Assembly (NCBI GenBank): GCA_963836205.1
Contig: CAWIIV010000006.1
Location: 224,001 to 288,000, forward strand
Length of the DNA: 64,000 nucleotides
Origin: an uncultured Acidimicrobiia bacterium
Lineage (GTDB): Bacteria > Actinomycetota > Acidimicrobiia > Acidimicrobiales > AC-14
Direction of reading: 5' to 3'
The notes under the pieces were generated by a model. That model saw only the letters and a program-made list of their open reading frames with translations, ran no database searches and was not told where the DNA came from. Positions 1 through 64,000 of this stretch are shown here, piece by piece. Numbering within the stretch: position 1 is the stretch's first letter; every line of letters starts with the position of its first letter. Both the position numbers and the translations under genes were made by a program.

Positions 1-364
1 GCTCGAGACGCGCGACCTGGCCGTGGAGCTGCCCTTCGAGGTGCGGTTCTCGGGGGGCGTGGGCGGCGGACCGGACGCGGGGCTGGCCTACGCTCTGGCC
101 ATCGCCGACCTCCTCTCCCCCCGCGACCTGGCCCAGGGCCGAACCATCGCCGCCACCGGCTCCGTCGACGCCGACGGCCACGTCGCCCCGGGGAACGGGA
201 CCGGTCCGGACGCTACGGGGCTGGCCGAGGCCGCCGCCCGCGCCGGCGCCGCCCGCCTGGTCGTGCCGGAGGGGCAGGCCGGCGGCGCCCGCGGGGACGG
301 GCCGGCGATGGAGGGGGTGGAGAGCCTGGCCCGGGCCCTGGAGGCCCTGTCGACCACGGTGTGA
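1..364 (+). CDS. Lon/S16-like protease C-terminal domain (YlbL/PDZ-Lon type), 5'-partial, catalytic dyad apparently lost
   Basis: GGPDAGLAYALAI and IAATGSVDADGHV match the S16 GPSAG and ATG-I-DG-V motifs; frame is open to the window edge. Confidence 0.7.
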   Translation, partial: LETRDLAVELPFEVRFSGGVGGGPDAGLAYALAIADLLSPRDLAQGRTIAATGSVDADGHVAPGNGTGPDATGLAEAAARAGAARLVVPEGQAGGARGDGPAMEGVESLARALEALSTTV

Positions 365-1797
365 CGTTCGGCCACGGCGTGGCCAGTGGCGATCCCCTGC
401 CCGACTCGGTGGTGCTGTGGACCCGCTCCCCGGGTGCGACCGAGGTCGAGTGGGTCGTCGCCCCCGACCCCGAGTTCCGCCAGGTCGTCGCCGCGGGCAC
501 CGCCACCACCGGCCCCGACGCCGATCACACGGTGAAGGTCGACGCCGGCGGGCTGGAGCCGGCGACCACCTACTGGTACCGGTTCTCGGCCGGCGGTGAG
601 ATGTCGCCCACCGGCCGCACCCGCACCGCGCCCGCACCGGGCGCCGCCGTCGACAGCCTCCGCCTGGGCCTGGTCTCGTGCGCGTCCTACGCCGCGGGCT
701 GGTTCCACGCCTACCGCAACCTGGCCCGGCGCGACCTCGACCTCGTCGTTCACGTGGGCGACTACCTCTACGAGAACGGCCGCCACTCGGGCGGCGGCCC
801 CCGCCGTCACCCGCCGGGCCGGGCCGTCACCCTCGACGGCTACCGCACCCGCCACGCCCTCTACAAGACCGACCCCGACCTCCAGGCACTCCACGCCCGC
901 CACCCGATGGCGGCCGTGTGGGACGACCACGAGCTGGCCGGGGGGGCGTGGTCGGGCGGCGCCGGCGAGCACAACCCCCGCCGCCACGGTGCGTGGGCGA
1001 CCCGCCTGGCGGCGGCCATCCGGGCCTACTGGGAGTGGATGCCCCTCCGGCAGCCCGACCCGGCCGTCCCCGACCGGATCTACCGCACGCTGCGGTGGGG
1101 CGACCTGGCCGACCTGGCCCTGCTCGACGCCCGCCTCATCGGGCGGGACGAGCCCGTCGGCCGGGGCAAGGGCGTGGTCGTCACCGTGTCCGACACCGGT
1201 CGCTCCATCCTGGGAGCCGCCCAGCGGGACTGGCTGGCGGCGGAGATGGCGTCGTCGACGGCCCGGTGGCGGCTGCTCGGCAACCAGGTGGTGCTGGCCC
1301 CGATCCCCCTGCTGGCCGGGCGCCTGCTCAACCCGGGCCAGTGGGACGGCTTCCCCGAGGAACGGGCGTGGCTCTACGGGGTGCTGGCCGCGGCCCGCGG
1401 CGACCGGGACGGCCATGGGCTCCCGGGCGGCAACGTCGCCGTCCTCAGCGGCGACATCCACTCGTCGTGGGCCAACGACCTTCCCGTCGGCGCCGAGTTC
1501 GTGTGCCCCTCGGTGTCGTCGCCCAGCTTCTCCGCCATCCTCGTCCCCGGGGGGCGGCTGGGCGCGGCCGCGGGCGCCCGCCTGTTCCGGTGGCAGAACC
1601 CCCGCGTCCGCATGGTCGAGCTCACCCGACACGGGTACGTGGTGGTCGACGTGACGCGGGAGCGGATACAGGGCGACTGGTGGCACCTCGACACGGTGAC
1701 CGCCCCGTCGCCGGCCGAGTCCTTCGCCGGCGGCTGGCAGCTGCACTGGGACCGGCCCGGGCTGGTGCCCGTCGACACCCCGGTGGGGCCCCGGTAG
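361..1797 (+). CDS. phoD: Alkaline phosphatase D family protein
   Basis: FGHGVASGDP, HVGDYLYE, WDDHE, WDGF and SGDIH motifs; GTGA overlap with upstream gene. Confidence 0.9.
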   Translation: MTFGHGVASGDPLPDSVVLWTRSPGATEVEWVVAPDPEFRQVVAAGTATTGPDADHTVKVDAGGLEPATTYWYRFSAGGEMSPTGRTRTAPAPGAAVDSLRLGLVSCASYAAGWFHAYRNLARRDLDLVVHVGDYLYENGRHSGGGPRRHPPGRAVTLDGYRTRHALYKTDPDLQALHARHPMAAVWDDHELAGGAWSGGAGEHNPRRHGAWATRLAAAIRAYWEWMPLRQPDPAVPDRIYRTLRWGDLADLALLDARLIGRDEPVGRGKGVVVTVSDTGRSILGAAQRDWLAAEMASSTARWRLLGNQVVLAPIPLLAGRLLNPGQWDGFPEERAWLYGVLAAARGDRDGHGLPGGNVAVLSGDIHSSWANDLPVGAEFVCPSVSSPSFSAILVPGGRLGAAAGARLFRWQNPRVRMVELTRHGYVVVDVTRERIQGDWWHLDTVTAPSPAESFAGGWQLHWDRPGLVPVDTPVGPR

Positions 1798-1799
1798 AG

Positions 1800-2999
1800 C
1801 TAACCGGCGGAGGCGAGGAGCTTGCCCAGGCGGGTGAGGCCCTCCTCCAGGGCGTCGTCGCCCAGGGCGTACGACAGGCGGGCGTAGCCGGGGGCGCCGA
1901 ACGCCTCCCCGGGGACGATTGCCACCTTGGCCACGTCGAGCACCACACCGGCCAGCTCCAGCGTGGAGTCGACCCGCCGGCCGCCGATCTCCTTGCCCAG
2001 GACGCCGGCGAAGGACGGGAAGGCGTAGAACGCCCCCTGCGGCTCCAGGACGGTCACGCCGGCCATGGCCGAGAGCATCTCGAACATCTTCCGCCGCCGG
2101 CGGTCGAAGGCCTCCCGCATGGCGGCCATGGGACCCATGTCGCCGGTGAGGGCGGCCACCGCCGCCATCTGGGACACGTTGGCCACGTTGGACGTGGCGT
2201 GGGACTGGAGGTTGACCGCGCCCGCGATCACGTCCTTGGGGCCGATCATCCACCCCACCCGCCAGCCGGTCATGGCGAACGTCTTGGCCACCCCGTTGAT
2301 CACCACGCTGCGGTCGGCCAGCTCCGGCACCACCGCGGGCATGGAGGAGAACGTGTTGTCGCCGTAGACGAGGTGCTCGTAGATCTCGTCGGTGACCACC
2401 CACAGGCCCTTCTCCGCCGCCCACCGGCCCAGCTCGGCGGTCTGCTCAGGCGTGTAGACGGCGCCGGTGGGGTTCGACGGCGACACGAACAGCAACACCT
2501 TGGTGCGCTCGGTGGTGACCGCCTCCAGGGCCTCGACGGTGGCCCGGAACCCGGTGGTCTCGTCGGTGGGCACCACCACCGGCACGCCCCCGGCCAGGCG
2601 GATGGCCTCGGGGTAGGTCACCCAGTAGGGCGCGGGCATGAGGACCTCGTCGCCCGGGTCGAGGAGGGCGGCGAAGGTGTTGTAGACCGCCTGCTTGGCC
2701 CCGTTGGTGATCAGGACCTGGGCCGCGGTGGTGGGGTACCCCGAGTCGCGGGTGGTCTTGGCCGCCACCGCCTCCCGCAGCTCGGGCAGGCCCGCGGCGG
2801 GCGTGTAGCGGTGGTTGCGGGGCACCCGGCAGGCGGCCATGGCCGCCTCCACGATGTGGTCGGGCGTGGGAAAGTCGGGCTCACCGGCCCCGAAGCCGAT
2901 GACGTCCTCGCCGGCCGCCTTGAGGGCCTTGGCCTTGGCGTCGACGGCCAGGGTGGCGGATTCTTCGATGGATGCAATACGGGCGGATACACGGGCCAT
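1800..2999 (-). CDS. PLP-dependent class I aminotransferase (aspartate aminotransferase-like)
   Basis: [30 protein letters not shown]. Confidence 0.92.
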
Positions 3000-3018
3000 G
3001 TCTGTAAGAGTTGCACAG

Positions 3019-4158
3019 GTGATCGCACCCCCCGTTCCGGATATCCGCCTGCCCCCCGATCTGCGCCCCTCCGACGGGCGTTTCGGCAGCGGGCCGTCGA
3101 AGGTCCGCCCGGCAGCCGTGGAGGCCCTGGCCGCCGCCGCGTCCGGCTATCTCGGCACCAGCCACCGGGCCAAGACCGTCCGCACGATGGTGGGGCGGCT
3201 CCGATCCGGGCTCTCCGACCTCTTCCGCCTTCCCGACGGCTACGAGGTGGCGCTGGGCAACGGCGGGGCGGCCTTGTTCTGGGACATGGCCACCTTCGGC
3301 CTGATCGAGCGGCGCAGCCAGCACCTCACGTTCGGGCAGTTCTCGGCCTCGTTCGCGGCCGCGGCCAGGGCGGCCCCCTTCCTCGACGACCCCGACGTGA
3401 TCGAGTCGGCGCCCGGCACCCACCCGCTCCCCCAGCCCAACCCGGCCGTCGACGCCTACGCCCTCACCCACAACGAGACGTCGACCGGGGTGGCCATGCC
3501 CGTGGTCCGGCCCGCCGGCGACGGGCTCGTCCTGGTCGACGCCACGTCGGCCGCGGGCGGGATGCGGGTCGACCCGGCCGAGTTCGACGCCTACTACTTC
3601 GCCCCCCAGAAGTGCTTCGCCGCCGACGGGGGCCTGTGGCTGGCCCTGCTCTCCCCGGCCGCGGTCGAGCGGGTGGAGCGAGTGAGGGCCGGGGGCCGGT
3701 GGACTCCCGCCCTCCTCGACCTGGGCCTGGCCCTCGAGAACTCCCGCCTCGACCAGACCTACAACACACCCGGGCTGGCCACCATCTTTCTCATGGCCGA
3801 GCAGGTGGAGTGGATGCTCGCCGGCGGGGGACTCGATTGGGCCGCGGCCCGTTCGGAGTCCTCGGCCGCGGTTCTGTACAACTGGGCGGACGAGTCCTAC
3901 TACGCCAGCCCGTTCGTGGCCGACCCCGCCCAGCGCAGCCCGGTGGTGGGCACCGTCGACCTCGACGCCTCGGTCGACGCCAACCTGGTCTCCGCCGTCC
4001 TGCGGGCCAACGGCGTCGTCGACACCGAGTCCTACCGCCGCCTGGGTCGCAACCAGCTCCGCATCGCCATGTACCCGGCGGTGGAGGCGTCCGACGTCGC
4101 CATCCTCACCCGGGCGGTCGACCACGTGGTGGGCGAACTGCTCACACACTCCTCATAG
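3019..4158 (+). CDS. serC: Phosphoserine aminotransferase (actinobacterial type)
   Basis: [42 protein letters not shown]; start set at GTG 3019. Confidence 0.92.
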
Positions 4159-4200
4159 TCCGGTGGTCGGCCGATCACGCCGGGCGCCGACAGTGGGGGC

Positions 4201-4680
4201 ATGCGAATGAGACGAATCCTCGGAGTGGCAGTCGGAGCGGTGGTCGTGGTGGCCGGCGCGGGCACGGTGGCCTGGGCCGGGCCGGGGCGGGGCGATCCCG
4301 TCCTACGGGAGGCGGCCAAGGCGTGCGTGGCGGAGGCGAAGGCGGCCAACCCCGACGCCGACCGGGCCACCATCCGGCAGGCGGCCACGCCGTGCCTGGA
4401 GGCGGCCGGGATCGACGTGCGCGACCTCACGCCCGAGCAGGAGGCCCGCCGCCAGGCCCTGCGGGAGTGCGTCAAGGCGGCCCGTGACGGCAATCCCGAC
4501 GCCGAGCGTCCCGCGCTGCGGGAGGCGGTCAGGGCCTGCCTGGGCGAGGCCGGCATCGAACCGGGCGCCGCCCGCGAGCGCCTGCGCCGGTGCCTGGCCG
4601 ATGCCCGGGCCGCCAACCCCGACGCCGACCGCCCCGCCCTCCGCCCGATGGTGCGGGAATGCATGGCCCAGGGCGGGTAG
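4201..4680 (+). CDS. Secreted protein with three Cys-paired helical repeats
   Basis: Signal peptide ending AWA; repeats of C-x5-xxxNPDA(D/E)R-x9-C. Confidence 0.7.
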   Translation: MRMRRILGVAVGAVVVVAGAGTVAWAGPGRGDPVLREAAKACVAEAKAANPDADRATIRQAATPCLEAAGIDVRDLTPEQEARRQALRECVKAARDGNPDAERPALREAVRACLGEAGIEPGAARERLRRCLADARAANPDADRPALRPMVRECMAQGG

Positions 4681-4722
4681 CGGGTCCTTCAGTTTGGTCG
4701 CCGTTCCGCCGATGACGGAACG

Positions 4723-5244
4723 GTGGAACTCCACCCGGCCACCGACCTGGCCGCTCTCTACCGGGAGTTGCAGCCGGGTCTGTTGCGGTACCTGCGGGCG
4801 GTGGCGCCGGCGACGGCCGAGGACCTGGCCGCCGACGTGTGGGTGGAGGTGGCCGCCGCCGCCCACCGCTTCCAGGGTGACCAGGCCGCCTTCCGGGGTT
4901 GGCTCTACACCATCGCCCGCCGGCGGGTGATCGACGGCCAGCGCCGGGCCGGGCGCCGCCGCACCGACCCCGTCGCCTGCGACCGGCTGGCCGGCTACTC
5001 CGGCTGCGACCGGCCCGAGGACCTCGTCGTCGACCGGGCCAACACCGAGGCCGCCATCGCCTACGTCGTCGCCATCCTGTCGCCCGACCAGGCCGAGGTC
5101 GTCCTCCTGCGGGTGGTCGGGGGCATGCGGGTGTCCCAGGTGGCCGAACTGCTGGGCAAGCGCCCAGGCACCGTCCGTGTCCTCCAGCACCGCGGCCTGC
5201 GCCGCCTGGCCGACCACGGCGCCCGGGAGTCGATGACGGCCTGA
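4723..5244 (+). CDS. ECF sigma-70 factor
   Basis: AEDLAADVW, FRGWLYTIARRR (region 2); VAELLGKRPGTVRVLQHRGLRRL (region 4). Confidence 0.9.
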   Translation: MELHPATDLAALYRELQPGLLRYLRAVAPATAEDLAADVWVEVAAAAHRFQGDQAAFRGWLYTIARRRVIDGQRRAGRRRTDPVACDRLAGYSGCDRPEDLVVDRANTEAAIAYVVAILSPDQAEVVLLRVVGGMRVSQVAELLGKRPGTVRVLQHRGLRRLADHGARESMTA

Positions 5245-5412
5245 GCCGGCGAGGCGGGGCCGAGGCCGTAACGCCCGCCGCCCCTCGCACGATTGCCCTC
5301 GTAGACCCGGCGCCGCCGGCTCGCTCGACGGCCACGCCGTCGGCCCGTCCTGCGCAGCCAGGTCTACCCGGGGGGGCCGCAGGCCTGTCCCCAGGAACGC
5401 TGCCGGGGAGGA

Positions 5413-6438
5413 TCAGCCTCCGGACACGTCCTGGGGACGGGCCTTGCCGGCGGAGATCCACGGCATCATGCTGCGCAGCTCGGCCCCGACCTTCTCGATG
5501 GGGTGCTCCTTGCCCTTGGCCCGCAGCTCGTTGAACTTGGGCCGGCCGGCCTTGTTCTCCGCGATCCACTCCGCCGCGAAGCGCCCGTCCTGGATCTCGT
5601 CGAGGATGCGGCGCATCTCGGCCCGCACTTCCTGGTTGATGATCCGGGGCCCGCGGGTGAGGTCGCCGTACTCGGCCGTGTCGGAGATGGAGAAGCGCAT
5701 GCCGGCGATGCCCTGCTCGTACATGAGGTCGACGATGAGCTTGACCTCGTGGAGGCACTCGAAATAGGCCGATTCGGGCTGGTAGCCGGCGTCGACCAGC
5801 GTCTCGAACCCGGCCATGACCAGCTCGGTGAGGCCCCCGCACAGCACGACCTGCTCGCCGAAGAGGTCGGTCTCCGTCTCCTCCTCGAACGTGGTCTCCA
5901 GCACGCCCGCCCGGGTCGCCCCCAGGGCGTGGGCGTACGAAAGGGCCAGCGCCTTGGCCTTGCCCGACGCGTCCTGGGAGACGGCGATGAGCGACGGCGT
6001 CCCCCCGCCCGACTCGAACGTGCGCCGCACCAGGTGGCCGGGGCCCTTGGGCGCCACCATGGCCACGTCGATGCCCGGACCGGGGTTGATCAGCCCGAAG
6101 CGGATGTTGAGCCCGTGGGCGAAGAACAGGGCGTCGCCGTCGCCCAGGTTGGGGGCGATCTCCGACTCGTACACCGCCGCCTGCTCGGTGTCGGGGAGCA
6201 GGATCATGACCAGGTCGGCCTCGGACGCGGCCTGGGCGATGGTGGTGACCTTCAGCCCGGCCGCCTCCGCCTTGGCCCACGAGCCCGACCCCTCGCGCAG
6301 GCCGACGCGCACGTCGACCCCCGAGTCCATGAGGTTGAGGGCGTGGGCGTGGCCCTGGGACCCGTAGCCGATCACGGCCACCTTGCGACTGCCGATGAGG
6401 CCGGCGTCGGCATCCTTCTCGTAATAGACGTTGGCCAT
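5413..6438 (-). CDS. ilvC: Ketol-acid reductoisomerase
   Basis: [34 protein letters not shown]. Confidence 0.97.
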
Positions 6439-6486
6439 CGGAAGTCCTCCTGGGGTCGTTGGAAAAACGGTACCCGGCGGGCGGCT

Positions 6487-7015
6487 TCAGCCGGCGCGGC
6501 GCAAGCCGGGTGGGGTGGGGCTGGCGCTCCAGCCGGGGCAGTGCGACCCGCCCGGTGCGCTGGAGCTGGGTGATGCCGATGCCCCGCATGAGGTCCTCGA
6601 AGTCGTCGAGCTTCGAGGGCGGACCGGCCAGGACCACCGTGACGGCATCGGTGCCCACGTCGATGATGCGGCCCTCGAAGACCTGCACCAGCTCGATGAC
6701 CTGGCCCCGCCCCGCGCCCTCGGCCTTGACCGTGACCATCATCAGCTCCCGCTCCACCGCGTCGGCGGGGTCGAGCTCGCTGATCTTGACCACGTTGATG
6801 AGCTTGAAGAGCTGCTTGGTGATCTGCTCGAGGGGGGTGGACTCCACGTCGACCACGATCGTGATGCGGCTGAAGCGCTCGTCGTCGGTGGGGGCCACGG
6901 CCAGCGAATAGATGTTGAACCCCCGCCGGGCGAACAGGCCGGCGACGCGGGCGAGCACACCGGCCTTGTTCTCCACCAGCACGGTGAGGATGTGGTGTTT
7001 CGACGTCGAGCTCAT
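6487..7015 (-). CDS. ilvN: Acetolactate synthase small subunit, apparent 1-nt indel near 3' end
   Basis: ENKAGVLARVAGLFARRGFNI ACT domain; frame reads through, removing one base near 6505-6520 gives stop at 6487-6489. Confidence 0.9.
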
Positions 7016-7117
7016 CGGCGGGGCCCTTTCGGTTCATGCGCTCGTAGCGGGGTGAACTCGCCCGAAAATGCCCATGGCACCCCGCCCCGGATGCGGCAAA
7101 CCGGCAACGAGTCCATG

Positions 7118-8860
7118 TCAGTGACCCCCTGGGCCGAATTCGGGGCCCAGGATGATGTCGTCGTTCGACGTCCCGGCCGCGACCATCGGGTACACCTTCT
7201 CGTCGGAGTCGCAGCGGAAGTCGATCACCACCGGCCGGTCGTCGATCGAGTTGGCCTTCTCGATCGTCGCCACCACGTCGTCGGGATGTTCCACCCGGAA
7301 GGCGATGCAGCCCATGGCCTCGGCCCACATCTTGTAGTCGGGGAGGTCGGGCGACAGGTAGACCTCGCTGTAGCGCTCCTCGTAGAACAGCTCCTGCCAC
7401 TGTCGGACCATGCCCAGGTAGGCGTTGTTGAGGATGGCGACCTTGATGGGGATGCGCTCGGCCGAGGCCGTGACCAGCTCCTGGGCCGTCATCTGGAAGC
7501 AGCCGTCGCCGTCGATGGCCCACACCGTGCGCCCGGGCATGCCCACCTTGGCCCCCACCGCAGCCGGCACCGCGAAGCCCATGGTGCCGAGGCCGCCCGA
7601 GTTCACCCACGTGTAGGGGTGGTCGAACTTCCACAGCTGGCTCGACCACATCTGGTGCTGGCCGACGCCGGACACGACGATGGTGTCGTCGGGCGAGTTG
7701 GCGCACAGCGACTCGACGCAGAACTGGGGCTTGAGCTTGTCGCCCTCCTCCCAGCCCTGCTCGTAGCGCAGGGGGTACGTCTCCCGCCAGGAGCGGAGGG
7801 TGTCGTTCCACTCGGTGCGGTCGGGCTGGGCCTCGGCCCCGCCCAGGTCGCGCACGGCCCGGATCAGCTCCTCGATGACCAGCCGACAGTCGCCCACGAT
7901 GGGGACGTCGGGCCGGCGGACCTTGCCCAGCTCGGCGGGGTCGATGTCGACGTGGATGATCTTGGCGTCGGGGGCGAAGGCGGACACCTTGCCCGTGACC
8001 CGGTCGTCGAACCTCGAACCCAGGGCGATGAGCAGGTCGGCCTTCTGCATCGACGTGACGGCCGTGTAGTTGCCGTGCATGCCGGGCATGCCCAGGCACA
8101 GGGGGTGGGAGTCAGGGAACGCGCCCCGGGCCATGAGGGTGGTGACGACGTGGATCCCGGTGAGCTCGGCCAGCTCCCGCAGGGCCTCGGCGGCCCGGGC
8201 CTTGAGGATGCCGCCGCCGGCGTAGATGACAGGCCGGCGGGACTCGCCGATGAGGCGGGCCGCCTCCCGGATCATCTTGGGGTGGCCCTTGGTGGTGGGC
8301 TTGTAGCCGGGCAGGTCGATGGAGTCGGGCCAGTACCACTCCATGGCCGAGTTGGGGTGACGGGGGTCGACGATGTCCTTGGGGATGTCGACCAGCACCG
8401 GGCCGGGACGGCCGGTGGTGGCGATGTGGAAGGCCTCGTGGATGACCCGGGGGATGTCCTGGGCCGACGTGATCAGCTCGTTGTGCTTGGTGACCGACCG
8501 GGTGATCCCGATGGTGTCGCACTCCTGGAAGGCGTCGGTGCCGATGGCCATCGAGGGCACCTGGCCGGTGATGACGACGATCGGGATCGAGTCCATCAGG
8601 GCGTCGGCGAGGGGGGTGACGATGTTGGTGGCCCCCGGCCCGCTGGTGACCATGGCCACGCCCGGGCGCCCGGTGGCGTGGGCATAGCCCTCGGCCATGT
8701 GCCCCGCGCCCTGCTCGTGGCGGACGAGGATGTGACGGATGGGCGAGTCGATGATGGGGTCGTACACGGGCAGGATGGCCCCGCCCGGGAGGCCGAACAT
8801 GACCTCCACCCCTTCCATCTCCAGGCTCTTGATGAGGGCTTGCCCCCCGTTCAGCTTCAT
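7118..8860 (-). CDS. ilvB: Acetolactate synthase large subunit
   Basis: [32 protein letters not shown]. Confidence 0.97.
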
Positions 8861-8887
8861 GGTCCGCTCCCGATAAATGTGGCTGAC

Positions 8888-8917
8888 AAAGAAAACGACC
8901 CCCCGTCTGGGAGGCCG
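8888..8917 (-). terminator. Attenuator terminator hairpin upstream of ilvB
   Basis: CGGCCTCCC-AGAC-GGGGGGTCG stem followed by TTTTCTTT on minus strand. Confidence 0.8.
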
Positions 8918-8947
8918 TGAGGCGCACGCGCGAGGTGACGGCGTGCG

Positions 8948-8983
8948 CTAATCGATACGTACGAGTCCGGTGGAGGAGATCAT
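8948..8983 (-). CDS. ilvB leader peptide MISSTGLVRID
   Basis: 11-codon ORF with Ile, Leu, Val codons between promoter and terminator. Confidence 0.75.
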   Translation of the reverse strand: MISSTGLVRID

Positions 8984-8991
8984 CCGCCCGG

Positions 8992-9021
8992 AGTGTAGGC
9001 GGGCCGGGCGCCGGCCTGCAA
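8992..9021 (-). promoter_or_regulatory. SigA-type promoter of ilv leader
   Basis: TTGCAG-18 nt-TACACT, 8 nt upstream of leader ATG. Confidence 0.65.
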
Positions 9022-9030
9022 CACAACATA

Positions 9031-9060
9031 AGAGGCCGACCGGCGAACCGGTCGGCCTCT
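9031..9060 (-). terminator. Intrinsic terminator hairpin
   Basis: Perfect 13-bp stem AGAGGCCGACCGG/CCGGTCGGCCTCT, TTCG loop on minus strand, T-rich tail. Confidence 0.8.
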
Positions 9061-9083
9061 CCAGAGATGTCAGCGGACGGTGG

Positions 9084-10460
9084 CTACCAGCGGACGACGG
9101 TGTCCCACTCGGTGGAGGACACGCCGCCGATGACCCGGACCGGCGACAGCCGGCGGCGGGCGGTGATCAGCAGGCCCATCCCCGCCAGCACCAGGGCGGT
9201 GGCGACCAGGGCCAGGCCGGACTCGAAGCCGGTGCGGGCCAGGGTGCCGGTCTGCACCGCGGGGGTGACGACGATCGGCGTGGGGATCGACGGGACCACG
9301 ATCGGGCCACCGGTGATCGGGTTGCGGATGAAGGGCTGGTTGCCGCTTCCGCCGCCACCGCCGGTGGGAACCTCACCGCAGAACTGGTTGACGGTGGTGC
9401 TCGACTGGTTGCCGGAGGCGTTGGCGGCCCCGGTGTTGATGGTGGCGGTGCCGGTGGAGTTGTTGGTGGGGCTGCCCAGGTTGACGTTGAGGCCGATGAG
9501 GCCGCCGGAAGCCGTCTGGTTGATCGTCTGGGTGTTGGTGGAGTTGTTGCCGATGGCGGTGTTGTTGCCGCTGGAGGCGACCGCGTTGCCCGAGTTGTCG
9601 ACGGAGGCGCTCTGCCCGCTGGGGCTGTTGAGGAACGGGTTGAACGGGAAGAACCGGCCGCTACAGGGGTCGAAGGAGCTTCCGAAGCCGCTCACCGTGC
9701 CCGGGAAGGTGCCGGGGAGGAACGGGGTGGCGTTGATGAACCCGGCGGGAGCGCCGCCGGCCCCGCTGCCGAACCCACCGCTGCCGAACCCGCCGTTGTT
9801 GGCGACCTTGGCCTGGTTGACGCCGTTGGTGGCCGTGTTGCCCACCGCGTTGGCCGGCCCGGTGGTGATGGCGGCGGTGCCGGTGGAGGTGTTGACCGGA
9901 GCGCCCAGGGCGACGACGGCGTCGACTGCGCCTTCACCGTCGGGTCCGCCGATGGAGTTGGTGGAGTTGTTGCCGGTGGCGGTGTTGCTGCCGGTGGTGG
10001 CCGCGGCCAGGCCGTCGTTGTTGACGGTGGCCGACTGGTTGCTCGGCGTGCCCCCGCCGAAGGGGCTGAAGGGCGTGAAGGTGGGGGTGCCCGAGCCGGT
10101 GGTGGCCTGGTTGACACCCGTCTGCGACTCGTTGCCGCTGGCGTTGGCCGCGCCGGTGTTGATGGTGGCGGTGCCGGTGGAGGTGTTGGTGGGTGAGCCG
10201 AGGCCGACGTCGGCGTCGACCAGGCCGCCGGTGGTGGCGCCCGGGCTCCCGATGGAGTTGGTGGACGCGTTGCCGGTGGCGGTGTTGTTGCCCGAACTGG
10301 CGATGCCCGAGCCGCTGTTCCCGATGCTGACGCTGGCCAGCTGGCCGATGGCCAGGGGAGCGCGCGCCACGCTGAAGAGCGCCAAACCAGAGACAACCGC
10401 GAGCGAGCCCGCGATCGTTCGCGTCCTCCCCCGGTTCCCCAACCTCTGGACGTGCCTCAT
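9084..10460 (-). CDS. Secreted Asn/Thr/Gly/Ser-rich three-repeat protein with LARTG sorting signal
   Basis: Signal-like N-terminus, three imperfect repeats, LARTG + hydrophobic helix + RRR. Confidence 0.8.
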   Translation of the reverse strand: MRHVQRLGNRGRTRTIAGSLAVVSGLALFSVARAPLAIGQLASVSIGNSGSGIASSGNNTATGNASTNSIGSPGATTGGLVDADVGLGSPTNTSTGTATINTGAANASGNESQTGVNQATTGSGTPTFTPFSPFGGGTPSNQSATVNNDGLAAATTGSNTATGNNSTNSIGGPDGEGAVDAVVALGAPVNTSTGTAAITTGPANAVGNTATNGVNQAKVANNGGFGSGGFGSGAGGAPAGFINATPFLPGTFPGTVSGFGSSFDPCSGRFFPFNPFLNSPSGQSASVDNSGNAVASSGNNTAIGNNSTNTQTINQTASGGLIGLNVNLGSPTNNSTGTATINTGAANASGNQSSTTVNQFCGEVPTGGGGGSGNQPFIRNPITGGPIVVPSIPTPIVVTPAVQTGTLARTGFESGLALVATALVLAGMGLLITARRRLSPVRVIGGVSSTEWDTVVRW

Positions 10461-10579
10461 AACGCAATCTCCCCGCTCTACGGTGGGCAGCAGTCTCTCC
10501 CACGGGAGTCTACAGAAGCAAGCTTCTCCCCCGCTGCACGACGTTAACCTCGGGCCACTTCCGGTCCTCGGAGGCCGGA

Positions 10580-12250
10580 TCAGGGCTCGGTGATGGCCCC
10601 CCGCTCGGCCCCGGTGACGAGGCGGGCGTACTTGGCCAGGACCCCCGTGGTGTACCGGGGCGGCGGCAGCTTCCAGTCCGCCTTGCGGGCGGCCAGGGTG
10701 GCGTCGTCGACCAGGAGGTCGATGGTGCGGGCGTCGGCGTCGATGACGATGCGGTCGCCGTCGGCCACCACGCAGATGGGCCCGCCGTCGACCGCCTCGG
10801 GGGCGACGTGGCCCACGCAGAATCCCCGGGTGCCGCCCGAAAAGCGGCCGTCGGTGACCAGGGCGGTGTCGGCGCCCCGGCCCGCCCCCTTGAGGGCGCC
10901 GGTGACGGCCAGCATCTCCCGCATCCCGGGTCCGCCCTTGGGCCCCTCGTAGCGGATGACGAGCACGTCGCCGGGACGGATGCGACCGGCCAGGATGTCG
11001 TCCATGGCGGCCGTCTCCCCGTCGAAGACCCGGGCCGTGCCCTCGAAGCGCATGGTGTCGATGCCCGCCACCTTGACGACCGCCCCGTTGGGGGCCAGGG
11101 AGCCCCGGAGGACGGCGATGCCGCCCTCGGCGTGGATGGGGTCGTCGAGGCGGTGGATGATGCGGCCGTCGGGCGGGGGCGGGTCGAGGGCGGCCAGGTT
11201 CTCGGCCATGGTGCGGCCGGTGACAGTAAGGCAGTCGCCGTCGAGCAGGCCCGCCTCCAGCAGGTGGCGGAGCACCATGGGGACGCCGCCCACGGCGTCG
11301 AGGTCGGTCATGTGGTACTTGCCGCCCGGGCGCAGGTCGGCGATGTGGGCCACCCGCCGCCCGATGCGGTTGAAGTCCTCCAAATCGAGCTCCACCCGGG
11401 CCTCGTTGGCGATGGCCAGCAGGTGGAGGACGGCGTTGGTGGACCCGCCCAGGGCGTTGACCACCGCGATGGCGTTCTCGAAGGCCCCCTTGGTGAGGAT
11501 CTGGCGGGGACGGATGCCGGCCTCGATCAGCGCCATCACCGCCTGGCCGCTGGCGTAGGAGTAGTCGTCGCGGCGGCGGTCGACGGCGGGGGCCGACGCC
11601 GACCCGGGCAGGCACATCCCCAGGCCCTCGGCCGCCGCGGCCATGGTGTTGGCGGTGAACATCCCCGCGCAGGAGCCGATGGTCGGGCAGGCGTTGCGCT
11701 CGATGAGGGCCAGCTCGTCGGCGGTGAGCCCGCCGGCGGAATAGGCCCCGACCGCCTCGAACACGCTCACGATGTCGAGGGCCTCGCCGTGGGCGCCCCG
11801 TCCGGGGAGGATCGTGCCTCCGTAGACGAAGACGGACGGGACGTTCAGCCGGGCGGCCGCCATGATCATGCCGGGGAGGGACTTGTCGCAGCCGGCGAAC
11901 GTCACCAACGCGTCGAAGCGCTCGGCGTGGACCATGACCTCCACCGAGTCGGCGATCACCTCCCGGCTGACCAGGGAGGCGTGCATCCCCTCGTGGCCCA
12001 TGGAGATGCCGTCGGACACGGCGATGGTGACGAACTCGATGGGGAAGCCCCCCGCCGCCCGCACGCCGGCCTTGGCCCGCTGGGCCAGCCGGGAGAGGGA
12101 CATGTTGCAGGGGGTGACCTCGTTCCAACTGGTGGCCACGCCCACCTGGGGCTTGTCCCAGTCGTCGTCGGTCATGCCGATCGCCCGCAGCATGGCCCGG
12201 GCCGGCGCCCGCTCGTACCCGCCCGTCACCTCGTGGCTTCGCAAGTCCAT
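10580..12250 (-). CDS. ilvD: Dihydroxy-acid dehydratase
   Basis: [44 protein letters not shown]. Confidence 0.96.
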
Positions 12251-12304
12251 GGGGATGATCGTGGCACAGGTAGCCCGACCACGAGCCCTAGAATCGTGAC
12301 CGGC

Positions 12305-13624
12305 GTGGACCGGGAAAATGGGGACCTCCGACAGCGGCTGGCCGACGAGCTCGAGGCGGTGCGGCAGCGGTCCCTCGACCTGTTGTCCCCCCTCGACGAC
12401 GATGCCCTCTTCCGCCAGCACTCGCCCCTGATGTCGCCCCTGGTGTGGGACCTGGCCCACGTCGGCAACTACGAGGAGCTGTGGCTGCTGCGGGAGGTGG
12501 CCGGGGCCGCACCCATCGACGCCGCCCTCGACGACGTCTACGACGCCTTCCGCCACCCCCGCGCCGGGCGTCCCTCGCTGCCCCTGCTGGGGCCGGCCGA
12601 GTCCCGCCGCTACCTGCTCGACGTGCGGGGACGGGCCCTCGACGCCCTGGAGCGGGCCGTCCTCGACGACGACGGTGGCGGCCGCCCGCTGCTGGCCGGC
12701 GGGTTCGTGTACGGGATGGTCGTCCAGCACGAGCACCAGCACGACGAGACCATGCTGGCCACCCTCCAGCTCATGGCCGGAGACGGCTACCGGCCGCTGG
12801 CCCCGTCCCCGCCGGGGGCTGCCGATCCCCCGCCGTCGGGCGAGGTCTTCGTCCCCGGGGGGCCGTTCGTGATGGGCACCGACGCCGACCCGTTCGCCTA
12901 CGACAACGAACGCCCGGCCCACGTGGTCGACCTGCCCGCCTTCCGCATCGACGCCGGGCCGGTCACCAACGGCCGCTTCCTGGAGTTCGTCCTCGAAGGG
13001 GGGTACGGCCGGCCCGAGCTGTGGGAGGCCGAGGGGTGGGCGTGGCGGGAGGAGAACGACGTCGGCCACCCGCAGTTCTGGGTCCCCGAGGGCCGCGACT
13101 GGTCCCGGGTGCGGTTCGGGTTCCACGAGGACCTGCCCCTCGACGAGCCGGTGCAGCACGTGTGCTGGTACGAGGCCGACGCCTTCGCCCGGTGGGCGGG
13201 CAAGCGGCTGCCTACCGAGGAGGAGTGGGAGAAGGCGGCCTCGTGGACGCCGGAAGGAGTGAAGCGCCGGTACCCGTGGGGCGACCAGGCGCCGACGGCG
13301 GGCGGCGGCCCGGCCAACCTGGGCGGCGGCCTCTACCGGCCGGCCCCGGTGGGGGCCTACCCCGACGGGGCCAGCGCCTACGGCTGCCACCAGATGGTGG
13401 GCGACGTCTGGGAGTGGACGGCCAGCGACTTCGAGCCCTACCCCGGCTTCGCCTCCTTCCCCTACCGGGAGTACTCCGAGGTCTTCTTCGGACCGTCCTA
13501 CAAGGTGCTGCGGGGCGGGTCGTGGGCCACCTCCCCGGCGGCGGTGCGAAACACGTTCCGCAACTGGGACTACCCCATCCGCCGCCAGATCTTCAGCGGG
13601 TTCCGCTGCGCCCGCCCCGCCTGA
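12305..13624 (+). CDS. egtB: Ergothioneine sulfoxide synthase
   Basis: [25 protein letters not shown]-sulfatase domain, [17 protein letters not shown]; start 12305 or 12296. Confidence 0.95.
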
Positions 13625-13642
13625 TCGATCCCGCGTAACCCG

Positions 13643-14389
13643 ATGTGCCGCTTCCTCTGTTACCTCGGCCCGCCCGTCACCCTGGCGTCGGTCGTGCTCG
13701 ATCCGCCCCATTGCCTGAAACGGCAGGCGTGGGCACCGAGACACCAGCGGGTGGGGAAGATCAACGCCGACGGGTTCGGGGTGGGGTGGTACGACTTCGG
13801 GCGGCGGCCGGAGCCGGCCCGGTACCGCACCGCCCGTCCCATCTGGGCCGACCGTTCCTTCGAGAGCGTGGCCGGGCTGGTGACGGCCCCCGCCATGGTG
13901 GCGGCGGTGCGCGACGCCACTCCCCCGTCCCCGGTGGAGGAGACGGGCGCCCAACCGTTCATGTCCGGACCGTGGCTGTTCGCCCACAACGGCAAGGTCG
14001 AGGGCTGGGGGATCGATCCGGCGGTGAAGACCGGGCTGCGGCGGCCCCTGTCCGACCTCCGGGCGGCCGCCATCGAGGGGGGCGCCGACTCCGAGATCCT
14101 CTTCGCCCTCGCCCTCGACCGCCTCGACGACGGGGCCACGCCCGCCGAGGCCCTGGCCGCGGTCGTCGCCACCGCCACCGCGGTCGCGCCGGCCCGGCTC
14201 AACCTGCTCCTCACCGACGGCCACCAGGTGACGGCCACCGCCCGGGGCGACTCCCTCTTCGTCCTCGAACGGGTCGACGCGGTCGTGGTCGCGTCCGAGC
14301 CCTACGACGACGACCCCGCCTGGTGCCGGGTCCCCGAGGGGTCGATGGTGCAAGCCCGGCCGGGATGGGTATCGACGGTCCCGTTGTGA
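13643..14389 (+). CDS. egtC: Gamma-glutamyl-hercynylcysteine sulfoxide hydrolase
   Basis: N-terminal MCR (Ntn hydrolase), [13 protein letters not shown]; operon context. Confidence 0.92.
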
Positions 14390-15381
14390 CGAGTCCCGCG
14401 CCCGAGCCCCGCTTCGACGTCCACCTCGCCCCCGGCGCCATGCGGGCCGCGCTGCGGGCCGACGTGGCCGAGGGGCTGACGTCGACCCCCAAGCAGCTCC
14501 CTCCCAAGTGGTTCTACGACGACGTGGGCTCGCAGCTCTTCGACGAGATCACCCGTCTCCCCGAGTACTACCCGACCCGGCGGGAGCGGTGGATCCTCGA
14601 GCACCACGCGGCCGACATCGCCCGGCTCAGCGGGGCCGACACCCTGGTCGAGCTGGGCTCGGGCACGTCGGAGAAGACCCGGCTGCTCCTCGACGCCTTC
14701 GTGGCCCGTTCCGACGTCAGCGGGCGGTTCCGGCGCTTCGTGCCCTTCGACGTGAGCGAGACCACCCTGCGGGACGCGGCCGCGGCGGTGGCGGTCGAGT
14801 ACCCGACGGTGCAGGTCCACGGGGTGGTGGGCGACTTCGAGCACCACCTGGGCCTGCTGCCCGGCGGGGGGCGGCGGCTGGTGGCCTTCCTGGGCGGCAC
14901 CATCGGCAACCTCGACCCCAAGCAGCGGTCCCAGTTCCTGGCCGACCTGTCCGCCGGCCTGGCCCCGGGCGACGGCCTGCTCCTCGGCACCGACCTGGTG
15001 AAGGACGTCGACCGCCTGGTGGCCGCCTACGACGACGCCGCCGGGGTGACCGCCGACTTCAACCGCAATGTCCTCGCCGTCGTGAACCGCGAGCTCGGCG
15101 CCGATTTCCAACCCGACCGCTTCGCCCACGTCGCCCTCTTCGACACCGAGCAGGAGTGGATCGAGATGAGGCTGCGGTCGGAGGTCGACCAGCAGGTGGC
15201 GGTCGCCGACCTCGACCTGGTGGTCGACTTCGAGGCGGGCGAGGAGATGCGCACCGAGATCAGCGCCAAGTTCCGCCGCCCGGGCGTGGAGGCGGAGCTG
15301 GCCGACGCCGGCCTCGCCCTCGCCCGGTGGTGGACCGACCCCGCCGGCGACTTCGCCCTGTCGCTCTCCTTCAAGGAGTAA
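14386..15381 (+). CDS. egtD: L-histidine N-alpha-methyltransferase
   Basis: [26 protein letters not shown]; GTGA overlap with egtC. Confidence 0.95.
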
Positions 15382-15384
15382 GCA

Positions 15385-15415
15385 AGAAGCCCGGTCCGCT
15401 GGGGACCGGGCTTCT
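15385..15415. terminator. Hairpin between convergent genes
   Basis: AGAAGCCCGGTCC/GGACCGGGCTTCT inverted repeat. Confidence 0.7.
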
Positions 15416-15441
15416 CGTCGTTCTCGGGTGCGGGGGACGGG

Positions 15442-16861
15442 CTAGCCGCCACCGCCCGGGTCGGGCTCAGGCTCGGGTGCGCCGCCACTGCCACCGCCGT
15501 CGTCGAAGGCGGACAGCGCCTCGGCGGTGGCGGGGTCGAGCGGGCTGAGCACGCTGCGGTTGTAGGTGACCGCGGGCGGCGTCGCCAGCGGGCGGAACTC
15601 GGGCGCCACCGGCGGGGCGGTGGGCTCAGGGGCGGCGTATGCGACCGGCGTGAAGGTGTGCTCGGTGCGGCGGACCACCGCGCCCAGGGCGATGGCCAGC
15701 AGGGCCAGGCCGACGAGCGGCGCCAGGTTGGAGCCGGTGCGGGCCAGCGGAGGTGTGACGACGGTGGGCGGCCGGGTGGTGCTGGTGGTCGTGGTGGCCA
15801 GCGTGCTGCCGGCCGGAGGCACCGTGACGACCGGGGCCACCGTCGTGCTGGTGGTGGTGGTGGCCGCGGGAGCGATGGTGGTGGTCGTCGTGGCCGGGGC
15901 GGCCGTGGTGGTGACCGCCACCGTCGTGGTCGTCGTGGCCGGCGCCGTCGTGGTGGTCGTGGTGGCCGGCGCCGTGGTCGTCGTGGTCGTCGCGCCGGGG
16001 ATCGTGGTGGTGGTGGTGGTCGTCGTCGTCGGCGCGACCGTCGTGGTGGTCGTGGTCGTCGGCGGCACCGTGGTGGTGGTCGTGGTCGGCGGCACCGTGG
16101 TGGTGGTGGTCGTGGTCGGCGGCGCGGTGGTGGTGGTCGTGGTGGTGGTCGGAGCCACGTTCACGTCGGGGCCGGTGGCGGCGCAGTTGGACTCGGCCAG
16201 GATGATCTCGACCACGCCGAGGAGCGAGCCCAGGCCGGGCAGCACGGTGATGTGGGCGCCACGCACCTGGATGCTGGTGCTGCCGATGGCGTTGGAGATC
16301 GTCTGCTCGTTGAGGGTGACCTCGAGGATGCCGGGCAGGACGATGGAGGTGTTGGCTGCCGGGGAGCCGAGGAGCGGGTTGCCGCCCAGGACGCCGCCGA
16401 CGATCTCGGTGAAGCCGCTGGAGCCGTTGCCGTTCGAGGTGCACTGCGTCTCGATGGCGTCGATGGCGAGCGAGCCCAGGCCGACCACGACGTCGGCCAC
16501 GCTGGCCCGGCTGTGGGCGAAGCCCAGGTGGCCCGCGGGGTCACCCGCGGCGACGCCACCGCCGTCGGTGGAGCCGGTGAGCACGCCGAGGCTCAACAGG
16601 CCGGGGATGCTGAGGGGCACCGCCGCCTGGGTGGTGGGGCCGTAGCTGTCGACCGGCTCGGTGGCCGAGCCGGATCACCAGCGGCGTCGGCGCGATCAGC
16701 GAGCCGAGGAGGCCCGAGTTGACGGATGCTCCGAAGGCGCTACCGGAGACGGAGTCGACATCGGCCTGGGCCGATGGTGCGACCGCGGCCAAGATGATGG
16801 CGACGATCGGAATTCCGGCGATTGCGGCCGCTCGGAACCTTGAGGTTCCCCCTGCGCTCAT
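15442..16861 (-). CDS. Choice-of-anchor-P-like surface protein with Thr-rich stalk and LARTG; frameshift near 16675
   Basis: Signal peptide ending AQA; VTLNEQ and AESNC; frames join if one base is removed, matching the paralog. Confidence 0.75.
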
Positions 16862-16984
16862 CTCAGCACTCCTTCGGTGATCTGGCGCTCCCCACCCCGC
16901 ACCGCCTTGGCGAGTTCAAGACGACGAACGGGCGAACCTTAGTCGACGGGTTGCGAGGTTACGAGTTTGCTGACAAGAAACCCG

Positions 16985-17015
16985 AAAGGCCCGACTTCCA
17001 AACGGAAGCCGGGCC
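16985..17015 (-). terminator. Intrinsic terminator
   Basis: GGCCCGGCTTCC-GTTT-GGAAGTCGGGCC-TTT. Confidence 0.7.
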
Positions 17016-17032
17016 CCTCGTTGCGAAAACGC

Positions 17033-18281
17033 TTACGGACGTTGGTCACCGTCGTCGTCGAACGCCGACAGGGCGTCTCGGGCGGCGGCGTCGAGCGGGT
17101 TGCGCCGCACCCGTCTGCGGGCGGCGGAGGGCCGGGCCTCGACCGGGTGGAACTGGACCGGCGCCGGCGGGCCTGACGGGACCGAGGGCGACTGCGTGGC
17201 CGGCAGGAAGCCGTCACTGCCCCGGCGGACGATCACACCCAGGGCGATGGCCAGGAAGCCGATCGCAACCATGGGCATGGAGCTGGTGCCGGTGCGGGCC
17301 AGCGGCGGCGGCGTGGTGACCGGGGGGCTGGTGGTGGACGTGGTGGTGGTGGGCGGCAGGGTGCTGCCGGCCGGCGGCACCGTGACGACCGGAGCGATGG
17401 TGGTGGTCGTGGTGGTGGTGGCCGCCGGGGCGACCGTCGTGGTGGTGGTGGCCGGCGCCGTGGTCGTGGTGGTGGTGGCCCCGACGGCGGTCGTGGTGGT
17501 GGTGGCGGGAACCGTCGTCGTCGTCGGTGGTGGTGGTGGTGGGGGCCGTGGTGGTGGTGGTCGAGGTGGTCGGGACCACGTTGACGTCGGGCCCGGTGGC
17601 GGCGCAGTTGGACTCGGCCAGGACGATCTCGACCACGCCCAGGAGCGAGCCCAGGCCGGGCAGCACGGTGATGTGGGCGCCCCGGACCTGGATGCTGGTG
17701 CTCCCGATCGAGTTCTGGATCGTCTGCTCGTTGAGGGTGACCTCGAGGATGCCGGGGAGGGTGAGGCTGGTGTTGGGCAACGGCGAGGTGATCAACGGGT
17801 TGCCGCCGAGGACTCCCCCGACGAGCTCGGTGAAGCCGGTGGAGCCGGTGCCGTCGGAGCGGCACTGGGTCTCGAGGGCGTCGATGCTGATGGCGCCGAG
17901 GGCCACGACCACGTCGGCAACGCTGGCGCGGGCGGCCGCGAACCCGAAGTGGCCGGCTGGTTCGTCGGCGGCGACGTCGCCACCCTCGACCCGGGCGTTG
18001 AGGACGCCGACGCTGAGCAGGCCGATGACGTTGACCGGGACCGACGACTGGGAGGTGGGGCCGAAGCTGTTGACGGGTTCGGTGGCGGTGCCGGAGGTGA
18101 GCGGGGTCGGCGCGATGACTGCGCCCAGCAGCGACGACTGGAGCGTGGCGCCGTAGGCGCTGGCGTTGACCGAGTCGACGTCGGCCGTCGCCGATGGGGC
18201 GAGCATGGCCAAGAGGATCGCCGCGATCGGGATGCCCGCGATGACGGCAGCCCGAATCCTCGACGTTCGAGAATCGATCAT
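17033..18281 (-). CDS. Paralogous choice-of-anchor-P-like LARTG protein; frameshift near 17525
   Basis: Near-identical core to 15442-16861; indel in ACC/ACG Thr-codon run. Confidence 0.75.
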
Positions 18282-18416
18282 CCCCCCGGACTCCTTTGGT
18301 CGTCCCTGCCCTGCCGCCGTATCCCACCCACACCTGCTCCGCTCAAGCAGACGGCGTAACCTAGCCCGAGGATCGAGCCCGACGCCAGTACTGTCGCGAG
18401 AAGGTTTTGTGAACGC

Positions 18417-18794
18417 TCAGCGGGCTTCTCGCTGCTCTACGTGGTAATTCCAAAGCTCGCTACCGGTGGCGACAGGCCCACCCTGGGTGGTCGGCGGCCC
18501 GCCCGGAGAGCCGGCGGGCGGCCCCGCTGTTCCACCACCAGGTGCCCCGCCGCCGCCCGGGCTCCCGTGGGCCTGGCCGAACGCCTGGGACGCCATCCAC
18601 GCCTGGAACGACTCCTCGTCCCGCCACCGGGTGTAGACGAGCCACGTGGTCCGGTCGTCGGTCGGGCGCAGGAGCTGGAACTCCTCGAACCCCTCGGACT
18701 TGCCCACCTGGCCGGCACGGGCCGCGAACCGCGCCGCCAGCTGGTCGGCCCGCTCCGCCGGCACGGTGATGGCATTGATCTTCACGACGCTCAT
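18417..18794 (-). CDS. ABM-family monooxygenase, MhuD/IsdG heme-degrading-like
   Basis: VVKINAITVP, RFAARAG, FQLLRP, TRW-EESFQAW, conserved His. Confidence 0.8.
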   Translation of the reverse strand: MSVVKINAITVPAERADQLAARFAARAGQVGKSEGFEEFQLLRPTDDRTTWLVYTRWRDEESFQAWMASQAFGQAHGSPGGGGAPGGGTAGPPAGSPGGPPTTQGGPVATGSELWNYHVEQREAR

Positions 18795-18817
18795 GGCGCC
18801 GAACCCTAGGCCCCCCT

Positions 18818-19056
18818 CGAACTGGTGACAGATTCCGTCGCCCAGGAGCCCCGAGCCTCACCGGTTGCGGCGGCGGATCCGAACTGGTGACGGATTCGGG
18901 GGGTGGGACCCCCGGATTTGTCACCGGTTCGCCTGGGGATCCGAACTGGTGACGGATACGGGGGTAGGACCCCGGATTTTGTCACCGGTTGGCGGCGGCG
19001 GAGCCGAACGGGTGACGGATACGGGGGGTGGGACCCCCGGGATTTTGTCAGCGGTT
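18818..19056. repeat. Four tandem copies of ~52-bp palindromic element, period 62-63 bp
   Basis: CGAAC(T/G)GGTGAC at 18818, 18880, 18942, 19005, each followed 27-30 nt later by a GTCACCGGTT-like arm. Confidence 0.9.
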
Positions 19057-20490
19057 GGCGGCGGCCAGCTCGCGGAGGCGGGCGGTGACGGACTTGCCGT
19101 CGGCCTTGCCGGACGTGGCGGCCATGACCTTGCCCACGAAGAAGCCGGCCAGCCTGGCCTCGCCCTCGCGGAACCGGGCCCATTCCCCCGGGTGGTCGGC
19201 CACCACCTGGTCGACCACGCCGGCCAGGGCGTCGGACCCGAGGGCCTCGAAACCACGGGCCCGGGCGATGGCGGCCGGGTCGCCGCCGCCGGCCAGCACC
19301 TCCGCCAGCACCTGCTTGGCCTGGGTCGAGGTGAGGCGGCCGTCGCCCTCCATCACCAGGACGGCGGTGAACGAGGCCACCGGGACATCGGCCGGAGCCA
19401 CGTGGGCCGCGGCCACCTCGTTGGCCGCCCGGTTCAACGCCAGCCGGGGGTCGGCCCCACCCGCCACCGCGGCCGACACCAGCTCGTCGAGGCCCAACGC
19501 CACCACCGTGGCCACCGCCTTGTCGTCGCCGGCCACACCGGCGGCCGCGGCCAGCGACCCCCGACGGTCGGCGGGCAGTGCGGGCAGGCCCGCCCGCACC
19601 GCGTCCCGCCATTCGTCGGACGGCACCAGCGGCACCAGGTCGGGCTCGGGGAAGTAGCGGTAGTCGTAGGCCTCCTCCTTGGAGCGCATCGACGACGTGC
19701 GGCCCGCGTCCTCGTTCCAGTGGCGGGTCTCCTGCACGACCTTCTCCCCCGCCTCCAGCAGCCCGATCTGGCGCCGCACCTCGTAGTCGACGGCCCGCCC
19801 CAGGGACCGAACCGAGTTGAGGTTCTTGATCTCCGCCCGAGTACCCAACACCGAAGACCCCAAGGGCCGCACCGACACGTTGGCGTCGATGCGCAGCGAC
19901 CCCTCCTCCATGCGGGCGTCGGACGCCCCGATGGCGACGAGGATCGCCCGCAACTCGTTGACATAGGCGCGCGCCTCGTCGGCCGAGCGGATGTCGGGCT
20001 CGCTGACGATCTCCACCAGCGGCACGCCGGCCCGGTTGTAGTCGACCAGGGCGTAGTCGGCCCCGTGGATGCGCCCGCTCTCGCCCACGTGGGTGGTCTT
20101 GCCCGTGTCCTCCTCCATGTGGGCCCGGGTGACGCCGATGCGGGTGCCGTCGGGGAGGTCGAGGTGGCCGCCCACGTTGATGGGCTGGTCGTACTGGCTG
20201 ACCTGGTAGTCCTTCGGCATGTCCGGATAGAAGTAGTTCTTCCGGTGGAAGATCGACGGCCGCACCTCGCAGTGCAATGCCGTGCCCACGGCCATGGCCA
20301 GCTCCACCGACCGGCGGTTGAGCACCGGCAGCGACCCGGGCAGGCCCAGGCAGACAGGGCAGACGTTGGTGTTGGGCTCGTCGCCGAAGGCGTTGGGGCA
20401 GCCGCAGAACAGTTTGGTGGCGGTGGCCAGCTCGCAGTGGACCTCGAGTCCGATCACGGTCTCCCACGCAGTCGACACCGTTGTGGTCAT
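19048..20490 (-). CDS. gatB: Asp/Glu-tRNA amidotransferase subunit B
   Basis: [29 protein letters not shown]. Confidence 0.97.
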
Positions 20491-21905
20491 CGGGGGGCGC
20501 TCCGTTCGAGGGCGGCCGCGGCCCGGAACAGGACGGGCTCGCCGAGCGCGGGGCCGAGCAGTTGGATGCCGACGGGCAGCCCGTCGTCACCCGTGCCGAA
20601 GGGGACCGAGACGGCGGGGTGGCCGGCCAGGTTGGACGGGATGGTGCAGACGTCCGACAGGTACATGGCCAGCGGGTTCTCGCTCTTGGCCCCGACGGGG
20701 AAGGCGGTGGTCGGCGACGTCGCCGTCAGGAGGAGGTCGAACTGGGCGTAGGCGGCCTCGAGGTCGCGGATCAGCAGGGTCCGGACCCGTTGCGCCTGCC
20801 CGTAGTAGGCGTCGTAGTAGCCGGCGGACAGCGCGTAGGTGCCGAGCATGATGCGGCGCTTGACCTCGGGACCGAAGCCGGCGGCCCGGGTGGCCCCGTA
20901 CATGGCGGTCACGTCCTCCGCGTCAACCCGCAGCCCGTAGCGCACCCCGTCGTAGCGGGCCAGGTTGCTCGACGCCTCGGCGGTGGCGATGAGGTAATAG
21001 GCCGACAGGCCGAGCGTGACGGAGGGCACCGACACCTCGTCGACCTTGGCTCCCTCGGCGGCCAGGGCGGCGGCCGCTTCGGTCAGGCGGGCGCCCACGT
21101 CGGGGTCGAGCCCGTCGATGAGCTCCCGCACGACGCCCACCCGCAGCCCCTCCACGCCGTCGCCCAGCACGCCGCTCACCCGGGGCGCCGGCCCCGCGAT
21201 GGAGGTGGAGTCGAGGGGGTCGTGGCCGCCGATGACCTCGAGCAGGGCGGCGGCATCGCCCACCGTCGCCGCCAGCGGGCCGATCTGGTCGAGCGAGGAG
21301 GCGAAGGCCACCAGCCCGTACCGGGACACCGCGCCATAGGTGGGCTTCATCCCCACCACCCCGCACAGGGCCGCCGGCTGGCGGATCGACCCGCCGGTGT
21401 CGGAGCCCAGGGCGAGAGGGGCGAAGCCGGCCGCCACCGCCGCCGCGCTCCCCCCGCTCGACCCCCCCGGCACCCGGGTCGGATCGTGGGGGTTGCGGGT
21501 GGGACCGAAGGCCGAGTTCTCGGTGGACGAGCCCATGGCGAACTCGTCCATGTTCGTCTTGCCGATGACGATGGCGCCCGCCTCCCGCAGCCTGGTGACG
21601 ACGGTGGCGTCGTACGGCGGCTTCCACCCCTGGAGGATGCGGGACGAGCAGGTGGTGGGGATGCCCCGGGTGGCCAGGTTGTCCTTGAGGGCGACCGGCA
21701 CCCCCGCCAGGGGACCGGGGTCCTCGCCCGCCGCCACCTGCCGGTCGATCCGGTTGGCCGCGCCCAGGGCGTCGGCGTGCAGGACCCGGTTGAAGGCGTG
21801 CAGCTCCGGTTCGCGGGCCGCGATCGCCTCCAGGTGAGCCTCGACCACGCTGCGGGCCGAGCGCCGTCCGGCCCGGACGTCGGCCGCGATCTCCACCGCG
21901 GTCAC
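20487..21905 (-). CDS. gatA: Asp/Glu-tRNA amidotransferase subunit A
   Basis: Amidase signature [27 protein letters not shown]. Confidence 0.97.
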
Positions 21906-22207
21906 GGCGCTTCACCCAAGATGCGGGGCACCTTGAACCGGCCCGCTTCCGCCGCCGGCGCCGCCGCCAGCACCTCGTCGCGGTCGAGGCAGGGCCGGAT
22001 CACGTCGTCGCGCAGGACGTTCACCAATGGCAGGGGGTGGGCGGTCGGGGGCACGCCCGCGGTGTCGAGGGCGGCGACGTCGGCTGCGTGGTCGAGGACG
22101 GCCGCCAGCTGGCCGGTGAACTCGTCGATCTCGGCGTCGGTGAGGGTCAGGCGGGCCAAGACGGCAACGTGCACGACGTCGTCCCGGGAGAGGGTGGGCT
22201 TGTCCAC
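21902..22207 (-). CDS. gatC: Asp/Glu-tRNA amidotransferase subunit C
   Basis: [22 protein letters not shown]. Confidence 0.95.
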
Positions 22208-22269
22208 CGACCCATCGTAGGACCGGGCCCCGCGGCGACTTCCGCGCGTTCCCGGCCGACAATGGCGGA

Positions 22270-23656
22270 GTGCGCGTCCGGCGGGGTCCTCTGCTCCTGG
22301 CCGCGGGCCTGGTCGCGGTCGTGATCGGCCAGGCGATCGTCCTCACCGTCCGGCTGGCCGACGACGGCCGATCCCGTTGGGAGGCGATCGCGGCCGGCCC
22401 CGGCCCGGTCGTGTCCGACATCCTGCTGACCGAGGGCCGAGTGCAGCGGGCAGTCCTCCCGGACGACCGTGACCGGCAGCGGACGCACTCCCTCTACGGC
22501 GACGCCGGCCTCGACGACCCGCTCACCGGCCCGACGCTGGCCGTGGGGACCGTGATCGACGACGCCTACGACGTCGTCCCGACCGCCGAGTCACCCGGGT
22601 TCCGAACGGTCGATCTCGACGGCCGCCGGTTCGCAGTCGGCCACGACCGGGACTGGACCTGGGTCACCTGGCGCCTGGGCTGCTTCGAGGAGTGCTTCGG
22701 CTACGTCGCCGGCCGCAACCTGCCGGAGGCCGACGTGGTGGCCGCCGCCCGCGGCGCCCAGGGCGTCACCGTCGAAGAGCCTGCGCCCACGCTCGCCACC
22801 GAGGCCCTGCTGCCGGGAATGAGTCTGCTGGTCACGGGCGGGCTCGACCTGCGGGGATTCCAACTGGACGGCGCCCAGGAGGTGACCTGGGAGACCGGGG
22901 ACGGCGGGGAGGCGTCACTCACGGTCGTCGACGACGATCGGCTCGCCCTTCTGCTCCGATTCTGGGTCGACGGCCGGCCGACGTCGGTCCGGGGACAGGC
23001 GGGATCGTCCGGCGCCACCGCCGACGTCGGCGTCGACGAGCCCTCCGCCGGTCGGGCCTGGGCGGAGGGCGGCCGGGCCTTCCTGGTGCTCGGGCGGGAC
23101 CTGCCGGACCGGGCGATCGACCGCTTCGTCGACGGGCTGCGGGCGGCCCGGCCGGGCGAGTGGGACGACCTCCGGAGCCGGGTTCTCGACGTCTCCGGCG
23201 CGACAGCCGTCGAGGATTGCCACTACCCGGACGATCCCCGGGCGCCGGTGGGACGTCAGGCCGGGCCCTACCGCTGGGCGGTGGGCTTCGCCGTCGGCCG
23301 GTTCGATCAGTTCGACTTCTGCTTCGTCGTCGTCTCCCCCGACCATCGGCTGGTCGGCGGCGCCAGTCCACCTCTGCCGGTGCCGGGCCGGCTGGCGGTG
23401 GGCGGGTACGGGCTCGGCGGAATCCGCCGAACCGGTCGGCCTGTTCGTGGCGGGTGTGGCGCCGCCCGGGACGGCGCGGGTGACGGTCGAGGTGGCCGGC
23501 CATCCCACCGTCGACGCCGAACTGGCGGACGAGGGGCCGGCGGCGGACGAGCGCTACTTCGCCACCTTCTTGGAGGGGGACCCGAGGGCCGACCCGACCG
23601 TCACCGCCGTCGACGGCTCCGGCGCAGTCCTCGACCGCCGAACGATCATGGCGTAG
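22270..23656 (+). CDS. Membrane-anchored hypothetical protein; frameshift near 23420
   Basis: N-terminal TM; coding-like frame switches to the 23447-23656 frame. Confidence 0.6.
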
Positions 23657-23665
23657 CAGGGTCGG

Positions 23666-24376
23666 TCAGCCGCCGCCCCCGCACACCCGCAGCGCGAACT
23701 CGACGACCGCCGCCTCCAGCGTGTCCCGCTCGACGTCGAGGGTGGCCAGGTGGAAGCTCCGCTCCAGGAGCAGCCGCTCGACCGGGCCGGCCACGCCCGC
23801 GGCCAGCAGGTCGCTCGACACCGGCGGCACCACGTGGTCGTGGCCGCTGGTGACGATCAGGGTGGGACACGTCACCCGGGCCAGCCGGTCGACCAACTCG
23901 TCCTGGGCCTCGAACAGGGAGAGCATGGGCTCGATCGGCCACTGGGGGTAGGCGACCTCCCGGGCGTCGGGCTCCGACACGTCGTTGGCCGGGCCCGGCA
24001 CGCACGTGTGGCCGGCGGCCAGGAACGCCCGCAGCAGCTCCCGGAACGACTCGGCCGGCGGGTCGACGATGGGGTTGACGCAGGCCAGCCCGGCCACGTC
24101 CGGACGGTTCGTCGCCAGCCAGGTGGCCAGCGTGCCGCCCATCGACAGGCCGGCGACCACCGACCGCTCGTGGCGGGCGGCGAGCTTGTCCCACGCCTCC
24201 TCGACCGCGTCCACCCACTCCCCCCAGCGCCGGGGGACGAGGTCGTCGACCGTGGTTCCGTGGCCGGGCAGCAGGGGGGCCTCTACGTCGAAGCCGGCCG
24301 CGGACAACACCCCCGCCACCCCCTCCAGGCTCTGGGGCGTGCTGGTGTAGCCATGGATGACGAGGGCGCCCGGCAT
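23666..24376 (-). CDS. Alpha/beta-hydrolase carboxylesterase
   Basis: IHGYT, LPGHG, GLSMGG, DHVVP, SFH. Confidence 0.9.
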   Translation of the reverse strand: MPGALVIHGYTSTPQSLEGVAGVLSAAGFDVEAPLLPGHGTTVDDLVPRRWGEWVDAVEEAWDKLAARHERSVVAGLSMGGTLATWLATNRPDVAGLACVNPIVDPPAESFRELLRAFLAAGHTCVPGPANDVSEPDAREVAYPQWPIEPMLSLFEAQDELVDRLARVTCPTLIVTSGHDHVVPPVSSDLLAAGVAGPVERLLLERSFHLATLDVERDTLEAAVVEFALRVCGGGG

Positions 24377-24415
24377 GTGCCGGCCAGGGTATTGGGCACG
24401 GCTACGGTGCATCGG

Positions 24416-24832
24416 ATGGACCGTTTCCCCTTCCTTTCCGACGAGTGGGTCGCGGCGGCCCGCCAGATCCGGGAGGAGTACGGCGAGCTCGACGACGGCA
24501 TCCCCGACAACATCCGCATGAACCAGGTGATCACCGAGGTGCCGTTCGGGACGGGGACGGTCAAGGCCCATCTCGACACCACGTCCGGCTCCCTCGAGAT
24601 GGACATCGGCCACCTCGAGCGGGCCGACGTCACCGTCACCCTCGACTACGCCACGGCCAAGTCGGTCTTCGTCGACGGCACCGTGGGCGCGGCCATGACC
24701 GCCTTCATGGCCGGCAAGGTCCGGGTCCAGGGCGAGATGGCCAAGCTCCTGGCCGCCCTCCAGCAGCTGACCCCGGCCGACGAGTCCTCGGCCACCGCCG
24801 TCCAGCAGCGCATCCGGGAGATCACCGCCTGA
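24416..24832 (+). CDS. SCP2 sterol-binding domain protein
   Basis: FLSDEW, AFMAGKVRVQGEMAKL. Confidence 0.85.
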   Translation: MDRFPFLSDEWVAAARQIREEYGELDDGIPDNIRMNQVITEVPFGTGTVKAHLDTTSGSLEMDIGHLERADVTVTLDYATAKSVFVDGTVGAAMTAFMAGKVRVQGEMAKLLAALQQLTPADESSATAVQQRIREITA

Positions 24833-24858
24833 GTCGCCGCCCCCGGCTCGGCGGCGGG

Positions 24859-26988
24859 TCAGAGCAGGTAGATGGTGACCGACGAGCCGGGCGCGACCTT
24901 GGTGCCCTCGCCGGGGAGGGTGAGGAAGACGTCGCCGCCGGACGGGCCGAACTTGCCGCCGACCTCGAGCCCGACGGCGGACAGGGCGGAGGCGGCCTCG
25001 TCTGCGGAGAGGCCGTTGAGCTCGGGCACCGCCGGCCGGCCCTTGGAGATGGTCACGGTGACGGTGCTGCCCCGTGTGATCCTCTCGCCGGCACCGGGGG
25101 CGGCGGCGACCACCTTGCCTGCGGCCCCGTCGTCGTCGGTGTAGGTGTCGACCCGCTCCGCCTCCAGACCGACCGCGTCGAGGGCGGCGACGGCCTCGTC
25201 GTAGGTCTTGCCGGCCAGGTTGGGCACCTCGCGGAGGGCGGGGCCGGAGGAGACGACGATGTCGACGGTGGCGCCCTTGGGGGGGGTCTCGCCCTTCCGC
25301 GTCCAGTCGAGGACACCGCCCACGGGCACCGTCTCGTCGTTGCGGGCCGTGACTGCGCCAACCACGTGGCCCACCGCTTCGATGGCCTGGCGGGCGCCGG
25401 CCTCGTCGAGTGGGCCGAGGTCGGGCACGGCAGTCGGAGGCGGCCCCTTGGAGACGACGAGGGTGACCTGCTTGCCCTCCTTGAGGGTGGCGCTGCCGCC
25501 GCCGGGCGGGTCCTGCTCCTTGACCTCGCCCGGCGTCGAGCCGTCGAAGAACTCCTGGCGGATCTGGACGTCGAACTTGAGGTTGCGCAGGGCGGTGGCC
25601 GCCTCCAGCTCGGGCTGGCCCACGACGTCGGGCAGGGGATGGCTGGGTGCCTGGTTGCTCACCAGCAGGTACGACCCGGCACCGACGCCGCCGGCGAGGA
25701 TCAGGAAGAGGAGGACGAGGTACGGCCACCTCCGCCGGCGCCGGCGTCCGGCCTTGGAGAGCTCGGGTGGCACGTAGGGCGCGGCCGCGGGCTCGGGCTT
25801 GCGGGAAACGGCGGTGGGCGCCGCCTGGCGGACGGTGGCGTCGGTGGTGGCGGCGGCCGCCGATCGGGCCGTGGCCGGGGGGACGGTTGGGGTGGCACCG
25901 GTGGACTCGGGTCCGGGGGTGGCGACGAAGCTGGTGGCGTCGAGGTCGTCGTGGGCGCCGAGCGATGGCACCGGCGATGGCGACGGGGCCGGCGGGACAG
26001 TTCGGGCCGCCGTGGGCACGGGCGGGTCGGGCACGGCTTGGGTCGGCGCCGGTGGGCGGGCCGTCTCTCCCGGGCGGTGGCCGACGTCGGTGGGGTCGGC
26101 GATGGGGCCCAGCTCGTCGACGGTGGCCGCGCCGGCCAGCGGCAGGGGCTCGGGGGCGGGCAGGGTGAGGGCGACAGACTGGAGGGCGCTGGCCAGCCCG
26201 GCCGCGTCGAGGCGCTCGGCGGGGTCGGGGCGACCGGCCCGGGCGACGACCGCGGCCAGCGGTCCGAGCTCGGGGGGAGGCTCGATGGGGCGGTCGAGGC
26301 GGCCCATGAGGGTGGCGACGGTGGTGTCGGCCGCGAACGGCACCCGGCCGGTGACCGCCTCCACCAGCACCAGGGCCAGCGAGTAGACGTCGGCCCGGCC
26401 GTCGATGGGCGCCCCGCTCACCTGCTCGGGCGACGCGTAGCGGGCGGTGCCGAGGACGGCGCCGATGGGCTCTGTCCACGCTGCCTCGGCGAGGGCCCGG
26501 GCCAGCCCGAAGTCGCCGATGCGCAACCGGCCCTCGAGGTCGAAGAGGAGGTTGGCGGGCTTGATGTCGCGATGGACGAGCCCCCGCCGGTGGGCGTAGT
26601 CGAGGCCCCGGGCCGCCTCCAGGCCGACGAGGAGGGCCTGGGAGGGGCTCAGCCGCCGGCCCCGGTCGAGCACCGACCGCAGGCTGCCCCCGCCCAGGTA
26701 CTCGCAGACGAGGTAGGGACCCTCCTCCTCCTCGCCCCAGTCGTAGACGGCCATGACGTTGGGGTGGTTGAGGGCGGCCGCGGCCCGGGCCTCGGCGCGG
26801 AAGCGCTTGAGGAAGGCTTCGTCGTCGGCCAGGGCCGGGTGCAGCATCTTGACCGCCACCCGGCGGCGCAGGCGCACGTCGTCGGCCACGAACACATGCC
26901 CGGAACCACCGCTTCCGACCGGGGCCAACAGCCGGTAGCGGTCGCCGAGGACGCGACCGATGTGGTCGGCCATCCGCGTCGAACCCAC
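24859..26988 (-). CDS. Ser/Thr protein kinase with TM and PASTA repeats
   Basis: GSGGSG, VAVK, HRDIKPAN, DFG, SPE; TM; VPDL/VPNL/VPEL repeats. Confidence 0.93.
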   Translation of the reverse strand: MGSTRMADHIGRVLGDRYRLLAPVGSGGSGHVFVADDVRLRRRVAVKMLHPALADDEAFLKRFRAEARAAAALNHPNVMAVYDWGEEEEGPYLVCEYLGGGSLRSVLDRGRRLSPSQALLVGLEAARGLDYAHRRGLVHRDIKPANLLFDLEGRLRIGDFGLARALAEAAWTEPIGAVLGTARYASPEQVSGAPIDGRADVYSLALVLVEAVTGRVPFAADTTVATLMGRLDRPIEPPPELGPLAAVVARAGRPDPAERLDAAGLASALQSVALTLPAPEPLPLAGAATVDELGPIADPTDVGHRPGETARPPAPTQAVPDPPVPTAARTVPPAPSPSPVPSLGAHDDLDATSFVATPGPESTGATPTVPPATARSAAAATTDATVRQAAPTAVSRKPEPAAAPYVPPELSKAGRRRRRRWPYLVLLFLILAGGVGAGSYLLVSNQAPSHPLPDVVGQPELEAATALRNLKFDVQIRQEFFDGSTPGEVKEQDPPGGGSATLKEGKQVTLVVSKGPPPTAVPDLGPLDEAGARQAIEAVGHVVGAVTARNDETVPVGGVLDWTRKGETPPKGATVDIVVSSGPALREVPNLAGKTYDEAVAALDAVGLEAERVDTYTDDDGAAGKVVAAAPGAGERITRGSTVTVTISKGRPAVPELNGLSADEAASALSAVGLEVGGKFGPSGGDVFLTLPGEGTKVAPGSSVTIYLL

Positions 26989-27105
26989 GTGCCCAAGGCT
27001 ACCGTGCCGGACCCTGCCCACCGAGGCATGCTCCCCCTGTGAGAATGACGCCACCGTGAAATCCGTCACCCGAACCACTCCCCGCCAACTCCCCGTGATC
27101 GCCCC

Positions 27106-27504
27106 GTGAAGCGCCGGATCGTCATGACCCTCATCGCCGGCGTGGCGGTGGCCGGGTTCATCTTCGCCTTCTCCGGGCCCAAGCAGGAGACCGTGGGGAG
27201 GCTGCCCCCGGCGGTCGAGCGGGTCTCGCCGCCCGGTGGCGACCTCGACCTGCGCCAGACCACCATCTCGGCCGACCTCGCCCCGAGCTACACCGGCTAC
27301 CTGCTCCTCGACGGCGTCGAGGTCCCCCGCGACGACCTCCAGTTCGTGGCTGCCCTCAACAGCATCACCCTGATGCCCCAGCCCGGGAGCGACTTCGAGG
27401 CGCTCCAGCCCGGTCCCCACTGCGCCACCGTCGTCTACAACGTGATCGGCCAGCCGGAAACGCCGGGGGCGGGCCGGTTCCAGTGGTGCTTCCGGCTGCA
27501 CTGA
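27106..27504 (+). CDS. Hypothetical exported protein
   Basis: N-terminal hydrophobic helix, beta-rich body. Confidence 0.7.
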   Translation: MKRRIVMTLIAGVAVAGFIFAFSGPKQETVGRLPPAVERVSPPGGDLDLRQTTISADLAPSYTGYLLLDGVEVPRDDLQFVAALNSITLMPQPGSDFEALQPGPHCATVVYNVIGQPETPGAGRFQWCFRLH

Positions 27505-27511
27505 GCGGACG

Positions 27512-28027
27512 GTGACCCCGCCGGCGCCGGAACCGCCGGAACCGCCGGGGCCGTCGGAGCCGCCCGACTGCCTGTTCTGCGCCATCATCGCCGGGCAGTC
27601 GCCGGCGGTGGTCGTCCTCGACGACGATCACGCCCTGGCCTTCCTCGACGTACGGCCGGTGTTCCCGGGCCACGTGCTTCTCGTACCCCGGACCCATCAC
27701 GAGACCCTCGCCGACCTTCCGCCGCACGACGTGGGCGCCCTCTTCCTCACCGCCCAACGGCTGGCCCGGGCGGTCGAGGACGGCCTGGGCGCCGACGGCA
27801 CGTTCGTGGCCATCAACAACAAGGTCAGCCAGAGCGTCCCCCACATGCACGTCCACGTGGTGCCCCGCCGGCGCAAGGACGGCCTGCGGGGCTTCTTCTG
27901 GCCCCGCACCCGCTACGCCGACGACGCCGACATGGAGCAGACGGCCGCCCGCATCCGGACCGCCCTCCCGCCGACGCCGAACCGGGCCGGTGACGGGCCT
28001 GGCTCCATCACCGGCGGCCCGACCTAG
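27512..28027 (+). CDS. HIT family hydrolase
   Basis: CLFC and HMHVH triad. Confidence 0.92.
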   Translation: MTPPAPEPPEPPGPSEPPDCLFCAIIAGQSPAVVVLDDDHALAFLDVRPVFPGHVLLVPRTHHETLADLPPHDVGALFLTAQRLARAVEDGLGADGTFVAINNKVSQSVPHMHVHVVPRRRKDGLRGFFWPRTRYADDADMEQTAARIRTALPPTPNRAGDGPGSITGGPT

Positions 28028-29334
28028 GACTGCACGTCCACACCGTCGATGTAGAACGGGCCGTTGAACGGAACCCCGGCGGGCACGTGGAAGTGCAGGC
28101 CGAGCTCGATCCATGACCCGGCCGTGCCGCGGGTGTCCCAGGAGATCGTCTGCCACCGTCCGGGGGCAAGCTCGACATAGTCGCTCTCGGAGGAGCGGTA
28201 GCCGGGGTCGAACCGGATCAGCTTGACCGTCGTGCACGCCGACGGGCCGCAGGTGGCGGCGCCGTCGGGCACCCAGACGCGCGCCGTGACGAGCGAGGGG
28301 CCCAGACTGAGGCGCACCGCGACGTAGGAGTCACCCCCGGCGGTGCTGGTCGGCGAGAAGGCCAGGCTCGCGGCCCCGTCCCAGGCCTGGTCTGCGCTGA
28401 CCGACACCGCCTGGCCGCACACCTGGACCGAACCCCCGGGATGTTCTCCCCAGCAGCCGTTGCCCGCCTCGAAACCCTCGCGCAGGACGATGCTCGGGTC
28501 GTCGACCGGCAGGACAGGCACCGAGGTGTCCGCGGCCTGGTCGGCCGCAGGGGGTGACGGCGGCACGGGCTCGAGGTTGGCGTCGGGTTGGGCTGCGGCC
28601 GCCGGCAGAGGCGCTTGGCGACCCGGCTCGGCTGTCGTCGATACGGCTATCGGAGCGACCACCGACGTCGGCGCGGTCGAGACCGGCACCGTGGTCGGCG
28701 CCTCCGACACGAGCCTGTCGTCGTCGCGGCCAGGAGCACGGCTGATGTCCCGGGCGACGACGACGACGATCAGGGCCACGATCACCCCGGGCACCCAGAC
28801 CAACCACCGATGCCCCGTCCCCCGCTCCCGGCCCGCGGGGGTGGGCACGAGCGGATGGTGGTCGCCGGTGCTTGCGCCGGCCGCCAGCTCCGTGGTCACC
28901 TCGGAGCCGCCGGCGCCCGACCCGGATTGGGATTCGGACGACCGAGGCGATTCGAGGTCGGGTACGAGTGCCGATGGCGCGGCCGCGTCGAGCCGATCGC
29001 TCTCGGCCGGGCCCGCCTCGTCGCCCTCGGGCGGTAAGACGACCGGCATCGCCGACCCGACGGCTGCGCCGGCGTCCCGGCTCTCCCTGGCCGCGAGCAC
29101 GTCGCCCCGCAACTGCACCAAGGGAGGCTCGCCGTCGCGGGGCAGCACGACCGCGTCGAACCTCTGGCAGAACCGGAGCGAAGGATTGTCCTGGCCGGTC
29201 TCGACGCCGGAGATGTAGGCCTCGGAGAACCCGATCGCGGCATGCAGGTCGCGCTGCGAGTAACCCTCCCGGTGCCGTCGATCCCTTATCGCGGTACGCA
29301 CGACCGACCACTCGTCGACGCGAGGTCCCTCCAT
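28024..29334 (-). CDS. XRE-HTH + TM + extracellular CBM-like domain protein
   Basis: YSQRDL..FSEAYISGVETG HTH; TM WLVWVPGVIVALIVVVVA; C-terminal beta-sandwich ending FYIDGV. Confidence 0.75.
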   Translation of the reverse strand: MEGPRVDEWSVVRTAIRDRRHREGYSQRDLHAAIGFSEAYISGVETGQDNPSLRFCQRFDAVVLPRDGEPPLVQLRGDVLAARESRDAGAAVGSAMPVVLPPEGDEAGPAESDRLDAAAPSALVPDLESPRSSESQSGSGAGGSEVTTELAAGASTGDHHPLVPTPAGRERGTGHRWLVWVPGVIVALIVVVVARDISRAPGRDDDRLVSEAPTTVPVSTAPTSVVAPIAVSTTAEPGRQAPLPAAAAQPDANLEPVPPSPPAADQAADTSVPVLPVDDPSIVLREGFEAGNGCWGEHPGGSVQVCGQAVSVSADQAWDGAASLAFSPTSTAGGDSYVAVRLSLGPSLVTARVWVPDGAATCGPSACTTVKLIRFDPGYRSSESDYVELAPGRWQTISWDTRGTAGSWIELGLHFHVPAGVPFNGPFYIDGVDVQS

Positions 29335-29489
29335 CAGGCGGGCCTGATCGGAGCCGGATCGCCCTGGCCCGGGCAGAAGCCAGGTTTGGGGGTTTGGACG
29401 GCTGGCCCAAGGTTGTCCCAAGCCCTCACCCTCGGCATCACGTTGTCCTGGTCGACGACCGGGACCGGGCCCCCCGAGGAGGATGCACC

Positions 29490-31319
29490 ATGCGCGAGCA
29501 GCTCGAACGCACCATTCCCACCCCCCCACCGCCGGAGCTACGCACCGGGGCGGAGCCTACCGGCGGACGACGCGAAGTGGGTCGTCGCCGGCTGCCTGAG
29601 CCGTCGAGGATCACGGCTGCCGTCGCCGTGACGGTCCTCCTGTGCCTGTGCGCCATCGCACCGGCGACGGCCGGTGCCGGTGCGGCGACGGCGCCCGACC
29701 GGGCGTTCGAGGCCATCGGGCCGGACGGCGACTGGTTGGCCCAGGACTACGCCGATTCCCGCGGCGTCACCAGCGTCCGCCAGGTGGGCACGACGTTGGT
29801 CGCCGACGCCCGCCTCGTCGGGGGCGACTGGCAGCGGGCCAAGGGCGAGGTCTACAGCGACCTTCGCTACTTCGTCGGCGTGGAGGACAGCTACCTCGAC
29901 CTGCGCGCCCGATCGGTGAAGGCCGTCGTGCGGGTCCCCGCCGCGTTCGTCGGCGACCGGTCCCGTCCCAACGGCATCCAGGTGTTCGTGAAGGACAGCA
30001 GCTTCCGCTCGCAGTACGGGCCGTGGGTGAACGTGTCGGGTGCCGGTGACATCGCCGCCGGCCTCGCCGTCGGCACGTCGGGCGCAGCCTTCACCGCCCC
30101 TGGTTTCGATCCCTCGAAGGTGCGGGTCCTGGGCGTGAAGATCGCCATCGGTACCGGGTCGGTCGCCACCTTCACCGGGCAGGCGACTGTGCTCTCCTAC
30201 GCCGTCAACCCCGGGCTCCGGCTGGCGGCGCGTCCCCTGAGCGACGTGGCCGTTCCCGCGGCCGTGTTCCCGACCGGTCACCGGCTCGTCGCAGGGCCCT
30301 CCGGCTTCACCCTGAACGGCCGGAGGTTGTTCGCCACCGGCGGCAACTTCGTCCCCATCGAATACGGGCAGAGCTTCGGCATGACCGGCTGGTACCCGGC
30401 CGGCAACGGCGTGTCCCGCCACCCGAACTACATCGCGTCCCGCGTCGCACTTTTCCGAAAGGCACGAGCACACGTGGTCAGGGTCCCGCTGGTGGCTGAC
30501 GGGCGCTCCGTGCTCGACGCCCAGGGGGCGGTGGTCGGGTACGACGACAGGTTCCGCGCCGACGTGGGCGCACTGCTGTCGATCGCGGCGCAGAACGACG
30601 TCAAGGTCGAGCTGACGCTCGTCGACTTCCCGGTGGCCGACCGGGCCCGAGTCGTCGATGGCGTGCGCCTCGGAGGACGCGCCGCGATCTTCACCAATCC
30701 GGCGACCCGTGAGCAGTTCTTCACCCAGCTGGTCGACCCGATGCTCCGGCGCTACCGCGCCGACCCGGGCATCCAGGCCGTCGACTGCGGCAACGAGATC
30801 CTCGATTGGCTGGTCGCCGCCTCCGAGGGCGGTGGGTGGAACTACGTCGACCCCGCCACCCGGGTCGAGTCGCCGATCCCGCTCGCCGACGTGCGGGCCT
30901 TCGTCGCCCGATGCGTCGCGAGCGTCCGCGCCAACGCGCCGGGTGTGCTGGTCACGGTGGGCGTCGGCGCCCAGTTCGCACGGCTGGCGGGCGGTCTCGG
31001 GCTCGACTACCTCGCCATCCACCACTACCCCTACATGGGCAGGCTCGCCGCCCTCGTCGGCCGCTTCCCGGCCGGGCCCTGGTCGCTCGAGGAGTACCCG
31101 ACGAGCGACGCCGAGTACGCGGCAAGCGCGAGCGGAGGCGGACCCGGATCGCTGCCGGCGTATCTGGACGACGCCCGCCGCCTGGGCGCCGCCGGCGGCC
31201 TGCTGTGGAGCCTGAACCCCGGGCAGGACGGCGCCACCGCCGCCCCCGCCCGCTTCGCCGGCATCCTCACCGAGCACCTCACCTGGTGCCGGACACACCC
31301 GCCGTCATTCTGCGTGTAG
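29490..31319 (+). CDS. Secreted clan GH-A (GH5-like) glycoside hydrolase with N-terminal CBM-like domain
   Basis: GAGGAGG RBS; signal-like helix; GNE acid/base, HHYP, LEEYP nucleophile, LLWS. Confidence 0.75.
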   Translation: MREQLERTIPTPPPPELRTGAEPTGGRREVGRRRLPEPSRITAAVAVTVLLCLCAIAPATAGAGAATAPDRAFEAIGPDGDWLAQDYADSRGVTSVRQVGTTLVADARLVGGDWQRAKGEVYSDLRYFVGVEDSYLDLRARSVKAVVRVPAAFVGDRSRPNGIQVFVKDSSFRSQYGPWVNVSGAGDIAAGLAVGTSGAAFTAPGFDPSKVRVLGVKIAIGTGSVATFTGQATVLSYAVNPGLRLAARPLSDVAVPAAVFPTGHRLVAGPSGFTLNGRRLFATGGNFVPIEYGQSFGMTGWYPAGNGVSRHPNYIASRVALFRKARAHVVRVPLVADGRSVLDAQGAVVGYDDRFRADVGALLSIAAQNDVKVELTLVDFPVADRARVVDGVRLGGRAAIFTNPATREQFFTQLVDPMLRRYRADPGIQAVDCGNEILDWLVAASEGGGWNYVDPATRVESPIPLADVRAFVARCVASVRANAPGVLVTVGVGAQFARLAGGLGLDYLAIHHYPYMGRLAALVGRFPAGPWSLEEYPTSDAEYAASASGGGPGSLPAYLDDARRLGAAGGLLWSLNPGQDGATAAPARFAGILTEHLTWCRTHPPSFCV

Positions 31320-31373
31320 GCGGGCGACGTTGCGTCGGGGTGGCGGCCAGTACCCGGGCCGCCACCTCGACGT

Positions 31374-32030
31374 TCACAAACGGCGACTGAGCATCCCCCG
31401 CCATTCGGCGGCCAGGGCGTCGACCGCCAGCAGCTCGTCGATCAGCTCGGGCGACGCGTGGCCAGGGCGGGCGGCGTCGTGGACGGCGAAGACGGTGACG
31501 CCGGCCGGGTGCTGCTCGACGACGGCGATCGGCCCCGCCACCGGTACCGCCCCCTCCTCCAGCACCCGCAGGTACCAGCCGGTGCGGTCGGTGTCCCGGA
31601 ACAGGCGGCCGATGTCGCCCCGCCCCCGGTGGATGGCAAGCTTGTAGCAGGGCCACCGGGGCTGGCAGACCTCGAGGAGGGCGTCGCCCCAGCGCCACCG
31701 GTCGCCGATGCACACGTCCTCCTCCCGCCAGCCGGCGGTGGACAGGTTCTCCCCGAACGGTGCCGGCCCCAGGTCGGGGTCGTCCAGCTCGGCGGCCCAG
31801 GCCGGCAGGTGCTCCGACGGGTAGGCGTAGACCGCCTTGTCCCGCCCCCCGTGGACCTCGAGGTCGGCCTGGCCGTCGCCCTCCAGGTTGAGCGCCGACA
31901 GCCACAGCTCGGCGGTCCCGTCCGCCACCGGCTGCTTGGCGATGCCGCTGGTCACCGGATGGCCCCGGTGCATCCCCAGATACGCCGGCTTCCCCACGTT
32001 GACCGCCTTCAGCCCCACCGACCGCCTCAC
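31374..32030 (-). CDS. MOSC domain protein (YiiM-like)
   Basis: GDGQAD, HGGRDKAV, FGENL, QPRWPCYKL, TGWYLRV; start uncertain. Confidence 0.9.
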   Translation of the reverse strand: MRRSVGLKAVNVGKPAYLGMHRGHPVTSGIAKQPVADGTAELWLSALNLEGDGQADLEVHGGRDKAVYAYPSEHLPAWAAELDDPDLGPAPFGENLSTAGWREEDVCIGDRWRWGDALLEVCQPRWPCYKLAIHRGRGDIGRLFRDTDRTGWYLRVLEEGAVPVAGPIAVVEQHPAGVTVFAVHDAARPGHASPELIDELLAVDALAAEWRGMLSRRL

Positions 32031-32048
32031 CGGGTAACATCGCGATGC

Positions 32049-32281
32049 ATGAAGCACGATGTGCGACGCACGACGGTGGCCGCCGACGTCGACGATCTCG
32101 CCACCCTCGAAGCCGATGCCGCCCGGCGGGGGGTATCACTCACGACGGTGCTGGCGGAGGCGGTCGCCGAGAAGGCCGCCGCCCTCCGCCAGCGACGGCC
32201 CCGCTTCGGTGTGGCTCGTTCGACGGACGGCCGGTCGGCCCGCGAGGTCGCGGCCGAGCCGGTAGCCGACCCGCCCGCCTG

Positions 32282-32282
<1 letters not shown>
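32049..32282 (+). CDS. vapB: RHH-type VapB antitoxin
   Basis: RRTTV..AARRGVSLTTVLAEAV; TGATG overlap with PIN gene. Confidence 0.75.
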
Positions 32283-35703
<3,421 letters not shown>

Positions 35704-35772
35704 GTTCCGAGCCCGCGAGCTCGGTGCGTTCGACCGCGCCGGCTGATGGTCCTCGGCGTACCCTGGATCCCG

Positions 35773-36330
35773 ATGAGCACGGCCGAGACCTGGTCATGGG
35801 ACGAGGCCGCCTTCGTGCTGGCATGGGAGGCGGGGGTGTTCGGCGAGGCACGCGTCGAGCTCGTCCGCGGGGAGGTATGGCCGGTGACGATCGGGGCCTG
35901 GCATGGCGTCGTCGCCGCCAACGTCGCCCACCTCCTCCGGCACCCGGGATGGACGGTCTCGCTGGCGACATTGCCGGCGGGGGATTCTCTGCCCGACCCG
36001 GACGCCTGGCTCGTCCGGCGGGGCGCCGTCCCTCTCGCCCGATTGGGCGGCACCGGGCGGCTGGCCCGTTGGAACCCGGCCGATGTCGCACTCGTGGTCG
36101 AAGTGGCCGACACCTCCCTGGTCGCCGATACGCAGGTGAAGGCTGCCGTCTACGGCGCCGCGGCCTACGCCACCTATTGGGTCGTCCACCGGGGAGGGGT
36201 GGAGGTTTTCAGCGAACCGTTCGAGGGCGGGTATCGACGTCGCGAACACGTGGCCGTCGATGGCGTCGTTACCGTGCCGGGATCAGGCGTCACCCTCGCC
36301 GTCGCCGAGCTGCTCGACGACGCCGACTGA
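35773..36330 (+). CDS. Uma2-family PD-(D/E)XK endonuclease
   Basis: RVELVRG, PDPD, VVEVADTS, K..Y, YWVV. Confidence 0.85.
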   Translation: MSTAETWSWDEAAFVLAWEAGVFGEARVELVRGEVWPVTIGAWHGVVAANVAHLLRHPGWTVSLATLPAGDSLPDPDAWLVRRGAVPLARLGGTGRLARWNPADVALVVEVADTSLVADTQVKAAVYGAAAYATYWVVHRGGVEVFSEPFEGGYRRREHVAVDGVVTVPGSGVTLAVAELLDDAD

Positions 36331-36366
36331 AGGATCGCCGACCAGCCGCACGACTGCGAACCTGCC

Positions 36367-37386
36367 TCAGGCGGCGATCCCTCCGCCGAGAACCCGGTCG
36401 CCGTCGTAGAGGACGACGCTCTGGCCGGGCGCCACCCGCCGGTGGGGCTCGGCGAAGGCCACGGTCGAGCGGCCGTCGAAGGTGGCGGCCACCTGACGGC
36501 CGTGGGCGCTCGTCTGGGCCTCGACCTCGCCCGCGGGTGATGGATCGCCGACCCACGTGAGGTCGGTGAGCTCGACCTGGTCGGTGTCGAGGTCGGCGAT
36601 GGTGCCGGCCACGATCGTCGACGACACGGGGTCGACGGACAGGGCGTACCGGCGGTCGCCGCCGCCCGTGCCCAGTCCCCGGCGCTGGCCCACCGTCACC
36701 AGCTCGACCGCGTCGACCCGTCCGACGGCCGAGCCGTCCAGTCCGACGACCCGACCCGGGTGCAGTTCGATCCGGGGGGACAGGAACGCCTCCCGGCCGC
36801 CGGCGGTGGTGATGAAGCACACGTCCTGGCTGTCGGGCTTGTCCGCCGTCACCAGCCTCCGGGCCGACGCGTACGAGCGCACCTCGGCCTTGGTCAGATT
36901 TCCGACGGGGAACAGGCAGCGGGCCAGCTCCGCCTGGCCGAGCACATACAGAACATACGACTGGTCCTTGTCGGGGTCGGCGCCCCGGCGGAGGACCCCG
37001 ATGGGGTCGTTGCGGGCGTGGTGGCCGGTGGCGACGGCATCGAAGCCGAGGGCCTCCGCCCGCCGCAGGAGCCGTCCGAACTTCAGGTGGCGGTTGCACT
37101 CGATGCACGGGTTGGGCGTCCGCCCGGCGGCGTGGGCGGCCACGTAGGGGGCGACGACCAGGGCCTCGAACTCGTCGGTGAACGTCCACGCCACGTGATC
37201 GATGCCGAGCTGGTGGGCGACCCGGCGGGCATCGTCGATCTCCGCCTCCGAGCAGCAGCCGGCGTCGACGGCCGCGCCCGCCCACAGGCGAAGGGTCACA
37301 CCGGTGACGTCGTGGCCCTCGTCCACCAGGAGGGCGGCCGCCACCGACGAGTCGACCCCGCCCGACATGGCGGCCAGGACCTTCAT
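36367..37386 (-). CDS. mnmA: tRNA 2-thiouridylase
   Basis: AMSGGVDSS, TPNPCIECN, KDQSY, DSQDVCF, PGQ. Confidence 0.96.
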   Translation of the reverse strand: MKVLAAMSGGVDSSVAAALLVDEGHDVTGVTLRLWAGAAVDAGCCSEAEIDDARRVAHQLGIDHVAWTFTDEFEALVVAPYVAAHAAGRTPNPCIECNRHLKFGRLLRRAEALGFDAVATGHHARNDPIGVLRRGADPDKDQSYVLYVLGQAELARCLFPVGNLTKAEVRSYASARRLVTADKPDSQDVCFITTAGGREAFLSPRIELHPGRVVGLDGSAVGRVDAVELVTVGQRRGLGTGGGDRRYALSVDPVSSTIVAGTIADLDTDQVELTDLTWVGDPSPAGEVEAQTSAHGRQVAATFDGRSTVAFAEPHRRVAPGQSVVLYDGDRVLGGGIAA

Positions 37387-38510
37387 CGCCCCCCGTCCCG
37401 GAGGCGGGCCACCGCGGGCGGGATGACAGCCAGCGCGAGGTCGACGTCGGCCGCGGTGGTCTCTCGGCCCAGCGTGAGGCGCAGCGAGCCGAGGGCGCGG
37501 TCCCGGGGGACGCCCATGGCCGCCAGGACATGGGACGGCTCGACCGCACCGCTGGCACAGGCCGAGCCCGCCGAGGCATACACGCCGGCGCCGTCGAGGA
37601 GCATGAGGAGCGCCTCCGACTCGACGCCGGGAAAGGAGATGTGGCAGTTGCCGGCGACCTTTGTGTCGCGCCTGCCCGTCTCGTGCGAGTCCGGCACCGC
37701 CACCAGGAGTCCGTCGGCCAGGCGGTCGCGGAGGGCGCCGACCCGGACCACCACGTCGGCCCGCTCGGCCACGGTGGCCTGCATGGCCGCGGCCATGGCC
37801 ACGATGCCGGCCAGGTTGTGGGTGCCGCTGCGCCGGTCGCGCTCCTGTCCCCCGCCATGGAGGATGGGTGCGACCTTGATCGGCTGACGGACGACCAGGG
37901 CCCCGACGCCCTTCGGTCCCCCGAACTTGTGGGCGCTGACCGCGACCAGGTCGGCGACGCGGGCGACGTCGGCCACGTCGCTCCACGGAAAGGCGGCGAC
38001 GGCGTCGGTGTGCATGACGGCGCCGGGCGCGTGACGACGGACCGTGGCGGTGATCTCGGCCAGCGGCTGCACCGTGCCCACCTCGTTGTTGGCCAGCATC
38101 ACCGCCACGACGGTGACGTCGGCGTCGAGCAAGGCGGCCAGCCCGTCGAGGTCGACGACGCCGTCGGCGGTGACCGGCGCCAGCCGTCCTCCGAGGTCGG
38201 CGCAGGCGTTGAGGACGGCGTGGTGCTCGACCGCCGAGCAGACGACCGTCCCACCTCGCACCCGATGGATCCCGGCCACGGCGAGGTTGTCCGCCTCCGT
38301 CCCCCCACCGGTGAACACGATCTCCCCCGGCTCCGCCCCCAGGCAGGCGGCGACAACGTCCCGGGCCTCGTCGAGCGCCTTACGTGCCTCCCGCGCCACC
38401 GCGTGCGACCCCGACGGGTTGCCGAACCGGTCCCGCAGGAACGGAAGCATCGCCTCCACCGCCTCCACCCGCATGGCCGTGGTGGACGCGTTGTCGAGAT
38501 AGGCCGGCAT
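37383..38510 (-). CDS. iscS: Cysteine desulfurase
   Basis: YLDNASTT, GNPS, SAHKFGGPKG, GSACASG. Confidence 0.93.
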   Translation of the reverse strand: MPAYLDNASTTAMRVEAVEAMLPFLRDRFGNPSGSHAVAREARKALDEARDVVAACLGAEPGEIVFTGGGTEADNLAVAGIHRVRGGTVVCSAVEHHAVLNACADLGGRLAPVTADGVVDLDGLAALLDADVTVVAVMLANNEVGTVQPLAEITATVRRHAPGAVMHTDAVAAFPWSDVADVARVADLVAVSAHKFGGPKGVGALVVRQPIKVAPILHGGGQERDRRSGTHNLAGIVAMAAAMQATVAERADVVVRVGALRDRLADGLLVAVPDSHETGRRDTKVAGNCHISFPGVESEALLMLLDGAGVYASAGSACASGAVEPSHVLAAMGVPRDRALGSLRLTLGRETTAADVDLALAVIPPAVARLRDGGR

Positions 38511-38636
38511 AGCAACCAGGCTACGCAGGTCGAAGAGGGAGACGTCCGACGCTCCCGCCGCCCGTCCGTCCAGAAAGAGTCCACCACTGGTTGCGCTTCG
38601 TCAACCAGCTGTTCCAGTCGGAAGGACGGAATGGCC

Positions 38637-39248
38637 TCATGCCAGATCGACGAAGGTTACGCCCGTCCCTCCAGCCGCCCGAAGGAACGCCAACACTTCC
38701 TCGGCCGTGGCCGGCACGATCCCGTCGGCGGTCTGGTGGCTTGGCGGAGGAAGGCCTCGCTGGCCTGGAAGCCCATCCCGCAGGCGAGCCCGAGGAGGAT
38801 CCAGTCGACCGCCGCGAAACGCCTGATCCGACCCGGGGCGAGGACACCGAGAAGGGCCAGCGGCGCCAACTTGAGAGTCTCCTCGACCATGGCGGCAATC
38901 CCGATCGACGGGCTCCCGGCGAGCTTCATCGAGACGGCACCGATCACGAGCGGCCCACAGCGCACTGATCGAGAACAGCCGGAGGACAGACACCCACCGC
39001 ACGGTCTTGGTCGGCGTCACCGCCAGCCACCCGAGCAGGATCGCCACACAGGGCAGCCACACGTGGACGCCCCGTCCGAATCCGTCGACGGAGGCGGACG
39101 CGATCACCACCGCAACCACGGCGACGACGTCGGCGACGACGAACCTCTTCAGCCGGCCCGGCTCACGCCCCAGCCACACAGCCAAAGGTCGCGCAGCCGC
39201 TCCCACCACTCGTGGTCCGCCACGACTGCCACGCCACAGGGTAGGCAT
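38637..39248 (-). pseudogene. Frameshifted, truncated PrsW-family intramembrane protease fragment
   Basis: TM segments then VEETLK and GMGFQASE in a second frame; later His motifs absent. Confidence 0.6.
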
Positions 39249-39313
39249 GCGGTGGTATTCCGCGCCACAACATCACCTTTTGCAGTTGCTCAACCCCGGG
39301 GCGCGCGCAGCTG

Positions 39314-40288
39314 TCAGCCGAGGGGGGCGAAGCCGCCGCCGTCAGCGGGGGGCACCGGTTCCGGCGCTACCGGCGGACGCCCGGGCTCCGCCACGGACGG
39401 CTGGCCGTCCTCTGTCGGTGCCGGAGCCCGCCACGATGTCGGCTCCGCATCCGGGGCCCGGACCGGGGCCTCCAGAGCTGGCCGCACGGGCGGCGATTGC
39501 GGTGGAACCGCCGGGGCCGATGGCGACCGGGGCGTCGGCGGCCGAGGGGCCGTTCGTAGTTGATAGACCGCGGCCACGCAGATCAACCACCAGGCGGGGT
39601 GGACGCCCGCAGGCGGCATGGGCCGGACCAGGGACGACAACGGGTCGGCCAAGCCGACGGACAGTTGGTAGCGCACCTTGTAGTCCAACCCCGGCGCCCG
39701 CAGGAGGAAGGCCCGCACCGCCCGGTAGTCGTCGGCCGTCATCCCGCTCACGTCGAGACTGGCGGCGTAGGACTCCAGCCCCGCCGGCACCGAGAACTCG
39801 GCCGCCTGGGGCGGTGGCAGGCCGGTGCGCTCCCGCAGGACCATGGTGCCCGCCACCAGGTCGCCCAGCCGTTGGTTGTTCTTCGTGGCCAGCACCGAGA
39901 TCACCGCCGCCGCGCCCGACGTGAGGAAGAAGTCGACCATCCCCAGCGCGGCCCGGATCGCGGCGTGGCGGAAGCGCACCGGCGCCCCCTCGACGGTCAC
40001 CACCCGCAGCCCCATCGCCGCCTTGCCGAGGGTCCGCCCCCGCCAGAGCGTCTCCATGGCGATCGGGTACCCGAAGATCAGGGCGAAGGCGAGGAGGAAG
40101 AAGAGGGCGATCCCGACGCCGCTGAAGTCGGCGGCCGACAGGCCGATGCCGATCAGGAGCAGGGCGAAGCCCAGCAGCGACTGCACCACCCAGTCGATGA
40201 GGAGGGCGACGAACCGCGACCCGACGCCGGCCGGCTGGAGGTCGAGCGGCACCGCCTCCGGTGTGACCACCGCCGGCGTTTCCATCAC
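39314..40288 (-). CDS. RDD family protein
   Basis: TPEAV, RFVALLID, GRTLGK, QRLGDLVAGT. Confidence 0.9.
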   Translation of the reverse strand: MMETPAVVTPEAVPLDLQPAGVGSRFVALLIDWVVQSLLGFALLLIGIGLSAADFSGVGIALFFLLAFALIFGYPIAMETLWRGRTLGKAAMGLRVVTVEGAPVRFRHAAIRAALGMVDFFLTSGAAAVISVLATKNNQRLGDLVAGTMVLRERTGLPPPQAAEFSVPAGLESYAASLDVSGMTADDYRAVRAFLLRAPGLDYKVRYQLSVGLADPLSSLVRPMPPAGVHPAWWLICVAAVYQLRTAPRPPTPRSPSAPAVPPQSPPVRPALEAPVRAPDAEPTSWRAPAPTEDGQPSVAEPGRPPVAPEPVPPADGGGFAPLG

Positions 40289-40308
40289 GACGTACGGTAC
40301 AGACAGCG

Positions 40309-41286
40309 GTGGACGTCGACTCCTACATTCGCACCAACCAGCCGGTCTGGACCCGGCTCGACGAGCTCACCGCCCGCGCCAGCCGCGGCGTCGGCCGGCT
40401 GTCGGCCGCCGAGCTCGACGAGCTGGTCAAGCTCTACCTGCGGGTCTCCACCCACCTGTCCTACGCCCGCACCTACTACCGCGACCCCTCCCTCACCGCA
40501 TCCCTCACCGGTCGGGTGGCCCGGTCGAACGCGGTCGTCTACGGCACCCGGTCCCGCACCCTGCGGGCGGTCGGCCGGTTCTTCGCGGTGAGCTTCCCCG
40601 CCGCCCTGTGGCACATCCGCCACTTCGTGCTGGTCAGCGTCGCCCTGCTCTTCGTCCCCGCCCTCGCCTTCGGCATCTGGGTCGCCAACTCGCCCGCCGC
40701 CCTGGAGGCCACCGGCCCCGCCGCCGTCCGGGAGGCCTATGTCCAGGAGGACTTCGAGGACTATTACTCGTCGGCCTCCGCCGCCGCCTTCGCCTCCCAG
40801 GTCTTCACCAACAACGTGCGGGTGGCGATCCTGGCCTTCGCCGGCGGCATCGCGTTCTGCCTGCTCACCGCGGCCATCCTCATCTACAACGGGGCCAGCC
40901 TGGGCGTCGCCGCGGGGCTGTTCGCCGCCGTCGGCCAGTCGCCCAAGTTCTGGGGGCTGATCCTCCCCCACGGGCTGCTGGAGCTGACCGCGGTCTGCGT
41001 CGCCGGGGGCGCCGGCCTGTGCCTGGGCTGGACGCTCATCGACCCCGGCGACCGCCCTCGCGCCGCCGCCCTGGCCGAGGAGGGCCGCCGGGCCATGCTC
41101 ATCGTCGTCGGACTGGTGGTGGTCTTCGGCGTGGCCGGCACGATCGAGGGCTTCGTGACCGGCAGTGGCCTGCCCACGACCGTCCGGGTGGGAATCGGGG
41201 TCGTCGCCGAGGTCGCCTTCCTCCTGTACTTCGTGGGCCAGGGGCGAGCCGTCTACAGCCGGCCGGTGGCCTTGACCTTGAGGTAG
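40309..41286 (+). CDS. SpoIIM-family (DUF95) membrane protein
   Basis: FTNNVRVA, ILPHGLLELT, IEGFVT. Confidence 0.9.
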   Translation: MDVDSYIRTNQPVWTRLDELTARASRGVGRLSAAELDELVKLYLRVSTHLSYARTYYRDPSLTASLTGRVARSNAVVYGTRSRTLRAVGRFFAVSFPAALWHIRHFVLVSVALLFVPALAFGIWVANSPAALEATGPAAVREAYVQEDFEDYYSSASAAAFASQVFTNNVRVAILAFAGGIAFCLLTAAILIYNGASLGVAAGLFAAVGQSPKFWGLILPHGLLELTAVCVAGGAGLCLGWTLIDPGDRPRAAALAEEGRRAMLIVVGLVVVFGVAGTIEGFVTGSGLPTTVRVGIGVVAEVAFLLYFVGQGRAVYSRPVALTLR

Positions 41287-42562
41287 GCGTCGGCCAGGAG
41301 GGGGGCGAGGCGGCCGGGCTCGGCGTCGACGACGGTGGCCCCCATGCCCCGGAGGAGGGCGACCGTGCGCGCCCGGTCGGTGCGGGCCGCCACCGCCGCC
41401 GCCTTGCGGTAGGTGGAGGATGCGTCGGGGGGAACGGCCCCGGCCCACTCGGCCACGTCGGGGTCGGCCACGCTGGCCACGATCACCAGGTGGTGGCGGC
41501 TGAGAAGGGGGAGGACGGGCAGCACCGTCTCCGTCACCGCCTGCTCGGCCAGCTCGGTGAACAGGACCAGCAACGATCGCCGGCGGAAGCGGCCCAGGGT
41601 CGACGCGAACGCGCCCCGGTAGTCGCTCTCCACCAGCTGCGGCTCGAGGGCGTACATGGCCTCGGTGACCCGTCCGAGCTGATCCCGGCCGGCCCGGGGG
41701 GGACGATCGCCCGCACCACCTGGTCGAAGGCCACCAGCCCTACCTTGTCGCCCAGCCGGGAGGCAACTGCCGTCAGCATCATCACCGCGTCCATGGCGTG
41801 GTCGAGGCGGGGGACGTCGGCCACCCGGCCCGCCATCATCCGTCCGCTGTCGAGCAGGAGGAGGACGGTCTGGTTGCGCTCGGCCCGGTACGTGCGCACG
41901 ATCGGCCGGCCGACCCGGGCGGTGGCGGCCCAGTCCACCCGCCGGAACTCGTCGTCGACCGTGTACTCCCGGAGCTGGTCGAACTCGGTGCCGCCCCCCC
42001 GCCCGGGTGCCGACCGCAGGCCGATCTCGAGGATGCGGGCCCGGTCGATGCGCAGCTCCGCCTCCTCCCGCGACCGGAACGGCGGGTACACCCGCAAGAT
42101 GCCCGGCACCCGGAGCCGACCCTGCCGGGCGGCCAGCCGCCAGGGTCCCTCGACCCGCACCACGATCTCGGTGGGCGTGAACTTCCCCCGCCGCCGGGGC
42201 CGGATGGCGGTGCGGGCGGTGGCCCGTCCCCCCGGAGGCACCACGATGCGGGCCCGGCGGGAGGTCGCGCCCAACGATGGCGACAGCTCGTCGGCCAGGG
42301 TGAGGCGCAGGAGGCGATCAGAGGCCGGGTTGCGCACCGTCCATCGCACCTCGGCCTCCCCCCCGAGGGGGACGACCCCCGGCAGGTTTCGTTCGACCGG
42401 GATGGTCGCCGGCCTCGGCGCCCGGGCCCAGTCGACGACGGCCGCCGCCAACAGGGCCACGTCCACCACCCACAGCGCCGCCGCCGGCCACGGCGACGCC
42501 AAAACCACCAGCGACGCCACCGCCGCCGCCGCCACCAGCCGGGCCGTGGGAACGGGCATCAC
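41253..42562 (-). CDS. DUF58 (VWA-like) protein; frameshift near 41690-41700
   Basis: GTEFDQLREY, DWAATAR, LLDSGR; C-terminus YLKVKATGRL in another frame next to a G run. Confidence 0.85.
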
Positions 42563-42567
42563 GCCAT

Positions 42568-42710
42568 CGAACTGGTGACGGATTTGGTGGCTCTGGCAAC
42601 CAAAACCGTCACCGGTTCGCCACGGCCGGCAGTGCGCCTCACCGCGGCATCACGACGTCGAACCGGTGACGGAAAAGGGGGCCCTGACGCCCGGAACTGT
42701 CACCGGTTCG
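42568..42710. repeat. Two copies of the 52-bp palindromic element (42568-42619, 42659-42710)
   Basis: CGAAC(T/C)GGTGAC-N28-GTCACCGGTTCG. Confidence 0.9.
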
Positions 42711-42734
42711 AGCGCAGGCGGCGGGCAGTGGCCC

Positions 42735-43688
42735 TCACCGCGGAACGGGCACCGCGGCCAGGACGCCGTCGAGGACGCCGTCGGCGGTGACGCCCTCCAG
42801 CTCCACCTCAGGCCGCAACGAGATGCGGTGCCGCAACGCCGGCTTCGCCACCGCCTTGACCTCGTCGGGGGTGACGAACGACTTCCCGGCCAGGAACGCC
42901 CACGCCTTGGCCGCGGCCAGCAACATCACCGCGCCCCGGGGCGACGCGCCCAGGGCCAGCGACGGCGACTCCCGGGTCGCCCGCACGATGGCGACGATGT
43001 AGGCCTGGACCTTGTCCTCCACCGCCACCAGTCCCACCGCCCGGCGGGCGGCAGCCAGGTCGGCCACGCCGGCCACCGGCGAGATCCCCAGGGTGGCGAC
43101 GTCGTGGGGGTTCATCCCTGCGTGGTGGCGGGCGACGACCGCCTGCTCCTGCTCGGCGGTGGGATAGGGCACCGACAGCTTGAGCATGAAGCGGTCGAGC
43201 TGGGCCTCGGGCAGGGGGTACGTGCCCTCGTATTCCACCGGGTTCTGGGTGGCCACCACCACGAACGGGTCGGGCAGGGGCCGGGTGTCGCCCGCCACCG
43301 TCACCTGCCGCTCCTCCATGGCCTCCAGCAGCGACGCCTGGGTCTTGGGTGGGGTGCGGTTGATCTCGTCGGCCAGCAGGAGGTTGGTGAACACCGGCCC
43401 CGGTCGGAACCGGAAGTCCCGTCCCTCGAGGATCACCTGGCCGGTGACGTCGGACGGCATGAGGTCGGGGGTGAACTGCACCCGCTTGAAGTCGAGGTCG
43501 AGCGACGCCGCCAGCACCTTGACCAGCAGCGTCTTGGCCACGCCCGGCACCCCCTCCAGCAGGACGTGGCCCCGCACCAGGAGGGCGACGACCAGGCCGG
43601 TGAGCACCGCGTCCTGGCCGACGACGACCTTGGCCACCTCCTCCCGGATGCGCAGCACGGCCGCCCGGGGGTCGTTCGCGTCAGCCAA
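42735..43688 (-). CDS. moxR: MoxR-family AAA+ ATPase
   Basis: GVPGVAKT, FTPDLMPSD, DEINR, ATQNP; TTG start after GAGGAGG. Confidence 0.95.
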   Translation of the reverse strand: MADANDPRAAVLRIREEVAKVVVGQDAVLTGLVVALLVRGHVLLEGVPGVAKTLLVKVLAASLDLDFKRVQFTPDLMPSDVTGQVILEGRDFRFRPGPVFTNLLLADEINRTPPKTQASLLEAMEERQVTVAGDTRPLPDPFVVVATQNPVEYEGTYPLPEAQLDRFMLKLSVPYPTAEQEQAVVARHHAGMNPHDVATLGISPVAGVADLAAARRAVGLVAVEDKVQAYIVAIVRATRESPSLALGASPRGAVMLLAAAKAWAFLAGKSFVTPDEVKAVAKPALRHRISLRPEVELEGVTADGVLDGVLAAVPVPR

Positions 43689-44817
43689 CCGGTCCTCCTC
43701 CTCGGACCCGGCGGCGGATGGACTCCACCGAGTGCGCCAGGGCCACCAGGCCATCCTCGTTCGCCGGGCGTCCCCCCGCCAGCACGCCCAGCACCTCGTC
43801 CGCGGTCAGGTCGCCGAATGCGCCGGGCGAGGCCGACGCCGCCAGCGCGCCCGCCACCACCTCGGCCGGGGTGGCCGGCGGCAACCCGAGGCGCTCGGCC
43901 AGCCACCGGCGCAGGTCGTCTCGCAGCACCGACGCCGCCTGCTCCCGGCCCTTGGCCCGCTGGAGCAGCTCCCCCACCGCCACCACCAGCTCCGATCCCG
44001 CCAGCGGCACCGGCTGGGGTTCGAGCACGGGGCGACCCAGGCGGCGCGCCCGCCACAGCACGAGCACCCCGAAGGCCACTGCCAGCTGCAGCACGGCCAG
44101 CTCCCAGCGCCGGGCCACCAGGTCGAGCAGGCCCTTCTCACCTTCGCCCGGTGCCGGCGGGCGCAGCACGACAACCCGCTCCGACGTCGTCGGCGCCAGC
44201 AGGGTCACCGCCAGCAGGCCGTTGTCGGCGTCGCCGAGGTTGGCGTTGACCAGGAAGCCGGCCCCCCCGACCGCCACCACGGTGCCGTCGCCGATGGGGA
44301 CGACGACCAACCAGGCCTCGTCGTCGGAACCGGCCCGGAAGCACCCGGTAGCCCCGTCCGGCACCGCCTGGAGGATCGCCCCGGGGACGTCGACCCGCTG
44401 CACCTGGCGCAGGGCGGGCACGGTGCAGTCCCGCCGCAGCTCGGGTTCGAGGAACACGAATTCGGCTCCTCGGACGGGCACCACCGGGCTCAGGGGCGAG
44501 GACACGTCGGTCACGACGAGCGTTCCGCCGGCCGCCACCCACGCCGCGACCTGTTCCCGGGTCGCGTCGTCGAGGCCGTCGTCCAACAGCAGGGCGGTGG
44601 TGGCCGACGGCCCCGGTGCCTCCGACTGCACCGACACGTCCGCCCCCAGCAGGCGGAGGGTGTCGACCAGGGCCTTGGTGCCGGTCGGACCGGTCGACGA
44701 CGGGTCGAGCGGGGGACCCTCGGCGGGCGGGGCGCCGCCGACCAGGGCCACCGCCACGATGGCCGCCACCACCGCCACCCACGGCCACCACACCCGGAGT
44801 CGGTCCCGGGTGATCAC
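43681..44817 (-). CDS. DUF4350 domain membrane protein
   Basis: LDPSSTGPTGTKAL, N..L..ADN, RRLG; cluster context. Confidence 0.8.
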   Translation of the reverse strand: MITRDRLRVWWPWVAVVAAIVAVALVGGAPPAEGPPLDPSSTGPTGTKALVDTLRLLGADVSVQSEAPGPSATTALLLDDGLDDATREQVAAWVAAGGTLVVTDVSSPLSPVVPVRGAEFVFLEPELRRDCTVPALRQVQRVDVPGAILQAVPDGATGCFRAGSDDEAWLVVVPIGDGTVVAVGGAGFLVNANLGDADNGLLAVTLLAPTTSERVVVLRPPAPGEGEKGLLDLVARRWELAVLQLAVAFGVLVLWRARRLGRPVLEPQPVPLAGSELVVAVGELLQRAKGREQAASVLRDDLRRWLAERLGLPPATPAEVVAGALAASASPGAFGDLTADEVLGVLAGGRPANEDGLVALAHSVESIRRRVRGGGPVG

Positions 44818-45461
44818 CGGCCCACCCCCGACAGAACCTCGTCGGCCAGGCCCCGGAACCGCACCGTCTCGTCCTCACCGGTGGGCCGTTCGCCGTACCA
44901 GGCCCGCTCGAACAGCTCGGTGGCGCCGGCGAAGGGGGCGGCAACGGCGGGCGCCGCCCCCGCCATCTCGACCCGGTACTCCCCCGCGGTGCGGCCCGCC
45001 ACCTCCTCCACCAGGCCCCGGTCGGCCAGCTCCGCCACCAGCGCCCGGTAGCGGCAGCGCAGGGCCTGGCGCCATTGGCCGGCCCGCTCGGCGGCCTCGG
45101 CGTCGGCCCGCCACTCGGCCGCCCCCCGTCTGGGCGTGGCCACCGAGTCCACCCCTCGCCCCGGGTCCCGGGTGACGCCCCGGCCGAAGCGGATGGCGAC
45201 CACCACGATGGCGAGCACGGCCACCGCCAGGATGGCCCAGGCGACGACCGTCCCCCGGCCGCCGCCGAGCAGGGCGCCGAGGATCCGCTCGACGAAGTCG
45301 ATGACTGCGTCCCGGAGCCGTTGGACGAGCCCGGGCTCCGGGCGCTGGTACTCGGCCCGGGAGAGCACCTCGCCGATGGCGTCGCGCACCGCCTCCGGCG
45401 AACGTTCCGGAGGGGGCAGGTCGGCCACCAGCCGGGCCGCCCAGCTAGCGGCTGGACTCAC
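44814..45461 (-). CDS. DUF4129 domain protein
   Basis: A..RYRALV, RTAGE, FERAWYG. Confidence 0.8.
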   Translation of the reverse strand: MSPAASWAARLVADLPPPERSPEAVRDAIGEVLSRAEYQRPEPGLVQRLRDAVIDFVERILGALLGGGRGTVVAWAILAVAVLAIVVVAIRFGRGVTRDPGRGVDSVATPRRGAAEWRADAEAAERAGQWRQALRCRYRALVAELADRGLVEEVAGRTAGEYRVEMAGAAPAVAAPFAGATELFERAWYGERPTGEDETVRFRGLADEVLSGVGR

Positions 45462-46470
45462 CGCGGGCCAGGTCGCCGGCCATGATCTGCAGGTCGAGCC
45501 CCTCCTGGCGGATGCGGGCGTCGTAGTAGACGAGGGTGGCGATGATGGCCACCAGCGGCGTGCCCACCAGTCCGCTCAGGACGCCGCCGGCGGCCAGCAG
45601 CACCCATCCCCAGCGCAGCCCCACGACCAGGGCCAGCGTCTCGGGAATGACGCTCAGCGCCGACCCCACCGCGCTGGCCAGGAGCCCGGACAGCAGGGCG
45701 ACGCCGAGGACGGGGAACAGGCGGGGCCGCACCAGCCGGAACGACCGCTTCATGGCCCGGATGGGGCCCAGTCCCTCCACCGCGATGGCGGGCGCCACCG
45801 GGACGAAGAGGGCCATCACCACCAGCCCGGGGAAGACGCACAGGACGAGGCCCACCCCCTCCAGCAGGTGGACCAGGATCCAGGCCACGATGAACGCCCA
45901 CCAGCGGGCCCGCACCGCCCGGAGGGCCTGGCCGGCCGTCATCCGCTCCCCCAGGTAGGCGGCGGACACGATTCGGCTCACGGCCCCGGCCACGAACGGC
46001 AGGACCAGGATCGTGGCTGCCAACGCCACCAGCGCGGCCCACCCGGGGGTGCTGCTCGAGTTGAGGGCGTCCTCGGCCGTCGACGGGTCGCTGAACAGGC
46101 TGAGCAGGCCGGTGCCGCCCAGGTAGTCCCGTTGCAGGTAGGCGGCCACGATCTGGACGGGGACGACGAAGGCGGCCGTGACCAGGACGATCGACCGGGC
46201 CTCGGCCTTGAACAGCTTGAACGCCCCGTCGAGGATGTCGGACAGGGTCATCGGGTGCAGCGGAAGCGGCCCGGTGCGGGCACTTCCGCCCTTGGGTTGG
46301 GTCGAGTACCCCCCGTATGCCCCCGGGGGCGGCGGCATCGAGCCGGAGGCGCCCGCCGCCGGGTCCCAACCGGGCCATCCGCCACCGTCAGTGCCGGCAC
46401 CGGCGCCCGCCGCGCCCTCGCCGCCGACGGGCGGTTCCATCGGTGCCCACTCCGGCCGGTCGTCCGCCAC
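45445..46470 (-). CDS. Membrane protein of MoxR cluster (GDPD-membrane-domain-like)
   Basis: PLHPMTLSDILDGAF, YYDARIRQEGLDL. Confidence 0.8.
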   Translation of the reverse strand: MADDRPEWAPMEPPVGGEGAAGAGAGTDGGGWPGWDPAAGASGSMPPPPGAYGGYSTQPKGGSARTGPLPLHPMTLSDILDGAFKLFKAEARSIVLVTAAFVVPVQIVAAYLQRDYLGGTGLLSLFSDPSTAEDALNSSSTPGWAALVALAATILVLPFVAGAVSRIVSAAYLGERMTAGQALRAVRARWWAFIVAWILVHLLEGVGLVLCVFPGLVVMALFVPVAPAIAVEGLGPIRAMKRSFRLVRPRLFPVLGVALLSGLLASAVGSALSVIPETLALVVGLRWGWVLLAAGGVLSGLVGTPLVAIIATLVYYDARIRQEGLDLQIMAGDLARGESSR

Positions 46471-46496
46471 GGCGGTCAGGCTATGTGACAGGACCC

Positions 46497-46524
46497 GTCA
46501 TACGACATAGCATCGGTGTATGAC
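46497..46524 (+). promoter_or_regulatory. TA promoter with flanking inverted-repeat operator
   Basis: GTCATAC-N14-GTATGAC enclosing TAGCAT 6 nt before ATG. Confidence 0.7.
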
Positions 46525-46771
46525 AATGCTGAGCTTCCGAGTCGACGCCGAAGCGGCGGCGCAGGTCCAGGTATGGGCGGATCGCCTGGGCGTCGACCGG
46601 TCGGAGCTGCTGCGCGACGCCCTCCGGCGCCACATCCTTCGCCTGGCCGGCGAGACCGATGCCCAGACCTGGCACGACCTCCCCCTCGACGAGGGCGAGC
46701 GGTCGCTGGCGGAGATCGCGGACTGGGGGCCGGCCGAGGACTGGTCCGACTGGGCCGATGCCGCGGGGTGA
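46520..46771 (+). CDS. mazE: RHH antitoxin, MazE2-like
   Basis: MLSFR..RSELLRDALRRH..DWGPAEDW. Confidence 0.85.
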   Translation: MTMLSFRVDAEAAAQVQVWADRLGVDRSELLRDALRRHILRLAGETDAQTWHDLPLDEGERSLAEIADWGPAEDWSDWADAAG

Positions 46772-47066
46772 CGTGTGGTTCGCGGCCGCGCCCGGCGGCG
46801 ACCGCCCCGTCCTGGTCCTCACCCGCGACCCGGTCGCCGACCGGATCGGCTCGGTCGTCGTGGCCGCCCTCACCCGCACGCACCGGGGCCTCGTCTCCGA
46901 GATCGAACTGACCAAGGCCGCCGACGGCGTCCCCACCGACTGTGTCGTCAACTTCGACAACGTCCACACGATCCCGAGGGAGACCCTCCGCCGAAGAGTG
47001 ACCACGCTGTCGCCCGCACGCATGGCCCAGGCCTGCCGCGCTCTGGCCGCCGCCACCGGCTGCTGA
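46758..47066 (+). CDS. mazF: MazF/PemK toxin
   Basis: RGDVW, RPVLVLTRD, VNFDNV. Confidence 0.92.
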   Translation: MPRGDVWFAAAPGGDRPVLVLTRDPVADRIGSVVVAALTRTHRGLVSEIELTKAADGVPTDCVVNFDNVHTIPRETLRRRVTTLSPARMAQACRALAAATGC

Positions 47067-47076
47067 GCCGAGCCGC

Positions 47077-49350
47077 CTACTGCTCGGCCGGCACCAGCCA
47101 GAGGACGGTCAGCGCGGGCAGGTCGACCGCCACCGAATGGTCGAGGCCGTGCCACGGGATGGCATCCGCATGGGCGTGCTCCCGGTGGCGCGGGCCCCAG
47201 CCGGTGAACTCGGGAGACTGGGTGTCGAGGACCGTCCGCCACCAGCCGTCCCGGGGGACACCGATGCGGTAGCCGGGCCGGTCGGAGCCGGACATGTTGG
47301 CCACGCACACCAACGTCCGCGACCCGTCGGCCGAGAAGCGGGCGAAGGAGATCACGTTGTGGTCGGTGTCGTTGGCGTCGATCCACCCGAACCCGGATGG
47401 GTCGAAGTCGCGCTCGAAAAGCGCCGGCTCGTTCTGGTAGATGGCGTTCATGCGGCGGACGAGGTGGTGGACGCCGGCGTGCTCGGGCCACTGGAGGAGG
47501 TCCCACTCGATGCTGCCCTCGTGCGACCATTCCCGACCCTGGGCGAGCTCGCAGCCCTGGAACAGCAGCTGCTTGCCCGGGTGGGCCCACATCCAGGCGT
47601 AGAGCGCCCGCAGGTTGCCGAAGCGCTCCAGGCCCTCGCCCGGCATCTTGCCCAACAGCGACCCTTTGCCGTGCACCACCTCGTCGTGCGACAGGGGGAG
47701 CACGAAGTTCTCGCTGAACGCGTACAGGAGCCCGAACGTGAGGTGATGGTGGTGATAGCTCCGGTAGACAGGCGGCTTGGAGAAGTACTCGAGGGTGTCG
47801 TGCATCCAGCCCATGTTCCACTTGAAGCCGAAGCCGAGGCCGCCCAGGTACGTCGGCCGCGACACCGCCGGCCAGGCGGTGGACTCCTCGGCCATGGTGA
47901 TGGCGCCCGGGTGGTGGCCGTAGACCAGCTCGTTCATCCGGCGCAGGAAGTCGACCGCCTCCAGGTTCTCCCGCCCGCCGAACCTGTTGGGCAGCCACTC
48001 CCCTTCCTTCCGGGAGTAGTCGAGGTAGAGCATCGACGCCACCGCGTCGACCCGAAGCCCGTCGATGTGGAACTCCTCCATCCAGAACAGGGCGTTGGCC
48101 AGCAGGAAGTTCGACACCTCGTGGCGGCCGAAGTTGAAGACGAGCGTCCCCCAGTCGGGGTGCTCGCCCTGGCGGGGGTCGGCGTGCTCGTAGAGGGCGG
48201 TGCCGTCGAAACGGGCCAGGGCGAAGGCGTCCTTGGGGAAGTGGGCCGGCACCCAGTCGACGATCACGCCGATGTTGCGGGCATGCAACGCGTCAACCAA
48301 GAAGCGGAAGTCGTCGGGCGACCCGAACCGGGCCGTCGGCGCGTAGTAGCACGACACCTGGTAGCCCCACGATCCGGAGAAGGGGTGCTCGGCCACCGGC
48401 ATCATCTCCACGTGGGTGAAGCCCATGTCGACCAGGTAGTCAGGCAGCCACTCGGCCATCTCCCGGTAGGTGAGGGGCCGGTCGCCCTCCTCCGGCACCC
48501 GCCGCCACGAGGCCAGGTGCATCTCGTACACCGACATGGGGCTGGTCATGGCGTCGGTCGCGGCCCGGCGCTCCATCCACTCCTGGTCGGCCCACGAGTG
48601 GGTGCCCTCGGTGCCGATGATGGCGGCCGTGCTCGGTGGCACCTCGGTAGCAAAGGCGAAGGGGTCGGTCTTGAGGATGAGCGAGCCGTCGGCCGCCACC
48701 AGCTCGAACTTGTAGCGGTGGCCGGGCTCGGTCCCGGGGAGGAACAGCTCCCACACCCCCGAGGACCCGAGCATCCGCATGGGGTGCATGCGGCCGTCCC
48801 AGCCGTTGAAGTCGCCCACCACCCGCACCGACCGGGCCGACGGGGCCCACACCGCGAACGACACGCCCGTAACGCCCTGGTGCTCCCGGAGGTGGGCGCC
48901 CATCACCCGCCACAGGGTCTCGTGGCGACCCTCGCCGTAGAGATAGAGGTCGAGGTCGCCCAGCGTCGGCCAGAACCGGTACGGATCCTCGACGGTGAAC
49001 GTGCCTGCCTCGTAGGTGACGTCGAGCTGGTAGCCGTCGGCGGGCGCGGGGGTGGGCACGGCGGCCTCGAACAGGCCCGCGGGGTGGACGCGGTCGGCCG
49101 TCACCCGGGTGCCGTCGGGCAGGACGACCGCGACCGCCTTGGCGTCCGGTCGCCACGCCCGGACCAGGTTGCCGTGAAGGCCGAGGACCAGGTGGGGGTT
49201 GGTGTGGCGCCCGTTGACGACGGCCTGTATCTCGCCGGCCACGTGGTCGGCCATCGGGTCGGCGGGAACGGCGCGCACCTCCGGGGGGACGGCCAGCACC
49301 GCCGGAGCGACCGGCTTCGGGTTCGAGTTCGACGTGCGGCGCTCGCTCAT
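47077..49350 (-). CDS. glgB: 1,4-alpha-glucan branching enzyme
   Basis: WGYQ, GLRVDAVASM, AEEST, LSHDEVVHGK. Confidence 0.96.
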   Translation of the reverse strand: MSERRTSNSNPKPVAPAVLAVPPEVRAVPADPMADHVAGEIQAVVNGRHTNPHLVLGLHGNLVRAWRPDAKAVAVVLPDGTRVTADRVHPAGLFEAAVPTPAPADGYQLDVTYEAGTFTVEDPYRFWPTLGDLDLYLYGEGRHETLWRVMGAHLREHQGVTGVSFAVWAPSARSVRVVGDFNGWDGRMHPMRMLGSSGVWELFLPGTEPGHRYKFELVAADGSLILKTDPFAFATEVPPSTAAIIGTEGTHSWADQEWMERRAATDAMTSPMSVYEMHLASWRRVPEEGDRPLTYREMAEWLPDYLVDMGFTHVEMMPVAEHPFSGSWGYQVSCYYAPTARFGSPDDFRFLVDALHARNIGVIVDWVPAHFPKDAFALARFDGTALYEHADPRQGEHPDWGTLVFNFGRHEVSNFLLANALFWMEEFHIDGLRVDAVASMLYLDYSRKEGEWLPNRFGGRENLEAVDFLRRMNELVYGHHPGAITMAEESTAWPAVSRPTYLGGLGFGFKWNMGWMHDTLEYFSKPPVYRSYHHHHLTFGLLYAFSENFVLPLSHDEVVHGKGSLLGKMPGEGLERFGNLRALYAWMWAHPGKQLLFQGCELAQGREWSHEGSIEWDLLQWPEHAGVHHLVRRMNAIYQNEPALFERDFDPSGFGWIDANDTDHNVISFARFSADGSRTLVCVANMSGSDRPGYRIGVPRDGWWRTVLDTQSPEFTGWGPRHREHAHADAIPWHGLDHSVAVDLPALTVLWLVPAEQ

Positions 49351-50696
49351 CGCCGTCCCACCCCCAGTCGGCGCAGGGCGGCGACGGGGATGTGCTCCCA
49401 CTCCGGACGATGGGACCGTTCGTAGGCCAACTCGTACACTGCTTTCTCCAATTCAAAGGCCGCCAGCACGGCGTCGACCGACGACTGGTCGGCGGGCAGG
49501 ATCCCGGCCTTGGCCGCCGCGGGCAGGTAGCCGTCGAGGAACGCCTGGCGGTTGCGGGCCTCCCACGCCTCCGCCGACTCGTCGAACTCGTTGCCGTCAC
49601 GTTCGGCCCGGGCCACCGACGACGCGTAGTGGAGCGACCGCAGCATCCCGGCCACGTCGCGCAGGGGCGACGTCCGCCGTCGGCGCTCCTCCAGCGGCCG
49701 GTCGGGCTCGCCCTCGAAGTCGAGGATGTACCAGCCGGCGTCGGTGCGCATGACCTGGCCCAGGTGATAGTCGCCGTGGGCCCGGATGGCGGGTCCGGCG
49801 TCGGCCAGGCGCAGCTCCTCGAGGACGGCGAGGGCGGGCACCACGTCGCCCAGCGCCCGCCGGGCCTGGGCCTCGATGTCGTCGGCCCACTCCTCGGTGT
49901 CGCCGGACGCCCGTCCGAACGCCTCCGCCATGGCCACGTGCATGGCTGCGGTGGTCTCCCCCAACCGGCCCGCCTCCGCCGAGAAGTCGCCGCCCGCCTC
50001 GGCCGGGTCGGTCGCCGGCGGAGGCATGGACAGGTCGAGGACGGGCATCGACTGGGTGTCGTGCACGCCGAACAGGTCGCGCAGGGACGTGAGGGCAAGC
50101 GCCCAACCGTCGACCGCGCCGGCCAGGAAGGGCTGGAGGAAGGCGAGGTCGTAGCCGTGGGCCGTCTCGGTGGCCAGGGGCGCGGCTACCCATGGGAAGC
50201 CCACCCGGCTCAAGGCCGACGTGACCTCGACCTCGGGATTGGGACCGGCGAGCAGCCGCCGGAACACCTTGAGGATGACCCGCTCGTCGTAGACCAGGGA
50301 GGTGTTCGACTGCTCGACGCCGATCGGTCGCACCCGCTCGGCCGACTCGTCGCCGCCCGTGACGTGCCAGTAGAGGTGGAGACCGAGGTCGGGGTCGAGG
50401 GCGGCGTCGTAGACGGTGGCCGTCTCGCCGTCGACGTCGACCACGCCCACCAAGGCGTCCTCGTGGCCCCGCAGGAAGTCGAGCTGCTCGGCTACCGGGC
50501 GCAGGCCGACGAGCACCTGGTAGCAGCTCCCGTCGGCCGCCACCAGCAGCCGCACCAAGAGCGGCCAGCCGTCGCGCAGCACCTCCGAGTCGGTGACGGT
50601 CAGCGAGGCCGGCTCCGCCGTGCCCGCGTACCACCGCTGCCTGGGCAGGTGGGCCCGCAGCAGGTCCAAGGGGATCGAGGGCAGGGGGCGACTCAT
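49347..50696 (-). CDS. mak: Maltokinase (Pep2/Mak)
   Basis: QRWY, EQSNTS, HGDYHLGQ, DFEGEP. Confidence 0.92.
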   Translation of the reverse strand: MSRPLPSIPLDLLRAHLPRQRWYAGTAEPASLTVTDSEVLRDGWPLLVRLLVAADGSCYQVLVGLRPVAEQLDFLRGHEDALVGVVDVDGETATVYDAALDPDLGLHLYWHVTGGDESAERVRPIGVEQSNTSLVYDERVILKVFRRLLAGPNPEVEVTSALSRVGFPWVAAPLATETAHGYDLAFLQPFLAGAVDGWALALTSLRDLFGVHDTQSMPVLDLSMPPPATDPAEAGGDFSAEAGRLGETTAAMHVAMAEAFGRASGDTEEWADDIEAQARRALGDVVPALAVLEELRLADAGPAIRAHGDYHLGQVMRTDAGWYILDFEGEPDRPLEERRRRTSPLRDVAGMLRSLHYASSVARAERDGNEFDESAEAWEARNRQAFLDGYLPAAAKAGILPADQSSVDAVLAAFELEKAVYELAYERSHRPEWEHIPVAALRRLGVGRR

Positions 50697-50700
50697 CGGC

Positions 50701-52335
50701 TCATCCGTCGACCAACTGGAACCAGTAGAAGCCGTGGCCACCGAGGGTGAGCAGGTAGGGCAACTCGCCCACCTTGGGGAACGGCACCCGGCCGAACAGC
50801 TCGATCGGGGTCTTGCCCGCGAACCGGCCCAGTTGCAGCTCCACCGGCTGGGCGAAGCGACTGAGGTTGTTGACGCACAGGATGGTCTCGTCCCCCCGAT
50901 GGCGAAGGAAGGCCAGCACCGACGGGTTCTCCGCCGACAGCACCTCGAAGCTGCCCACCCCGAACACGTCGGAGTGCTGCTTCCGCACCCGCAGCGTCCG
51001 CTGGAGCCAGTGCAGGAAGGAGCCGGGGTCGCGCAACCCGGCCTCCACGTTGACCGATTGGTACCCGTAGACCGGGTCCATCAGGGGCGGGAGGTAGAGC
51101 TGGGCGAAGTCGCCCTTGCTGAAGCCGGCGTTGCGGTCGGGCGTCCACTGCATGGGGGTACGTACCCCGTCGCGGTCGCCCAGATAGATGTTGTCGCCCA
51201 TCCCGATCTCGTCGCCGTAGTAGAGGACGGGGCTGCCGGGCAGGCTGAACAGCAGCCCGTGGAGCAGCTCGGACACCCGCCGGTCGTTGTCGACCAGGGT
51301 GGCGAAGCGGCGGCCGATGCCGATGTTGCGCTTCATCCGGGGGTCCTTGGCGTACTCCGCGTACATGTAGTCGCGCTCTTCGTCGGTGACCATCTCGAGG
51401 GTCAGCTCGTCGTGGTTGCGCAGGAAGATCCCCCACTGGGCGCCGTCGGGGATGTCGGGGGTCTGGGCCAGGATCTCGGTGATCGGGTAGCGCTGCTCCC
51501 GGCGCACGGCCATGAACATCCGAGGCATGAGCGGGAAGTGGAAGGCCATGTGGCACTCGTCGCCGCTGCCGAAGTAGTCGACCACGTCGGTCGGCCACTG
51601 GTTGGCCTCGGCCAGCAGGACGGTGTTGGGGTGGGTCGACTCCACCTCCTTGCGCAGGCGCTTGAGGTAGTCGTGGGTCTCGGGCAGGTTCTCGCCGTTG
51701 GTGCCGTCGCGCTCGAAAAGGTAGGGGACGGCGTCGAGGCGGAACCCGTCGAGGCCGAGGTCGAGCCAGAACCGCACGACGTCGAGGATCGCCTGCTGGA
51801 CCTCCTCGTTGTCGAAGTTGAGGTCGGGCTGGTGGCTGAAGAACCGGTGCCAGAAGTACTGCTGGCGGACCGGGTCCCACGACCAGTTCGACCGCTCGGT
51901 GTCGACGAAGATGACGCGGGCATCGGGAAAGCGCTGGTCGTCGTCGTTCCAGACGTACCAGTCGGCCTTGGGGTTGGTGCGGTCCTGGCGGGACTCCTGG
52001 AACCACGGGTGCTGGTCGCTGGTGTGGTTGATGACGAGGTCGGCGATCACCCGCATCCCCCGCCTGTGGGCCTGTTCCACCAGCTCGACCACGTCGGCCA
52101 GGTCGCCGTACTCGGGCAGGACGGTGAAGAAGTCGGAGATGTCGTAGCCGCCATCCCGCAGAGGTGACTGGTAGAAGGGCAGCAGCCAGAGGACGTCGAC
52201 GCCGAGCCACTCGAGGTAGTCGAGCTTCTCGGTGAGGCCCTTGAGGTCGCCGGTGCCGTCGTTGTTGGCGTCGAAGAAGCCCCGGGTGAGGACCTCGTAG
52301 AAGACGGCCTTCTGGTACCACCGCTCGTCACTCAC
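50701..52335 (-). CDS. treS: Trehalose synthase
   Basis: GFRLDAVPYL, AEANQW, FLRNHDELTLE. Confidence 0.96.
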   Translation of the reverse strand: MSDERWYQKAVFYEVLTRGFFDANNDGTGDLKGLTEKLDYLEWLGVDVLWLLPFYQSPLRDGGYDISDFFTVLPEYGDLADVVELVEQAHRRGMRVIADLVINHTSDQHPWFQESRQDRTNPKADWYVWNDDDQRFPDARVIFVDTERSNWSWDPVRQQYFWHRFFSHQPDLNFDNEEVQQAILDVVRFWLDLGLDGFRLDAVPYLFERDGTNGENLPETHDYLKRLRKEVESTHPNTVLLAEANQWPTDVVDYFGSGDECHMAFHFPLMPRMFMAVRREQRYPITEILAQTPDIPDGAQWGIFLRNHDELTLEMVTDEERDYMYAEYAKDPRMKRNIGIGRRFATLVDNDRRVSELLHGLLFSLPGSPVLYYGDEIGMGDNIYLGDRDGVRTPMQWTPDRNAGFSKGDFAQLYLPPLMDPVYGYQSVNVEAGLRDPGSFLHWLQRTLRVRKQHSDVFGVGSFEVLSAENPSVLAFLRHRGDETILCVNNLSRFAQPVELQLGRFAGKTPIELFGRVPFPKVGELPYLLTLGGHGFYWFQLVDG

Positions 52336-52336
52336 C

Positions 52337-52386
52337 GGATCACAGGGCTCACGGGATCACAGGGCTCACGGGATCACAGGGCTCAC
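52337..52386. repeat. 17-bp tandem repeat x3 (GGATCACAGGGCTCACG)
   Basis: Units start at 52337, 52354, 52371. Confidence 0.95.
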
Positions 52387-52390
52387 CCGC

Positions 52391-54325
<1,935 letters not shown>

Positions 54326-54382
54326 CCCACTGGTGTACCACCGCCGGCCGGACCCCAACCCCGCCGTCGGTCGGGCGCCGCC

Positions 54383-54432
54383 GTTCATGGGTCGGAAAAC
54401 GTGCGCCTGCCGCCCCTTTTCATGCCCAAGAC
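54383..54432. repeat. 50-bp palindromic element, family 2 copy 2 (inverted)
   Basis: Reverse complement GTCTTGGGCATGAAAAGGGGCG-N5-...-GAAC matches 35654. Confidence 0.75.
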
Positions 54433-54451
54433 CGTTTTCGACGCGGCGGGG

Positions 54452-55365
54452 CTACTGAAACACGACCGCCTGGATCTGCTGCACCGGGAAGTCGTCGATG
54501 CGCCCGACGGTGCGCAACTCGCCGAGCGTGCCCGACCGGTCGCCGAAGCTCCACGTCGCCGTCCACCGCTCGGTGACGACCACGTCGTACGAGCCGGCGT
54601 GGATGTACTCATGCTTGATGTCGCCGTCCGGCCACGGCTCACCCTCGGAGGAGTGAGGCCCGGTCCGCGTGCCGTCGCCCCAATCGACGTAATACCTTCC
54701 GGTGGCCGTGATGATCAGCGGCCCAAAGGGAGTGTCGGGCTCAGTGTAGGCATACGTGGTTGTTCCTCGAGTCTCGAGGTATGCGTACATTCCGGTGATC
54801 GCCCGTCCCGGGCCGATATACGGGGTGGGCTCAGGAAGGGGGATCTCGTTCCAGTAGCGGATCGCATAACTGGCCGGTGTTTCGGGCGCCGACTCGTTTC
54901 CGGGCTGCACCGGGCACGCTGGATACGTTTGGCTAATATCACGGAAGTCCCTGTCAGGGATGGTTAGAACGGCGGGGTCGACACCCTCGGGAACCTCCCG
55001 ATAGCCGGTAGTCGTGCAGGCCTCGCCATTCGGGCCCCCGCCGTCGACGATCTTCTCGTAGGCCGCGTATCTCTTGCCCGATCCTGGCGTAGCGGGTGAG
55101 TTCTCCGGATCCCGGATCTCGTCGGGCTCTGGAGGGGGGAACAGCTTCACTCATCGTCCCCACAGGCAAGTCCAGCCCTACTGGCGGCGAAGGTGCAACC
55201 GCCAAGAATGGGTGGGACGGAGAGATCCGTGGGCAGTGCGGTTGTCGGTGTCGTATCGGTCGCCTGAATCACGCTTGCGATCATCCGTTGCGCTTGACCA
55301 TGCGATGGCTGGCCCGCGATCGATATGAACGTGAGGAAACAGAGACCCGTCAGAGATCTGCGCAT
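54452..55365 (-). CDS. Secreted protein with C-terminal PKD-like domain; frameshift near 55150
   Basis: Signal peptide in 55147-55365; adding one G joins frames (DEVKLF); WGDG, HEY..GSYDV. Confidence 0.65.
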
Positions 55366-55973
55366 GGGTCCTCCGGGGCTGTGCCATCACGCTCGAGCCC
55401 GTCGTAGATATAGACCCAATTCGTCGAGTTGTAGACGCTTCGGACCACATATTTGTCGGAAGGCACAAGAACCACCCATAGAGTCGTCGGTTCCGATGCT
55501 GTGAGTGAAGCGCCTGAGTAGTCGCGCAGAACCTCTGCAAAAATGCAGTCGGGACTGGCGACTATTAGCCTCGAGATGACGGTCTCATGGTCTGATGGTG
55601 ACGGTCGGTAGTTCGCAAATCCGTCGGCTGCGTCAGCGGAGAACAGACTGAGCTGATTCTGACGGGGGCTACCGATGTAGAGCGCCCTCAGCCGTTCGAG
55701 AGCCTCCGGCGGAATCGTCTTTGTGCTCACAACCAGGCGGAGCATCTCGCCTGCCGCGTGGTCCAGCCCCGCGAGCACGCGGTTCACGTAGGCCTCGTCG
55801 ATCACTTGGGGGACGGCGTAGGGGTTGGTCGTGGTGGTCCCGATCGGGACGGTGGCGGTGGGGCCGAGGGGTTCGGACTTCCCGCCGCACGCCGCGAGGG
55901 CGGTGGCCATGGCCACGGCGACGACCGCCAGTGAACGTCGTGTTCGCTCACCCACCAACGGAATACATATCAT
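55350..55973 (-). CDS. Hypothetical lipoprotein
   Basis: Lipobox LAAC; start may be GTG 55955. Confidence 0.75.
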   Translation of the reverse strand: MICIPLVGERTRRSLAVVAVAMATALAACGGKSEPLGPTATVPIGTTTTNPYAVPQVIDEAYVNRVLAGLDHAAGEMLRLVVSTKTIPPEALERLRALYIGSPRQNQLSLFSADAADGFANYRPSPSDHETVISRLIVASPDCIFAEVLRDYSGASLTASEPTTLWVVLVPSDKYVVRSVYNSTNWVYIYDGLERDGTAPEDPCADL

Positions 55974-56022
55974 AGCTTTTCACACGGGAGCAAGAGGCAA
56001 CCTGCGGTAGCGTGACGGGCCT

Positions 56023-58536
56023 ATGAAGGCCTATCGAAGCTTCACGGTCCGGCCCCGTCTGCCTGACGCCCTCGCCCCCTTGCACACCCTGGCCATGAAC
56101 CTGCGGTGGTCGTGGGACGAGCACACCCAGGACCTGTTCCGGTGGGTCGACTCCGAGGCGTGGGAGGCGAGCGGCAACGACCCCGTCCGCCTCCTCGGCT
56201 CGGTCGGCAAGGCCCGGCTCGACGCCCTCGCCGCCGATCGCACGTTCCTCTCCTTCCTCCAGGAGGTCTCCGACGAGCTCCGGCGCGACATGGAGGCCGA
56301 CCGGTGGTTCCAGGGCCGCGACAGCCCCCTGCATTCGGTGGCCTACTTCTCCCCCGAGTTCGGCATCGCCCGGGCCCTGCCCCAGTACTCGGGCGGACTG
56401 GGCGTGCTCGCCGGCGACCACCTCAAGGCGGCCAGCGCCCTCGGCGTCCCCCTCGTCGGCGTCGGGCTCTTCTACGCCCAGGGCTACTTCCGCCAGGAGC
56501 TCAACGGCGACGGCTGGCAGGAGGAGCGCTACGTCGACCTCGACCCCCACGCCATGTCGCTGGGCTCGTGCGAGCCGGTGGTGGAGGTCGACCTGGCCGG
56601 AACCAAGCTCTATGCCCGGGTGTGGAGAGCCCAGGTGGGACGCATCCCCCTGTACCTCCTCGACACGTCGGTGGAAGTCAACGACGAGCTCGAGCGGGGC
56701 GTCACCGACCGCCTCTACGGGGGCGACACCGAGCACCGCCTGCGCCAGGAGATCCTGCTCGGCGTCGGCGGCGTCCGCGCCCTGGAGGCCGTGGGCGAGA
56801 CACCCCACGTGTTCCACAGCAACGAGGGCCACGCCGGCTTCCTCGGCCTGGAGCGCATCCGGCGGGCCATCTCCGGCGGCCTCTCCTTCGACGAGGCGGT
56901 GGAGGCGGTCCGGGCGGGCACCGTGTTCACCACCCACACTCCCGTCCCGGCCGGGATCGACCGCTTCCCCCGCCCCCTCATGGAGCGCTACTTCAAGGCG
57001 TGGGCCGACGAGTGCAACGTGAGCTTCGACACCCTCATGGCCCTCGGCCACGTGCCCGACGAGCCGCCCGACGCCCCCTTCAACATGGCCGTCATGGGCC
57101 TGCGCCTGGCCGGATTCAGCAACGGCGTGTCCAAGCTCCACGGGCACGTGAGCCGGCAGATCTTCCAGTCCGTGTGGCCGGGCGTGCCCACCGAGGAGCT
57201 GCCGATCGGCTCGATCACCAACGGCATCCACACCCGCACCTGGGTGTCGGCCGAGGTCCGCGACCTCTTCGACCGTCACGTCCTGCCCGAGTGGCACCTG
57301 GCCGGCCCCGACCGGTGGGCCCGCATCGACGACGTCGGCGACGACGAGCTGTGGCGGGCCCGCCAGCAGGCCCGGGAACGGCTGGTGGCGTTCGTCCGCC
57401 AGCGGCTGCGGGCCACGTCGTTGGCGCGGGGCATGTCGGAGGCCGACCTCACCTGGCTCGACGACGCATTCAACCCCAACATCCTCACCGTCGGCTTCGC
57501 CCGCCGCTTCGCCCCCTACAAGCGAGCCACCCTCCTGCTCTCGCAGCCCGACCGGCTGACCAGGCTCCTCCTCGACGCCGACCGGCCCATGCAACTCCTG
57601 TTCGCGGGCAAGGCCCACCCGGCCGACGACCCGGGCAAGGAGATCATCCGCCAGGTGGTGCAGTTCACCCGGCTCCACGACGTCCGCCACCGGGTCGCCT
57701 TCGTGGAGGACTACGACATCGGCGTTGCCCGGATGATGTACCAGGGCTGCGACGTGTGGCTCAACACGCCCCGCCGGCCGATGGAGGCCTGCGGCACCAG
57801 CGGCGAGAAGGCCGCCCTCAACGGCGCCCTCAACCTCTCCATCCTCGACGGGTGGTGGGACGAGCTCTACGACGGGCACAACGGATGGGCCATCCCGTCG
57901 GCCGAGACCGTCGCCGACCAGCACCTTCGCGACCAGCTGGAGGCGGGGAGCCTGTTCGACCTCCTCGAGCGCCAGATCGTCCCCCTGTATTACGAGGCCA
58001 ACCCGGGACGGCCGCCCAGCCGGTGGCTGAGCCGGGTCCGGCGCTCGCTGCGCACCCTCGGCCCGGTCGTGACGTCCAGCCGCATGGTGCGCGACTACGT
58101 GGAGGCGATGTACGAGCCGGCCGCCACCCACGGCGAAGCCCTGGCCGCCGACGGCTTCGCCCGGGCCAAGGCGTTGGCGGCATGGAAGCGACGGGTGCTC
58201 ACCATGTGGACGACGGTCGCGGTGCAGACGGTCGACGAGGCCACCGACGCCGCCGACCTCGGCGGGGCCCGCACGGTGGCGGCCGTCGCCGACCTGGGGC
58301 GGCTCGGTCCCGACGACGTCCAGGTCCAGGTGGTGCACGGACCGGTCGGCAATACCGACGAGATCGTCGACGCGGCCATGTCCACCATGGACCTGGTGGG
58401 CGGCCCGGGGCCGTACCGGTACCAGGGCACCTTCACCTGCGACCGGCCCGGGCGCTACGGGTTTACTGTGCGGGTCGTGCCCTCCCACCCCGATTTGTTG
58501 ACATGGACCGAGCTCGGCTGCATGGCGGTCGCCTGA
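56023..58536 (+). CDS. glgP: Alpha-glucan phosphorylase
   Basis: YFSPEFG, YSGGLG, NEGH, EACGTSGEK. Confidence 0.96.
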   Translation: MKAYRSFTVRPRLPDALAPLHTLAMNLRWSWDEHTQDLFRWVDSEAWEASGNDPVRLLGSVGKARLDALAADRTFLSFLQEVSDELRRDMEADRWFQGRDSPLHSVAYFSPEFGIARALPQYSGGLGVLAGDHLKAASALGVPLVGVGLFYAQGYFRQELNGDGWQEERYVDLDPHAMSLGSCEPVVEVDLAGTKLYARVWRAQVGRIPLYLLDTSVEVNDELERGVTDRLYGGDTEHRLRQEILLGVGGVRALEAVGETPHVFHSNEGHAGFLGLERIRRAISGGLSFDEAVEAVRAGTVFTTHTPVPAGIDRFPRPLMERYFKAWADECNVSFDTLMALGHVPDEPPDAPFNMAVMGLRLAGFSNGVSKLHGHVSRQIFQSVWPGVPTEELPIGSITNGIHTRTWVSAEVRDLFDRHVLPEWHLAGPDRWARIDDVGDDELWRARQQARERLVAFVRQRLRATSLARGMSEADLTWLDDAFNPNILTVGFARRFAPYKRATLLLSQPDRLTRLLLDADRPMQLLFAGKAHPADDPGKEIIRQVVQFTRLHDVRHRVAFVEDYDIGVARMMYQGCDVWLNTPRRPMEACGTSGEKAALNGALNLSILDGWWDELYDGHNGWAIPSAETVADQHLRDQLEAGSLFDLLERQIVPLYYEANPGRPPSRWLSRVRRSLRTLGPVVTSSRMVRDYVEAMYEPAATHGEALAADGFARAKALAAWKRRVLTMWTTVAVQTVDEATDAADLGGARTVAAVADLGRLGPDDVQVQVVHGPVGNTDEIVDAAMSTMDLVGGPGPYRYQGTFTCDRPGRYGFTVRVVPSHPDLLTWTELGCMAVA

Positions 58537-58598
58537 CCCTGTCGCCCGAGCCGATCGAGACGGCGGAATCGCAGCTCCCGACGAACTCCACCCCGCAC

Positions 58599-59504
58599 GT
58601 TCGCACCCACCGGCCCCGCCGGCGCAGCGGCGCGGGCCGGACGACGGCCGCCCTGGCCACGATCGCGGCCCTCGCCCTGGCCGGGTGCTCGCCCGGCGAC
58701 GGCCCGAGCGCCCGCATGGGGTCGGGCCCGCCGCCCACCGTCGCCACGACCACCAGCACAACCACGATCCCGGTCGACCCGGAGATCGAGGACATCGTCG
58801 CCGGGGCGGGCATGACCGAGCTCGGACGCCGACTCTTCCTCTCCGCCGACCCGTCGGTGGAGGACTCCGAGACCCTGATCCAGAGCTGCGCCGACGTCGA
58901 TGCCATCGCTCGTCCCGAGGGGGGCACCTCCCACACCTTCGGCTGCCTGATCGACGGGAAGATCCACCTGCGGGCCTTCGCCGAGCCCGAGGTCCGCGAG
59001 CTCGTCTACGTGGTGGCCGCCCACGAGCTGCTCCACGTCGTGTACGGCCGCCTCAGCCGGTCGGAGCGCCTCGCCCTCGACCCCGACCTGGAGGGGGCCC
59101 GCGTCGACAATGCCCTCCTCGAGGAACGGCTCGAGGTCTACGCGGCCGTCGACGAGGACTCCACCAACGAGGTCCACTCCATTCTGGGCACCGAGTTCGT
59201 CAACCTGTCCGCCACCCTCGAGGCCCACTATGCCGAGTACTTCGACCGGGTCCTGGTGCTCGACGCCTTCCGACGGACCCTGGGCGACCGGGAGGACGAG
59301 ATCCGGTCCCTGAAGGCGTCGATCGCCGACATGGAGGTCGGCCTCGACGAGATCCAGGCCGAGCTCGACGCCCAGCAGGCATCGGGCGACATCGAGGGCT
59401 ACAACGCCAACGTGGCCCGCTTCAACGCCCTGGTGGCAGAGCACAACACGGCCGTGCGCCGGGTGAACGCCCTGGTCGACGAGGACAACCGCCTGACCGG
59501 GTGA
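58599..59504 (+). CDS. Lipoprotein with HExxH zinc-metallopeptidase-like motif and C-terminal coiled coil; start uncertain
   Basis: LAGC lipobox, AHELLH, NEVHS; no canonical start just upstream of the signal. Confidence 0.6.
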   Translation, partial: VRTHRPRRRSGAGRTTAALATIAALALAGCSPGDGPSARMGSGPPPTVATTTSTTTIPVDPEIEDIVAGAGMTELGRRLFLSADPSVEDSETLIQSCADVDAIARPEGGTSHTFGCLIDGKIHLRAFAEPEVRELVYVVAAHELLHVVYGRLSRSERLALDPDLEGARVDNALLEERLEVYAAVDEDSTNEVHSILGTEFVNLSATLEAHYAEYFDRVLVLDAFRRTLGDREDEIRSLKASIADMEVGLDEIQAELDAQQASGDIEGYNANVARFNALVAEHNTAVRRVNALVDEDNRLTG

Positions 59505-59516
59505 CCGCGCCGAGCG

Positions 59517-59795
59517 TCAGTGCGTGAGGTTGAAGAGCTCCGGCTCCTCGCCCACCGAATGCACCGCCGTAACCCCGGGGACCCGATCCTTGAGGATGCG
59601 CTCGATACCGGCCTTGAGCGTCATGGTCGACGCCGGGCAGCTGCCGCAGGCACCGACCAGCTCGACATCGACGACGCCCGTCTCCTCGTCGACACCCACC
59701 AGGGTCATGTCGCCGCCGTCGGACTGCAGTACGGGACGGATGGCCTCGATGGCCTCCATCACCTGGTCTCGCATCATGCTTGCCTCCGTCGACAT
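59517..59795 (-). CDS. NifU/Nfu-type Fe-S cluster protein
   Basis: IRP..DGGD, GACGSC, TLKAGIE. Confidence 0.92.
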   Translation of the reverse strand: MSTEASMMRDQVMEAIEAIRPVLQSDGGDMTLVGVDEETGVVDVELVGACGSCPASTMTLKAGIERILKDRVPGVTAVHSVGEEPELFNLTH

Positions 59796-59847
59796 GCTCA
59801 CGACACTACCAACGCCGATCCGGCCCCCGGCCTTCCCGTAGGCTCCG

Positions 59848-61362
59848 GTGCCCGTGGCCCGCGTCGTCGCCCGCTCCGTCGTCGACCGGGCGGGCCTGGA
59901 GGACTGGCTCCGGCCACGCACCGACCTGCTGGTGGAAGACATCGTGGGCGAGGGCACCTTCGTCCAGCAGGACGGACCCTTCGAGCACTACGAGCGGCGG
60001 GTGGAGGTGGAGGCGGCCGCCGACGGTGAAGGTCGCCACCAGGTGACCCAGACGGTGGACTTCCGCCTGGCCCTGCCGTACTTCCGGTTCCTGTTCAGCC
60101 CGGGCGTGCGCTCCGCCCTCCGCCGGCCTGGCCGGCCCCGGGCACCGTGGTGGGCGCCCCCCGAGCACCTCGACACCGGCGCCGCCACCGCCCTTGGCAC
60201 GCTGGCCATCCTGGCCGTCACCTTCGGCTACCTCAACACCCTGTTCACCCAGACCATCCCCTTCGCGGGGGAGGAGTTCGGGGCCGGCAACAGCGCCCAG
60301 GGGGTTGCCGGCAGCCTCGTCCGGGTGGGGGGGATGATCGCCTTGGTGGTCGTGGCCGCCGCCGACCGCAGGGGACGGCGCTCGGTGATCCTGTTCGCGG
60401 CCACCGCCGGCTGCCTCCTCGCCGTCACCGGTGCGCTGGCGCCGTCGCTCGAGTGGCTGACCGGCAGCCAGATGCTGGCCCGGGCCTTCGCCAGCGCCCT
60501 GTTGGTCCTGGTCACCATCGTGGCCGCCGAGGAGATGCCCGCCGGCTCGCGCGCCTATGCCGTCAGCCTGTTGGCCATGGCCGGGGGGCTGGGCGCCGGC
60601 GTCTGCGTGATGGCCCTCAACCTGGCCGACCTCGGGACCCGGGGCTGGCGAATCCTCTACGTCCTGCCCCTGCTGGCCCTGCCGGCCGTCGCCAGCACCC
60701 GCCACCACCTCAAGGAGAGCCGGCGCTACCTCACCCCCCACCCCCGAGTCCCCATCGCCGGCCACGGGGGACGGCTCCTCCTGCTGGGCGTCTCCGCGCT
60801 CCTGGCCAACCTGTTCGTCGCCCCCAACTCGCAGTTCAGCAACCGCTTCCTGCGCTCCGAGCTCGGGTTCAGCGGAGGCGCCATCGGGCTGTTCTCGGTG
60901 GTCGTGGGCACGCCCGCGTCCATCGGCATCGTGGCCGGCGGGCGCATCGCCGACGTGCGGGGCCGGCGGATCGTGGCCGCCGTCGCCGTCGTGGCCGGCA
61001 CCGCCTGCACGGTGGCGTTCTTCTTCTCCGACGGATGGGGGTTGTGGGTGTGGGCGATCGTCGGCAACGTGCTGTCGGCCGCATCCATCCCCGCCCTCGG
61101 CGTCTACGGCCCCGAGCTGTTCCCCACCGGCCTGCGGGGCAAGGCCAACGGCCTGGTCGCCCTGACCGCCCTGGTGGGCAGTGCCATCGGACTCACGGGG
61201 GCGGGTGTGATGTCCGACCGTTTCGGCACCATCGGGCCGGCCATGGCCGTCCTCTCGGTCGGACCCATGCTGCTGGCGGTGCTGGTGCTCGTCGCCTACC
61301 CGGAGACGGCCCGCCGCCAGCTGGAGGACCTCAACCCGGAAGACCGACCACCCAGTCCCTGA
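59848..61362 (+). CDS. MFS transporter with soluble N-terminal extension
   Basis: DRRGRR and DVRGRR motif A, ELFPTGLRG. Confidence 0.88.
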   Translation: MPVARVVARSVVDRAGLEDWLRPRTDLLVEDIVGEGTFVQQDGPFEHYERRVEVEAAADGEGRHQVTQTVDFRLALPYFRFLFSPGVRSALRRPGRPRAPWWAPPEHLDTGAATALGTLAILAVTFGYLNTLFTQTIPFAGEEFGAGNSAQGVAGSLVRVGGMIALVVVAAADRRGRRSVILFAATAGCLLAVTGALAPSLEWLTGSQMLARAFASALLVLVTIVAAEEMPAGSRAYAVSLLAMAGGLGAGVCVMALNLADLGTRGWRILYVLPLLALPAVASTRHHLKESRRYLTPHPRVPIAGHGGRLLLLGVSALLANLFVAPNSQFSNRFLRSELGFSGGAIGLFSVVVGTPASIGIVAGGRIADVRGRRIVAAVAVVAGTACTVAFFFSDGWGLWVWAIVGNVLSAASIPALGVYGPELFPTGLRGKANGLVALTALVGSAIGLTGAGVMSDRFGTIGPAMAVLSVGPMLLAVLVLVAYPETARRQLEDLNPEDRPPSP

Positions 61363-61882
61363 CCAGGGCGGCCACCTCGCGGTCGCGCCCCCTCAGCCCG
61401 TGGTCGCCTCCCTCCAGCCACAGGTGGGTGACCGGACCGGCGATGGTGGCGGTGGCGGCCTCCAGCTCGGCCGGCGTTCCGAAGGAGTCCCTGGTGCCGG
61501 ACACGAACAGGCAGGGAACGGCGAGCTGGGGCAGGTGCTCGGTGCGGGCCTTCTCCGGACGACCCGGGGGATGGAGCGGGTAGCTGACCAGCACCAATCC
61601 GAGGGCGGGGAGACCGTCGGCCACCGCCATCGAGCACATGCGGCCGCCGAAGGACCGTCCGCCGAGGACGACGCGCCCGGGCGCCAGGCCGGTTCTGGTG
61701 GCGAGGGCGGCGGCCGCATCCCGCACCAGATCGAGGACGGCGGCGGTGGCCTTGCGGGACGGGAGGTCGATGCGCTCGACGGGGACGCCGACCGGGGCCA
61801 GGGCGTCCTCGATGGCGAGGAGCGAGGGGTGGTCGCGCGTCGCACTGGCGCCCGGCGTTACGAGGACGGCCCGGTCGGTCAC
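61331..61882 (-). CDS. Alpha/beta hydrolase (KANL3/Tex30-like)
   Basis: GGRSFGGR, YPLHPPG, GTRDSFG, GGDH. Confidence 0.88.
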   Translation of the reverse strand: MTDRAVLVTPGASATRDHPSLLAIEDALAPVGVPVERIDLPSRKATAAVLDLVRDAAAALATRTGLAPGRVVLGGRSFGGRMCSMAVADGLPALGLVLVSYPLHPPGRPEKARTEHLPQLAVPCLFVSGTRDSFGTPAELEAATATIAGPVTHLWLEGGDHGLRGRDREVAALVRDWVVGLPG

Positions 61883-62580
61883 GGCAGCAGGATCCGGCGG
61901 GCCTCGGTGAGCTCGAGGATGCGCTGGCCGGCTCCCTCCGACTCGGCCCCGTGGTCGGGATGGGACTCGCGCAGCAGCGACCGGAAGCGGCGGACGACCT
62001 CGGCCGGGTCGGGCTCGCTCTCCGGGCCGAAGCCGAGCACCTGGCGGGCCCACCGCTCGTCGGTGGCGAAGCGACGCCACGGGAGCGGTGCCGTCTGGGT
62101 GAGGTCGGCCAGATGGTCGATCAGCTTCTGGTCGAGCGACCCGTCCCACTGGGCCCCCTTGCGGATGGCGGTGAAGACGGCCGGGCGGGCCGACTCGTGC
62201 ACCCGCCCGGCCGCGTAGAGCACGGCGAGGAGTTGGGGGACGGAACGGCCGTGGCCGCTGATCTCGAAGTCGGTGGCCTGCTCGGCCGTCCCGGTGAGCT
62301 TGTGGCGGGTGCGGTCAAGCCCGACGATGTCGGTCTGGAAGCGGTGGCGCAGGCGGGGCTGCTGGACGGTCTCGCCTCCGGCCACGTCGTCGAGAAGGGC
62401 GAGGAAGTCGATCCGCGTCTCGGCGTCGAGCTCCCCCAGGTGGCCGGCGACGATCCCGCCCAGGAGGATGCCCCCGTACCCGGGCGCGGGTTCGGTGGGC
62501 AGCCACATCTGCCCCAGGGCCACCCGGCGGGTGGGCGCGACCGCGCGCGAATGCCGGACCTCGAGCTCAGCCAGCAGCAC
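61879..62580 (-). CDS. Protein with C-terminal J-domain
   Basis: VLGF..RRFRSLLRESHPDHG. Confidence 0.8.
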   Translation of the reverse strand: MLLAELEVRHSRAVAPTRRVALGQMWLPTEPAPGYGGILLGGIVAGHLGELDAETRIDFLALLDDVAGGETVQQPRLRHRFQTDIVGLDRTRHKLTGTAEQATDFEISGHGRSVPQLLAVLYAAGRVHESARPAVFTAIRKGAQWDGSLDQKLIDHLADLTQTAPLPWRRFATDERWARQVLGFGPESEPDPAEVVRRFRSLLRESHPDHGAESEGAGQRILELTEARRILLP

Positions 62581-62603
62581 GGATGCAGGGTAGAGGCCGA
62601 CGG

Positions 62604-62653
62604 CGAACTGGTGACACTTGAGGTCGTCTGGCGACCGGAAGTGTCACCGGTTC
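62604..62653. repeat. Single copy of the ~52-bp palindromic element
   Basis: CGAACTGGTGAC-N27-GTCACCGGTTC. Confidence 0.88.
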
Positions 62654-62666
62654 AAGATCGGGGGGC

Positions 62667-63356
62667 TCAGATGTACGGGCGGAGGGCGTCGCGGAGGGTG
62701 CGGGCCTCGCGGGAGACGGACTCGTCGCCGGCGTCCGACTCGACCGCCTCCAGGGCGGCGGAGGCCAGCTCCCGGATCTGCAGCCATGCCACCGGCTCGA
62801 ACCCGTAGGGCGGCCGCGAGTCCTGCACGATGAGGGTGGCCGCCACCAGCTGCTCGGCGACGCGACCGTCGTCGGGACGTTGGATGAGGCGGTCGGCGGC
62901 GACGAACAGGTCGCCCATGGCCGTGTGGGCCCGCTCGCCGCCGTCGCCGCCACCTTCGAAGTCGTCGTCGTCGTCGTCGTCATCGTCATCGTCGTCGTCG
63001 TCGTCGTCGAACTCGTCGTCGGCGCCCCGCAGCCGACCGATCCTGTCGGCCGACTCCATCTGGTCGAGCAGGCCGTCGACCAGGTCCTCGTCGGCCACGC
63101 CTACCACCAGGGTGAGCCCCGGCTCCCACCGGAAGGCGATGGCCCGTTCCCGCAGCCCGGCCGACAGCCGACCCCGCTCGCCGGCCGACCACTCCTCCAG
63201 CTCGAAGCCGACGTCGTCGTCGTCGCCGCCCCCGTCGACAGGGCCCTCGACCAGCGTCGGTTCGGGCCGGTCGACGAGGGAGAGCTTGCAGTCCCAGCAG
63301 CGGGTGTCGCTGACTGAGAACTCGGCGCCGCACCACGGGCAACAGGCCACGATCAT
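62667..63356 (-). CDS. Hypothetical protein with N-terminal zinc ribbon and poly-Asp tract
   Basis: CPWC..CWDC; ATGA overlap with upstream gene. Confidence 0.75.
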   Translation of the reverse strand: MIVACCPWCGAEFSVSDTRCWDCKLSLVDRPEPTLVEGPVDGGGDDDDVGFELEEWSAGERGRLSAGLRERAIAFRWEPGLTLVVGVADEDLVDGLLDQMESADRIGRLRGADDEFDDDDDDDDDDDDDDDDFEGGGDGGERAHTAMGDLFVAADRLIQRPDDGRVAEQLVAATLIVQDSRPPYGFEPVAWLQIRELASAALEAVESDAGDESVSREARTLRDALRPYI

Positions 63357-64000
63357 GCCCGCGTCCTCTCCCCGACCGCCCAGAACCCGAAGACATCGCC
63401 CAGGGTCTTCACGATCTCCCCCTCGGTGGCGTACGCCCGCACCGCGTCGATGATCACCGGCATGAGGTTGACGTCGGGCCGGCCGGCGTCGGCGGTCACC
63501 CGGGCCAGCGCCGAGGCGACGGCCCGATCGTCGCGCCCCGCCCGCACCTCCGCCAACCGTTGGCGTTGACGGGCCTCCCCGTCCCCCGGGCCTTCGTCGA
63601 CCAAGGTCGCCCCCCCACTGCTCGACCCGTCGGTGAAGCGGTTGACCCCCACGACCACCCGCTCCCCCCGCTCGACCTGGCCGGCCTGCTCGAAGGCGGC
63701 GTCGGCGATCCGGCGCTGGAACCATCCCCACTCGATACCGGCCAGCACCCCATCGAGCATCGAGCCGTCGCCCATCTTGTCGATCTCGGTGAGCATCTCC
63801 CCCGCCCGCGATCCGATCTCGTCGGTGAGCGACTCCACCAGCCACGACCCGCCCAGGGGGTCGGCCACCGATGCCACGCCCGTCTCGGCGGCGATGACCT
63901 GTTGCGTGCGCAACGCGAGGCGGGACGTGTGGTCGGTGGGCAGCCGCAAGGCCTCGTCGAGGGCGTTGGTGTGCATGCTCTGGGCCCCGCCCAGCACCCC
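63353..64000 (-). CDS. Methylmalonyl-CoA mutase family large subunit, 5'-partial
   Basis: QSMHTNALDEA, RTQQ, DPLGGS, VVGVNRF, ATEGEI. Confidence 0.92.
   Translation of the reverse strand, partial: GVLGGAQSMHTNALDEALRLPTDHTSRLALRTQQVIAAETGVASVADPLGGSWLVESLTDEIGSRAGEMLTEIDKMGDGSMLDGVLAGIEWGWFQRRIADAAFEQAGQVERGERVVVGVNRFTDGSSSGGATLVDEGPGDGEARQRQRLAEVRAGRDDRAVASALARVTADAGRPDVNLMPVIIDAVRAYATEGEIVKTLGDVFGFWAVGERTRA

Follow-up and report, generated by a model that had tools for sequence, protein, structure and literature searches.

Does a chain of very short reading frames carry ribosomes from one gene to the next across structured repeats, and is such a chain kept by selection? The question is raised by the junction between a moxR gene and a DUF58 gene in the window (the whole 64,000-nucleotide stretch analysed here), where the two are neighbors in the minus-strand gene row DUF4129–DUF4350–moxR–DUF58 and both flanks of the gap lie on the same strand. 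The moxR product matches the Pfam domains AAA_3 (MoxR type, E 3.4e-63) and AAA_lid_2 (E 7.2e-24), and the DUF58 gene starts with a GTG at 42562, followed by an in-frame ATG (MPVPT...). The gap of 172 nt contains two diverged tandem units, each consisting of a 50-nt hairpin of the pattern GAACYGGTGAC-N28-GTCACCRGTTC, locus-specific flanks common to both units, and a copy of the gene junction (Table 1). The original prediction had placed here four mini-ORFs of 12, 17, 4, and 27 codons, joining moxR to DUF58 through five consecutive GTGA junctions from the moxR stop to the DUF58 start; the coordinates and lengths are exact, and all five junctions read GTGA. On the sense strand of these 180 nt, no frame contains a stop trinucleotide outside the six GTGA; dinucleotide shuffles of the same stretch contained 1.18 ± 0.97 GTGA and reached six in 0 of 5,000 cases.

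Table 1. Features of the moxR–DUF58 junction, with positions in the window
Feature	Positions	Strand	Description and source
moxR-type AAA+ ATPase gene, upstream gene	42735..43754	-	ORF list and Pfam; stop TGA 42735-42737
Mini-ORF1, 12 codons	42700..42738	-	GTG overlaps moxR stop (GTGA); stop is the TGA in the left arm of hairpin 1
Mini-ORF2, 17 codons	42650..42703	-	Begins at the arm GTG; traverses hairpin 1
Mini-ORF3, 4 codons (VMPR)	42639..42653	-	Duplicated gene junction
Mini-ORF4, 27 codons	42559..42642	-	Traverses hairpin 2, where the arm GTG is a sense codon; stop overlaps DUF58 GTG
DUF58 gene, downstream gene	41534..42562	-	Pfam DUF58, E 5.8e-19
Hairpin copy 1	42660..42709		50-nt near-perfect palindrome, GAACCGGTGAC...GTCACCGGTTC; regex family search and RNA fold
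Hairpin copy 2	42569..42618		50 nt; regex family search and RNA fold
Tandem repeat, two units	42555..42743		Period 91, 77% matches, 5-nt indel in 5' flank; TRF and alignment

Taken at face value, the five GTGA make the locus look more surprising than it is. The ORF1/ORF2 junction and the sixth, read-through GTGA both correspond to the GTGA that is invariant in the hairpin arm, and alignment of the units identified junctions 1 and 4 as copies of each other, and likewise junctions 3 and 5. The five are therefore not independent, one lying in the hairpin arm and two pairs being copied from the old gene junction. A contribution from duplication of the gene junction had been anticipated, and it is borne out by the flanks shared between the units and by ORF3, in which GTGATGCC from the DUF58 start is fused to GCGGTGA from the moxR end. 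The history we infer begins with a 4-nt overlap of the two genes (..GGTGATGCC..), into which a hairpin element would have been inserted with duplication of the tetranucleotide at both ends; the whole unit would then have been tandemly duplicated between CCG microhomologies, giving rise to ORF3, and a later 5-nt indel would have altered the reading of unit 1. A third duplication, relating the moxR end (GTGCCCGTTCCGCGGTGA) to the DUF58 start (GTGATGCCCGTTCC), was considered and rejected, as the moxR C terminus (VPVPR*) and the DUF58 N terminus (MPVPT) are conserved in distant relatives that are free of the insert.

Judging from the sequence comparisons, the best reading of the locus is a MIRU-like ribosome relay that is probably kept by selection. 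A ribosome ending moxR at GTGA would restart on the overlapping GTG and translate through hairpin 1, melting the stem; further restarts would follow at the arm GTGA and then at the two junction copies, after which the ribosome would cross hairpin 2, terminate on the TGA overlapping the DUF58 start, and reinitiate there. The locus would also act as a frame funnel: given the 50 nt (2 mod 3) between the GTG of the arm and that of DUF58, ribosomes entering in any of the three frames would finish at the DUF58 start or in frame with it. Four successive reinitiations may be inefficient. Selection would hold the inserts in the length class that yields a bridging mini-ORF, and the benefit may lie either in positive coupling or in the avoidance of out-of-frame read-in and N-terminal extension. 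The RNA of the gap is predicted to fold at −124.3 kcal/mol (−97.9 ± 4.6 for shuffles), the DUF58 start is located 7 to 10 nt past a 23-bp stem, and no Shine–Dalgarno match was found upstream of it (anti-SD duplex energy +0.3 kcal/mol). A comparison of the gap with Rfam returned no family and two chance-level matches (E about 0.7).

The hairpin belongs to a family with 163 matches in this genome (G000), forming 114 arrays, of which 55 are in co-directional, 27 in convergent, and 15 in divergent gaps and 17 are inside called genes (gene calls came from a custom codon log-odds finder, checked against Pfam at one locus). Of 151 genomes sampled across the order, just 4 were found to have the family; the exact pattern occurs 115 times in G000, 55 times in G002, 73 times in G003, and 188 times in G004, and reversed-pattern controls gave 0. 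Chain-breaking stops are absent from the hairpin cores in any frame in 287 of 326 strands, in comparison with 192.7 ± 9 when the inner 28 nt are shuffled. Overlaps of 4 nt are the commonest spacing in the genome (418 of 2,359 co-directional pairs).

A count of complete chains across the genome, set beforehand as a check, agreed with the original prediction: 9 to 10 of 45 element gaps have a chain, against 1.3 expected and a maximum of 5 in 100 shuffles. As whole-gap shuffles ignore the ancestral overlap, we instead compared each of 87 co-directional element gaps from four genomes with its own +1 and +2 nt variants. Mini-ORF bridges were observed in 21 gaps where 10.5 were expected, and the excess was seen in G000 alone (11 vs. 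5.67 expected, P 0.0019), in three relatives (10 vs. 4.83 expected, P 0.0013), and with one locus per ortholog group (19 vs. 9.83 expected, P 3e-5). In-frame extensions were unenriched (9 observed vs. 10.8 expected), and failures were depleted. A single mini-ORF forms the bridge in 16 of the 21 cases, the four-ORF relay being the extreme. When bridges and extensions were pooled, G000 alone gave 14 against 10.75 expected (P 0.08); this signal is weak because, given an NTGA at each end, success is built into two of the three frames, the successes numbering 14, 13.25, and 5 for 0, +1, and +2 nt. The chain is absent in 32 of the 46 co-directional element gaps of G000, most of them after CTGA, TAG, or TAA stops. 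At moxR–DUF58 itself, the chain survives interior shuffling in 83% of trials and deletions of 1 to 2 nt in 85.5%, and such perturbations are uninformative as nulls there because the locus funnels all frames.

Comparison of the moxR–DUF58 junction among relatives, another check proposed at the outset, found an insert in 8 of 8 congeneric genomes, consisting of one or two hairpins or of one to four units of a second family. Five are mini-ORF bridges, two (G002 and G003) are in-frame extensions with the downstream ORF open back through the hairpin, and one (G006) is out of frame and thus a failure; in G006, a 10-nt direct repeat, GTGATGCCCG, flanks a different repeat. Across six orthologous junctions in the relatives only, the 38 filled sites comprise 27 bridges, 5 extensions, and 6 failures, with differing insert lengths; the 27 bridges depart from an expectation of one-third with a binomial P of 2.3e-6, the relatives being a sample and such P values being overstated because kin are not independent. 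Failures account for three of five sites at C23:11971 and two of seven at C14:150510 (one of them in G004). The stop-to-start distance is 1 mod 3 throughout at each of two loci with six distinct lengths, and the hairpin number at one junction ranges from 0 to 7 among natural variants. Filled sites have NTGA at both ends, and empty sites are plain GTGA overlaps (G005 at C14:150510; G002 and G006 at C8:172207, a locus with flanks usable in some relatives and entered for empty sites only). At the level of sequence, the idea of a ribosome relay thus holds up: the inserts at the six junctions vary in number, family, and length across the eight congeneric genomes, yet the bridging mod-3 class is far more frequent than one in three.

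The hairpins could instead have a REP-like role at the RNA or DNA level, such as mRNA 3'-end protection, processing, pausing, or protein binding, with the selection on frame reflecting avoidance of harm rather than coupling. We regard this as unlikely, despite several observations that speak for it. About half of the arrays are in convergent or divergent gaps or in called genes, where coupling is impossible; the stem shows strong conservation and, in its inner part, some covariation; and the combination of unenriched extensions and depleted failures is as the avoidance of harm would have it. Chain loci are also not short of Shine–Dalgarno matches, often having one of their own, and if anything the matches are stronger than at other loci (−5.7 vs. 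−4.1 kcal/mol, P 0.053), which is not the expected direction and counts against the relay. The DUF58 gene, lacking such a match and starting just past the stem, fits this role poorly, as do hairpins without a terminator-like tail; no promoter-like site was found, nor any terminator-like site at the hairpins. Moreover, the REP-like role still needs a ribosome restart at the upstream NTGA, and so is a version of the relay, not a competitor to it. The harms avoided would be out-of-frame ribosomes crossing the DUF58 start and a hairpin-encoded N-terminal extension.

It is more doubtful still that the chain is a neutral by-product, present without translation or benefit. The survival of both genes needs the tetranucleotide duplication, and the GC-rich insert is nearly stop-free except for its own GTGA, so a chain would arise by default. 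This would account for a chain or an in-frame extension in two of three frames wherever both NTGA are present, for the tolerance of the moxR–DUF58 gap to interior shuffling and short deletions, and for the origin of its junctions, four of them being two duplicated pairs and the fifth being built into the hairpin arm. It does not predict the roughly twofold excess of the mini-ORF class over its own frame-shifted variants, found in G000 and separately in three relatives, or the constancy of the length class over five to six distinct lengths at orthologous sites, where the 5' and 3' linkers are not each constant mod 3. Array periods likewise differ between translated and untranslated contexts: arrays located in a convergent or divergent gap retain the family's canonical period of 62 nt (2 mod 3), with all periods a multiple of 3 in 5 of 31, in comparison with 17 of 37 among all co-directional arrays, and chain-positive arrays mostly have periods of 60, 63, or 75 nt (8 of 12; Fisher P 0.0025). 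A tally of TRF periods over every tandem repeat from short co-directional gaps (56, 18, and 44 for 0, 1, and 2 mod 3) is not used as evidence because convergent and divergent gaps lean alike (23, 14, and 25). Finally, the mini-ORFs are open and their start codons are well placed for reinitiation, but it is highly improbable that they encode functional small peptides, since across the eight congeneric genomes the moxR–DUF58 junction holds from 0 to 4 ORFs of 3 to 94 codons with wholly different sequences, and number, length, and sequence are just as variable at the other five junctions; the frame alone is conserved.

The relay kept by selection may be part of something broader, a joint proposal that we put forward tentatively and would stop short of calling probable. 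The palindromic family would have evolved transparency to translation, with a GTGA in the arm and a core nearly stop-free in six frames; its 62-nt period would turn arrays into self-propagating NTGA relays funnelling any frame, and the family would thus colonize 4-nt overlaps, under purifying selection on length mod 3 and with no conserved protein encoded. Other inserts at these junctions, belonging to the second repeat family, to a third one, or to 14- and 17-nt junction repeats, would follow the same rule, making it a property of the operon junctions of this lineage rather than of one element, and a MIRU-like strategy of independent origin. If the relay is real, tightly coupled operon junctions can take up selfish or structural repeats without polar effects, "noncoding" spacers can be under reading-frame selection without a conserved product, and the lineage provides a second natural system, beside MIRUs, for serial termination–reinitiation through strong RNA structure. 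For annotation, it would then follow that repeat-holding gaps should not count as operon breaks and that, where a short spacer ORF terminates on a start codon, its function lies in being translated and not in the protein made.

The analogy to MIRUs drawn in the original prediction is apt: in both cases the units are intercistronic and in tandem, their ORFs overlap the stop and start on either side by 4 nt, and tetranucleotide direct repeats mark filled sites in comparison with empty ones. In the available text of PMC12548453 and PMC3184786, MIRUs, e.g., those of the senX3–regX3 spacer, are 40- to 100-bp tandem units between genes of one operon, the unit ORFs overlap the neighboring stop and start by 4 nt at their ends, and comparison of filled with empty sites reveals tetranucleotide direct repeats; the role proposed is that the repeat can be housed in the operon while the downstream gene is little affected. 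Here, two units of period 91, from a family with a period of 62 nt, separate co-directional genes of a predicted operon; spacer ORFs with 4-nt overlaps produce the five GTGA at this locus and a bridge in 21 of 87 co-directional element gaps of four genomes; and filled sites carry tetranucleotide repeats where the empty sites in G005, G002, and G006 are simple GTGA overlaps. The 77- and 53-bp MIRU units named in the available part of PMC4213456 are 2 mod 3, as is the 62-nt period. On the other hand, the host has as its closest named relatives MAGs of Acidimicrobiales and Microthrixaceae, not mycobacteria; the core is a near-perfect 50-nt palindrome whose arm includes a GTGA; copies occur in convergent and divergent gaps as often as they do in operons; and there is comparative evidence for frame selection, of which the MIRU accounts in the available text of PMC12548453 and PMC3184786 give none. 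By this analogy, the repeat would work like a MIRU without being filed as one, the likeness drawn here being one of architecture.

The family also resembles the REP/BIME palindromes and RAYT of proteobacteria, being short, GC-rich, extragenic, often in arrays, near gene ends, and present in more than 100 copies per genome, with the 163 matches in G000 placing it among abundant extragenic palindromes of that kind. None of the 8 genomes of the genus, which are 66 to 95% complete, yielded a Y1 (RAYT) transposase (PF01797); the positive control matched in 6 of 14 known genomes. To our knowledge, REPs have not been described with stop–start overlaps or a constraint on frame. As regards MITEs, which have terminal inverted repeats and a target-site duplication of fixed length, the whole core here is one palindrome, and the duplicated stretches measure 3 to 6 nt around the hairpin and 10 nt around the second family, with no fixed length definable. 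Every junction of the chain is a start overlapping a stop by 4 nt, as in NTGA termination–reinitiation coupling, and the sequence prerequisites appear to be in place (the overlaps, a DUF58 gene without a Shine–Dalgarno match, and a start beside a stable stem); the coupling would differ in running through one to four nonconserved spacer ORFs and two stable hairpins instead of passing directly between the genes. Palindromic repeats fused in frame to genes, such as the Rickettsia RPE and others, are described in the available text of PMC3184786 and are matched here by the extension class. That class is unenriched in our data, unlike the separate mini-ORF class to which moxR–DUF58 in G000 belongs.

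We read the minus strand of 42400–42900 and translated the predicted intervals, and the chain of four GTGA-coupled mini-ORFs proposed to link moxR to DUF58 was reproduced exactly. The chain is real, and the two genes are identified by Pfam (AAA_3, E = 3.4e-63, for moxR; DUF58, E = 5.8e-19). On the sense strand of the 180 nt, no frame has a stop trinucleotide other than those of the six GTGA, a count that compares with 1.18 ± 0.97 in dinucleotide shuffles, none of 5,000 of which had at least six. Upstream of DUF58, a Shine–Dalgarno match is absent (+0.3 kcal/mol), and in the RNA fold the gene starts 7–10 nt past a 23-bp stem. Downstream of DUF58, what looks like a long minus-strand ORF is the shadow of a real plus-strand gene of the SpoIIM family (Pfam E = 5.5e-42), so DUF58 closes its gene row and is convergent with SpoIIM.

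Features of the window, with positions on the 64,000-nt stretch
Feature	Position	Strand	Detail
moxR 3' end	42735	minus	...CCG CGG TGA
ORF1	GTG at 42738	minus	12 aa; stop is the TGA of CCGGTGAC
ORF2	GTG at 42703	minus	17 aa
ORF3	GTG at 42653	minus	VMPR
ORF4	GTG at 42642	minus	27 aa; TGA overlaps GTG at 42562
DUF58 start	GTG at 42562	minus	then in-frame ATG and DUF58 reading frame
Two-copy repeat	42555–42743		period 91, 77% matches
SpoIIM-family gene	40309–41286	plus	
Shadow ORF	40285–41448	minus	387 codons
Four-hairpin array	18819–19057		periods 62, 62, 63
Single hairpin copy	62605–62653		
Hairpin-free NTGA chain	52336–52390	minus	between ORFs 52391–54310 and 50701–52335
GGT/CGT-rich repeats	15844–16145 and 17398–17570		long imperfect triplet and 24–30-nt repeats

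Tandem Repeats Finder (TRF) resolved the gap into two units, each holding one near-perfect 50-nt palindrome, GAACYGGTGAC-N28-GTCACCRGTTC. With a tolerant pattern, the genome of the window (G000, a 4.05-Mb draft of 71% G+C) contains 163 such hairpin elements in 114 arrays, the context being co-directional in 55, convergent in 27, divergent in 15 and within called genes in 17; gene ends usually lie 5–30 nt away. Exact matches to the pattern number 115 in this genome and 55, 73 and 188 in its congeners G002, G003 and G004, with none in reversed-pattern controls. Among 151 genomes sampled evenly across the order, matches turned up in only four: G000, G002, one genome of another genus in the same family, and a fourth, G123, which belongs to a different family. 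Its four copies are clustered within 1.2 kb on a single contig, C103, and the element is otherwise absent from it, which could reflect transfer or a binning error. The 103 copies that measure exactly 50 nt hardly vary in their outer 11 bp; the inner stem is variable, with partial covariation. RNA of the moxR–DUF58 gap, which matched no Rfam family, folds into two long hairpins at −124.3 kcal/mol, compared with −97.9 ± 4.6 when shuffled. Of 326 hairpin-core strands, 287 had no chain-breaking stop in any frame, compared with 192.7 ± 9 after shuffling of the inner 28 nt, but this is weak evidence because that shuffle destroys the stem as well. Elsewhere in the window, a four-hairpin array between co-directional minus-strand genes carries no chain because the upstream stop is CTGA, and a single copy, likewise chainless, sits between co-directional genes of which the upstream one also ends in CTGA. 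Two GGT/CGT-rich repeat tracts found by TRF are presumably low-complexity coding sequence.

Part of the pattern had been attributed to duplication of the gene junction itself, and this is borne out by the alignment of the two units and by a seam in ORF3. The units align across locus-specific flanks that are absent from other copies of the family, which demonstrates tandem duplication of a whole unit rather than two separate insertions, and ORF3 joins GTGATGCC of the DUF58 start to GCGGTGA of the moxR end. Junction 1 is a copy of junction 4 and junction 3 a copy of junction 5, while junction 2 is the GTGA common to every hairpin arm; a plain count of five makes the chain look more surprising than it is. 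The two units differ in how they are read because their 5' flanks are offset by a 5-nt indel: the arm TGA of unit 1 is in frame and gives a stop and restart, and the arm GTG of unit 2 serves as a sense codon. From the arm GTG to the next junction GTG downstream the distance is 50 nt (2 mod 3) in each unit, so both reading paths finish on the TGA of that junction. That the gene ends are duplicates of each other was ruled out, as distant relatives keep VPVPR-stop and MPVPT with a short spacer and no insert. The inserts probably entered overlapping genes: empty sites preserved in relatives at two other junctions are each a plain GTGA overlap, and at moxR–DUF58 the different repeat of G006 is flanked by a 10-nt direct repeat, GTGATGCCCG, which points to a ..GGTGATGCCCG.. 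overlap as the likely ancestral state. The −4 overlap is the commonest co-directional spacing in G000 (418 of 2,359 pairs, by our own gene calls).

As predicted, complete chains were commoner genome-wide than in dinucleotide shuffles, with 9–10 observed and 1.3 expected in 45 element-bearing gaps; the 977 element-free gaps gave 48–60 against 13–15. At moxR–DUF58, 0.3–14% of whole-gap shuffles produced a complete chain in the eight genomes. This null is too easily beaten, because a stop-poor insert with NTGA on both sides succeeds in two of three length classes, one giving a bridging mini-ORF and the other a downstream ORF open back through the insert. Interior-only shuffles of the window gap still succeeded in 83%, and 85.5% of deletions of 1–2 nt were tolerated, since this locus funnels all three frames. 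For a frame-shift null, we compared each element-bearing co-directional gap of at most 400 nt with itself after adding 1 or 2 bases in the hairpin loop, which keeps all motifs and alters the relative frame alone. The sample of 87 gaps comprised 46 from G000 and 41 from relatives at loci around listed hairpins: 45 loci around listed sites in G002 (55 pattern matches), 35 in G003 (73 matches; all but three of the listed sites) and 32 in G004 (188 matches; first-listed contigs only). Gene calls came from a codon log-odds finder that had learned from the long ORFs of G000 (3,541 genes, 83% coding); its check is anecdotal, at one locus, where the SpoIIM gene was chosen over the longer shadow ORF in agreement with Pfam. 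A single mini-ORF made up 16 of the 21 bridges and two made up four; four occurred at the window locus alone.

Frame-shift null in element-bearing co-directional gaps
Outcome	Sample	Observed	Expected	P value
Bridging mini-ORF	all 87 gaps	21	10.5	<1e-4
Bridging mini-ORF	G000 alone	11	5.67	0.0019
Bridging mini-ORF	three relatives	10	4.83	0.0013
Bridging mini-ORF	one per rough ortholog group (75)	19	9.83	3e-5
In-frame extension	all 87 gaps	9	10.8	not enriched
Any success	all 87 gaps	30	21.3	0.0011
Any success	G000 alone	14	10.75	0.08

The frame is conserved between relatives as well. Every one of the eight congeneric genomes has an insert at moxR–DUF58, and the inserts differ. Two hairpins hold the four mini-ORFs in G000 and a single 48-aa ORF in G007; one hairpin holds a single 25-aa ORF in G005 and ORFs of 8 and 19 aa in G001, and in G002 and G003, also with one hairpin, the DUF58 frame stays open as far back as the arm GTG. 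G004 (L083) and G006 (L084) have a second repeat family instead: four units spanned by a single 94-aa ORF ending in TGATG in G004, and one unit that is out of frame, a failure, in G006. This family (~70 nt, core CCGCGCAATTAC...GTGAGGGGGC) is unrelated to the hairpin, and its core has one match in G000. Five further junctions were compared, picked because G000 is bridged there. With G000 excluded, a mini-ORF bridge spans 27 of the 38 filled sites at the six junctions despite their differing inserts, with five extensions and six failures (binomial P value 2.3e-6 against 1/3, overstated since kin are not independent). Length is the most revealing feature. Stop-to-start distances are all 1 mod 3 at C24:135988 (73, 76, 79, 88, 139 and 154) and C17:222008 (82, 85, 88, 121, 160 and 166), despite 5' and 3' linkers that are each not constant mod 3. 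The C17:222008 inserts of three genomes are not from the hairpin family; in L250 (G004) and L252 (G003) a third palindromic insert, ..GAGTGTGCAAGAACC...GGTTCTTGCACACTC.., takes its place, spanned by a mini-ORF of 29 codons that falls into the same frame class. Failures occurred in three of five relatives at C23:11971, where the upstream stop is now CTGA or TAG in two, and in two of seven at C14:150510, one being G004, a bridge under start-based projection.

Array periods were also considered. In convergent or divergent gaps the canonical period of 62 nt is retained, and 5 of the 31 arrays there have periods that are all multiples of three; the same is true of 17 of 37 co-directional arrays and of 8 of 12 chain-positive arrays (Fisher P value 0.0025). 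Measured from the last arm GTG, the downstream start lay at a distance of 2 mod 3 in 34 of the 70 co-directional cases (chi-square P value 0.0175) and in 9 of the 24 in divergent gaps.

Frame conservation in the gaps and at orthologous junctions makes the proposed ribosome relay the best-supported interpretation at the sequence level. Ribosomes ending moxR would restart at the overlapping GTG, translate through the hairpins and unwind them, restarting at each in-frame GTGA, and would finally stop at the TGA that overlaps the start of DUF58, where they would reinitiate. Selection on the frame implies probable translation of the spacer, and the benefit selected for may be either positive coupling or avoidance of harm, in which the frame guards against read-in and N-terminal extension. 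Chain loci as a group are not short of Shine–Dalgarno matches, which agrees with avoidance of harm.

The principle of such a relay is already known from MIRUs, which the original prediction offered as an analogy and which are indeed the closest known system, with unit ORFs in −4 overlaps and tetranucleotide direct repeats. According to a 2025 review, MIRUs insert at start codons in such a way that their ORF is coupled with −4 nt spacing, which probably keeps the effect on expression small (PMC12548453); a 2011 review describes units of 40–100 bp, ORFs that overlap the neighbouring genes and, at filled sites, direct repeats of a tetranucleotide (PMC3184786), and the senX3–regX3 spacer has 77- and 53-bp units (PMC4213456). 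The hairpin element would work alike, the likeness being one of organisation. Its host differs: among named relatives, the closest moxR is that of an Actinomycetota MAG (97% aa), followed at roughly 70–76% by MAGs of Acidimicrobiales and Microthrixaceae, so the host is not a mycobacterium. The element is similar in form to REP, but searching the eight congeneric genomes for a Y1/RAYT transposase (PF01797) gave no hit. A nonexhaustive full-text literature search returned no description of the hairpin repeat and no frame-constrained REP-like relay. New here are a different element in a different lineage, a palindrome arm with a built-in stop–start, and comparative evidence for reading-frame selection on spacer length.

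Chains also occur where the hairpin is absent. A second NTGA chain in the window comes from about 3.3 copies of a 17-nt tandem repeat, GTGAGCCCTGTGATCCC, which lies on the junction of two co-directional genes and yields mini-ORFs of 3, 6, 6 and 6 codons. Many chain-bearing, element-free co-directional gaps of G000 are short tandem duplications of the stop–start junction (e.g., C6:176799, C11:138150, C7:194358, C21:16877 and C22:61217), with periods mostly of 14 or 17 nt and each unit an NTGA mini-ORF of 4–6 codons. TRF periods in short co-directional gaps numbered 56, 18 and 44 for 0, 1 and 2 mod 3.
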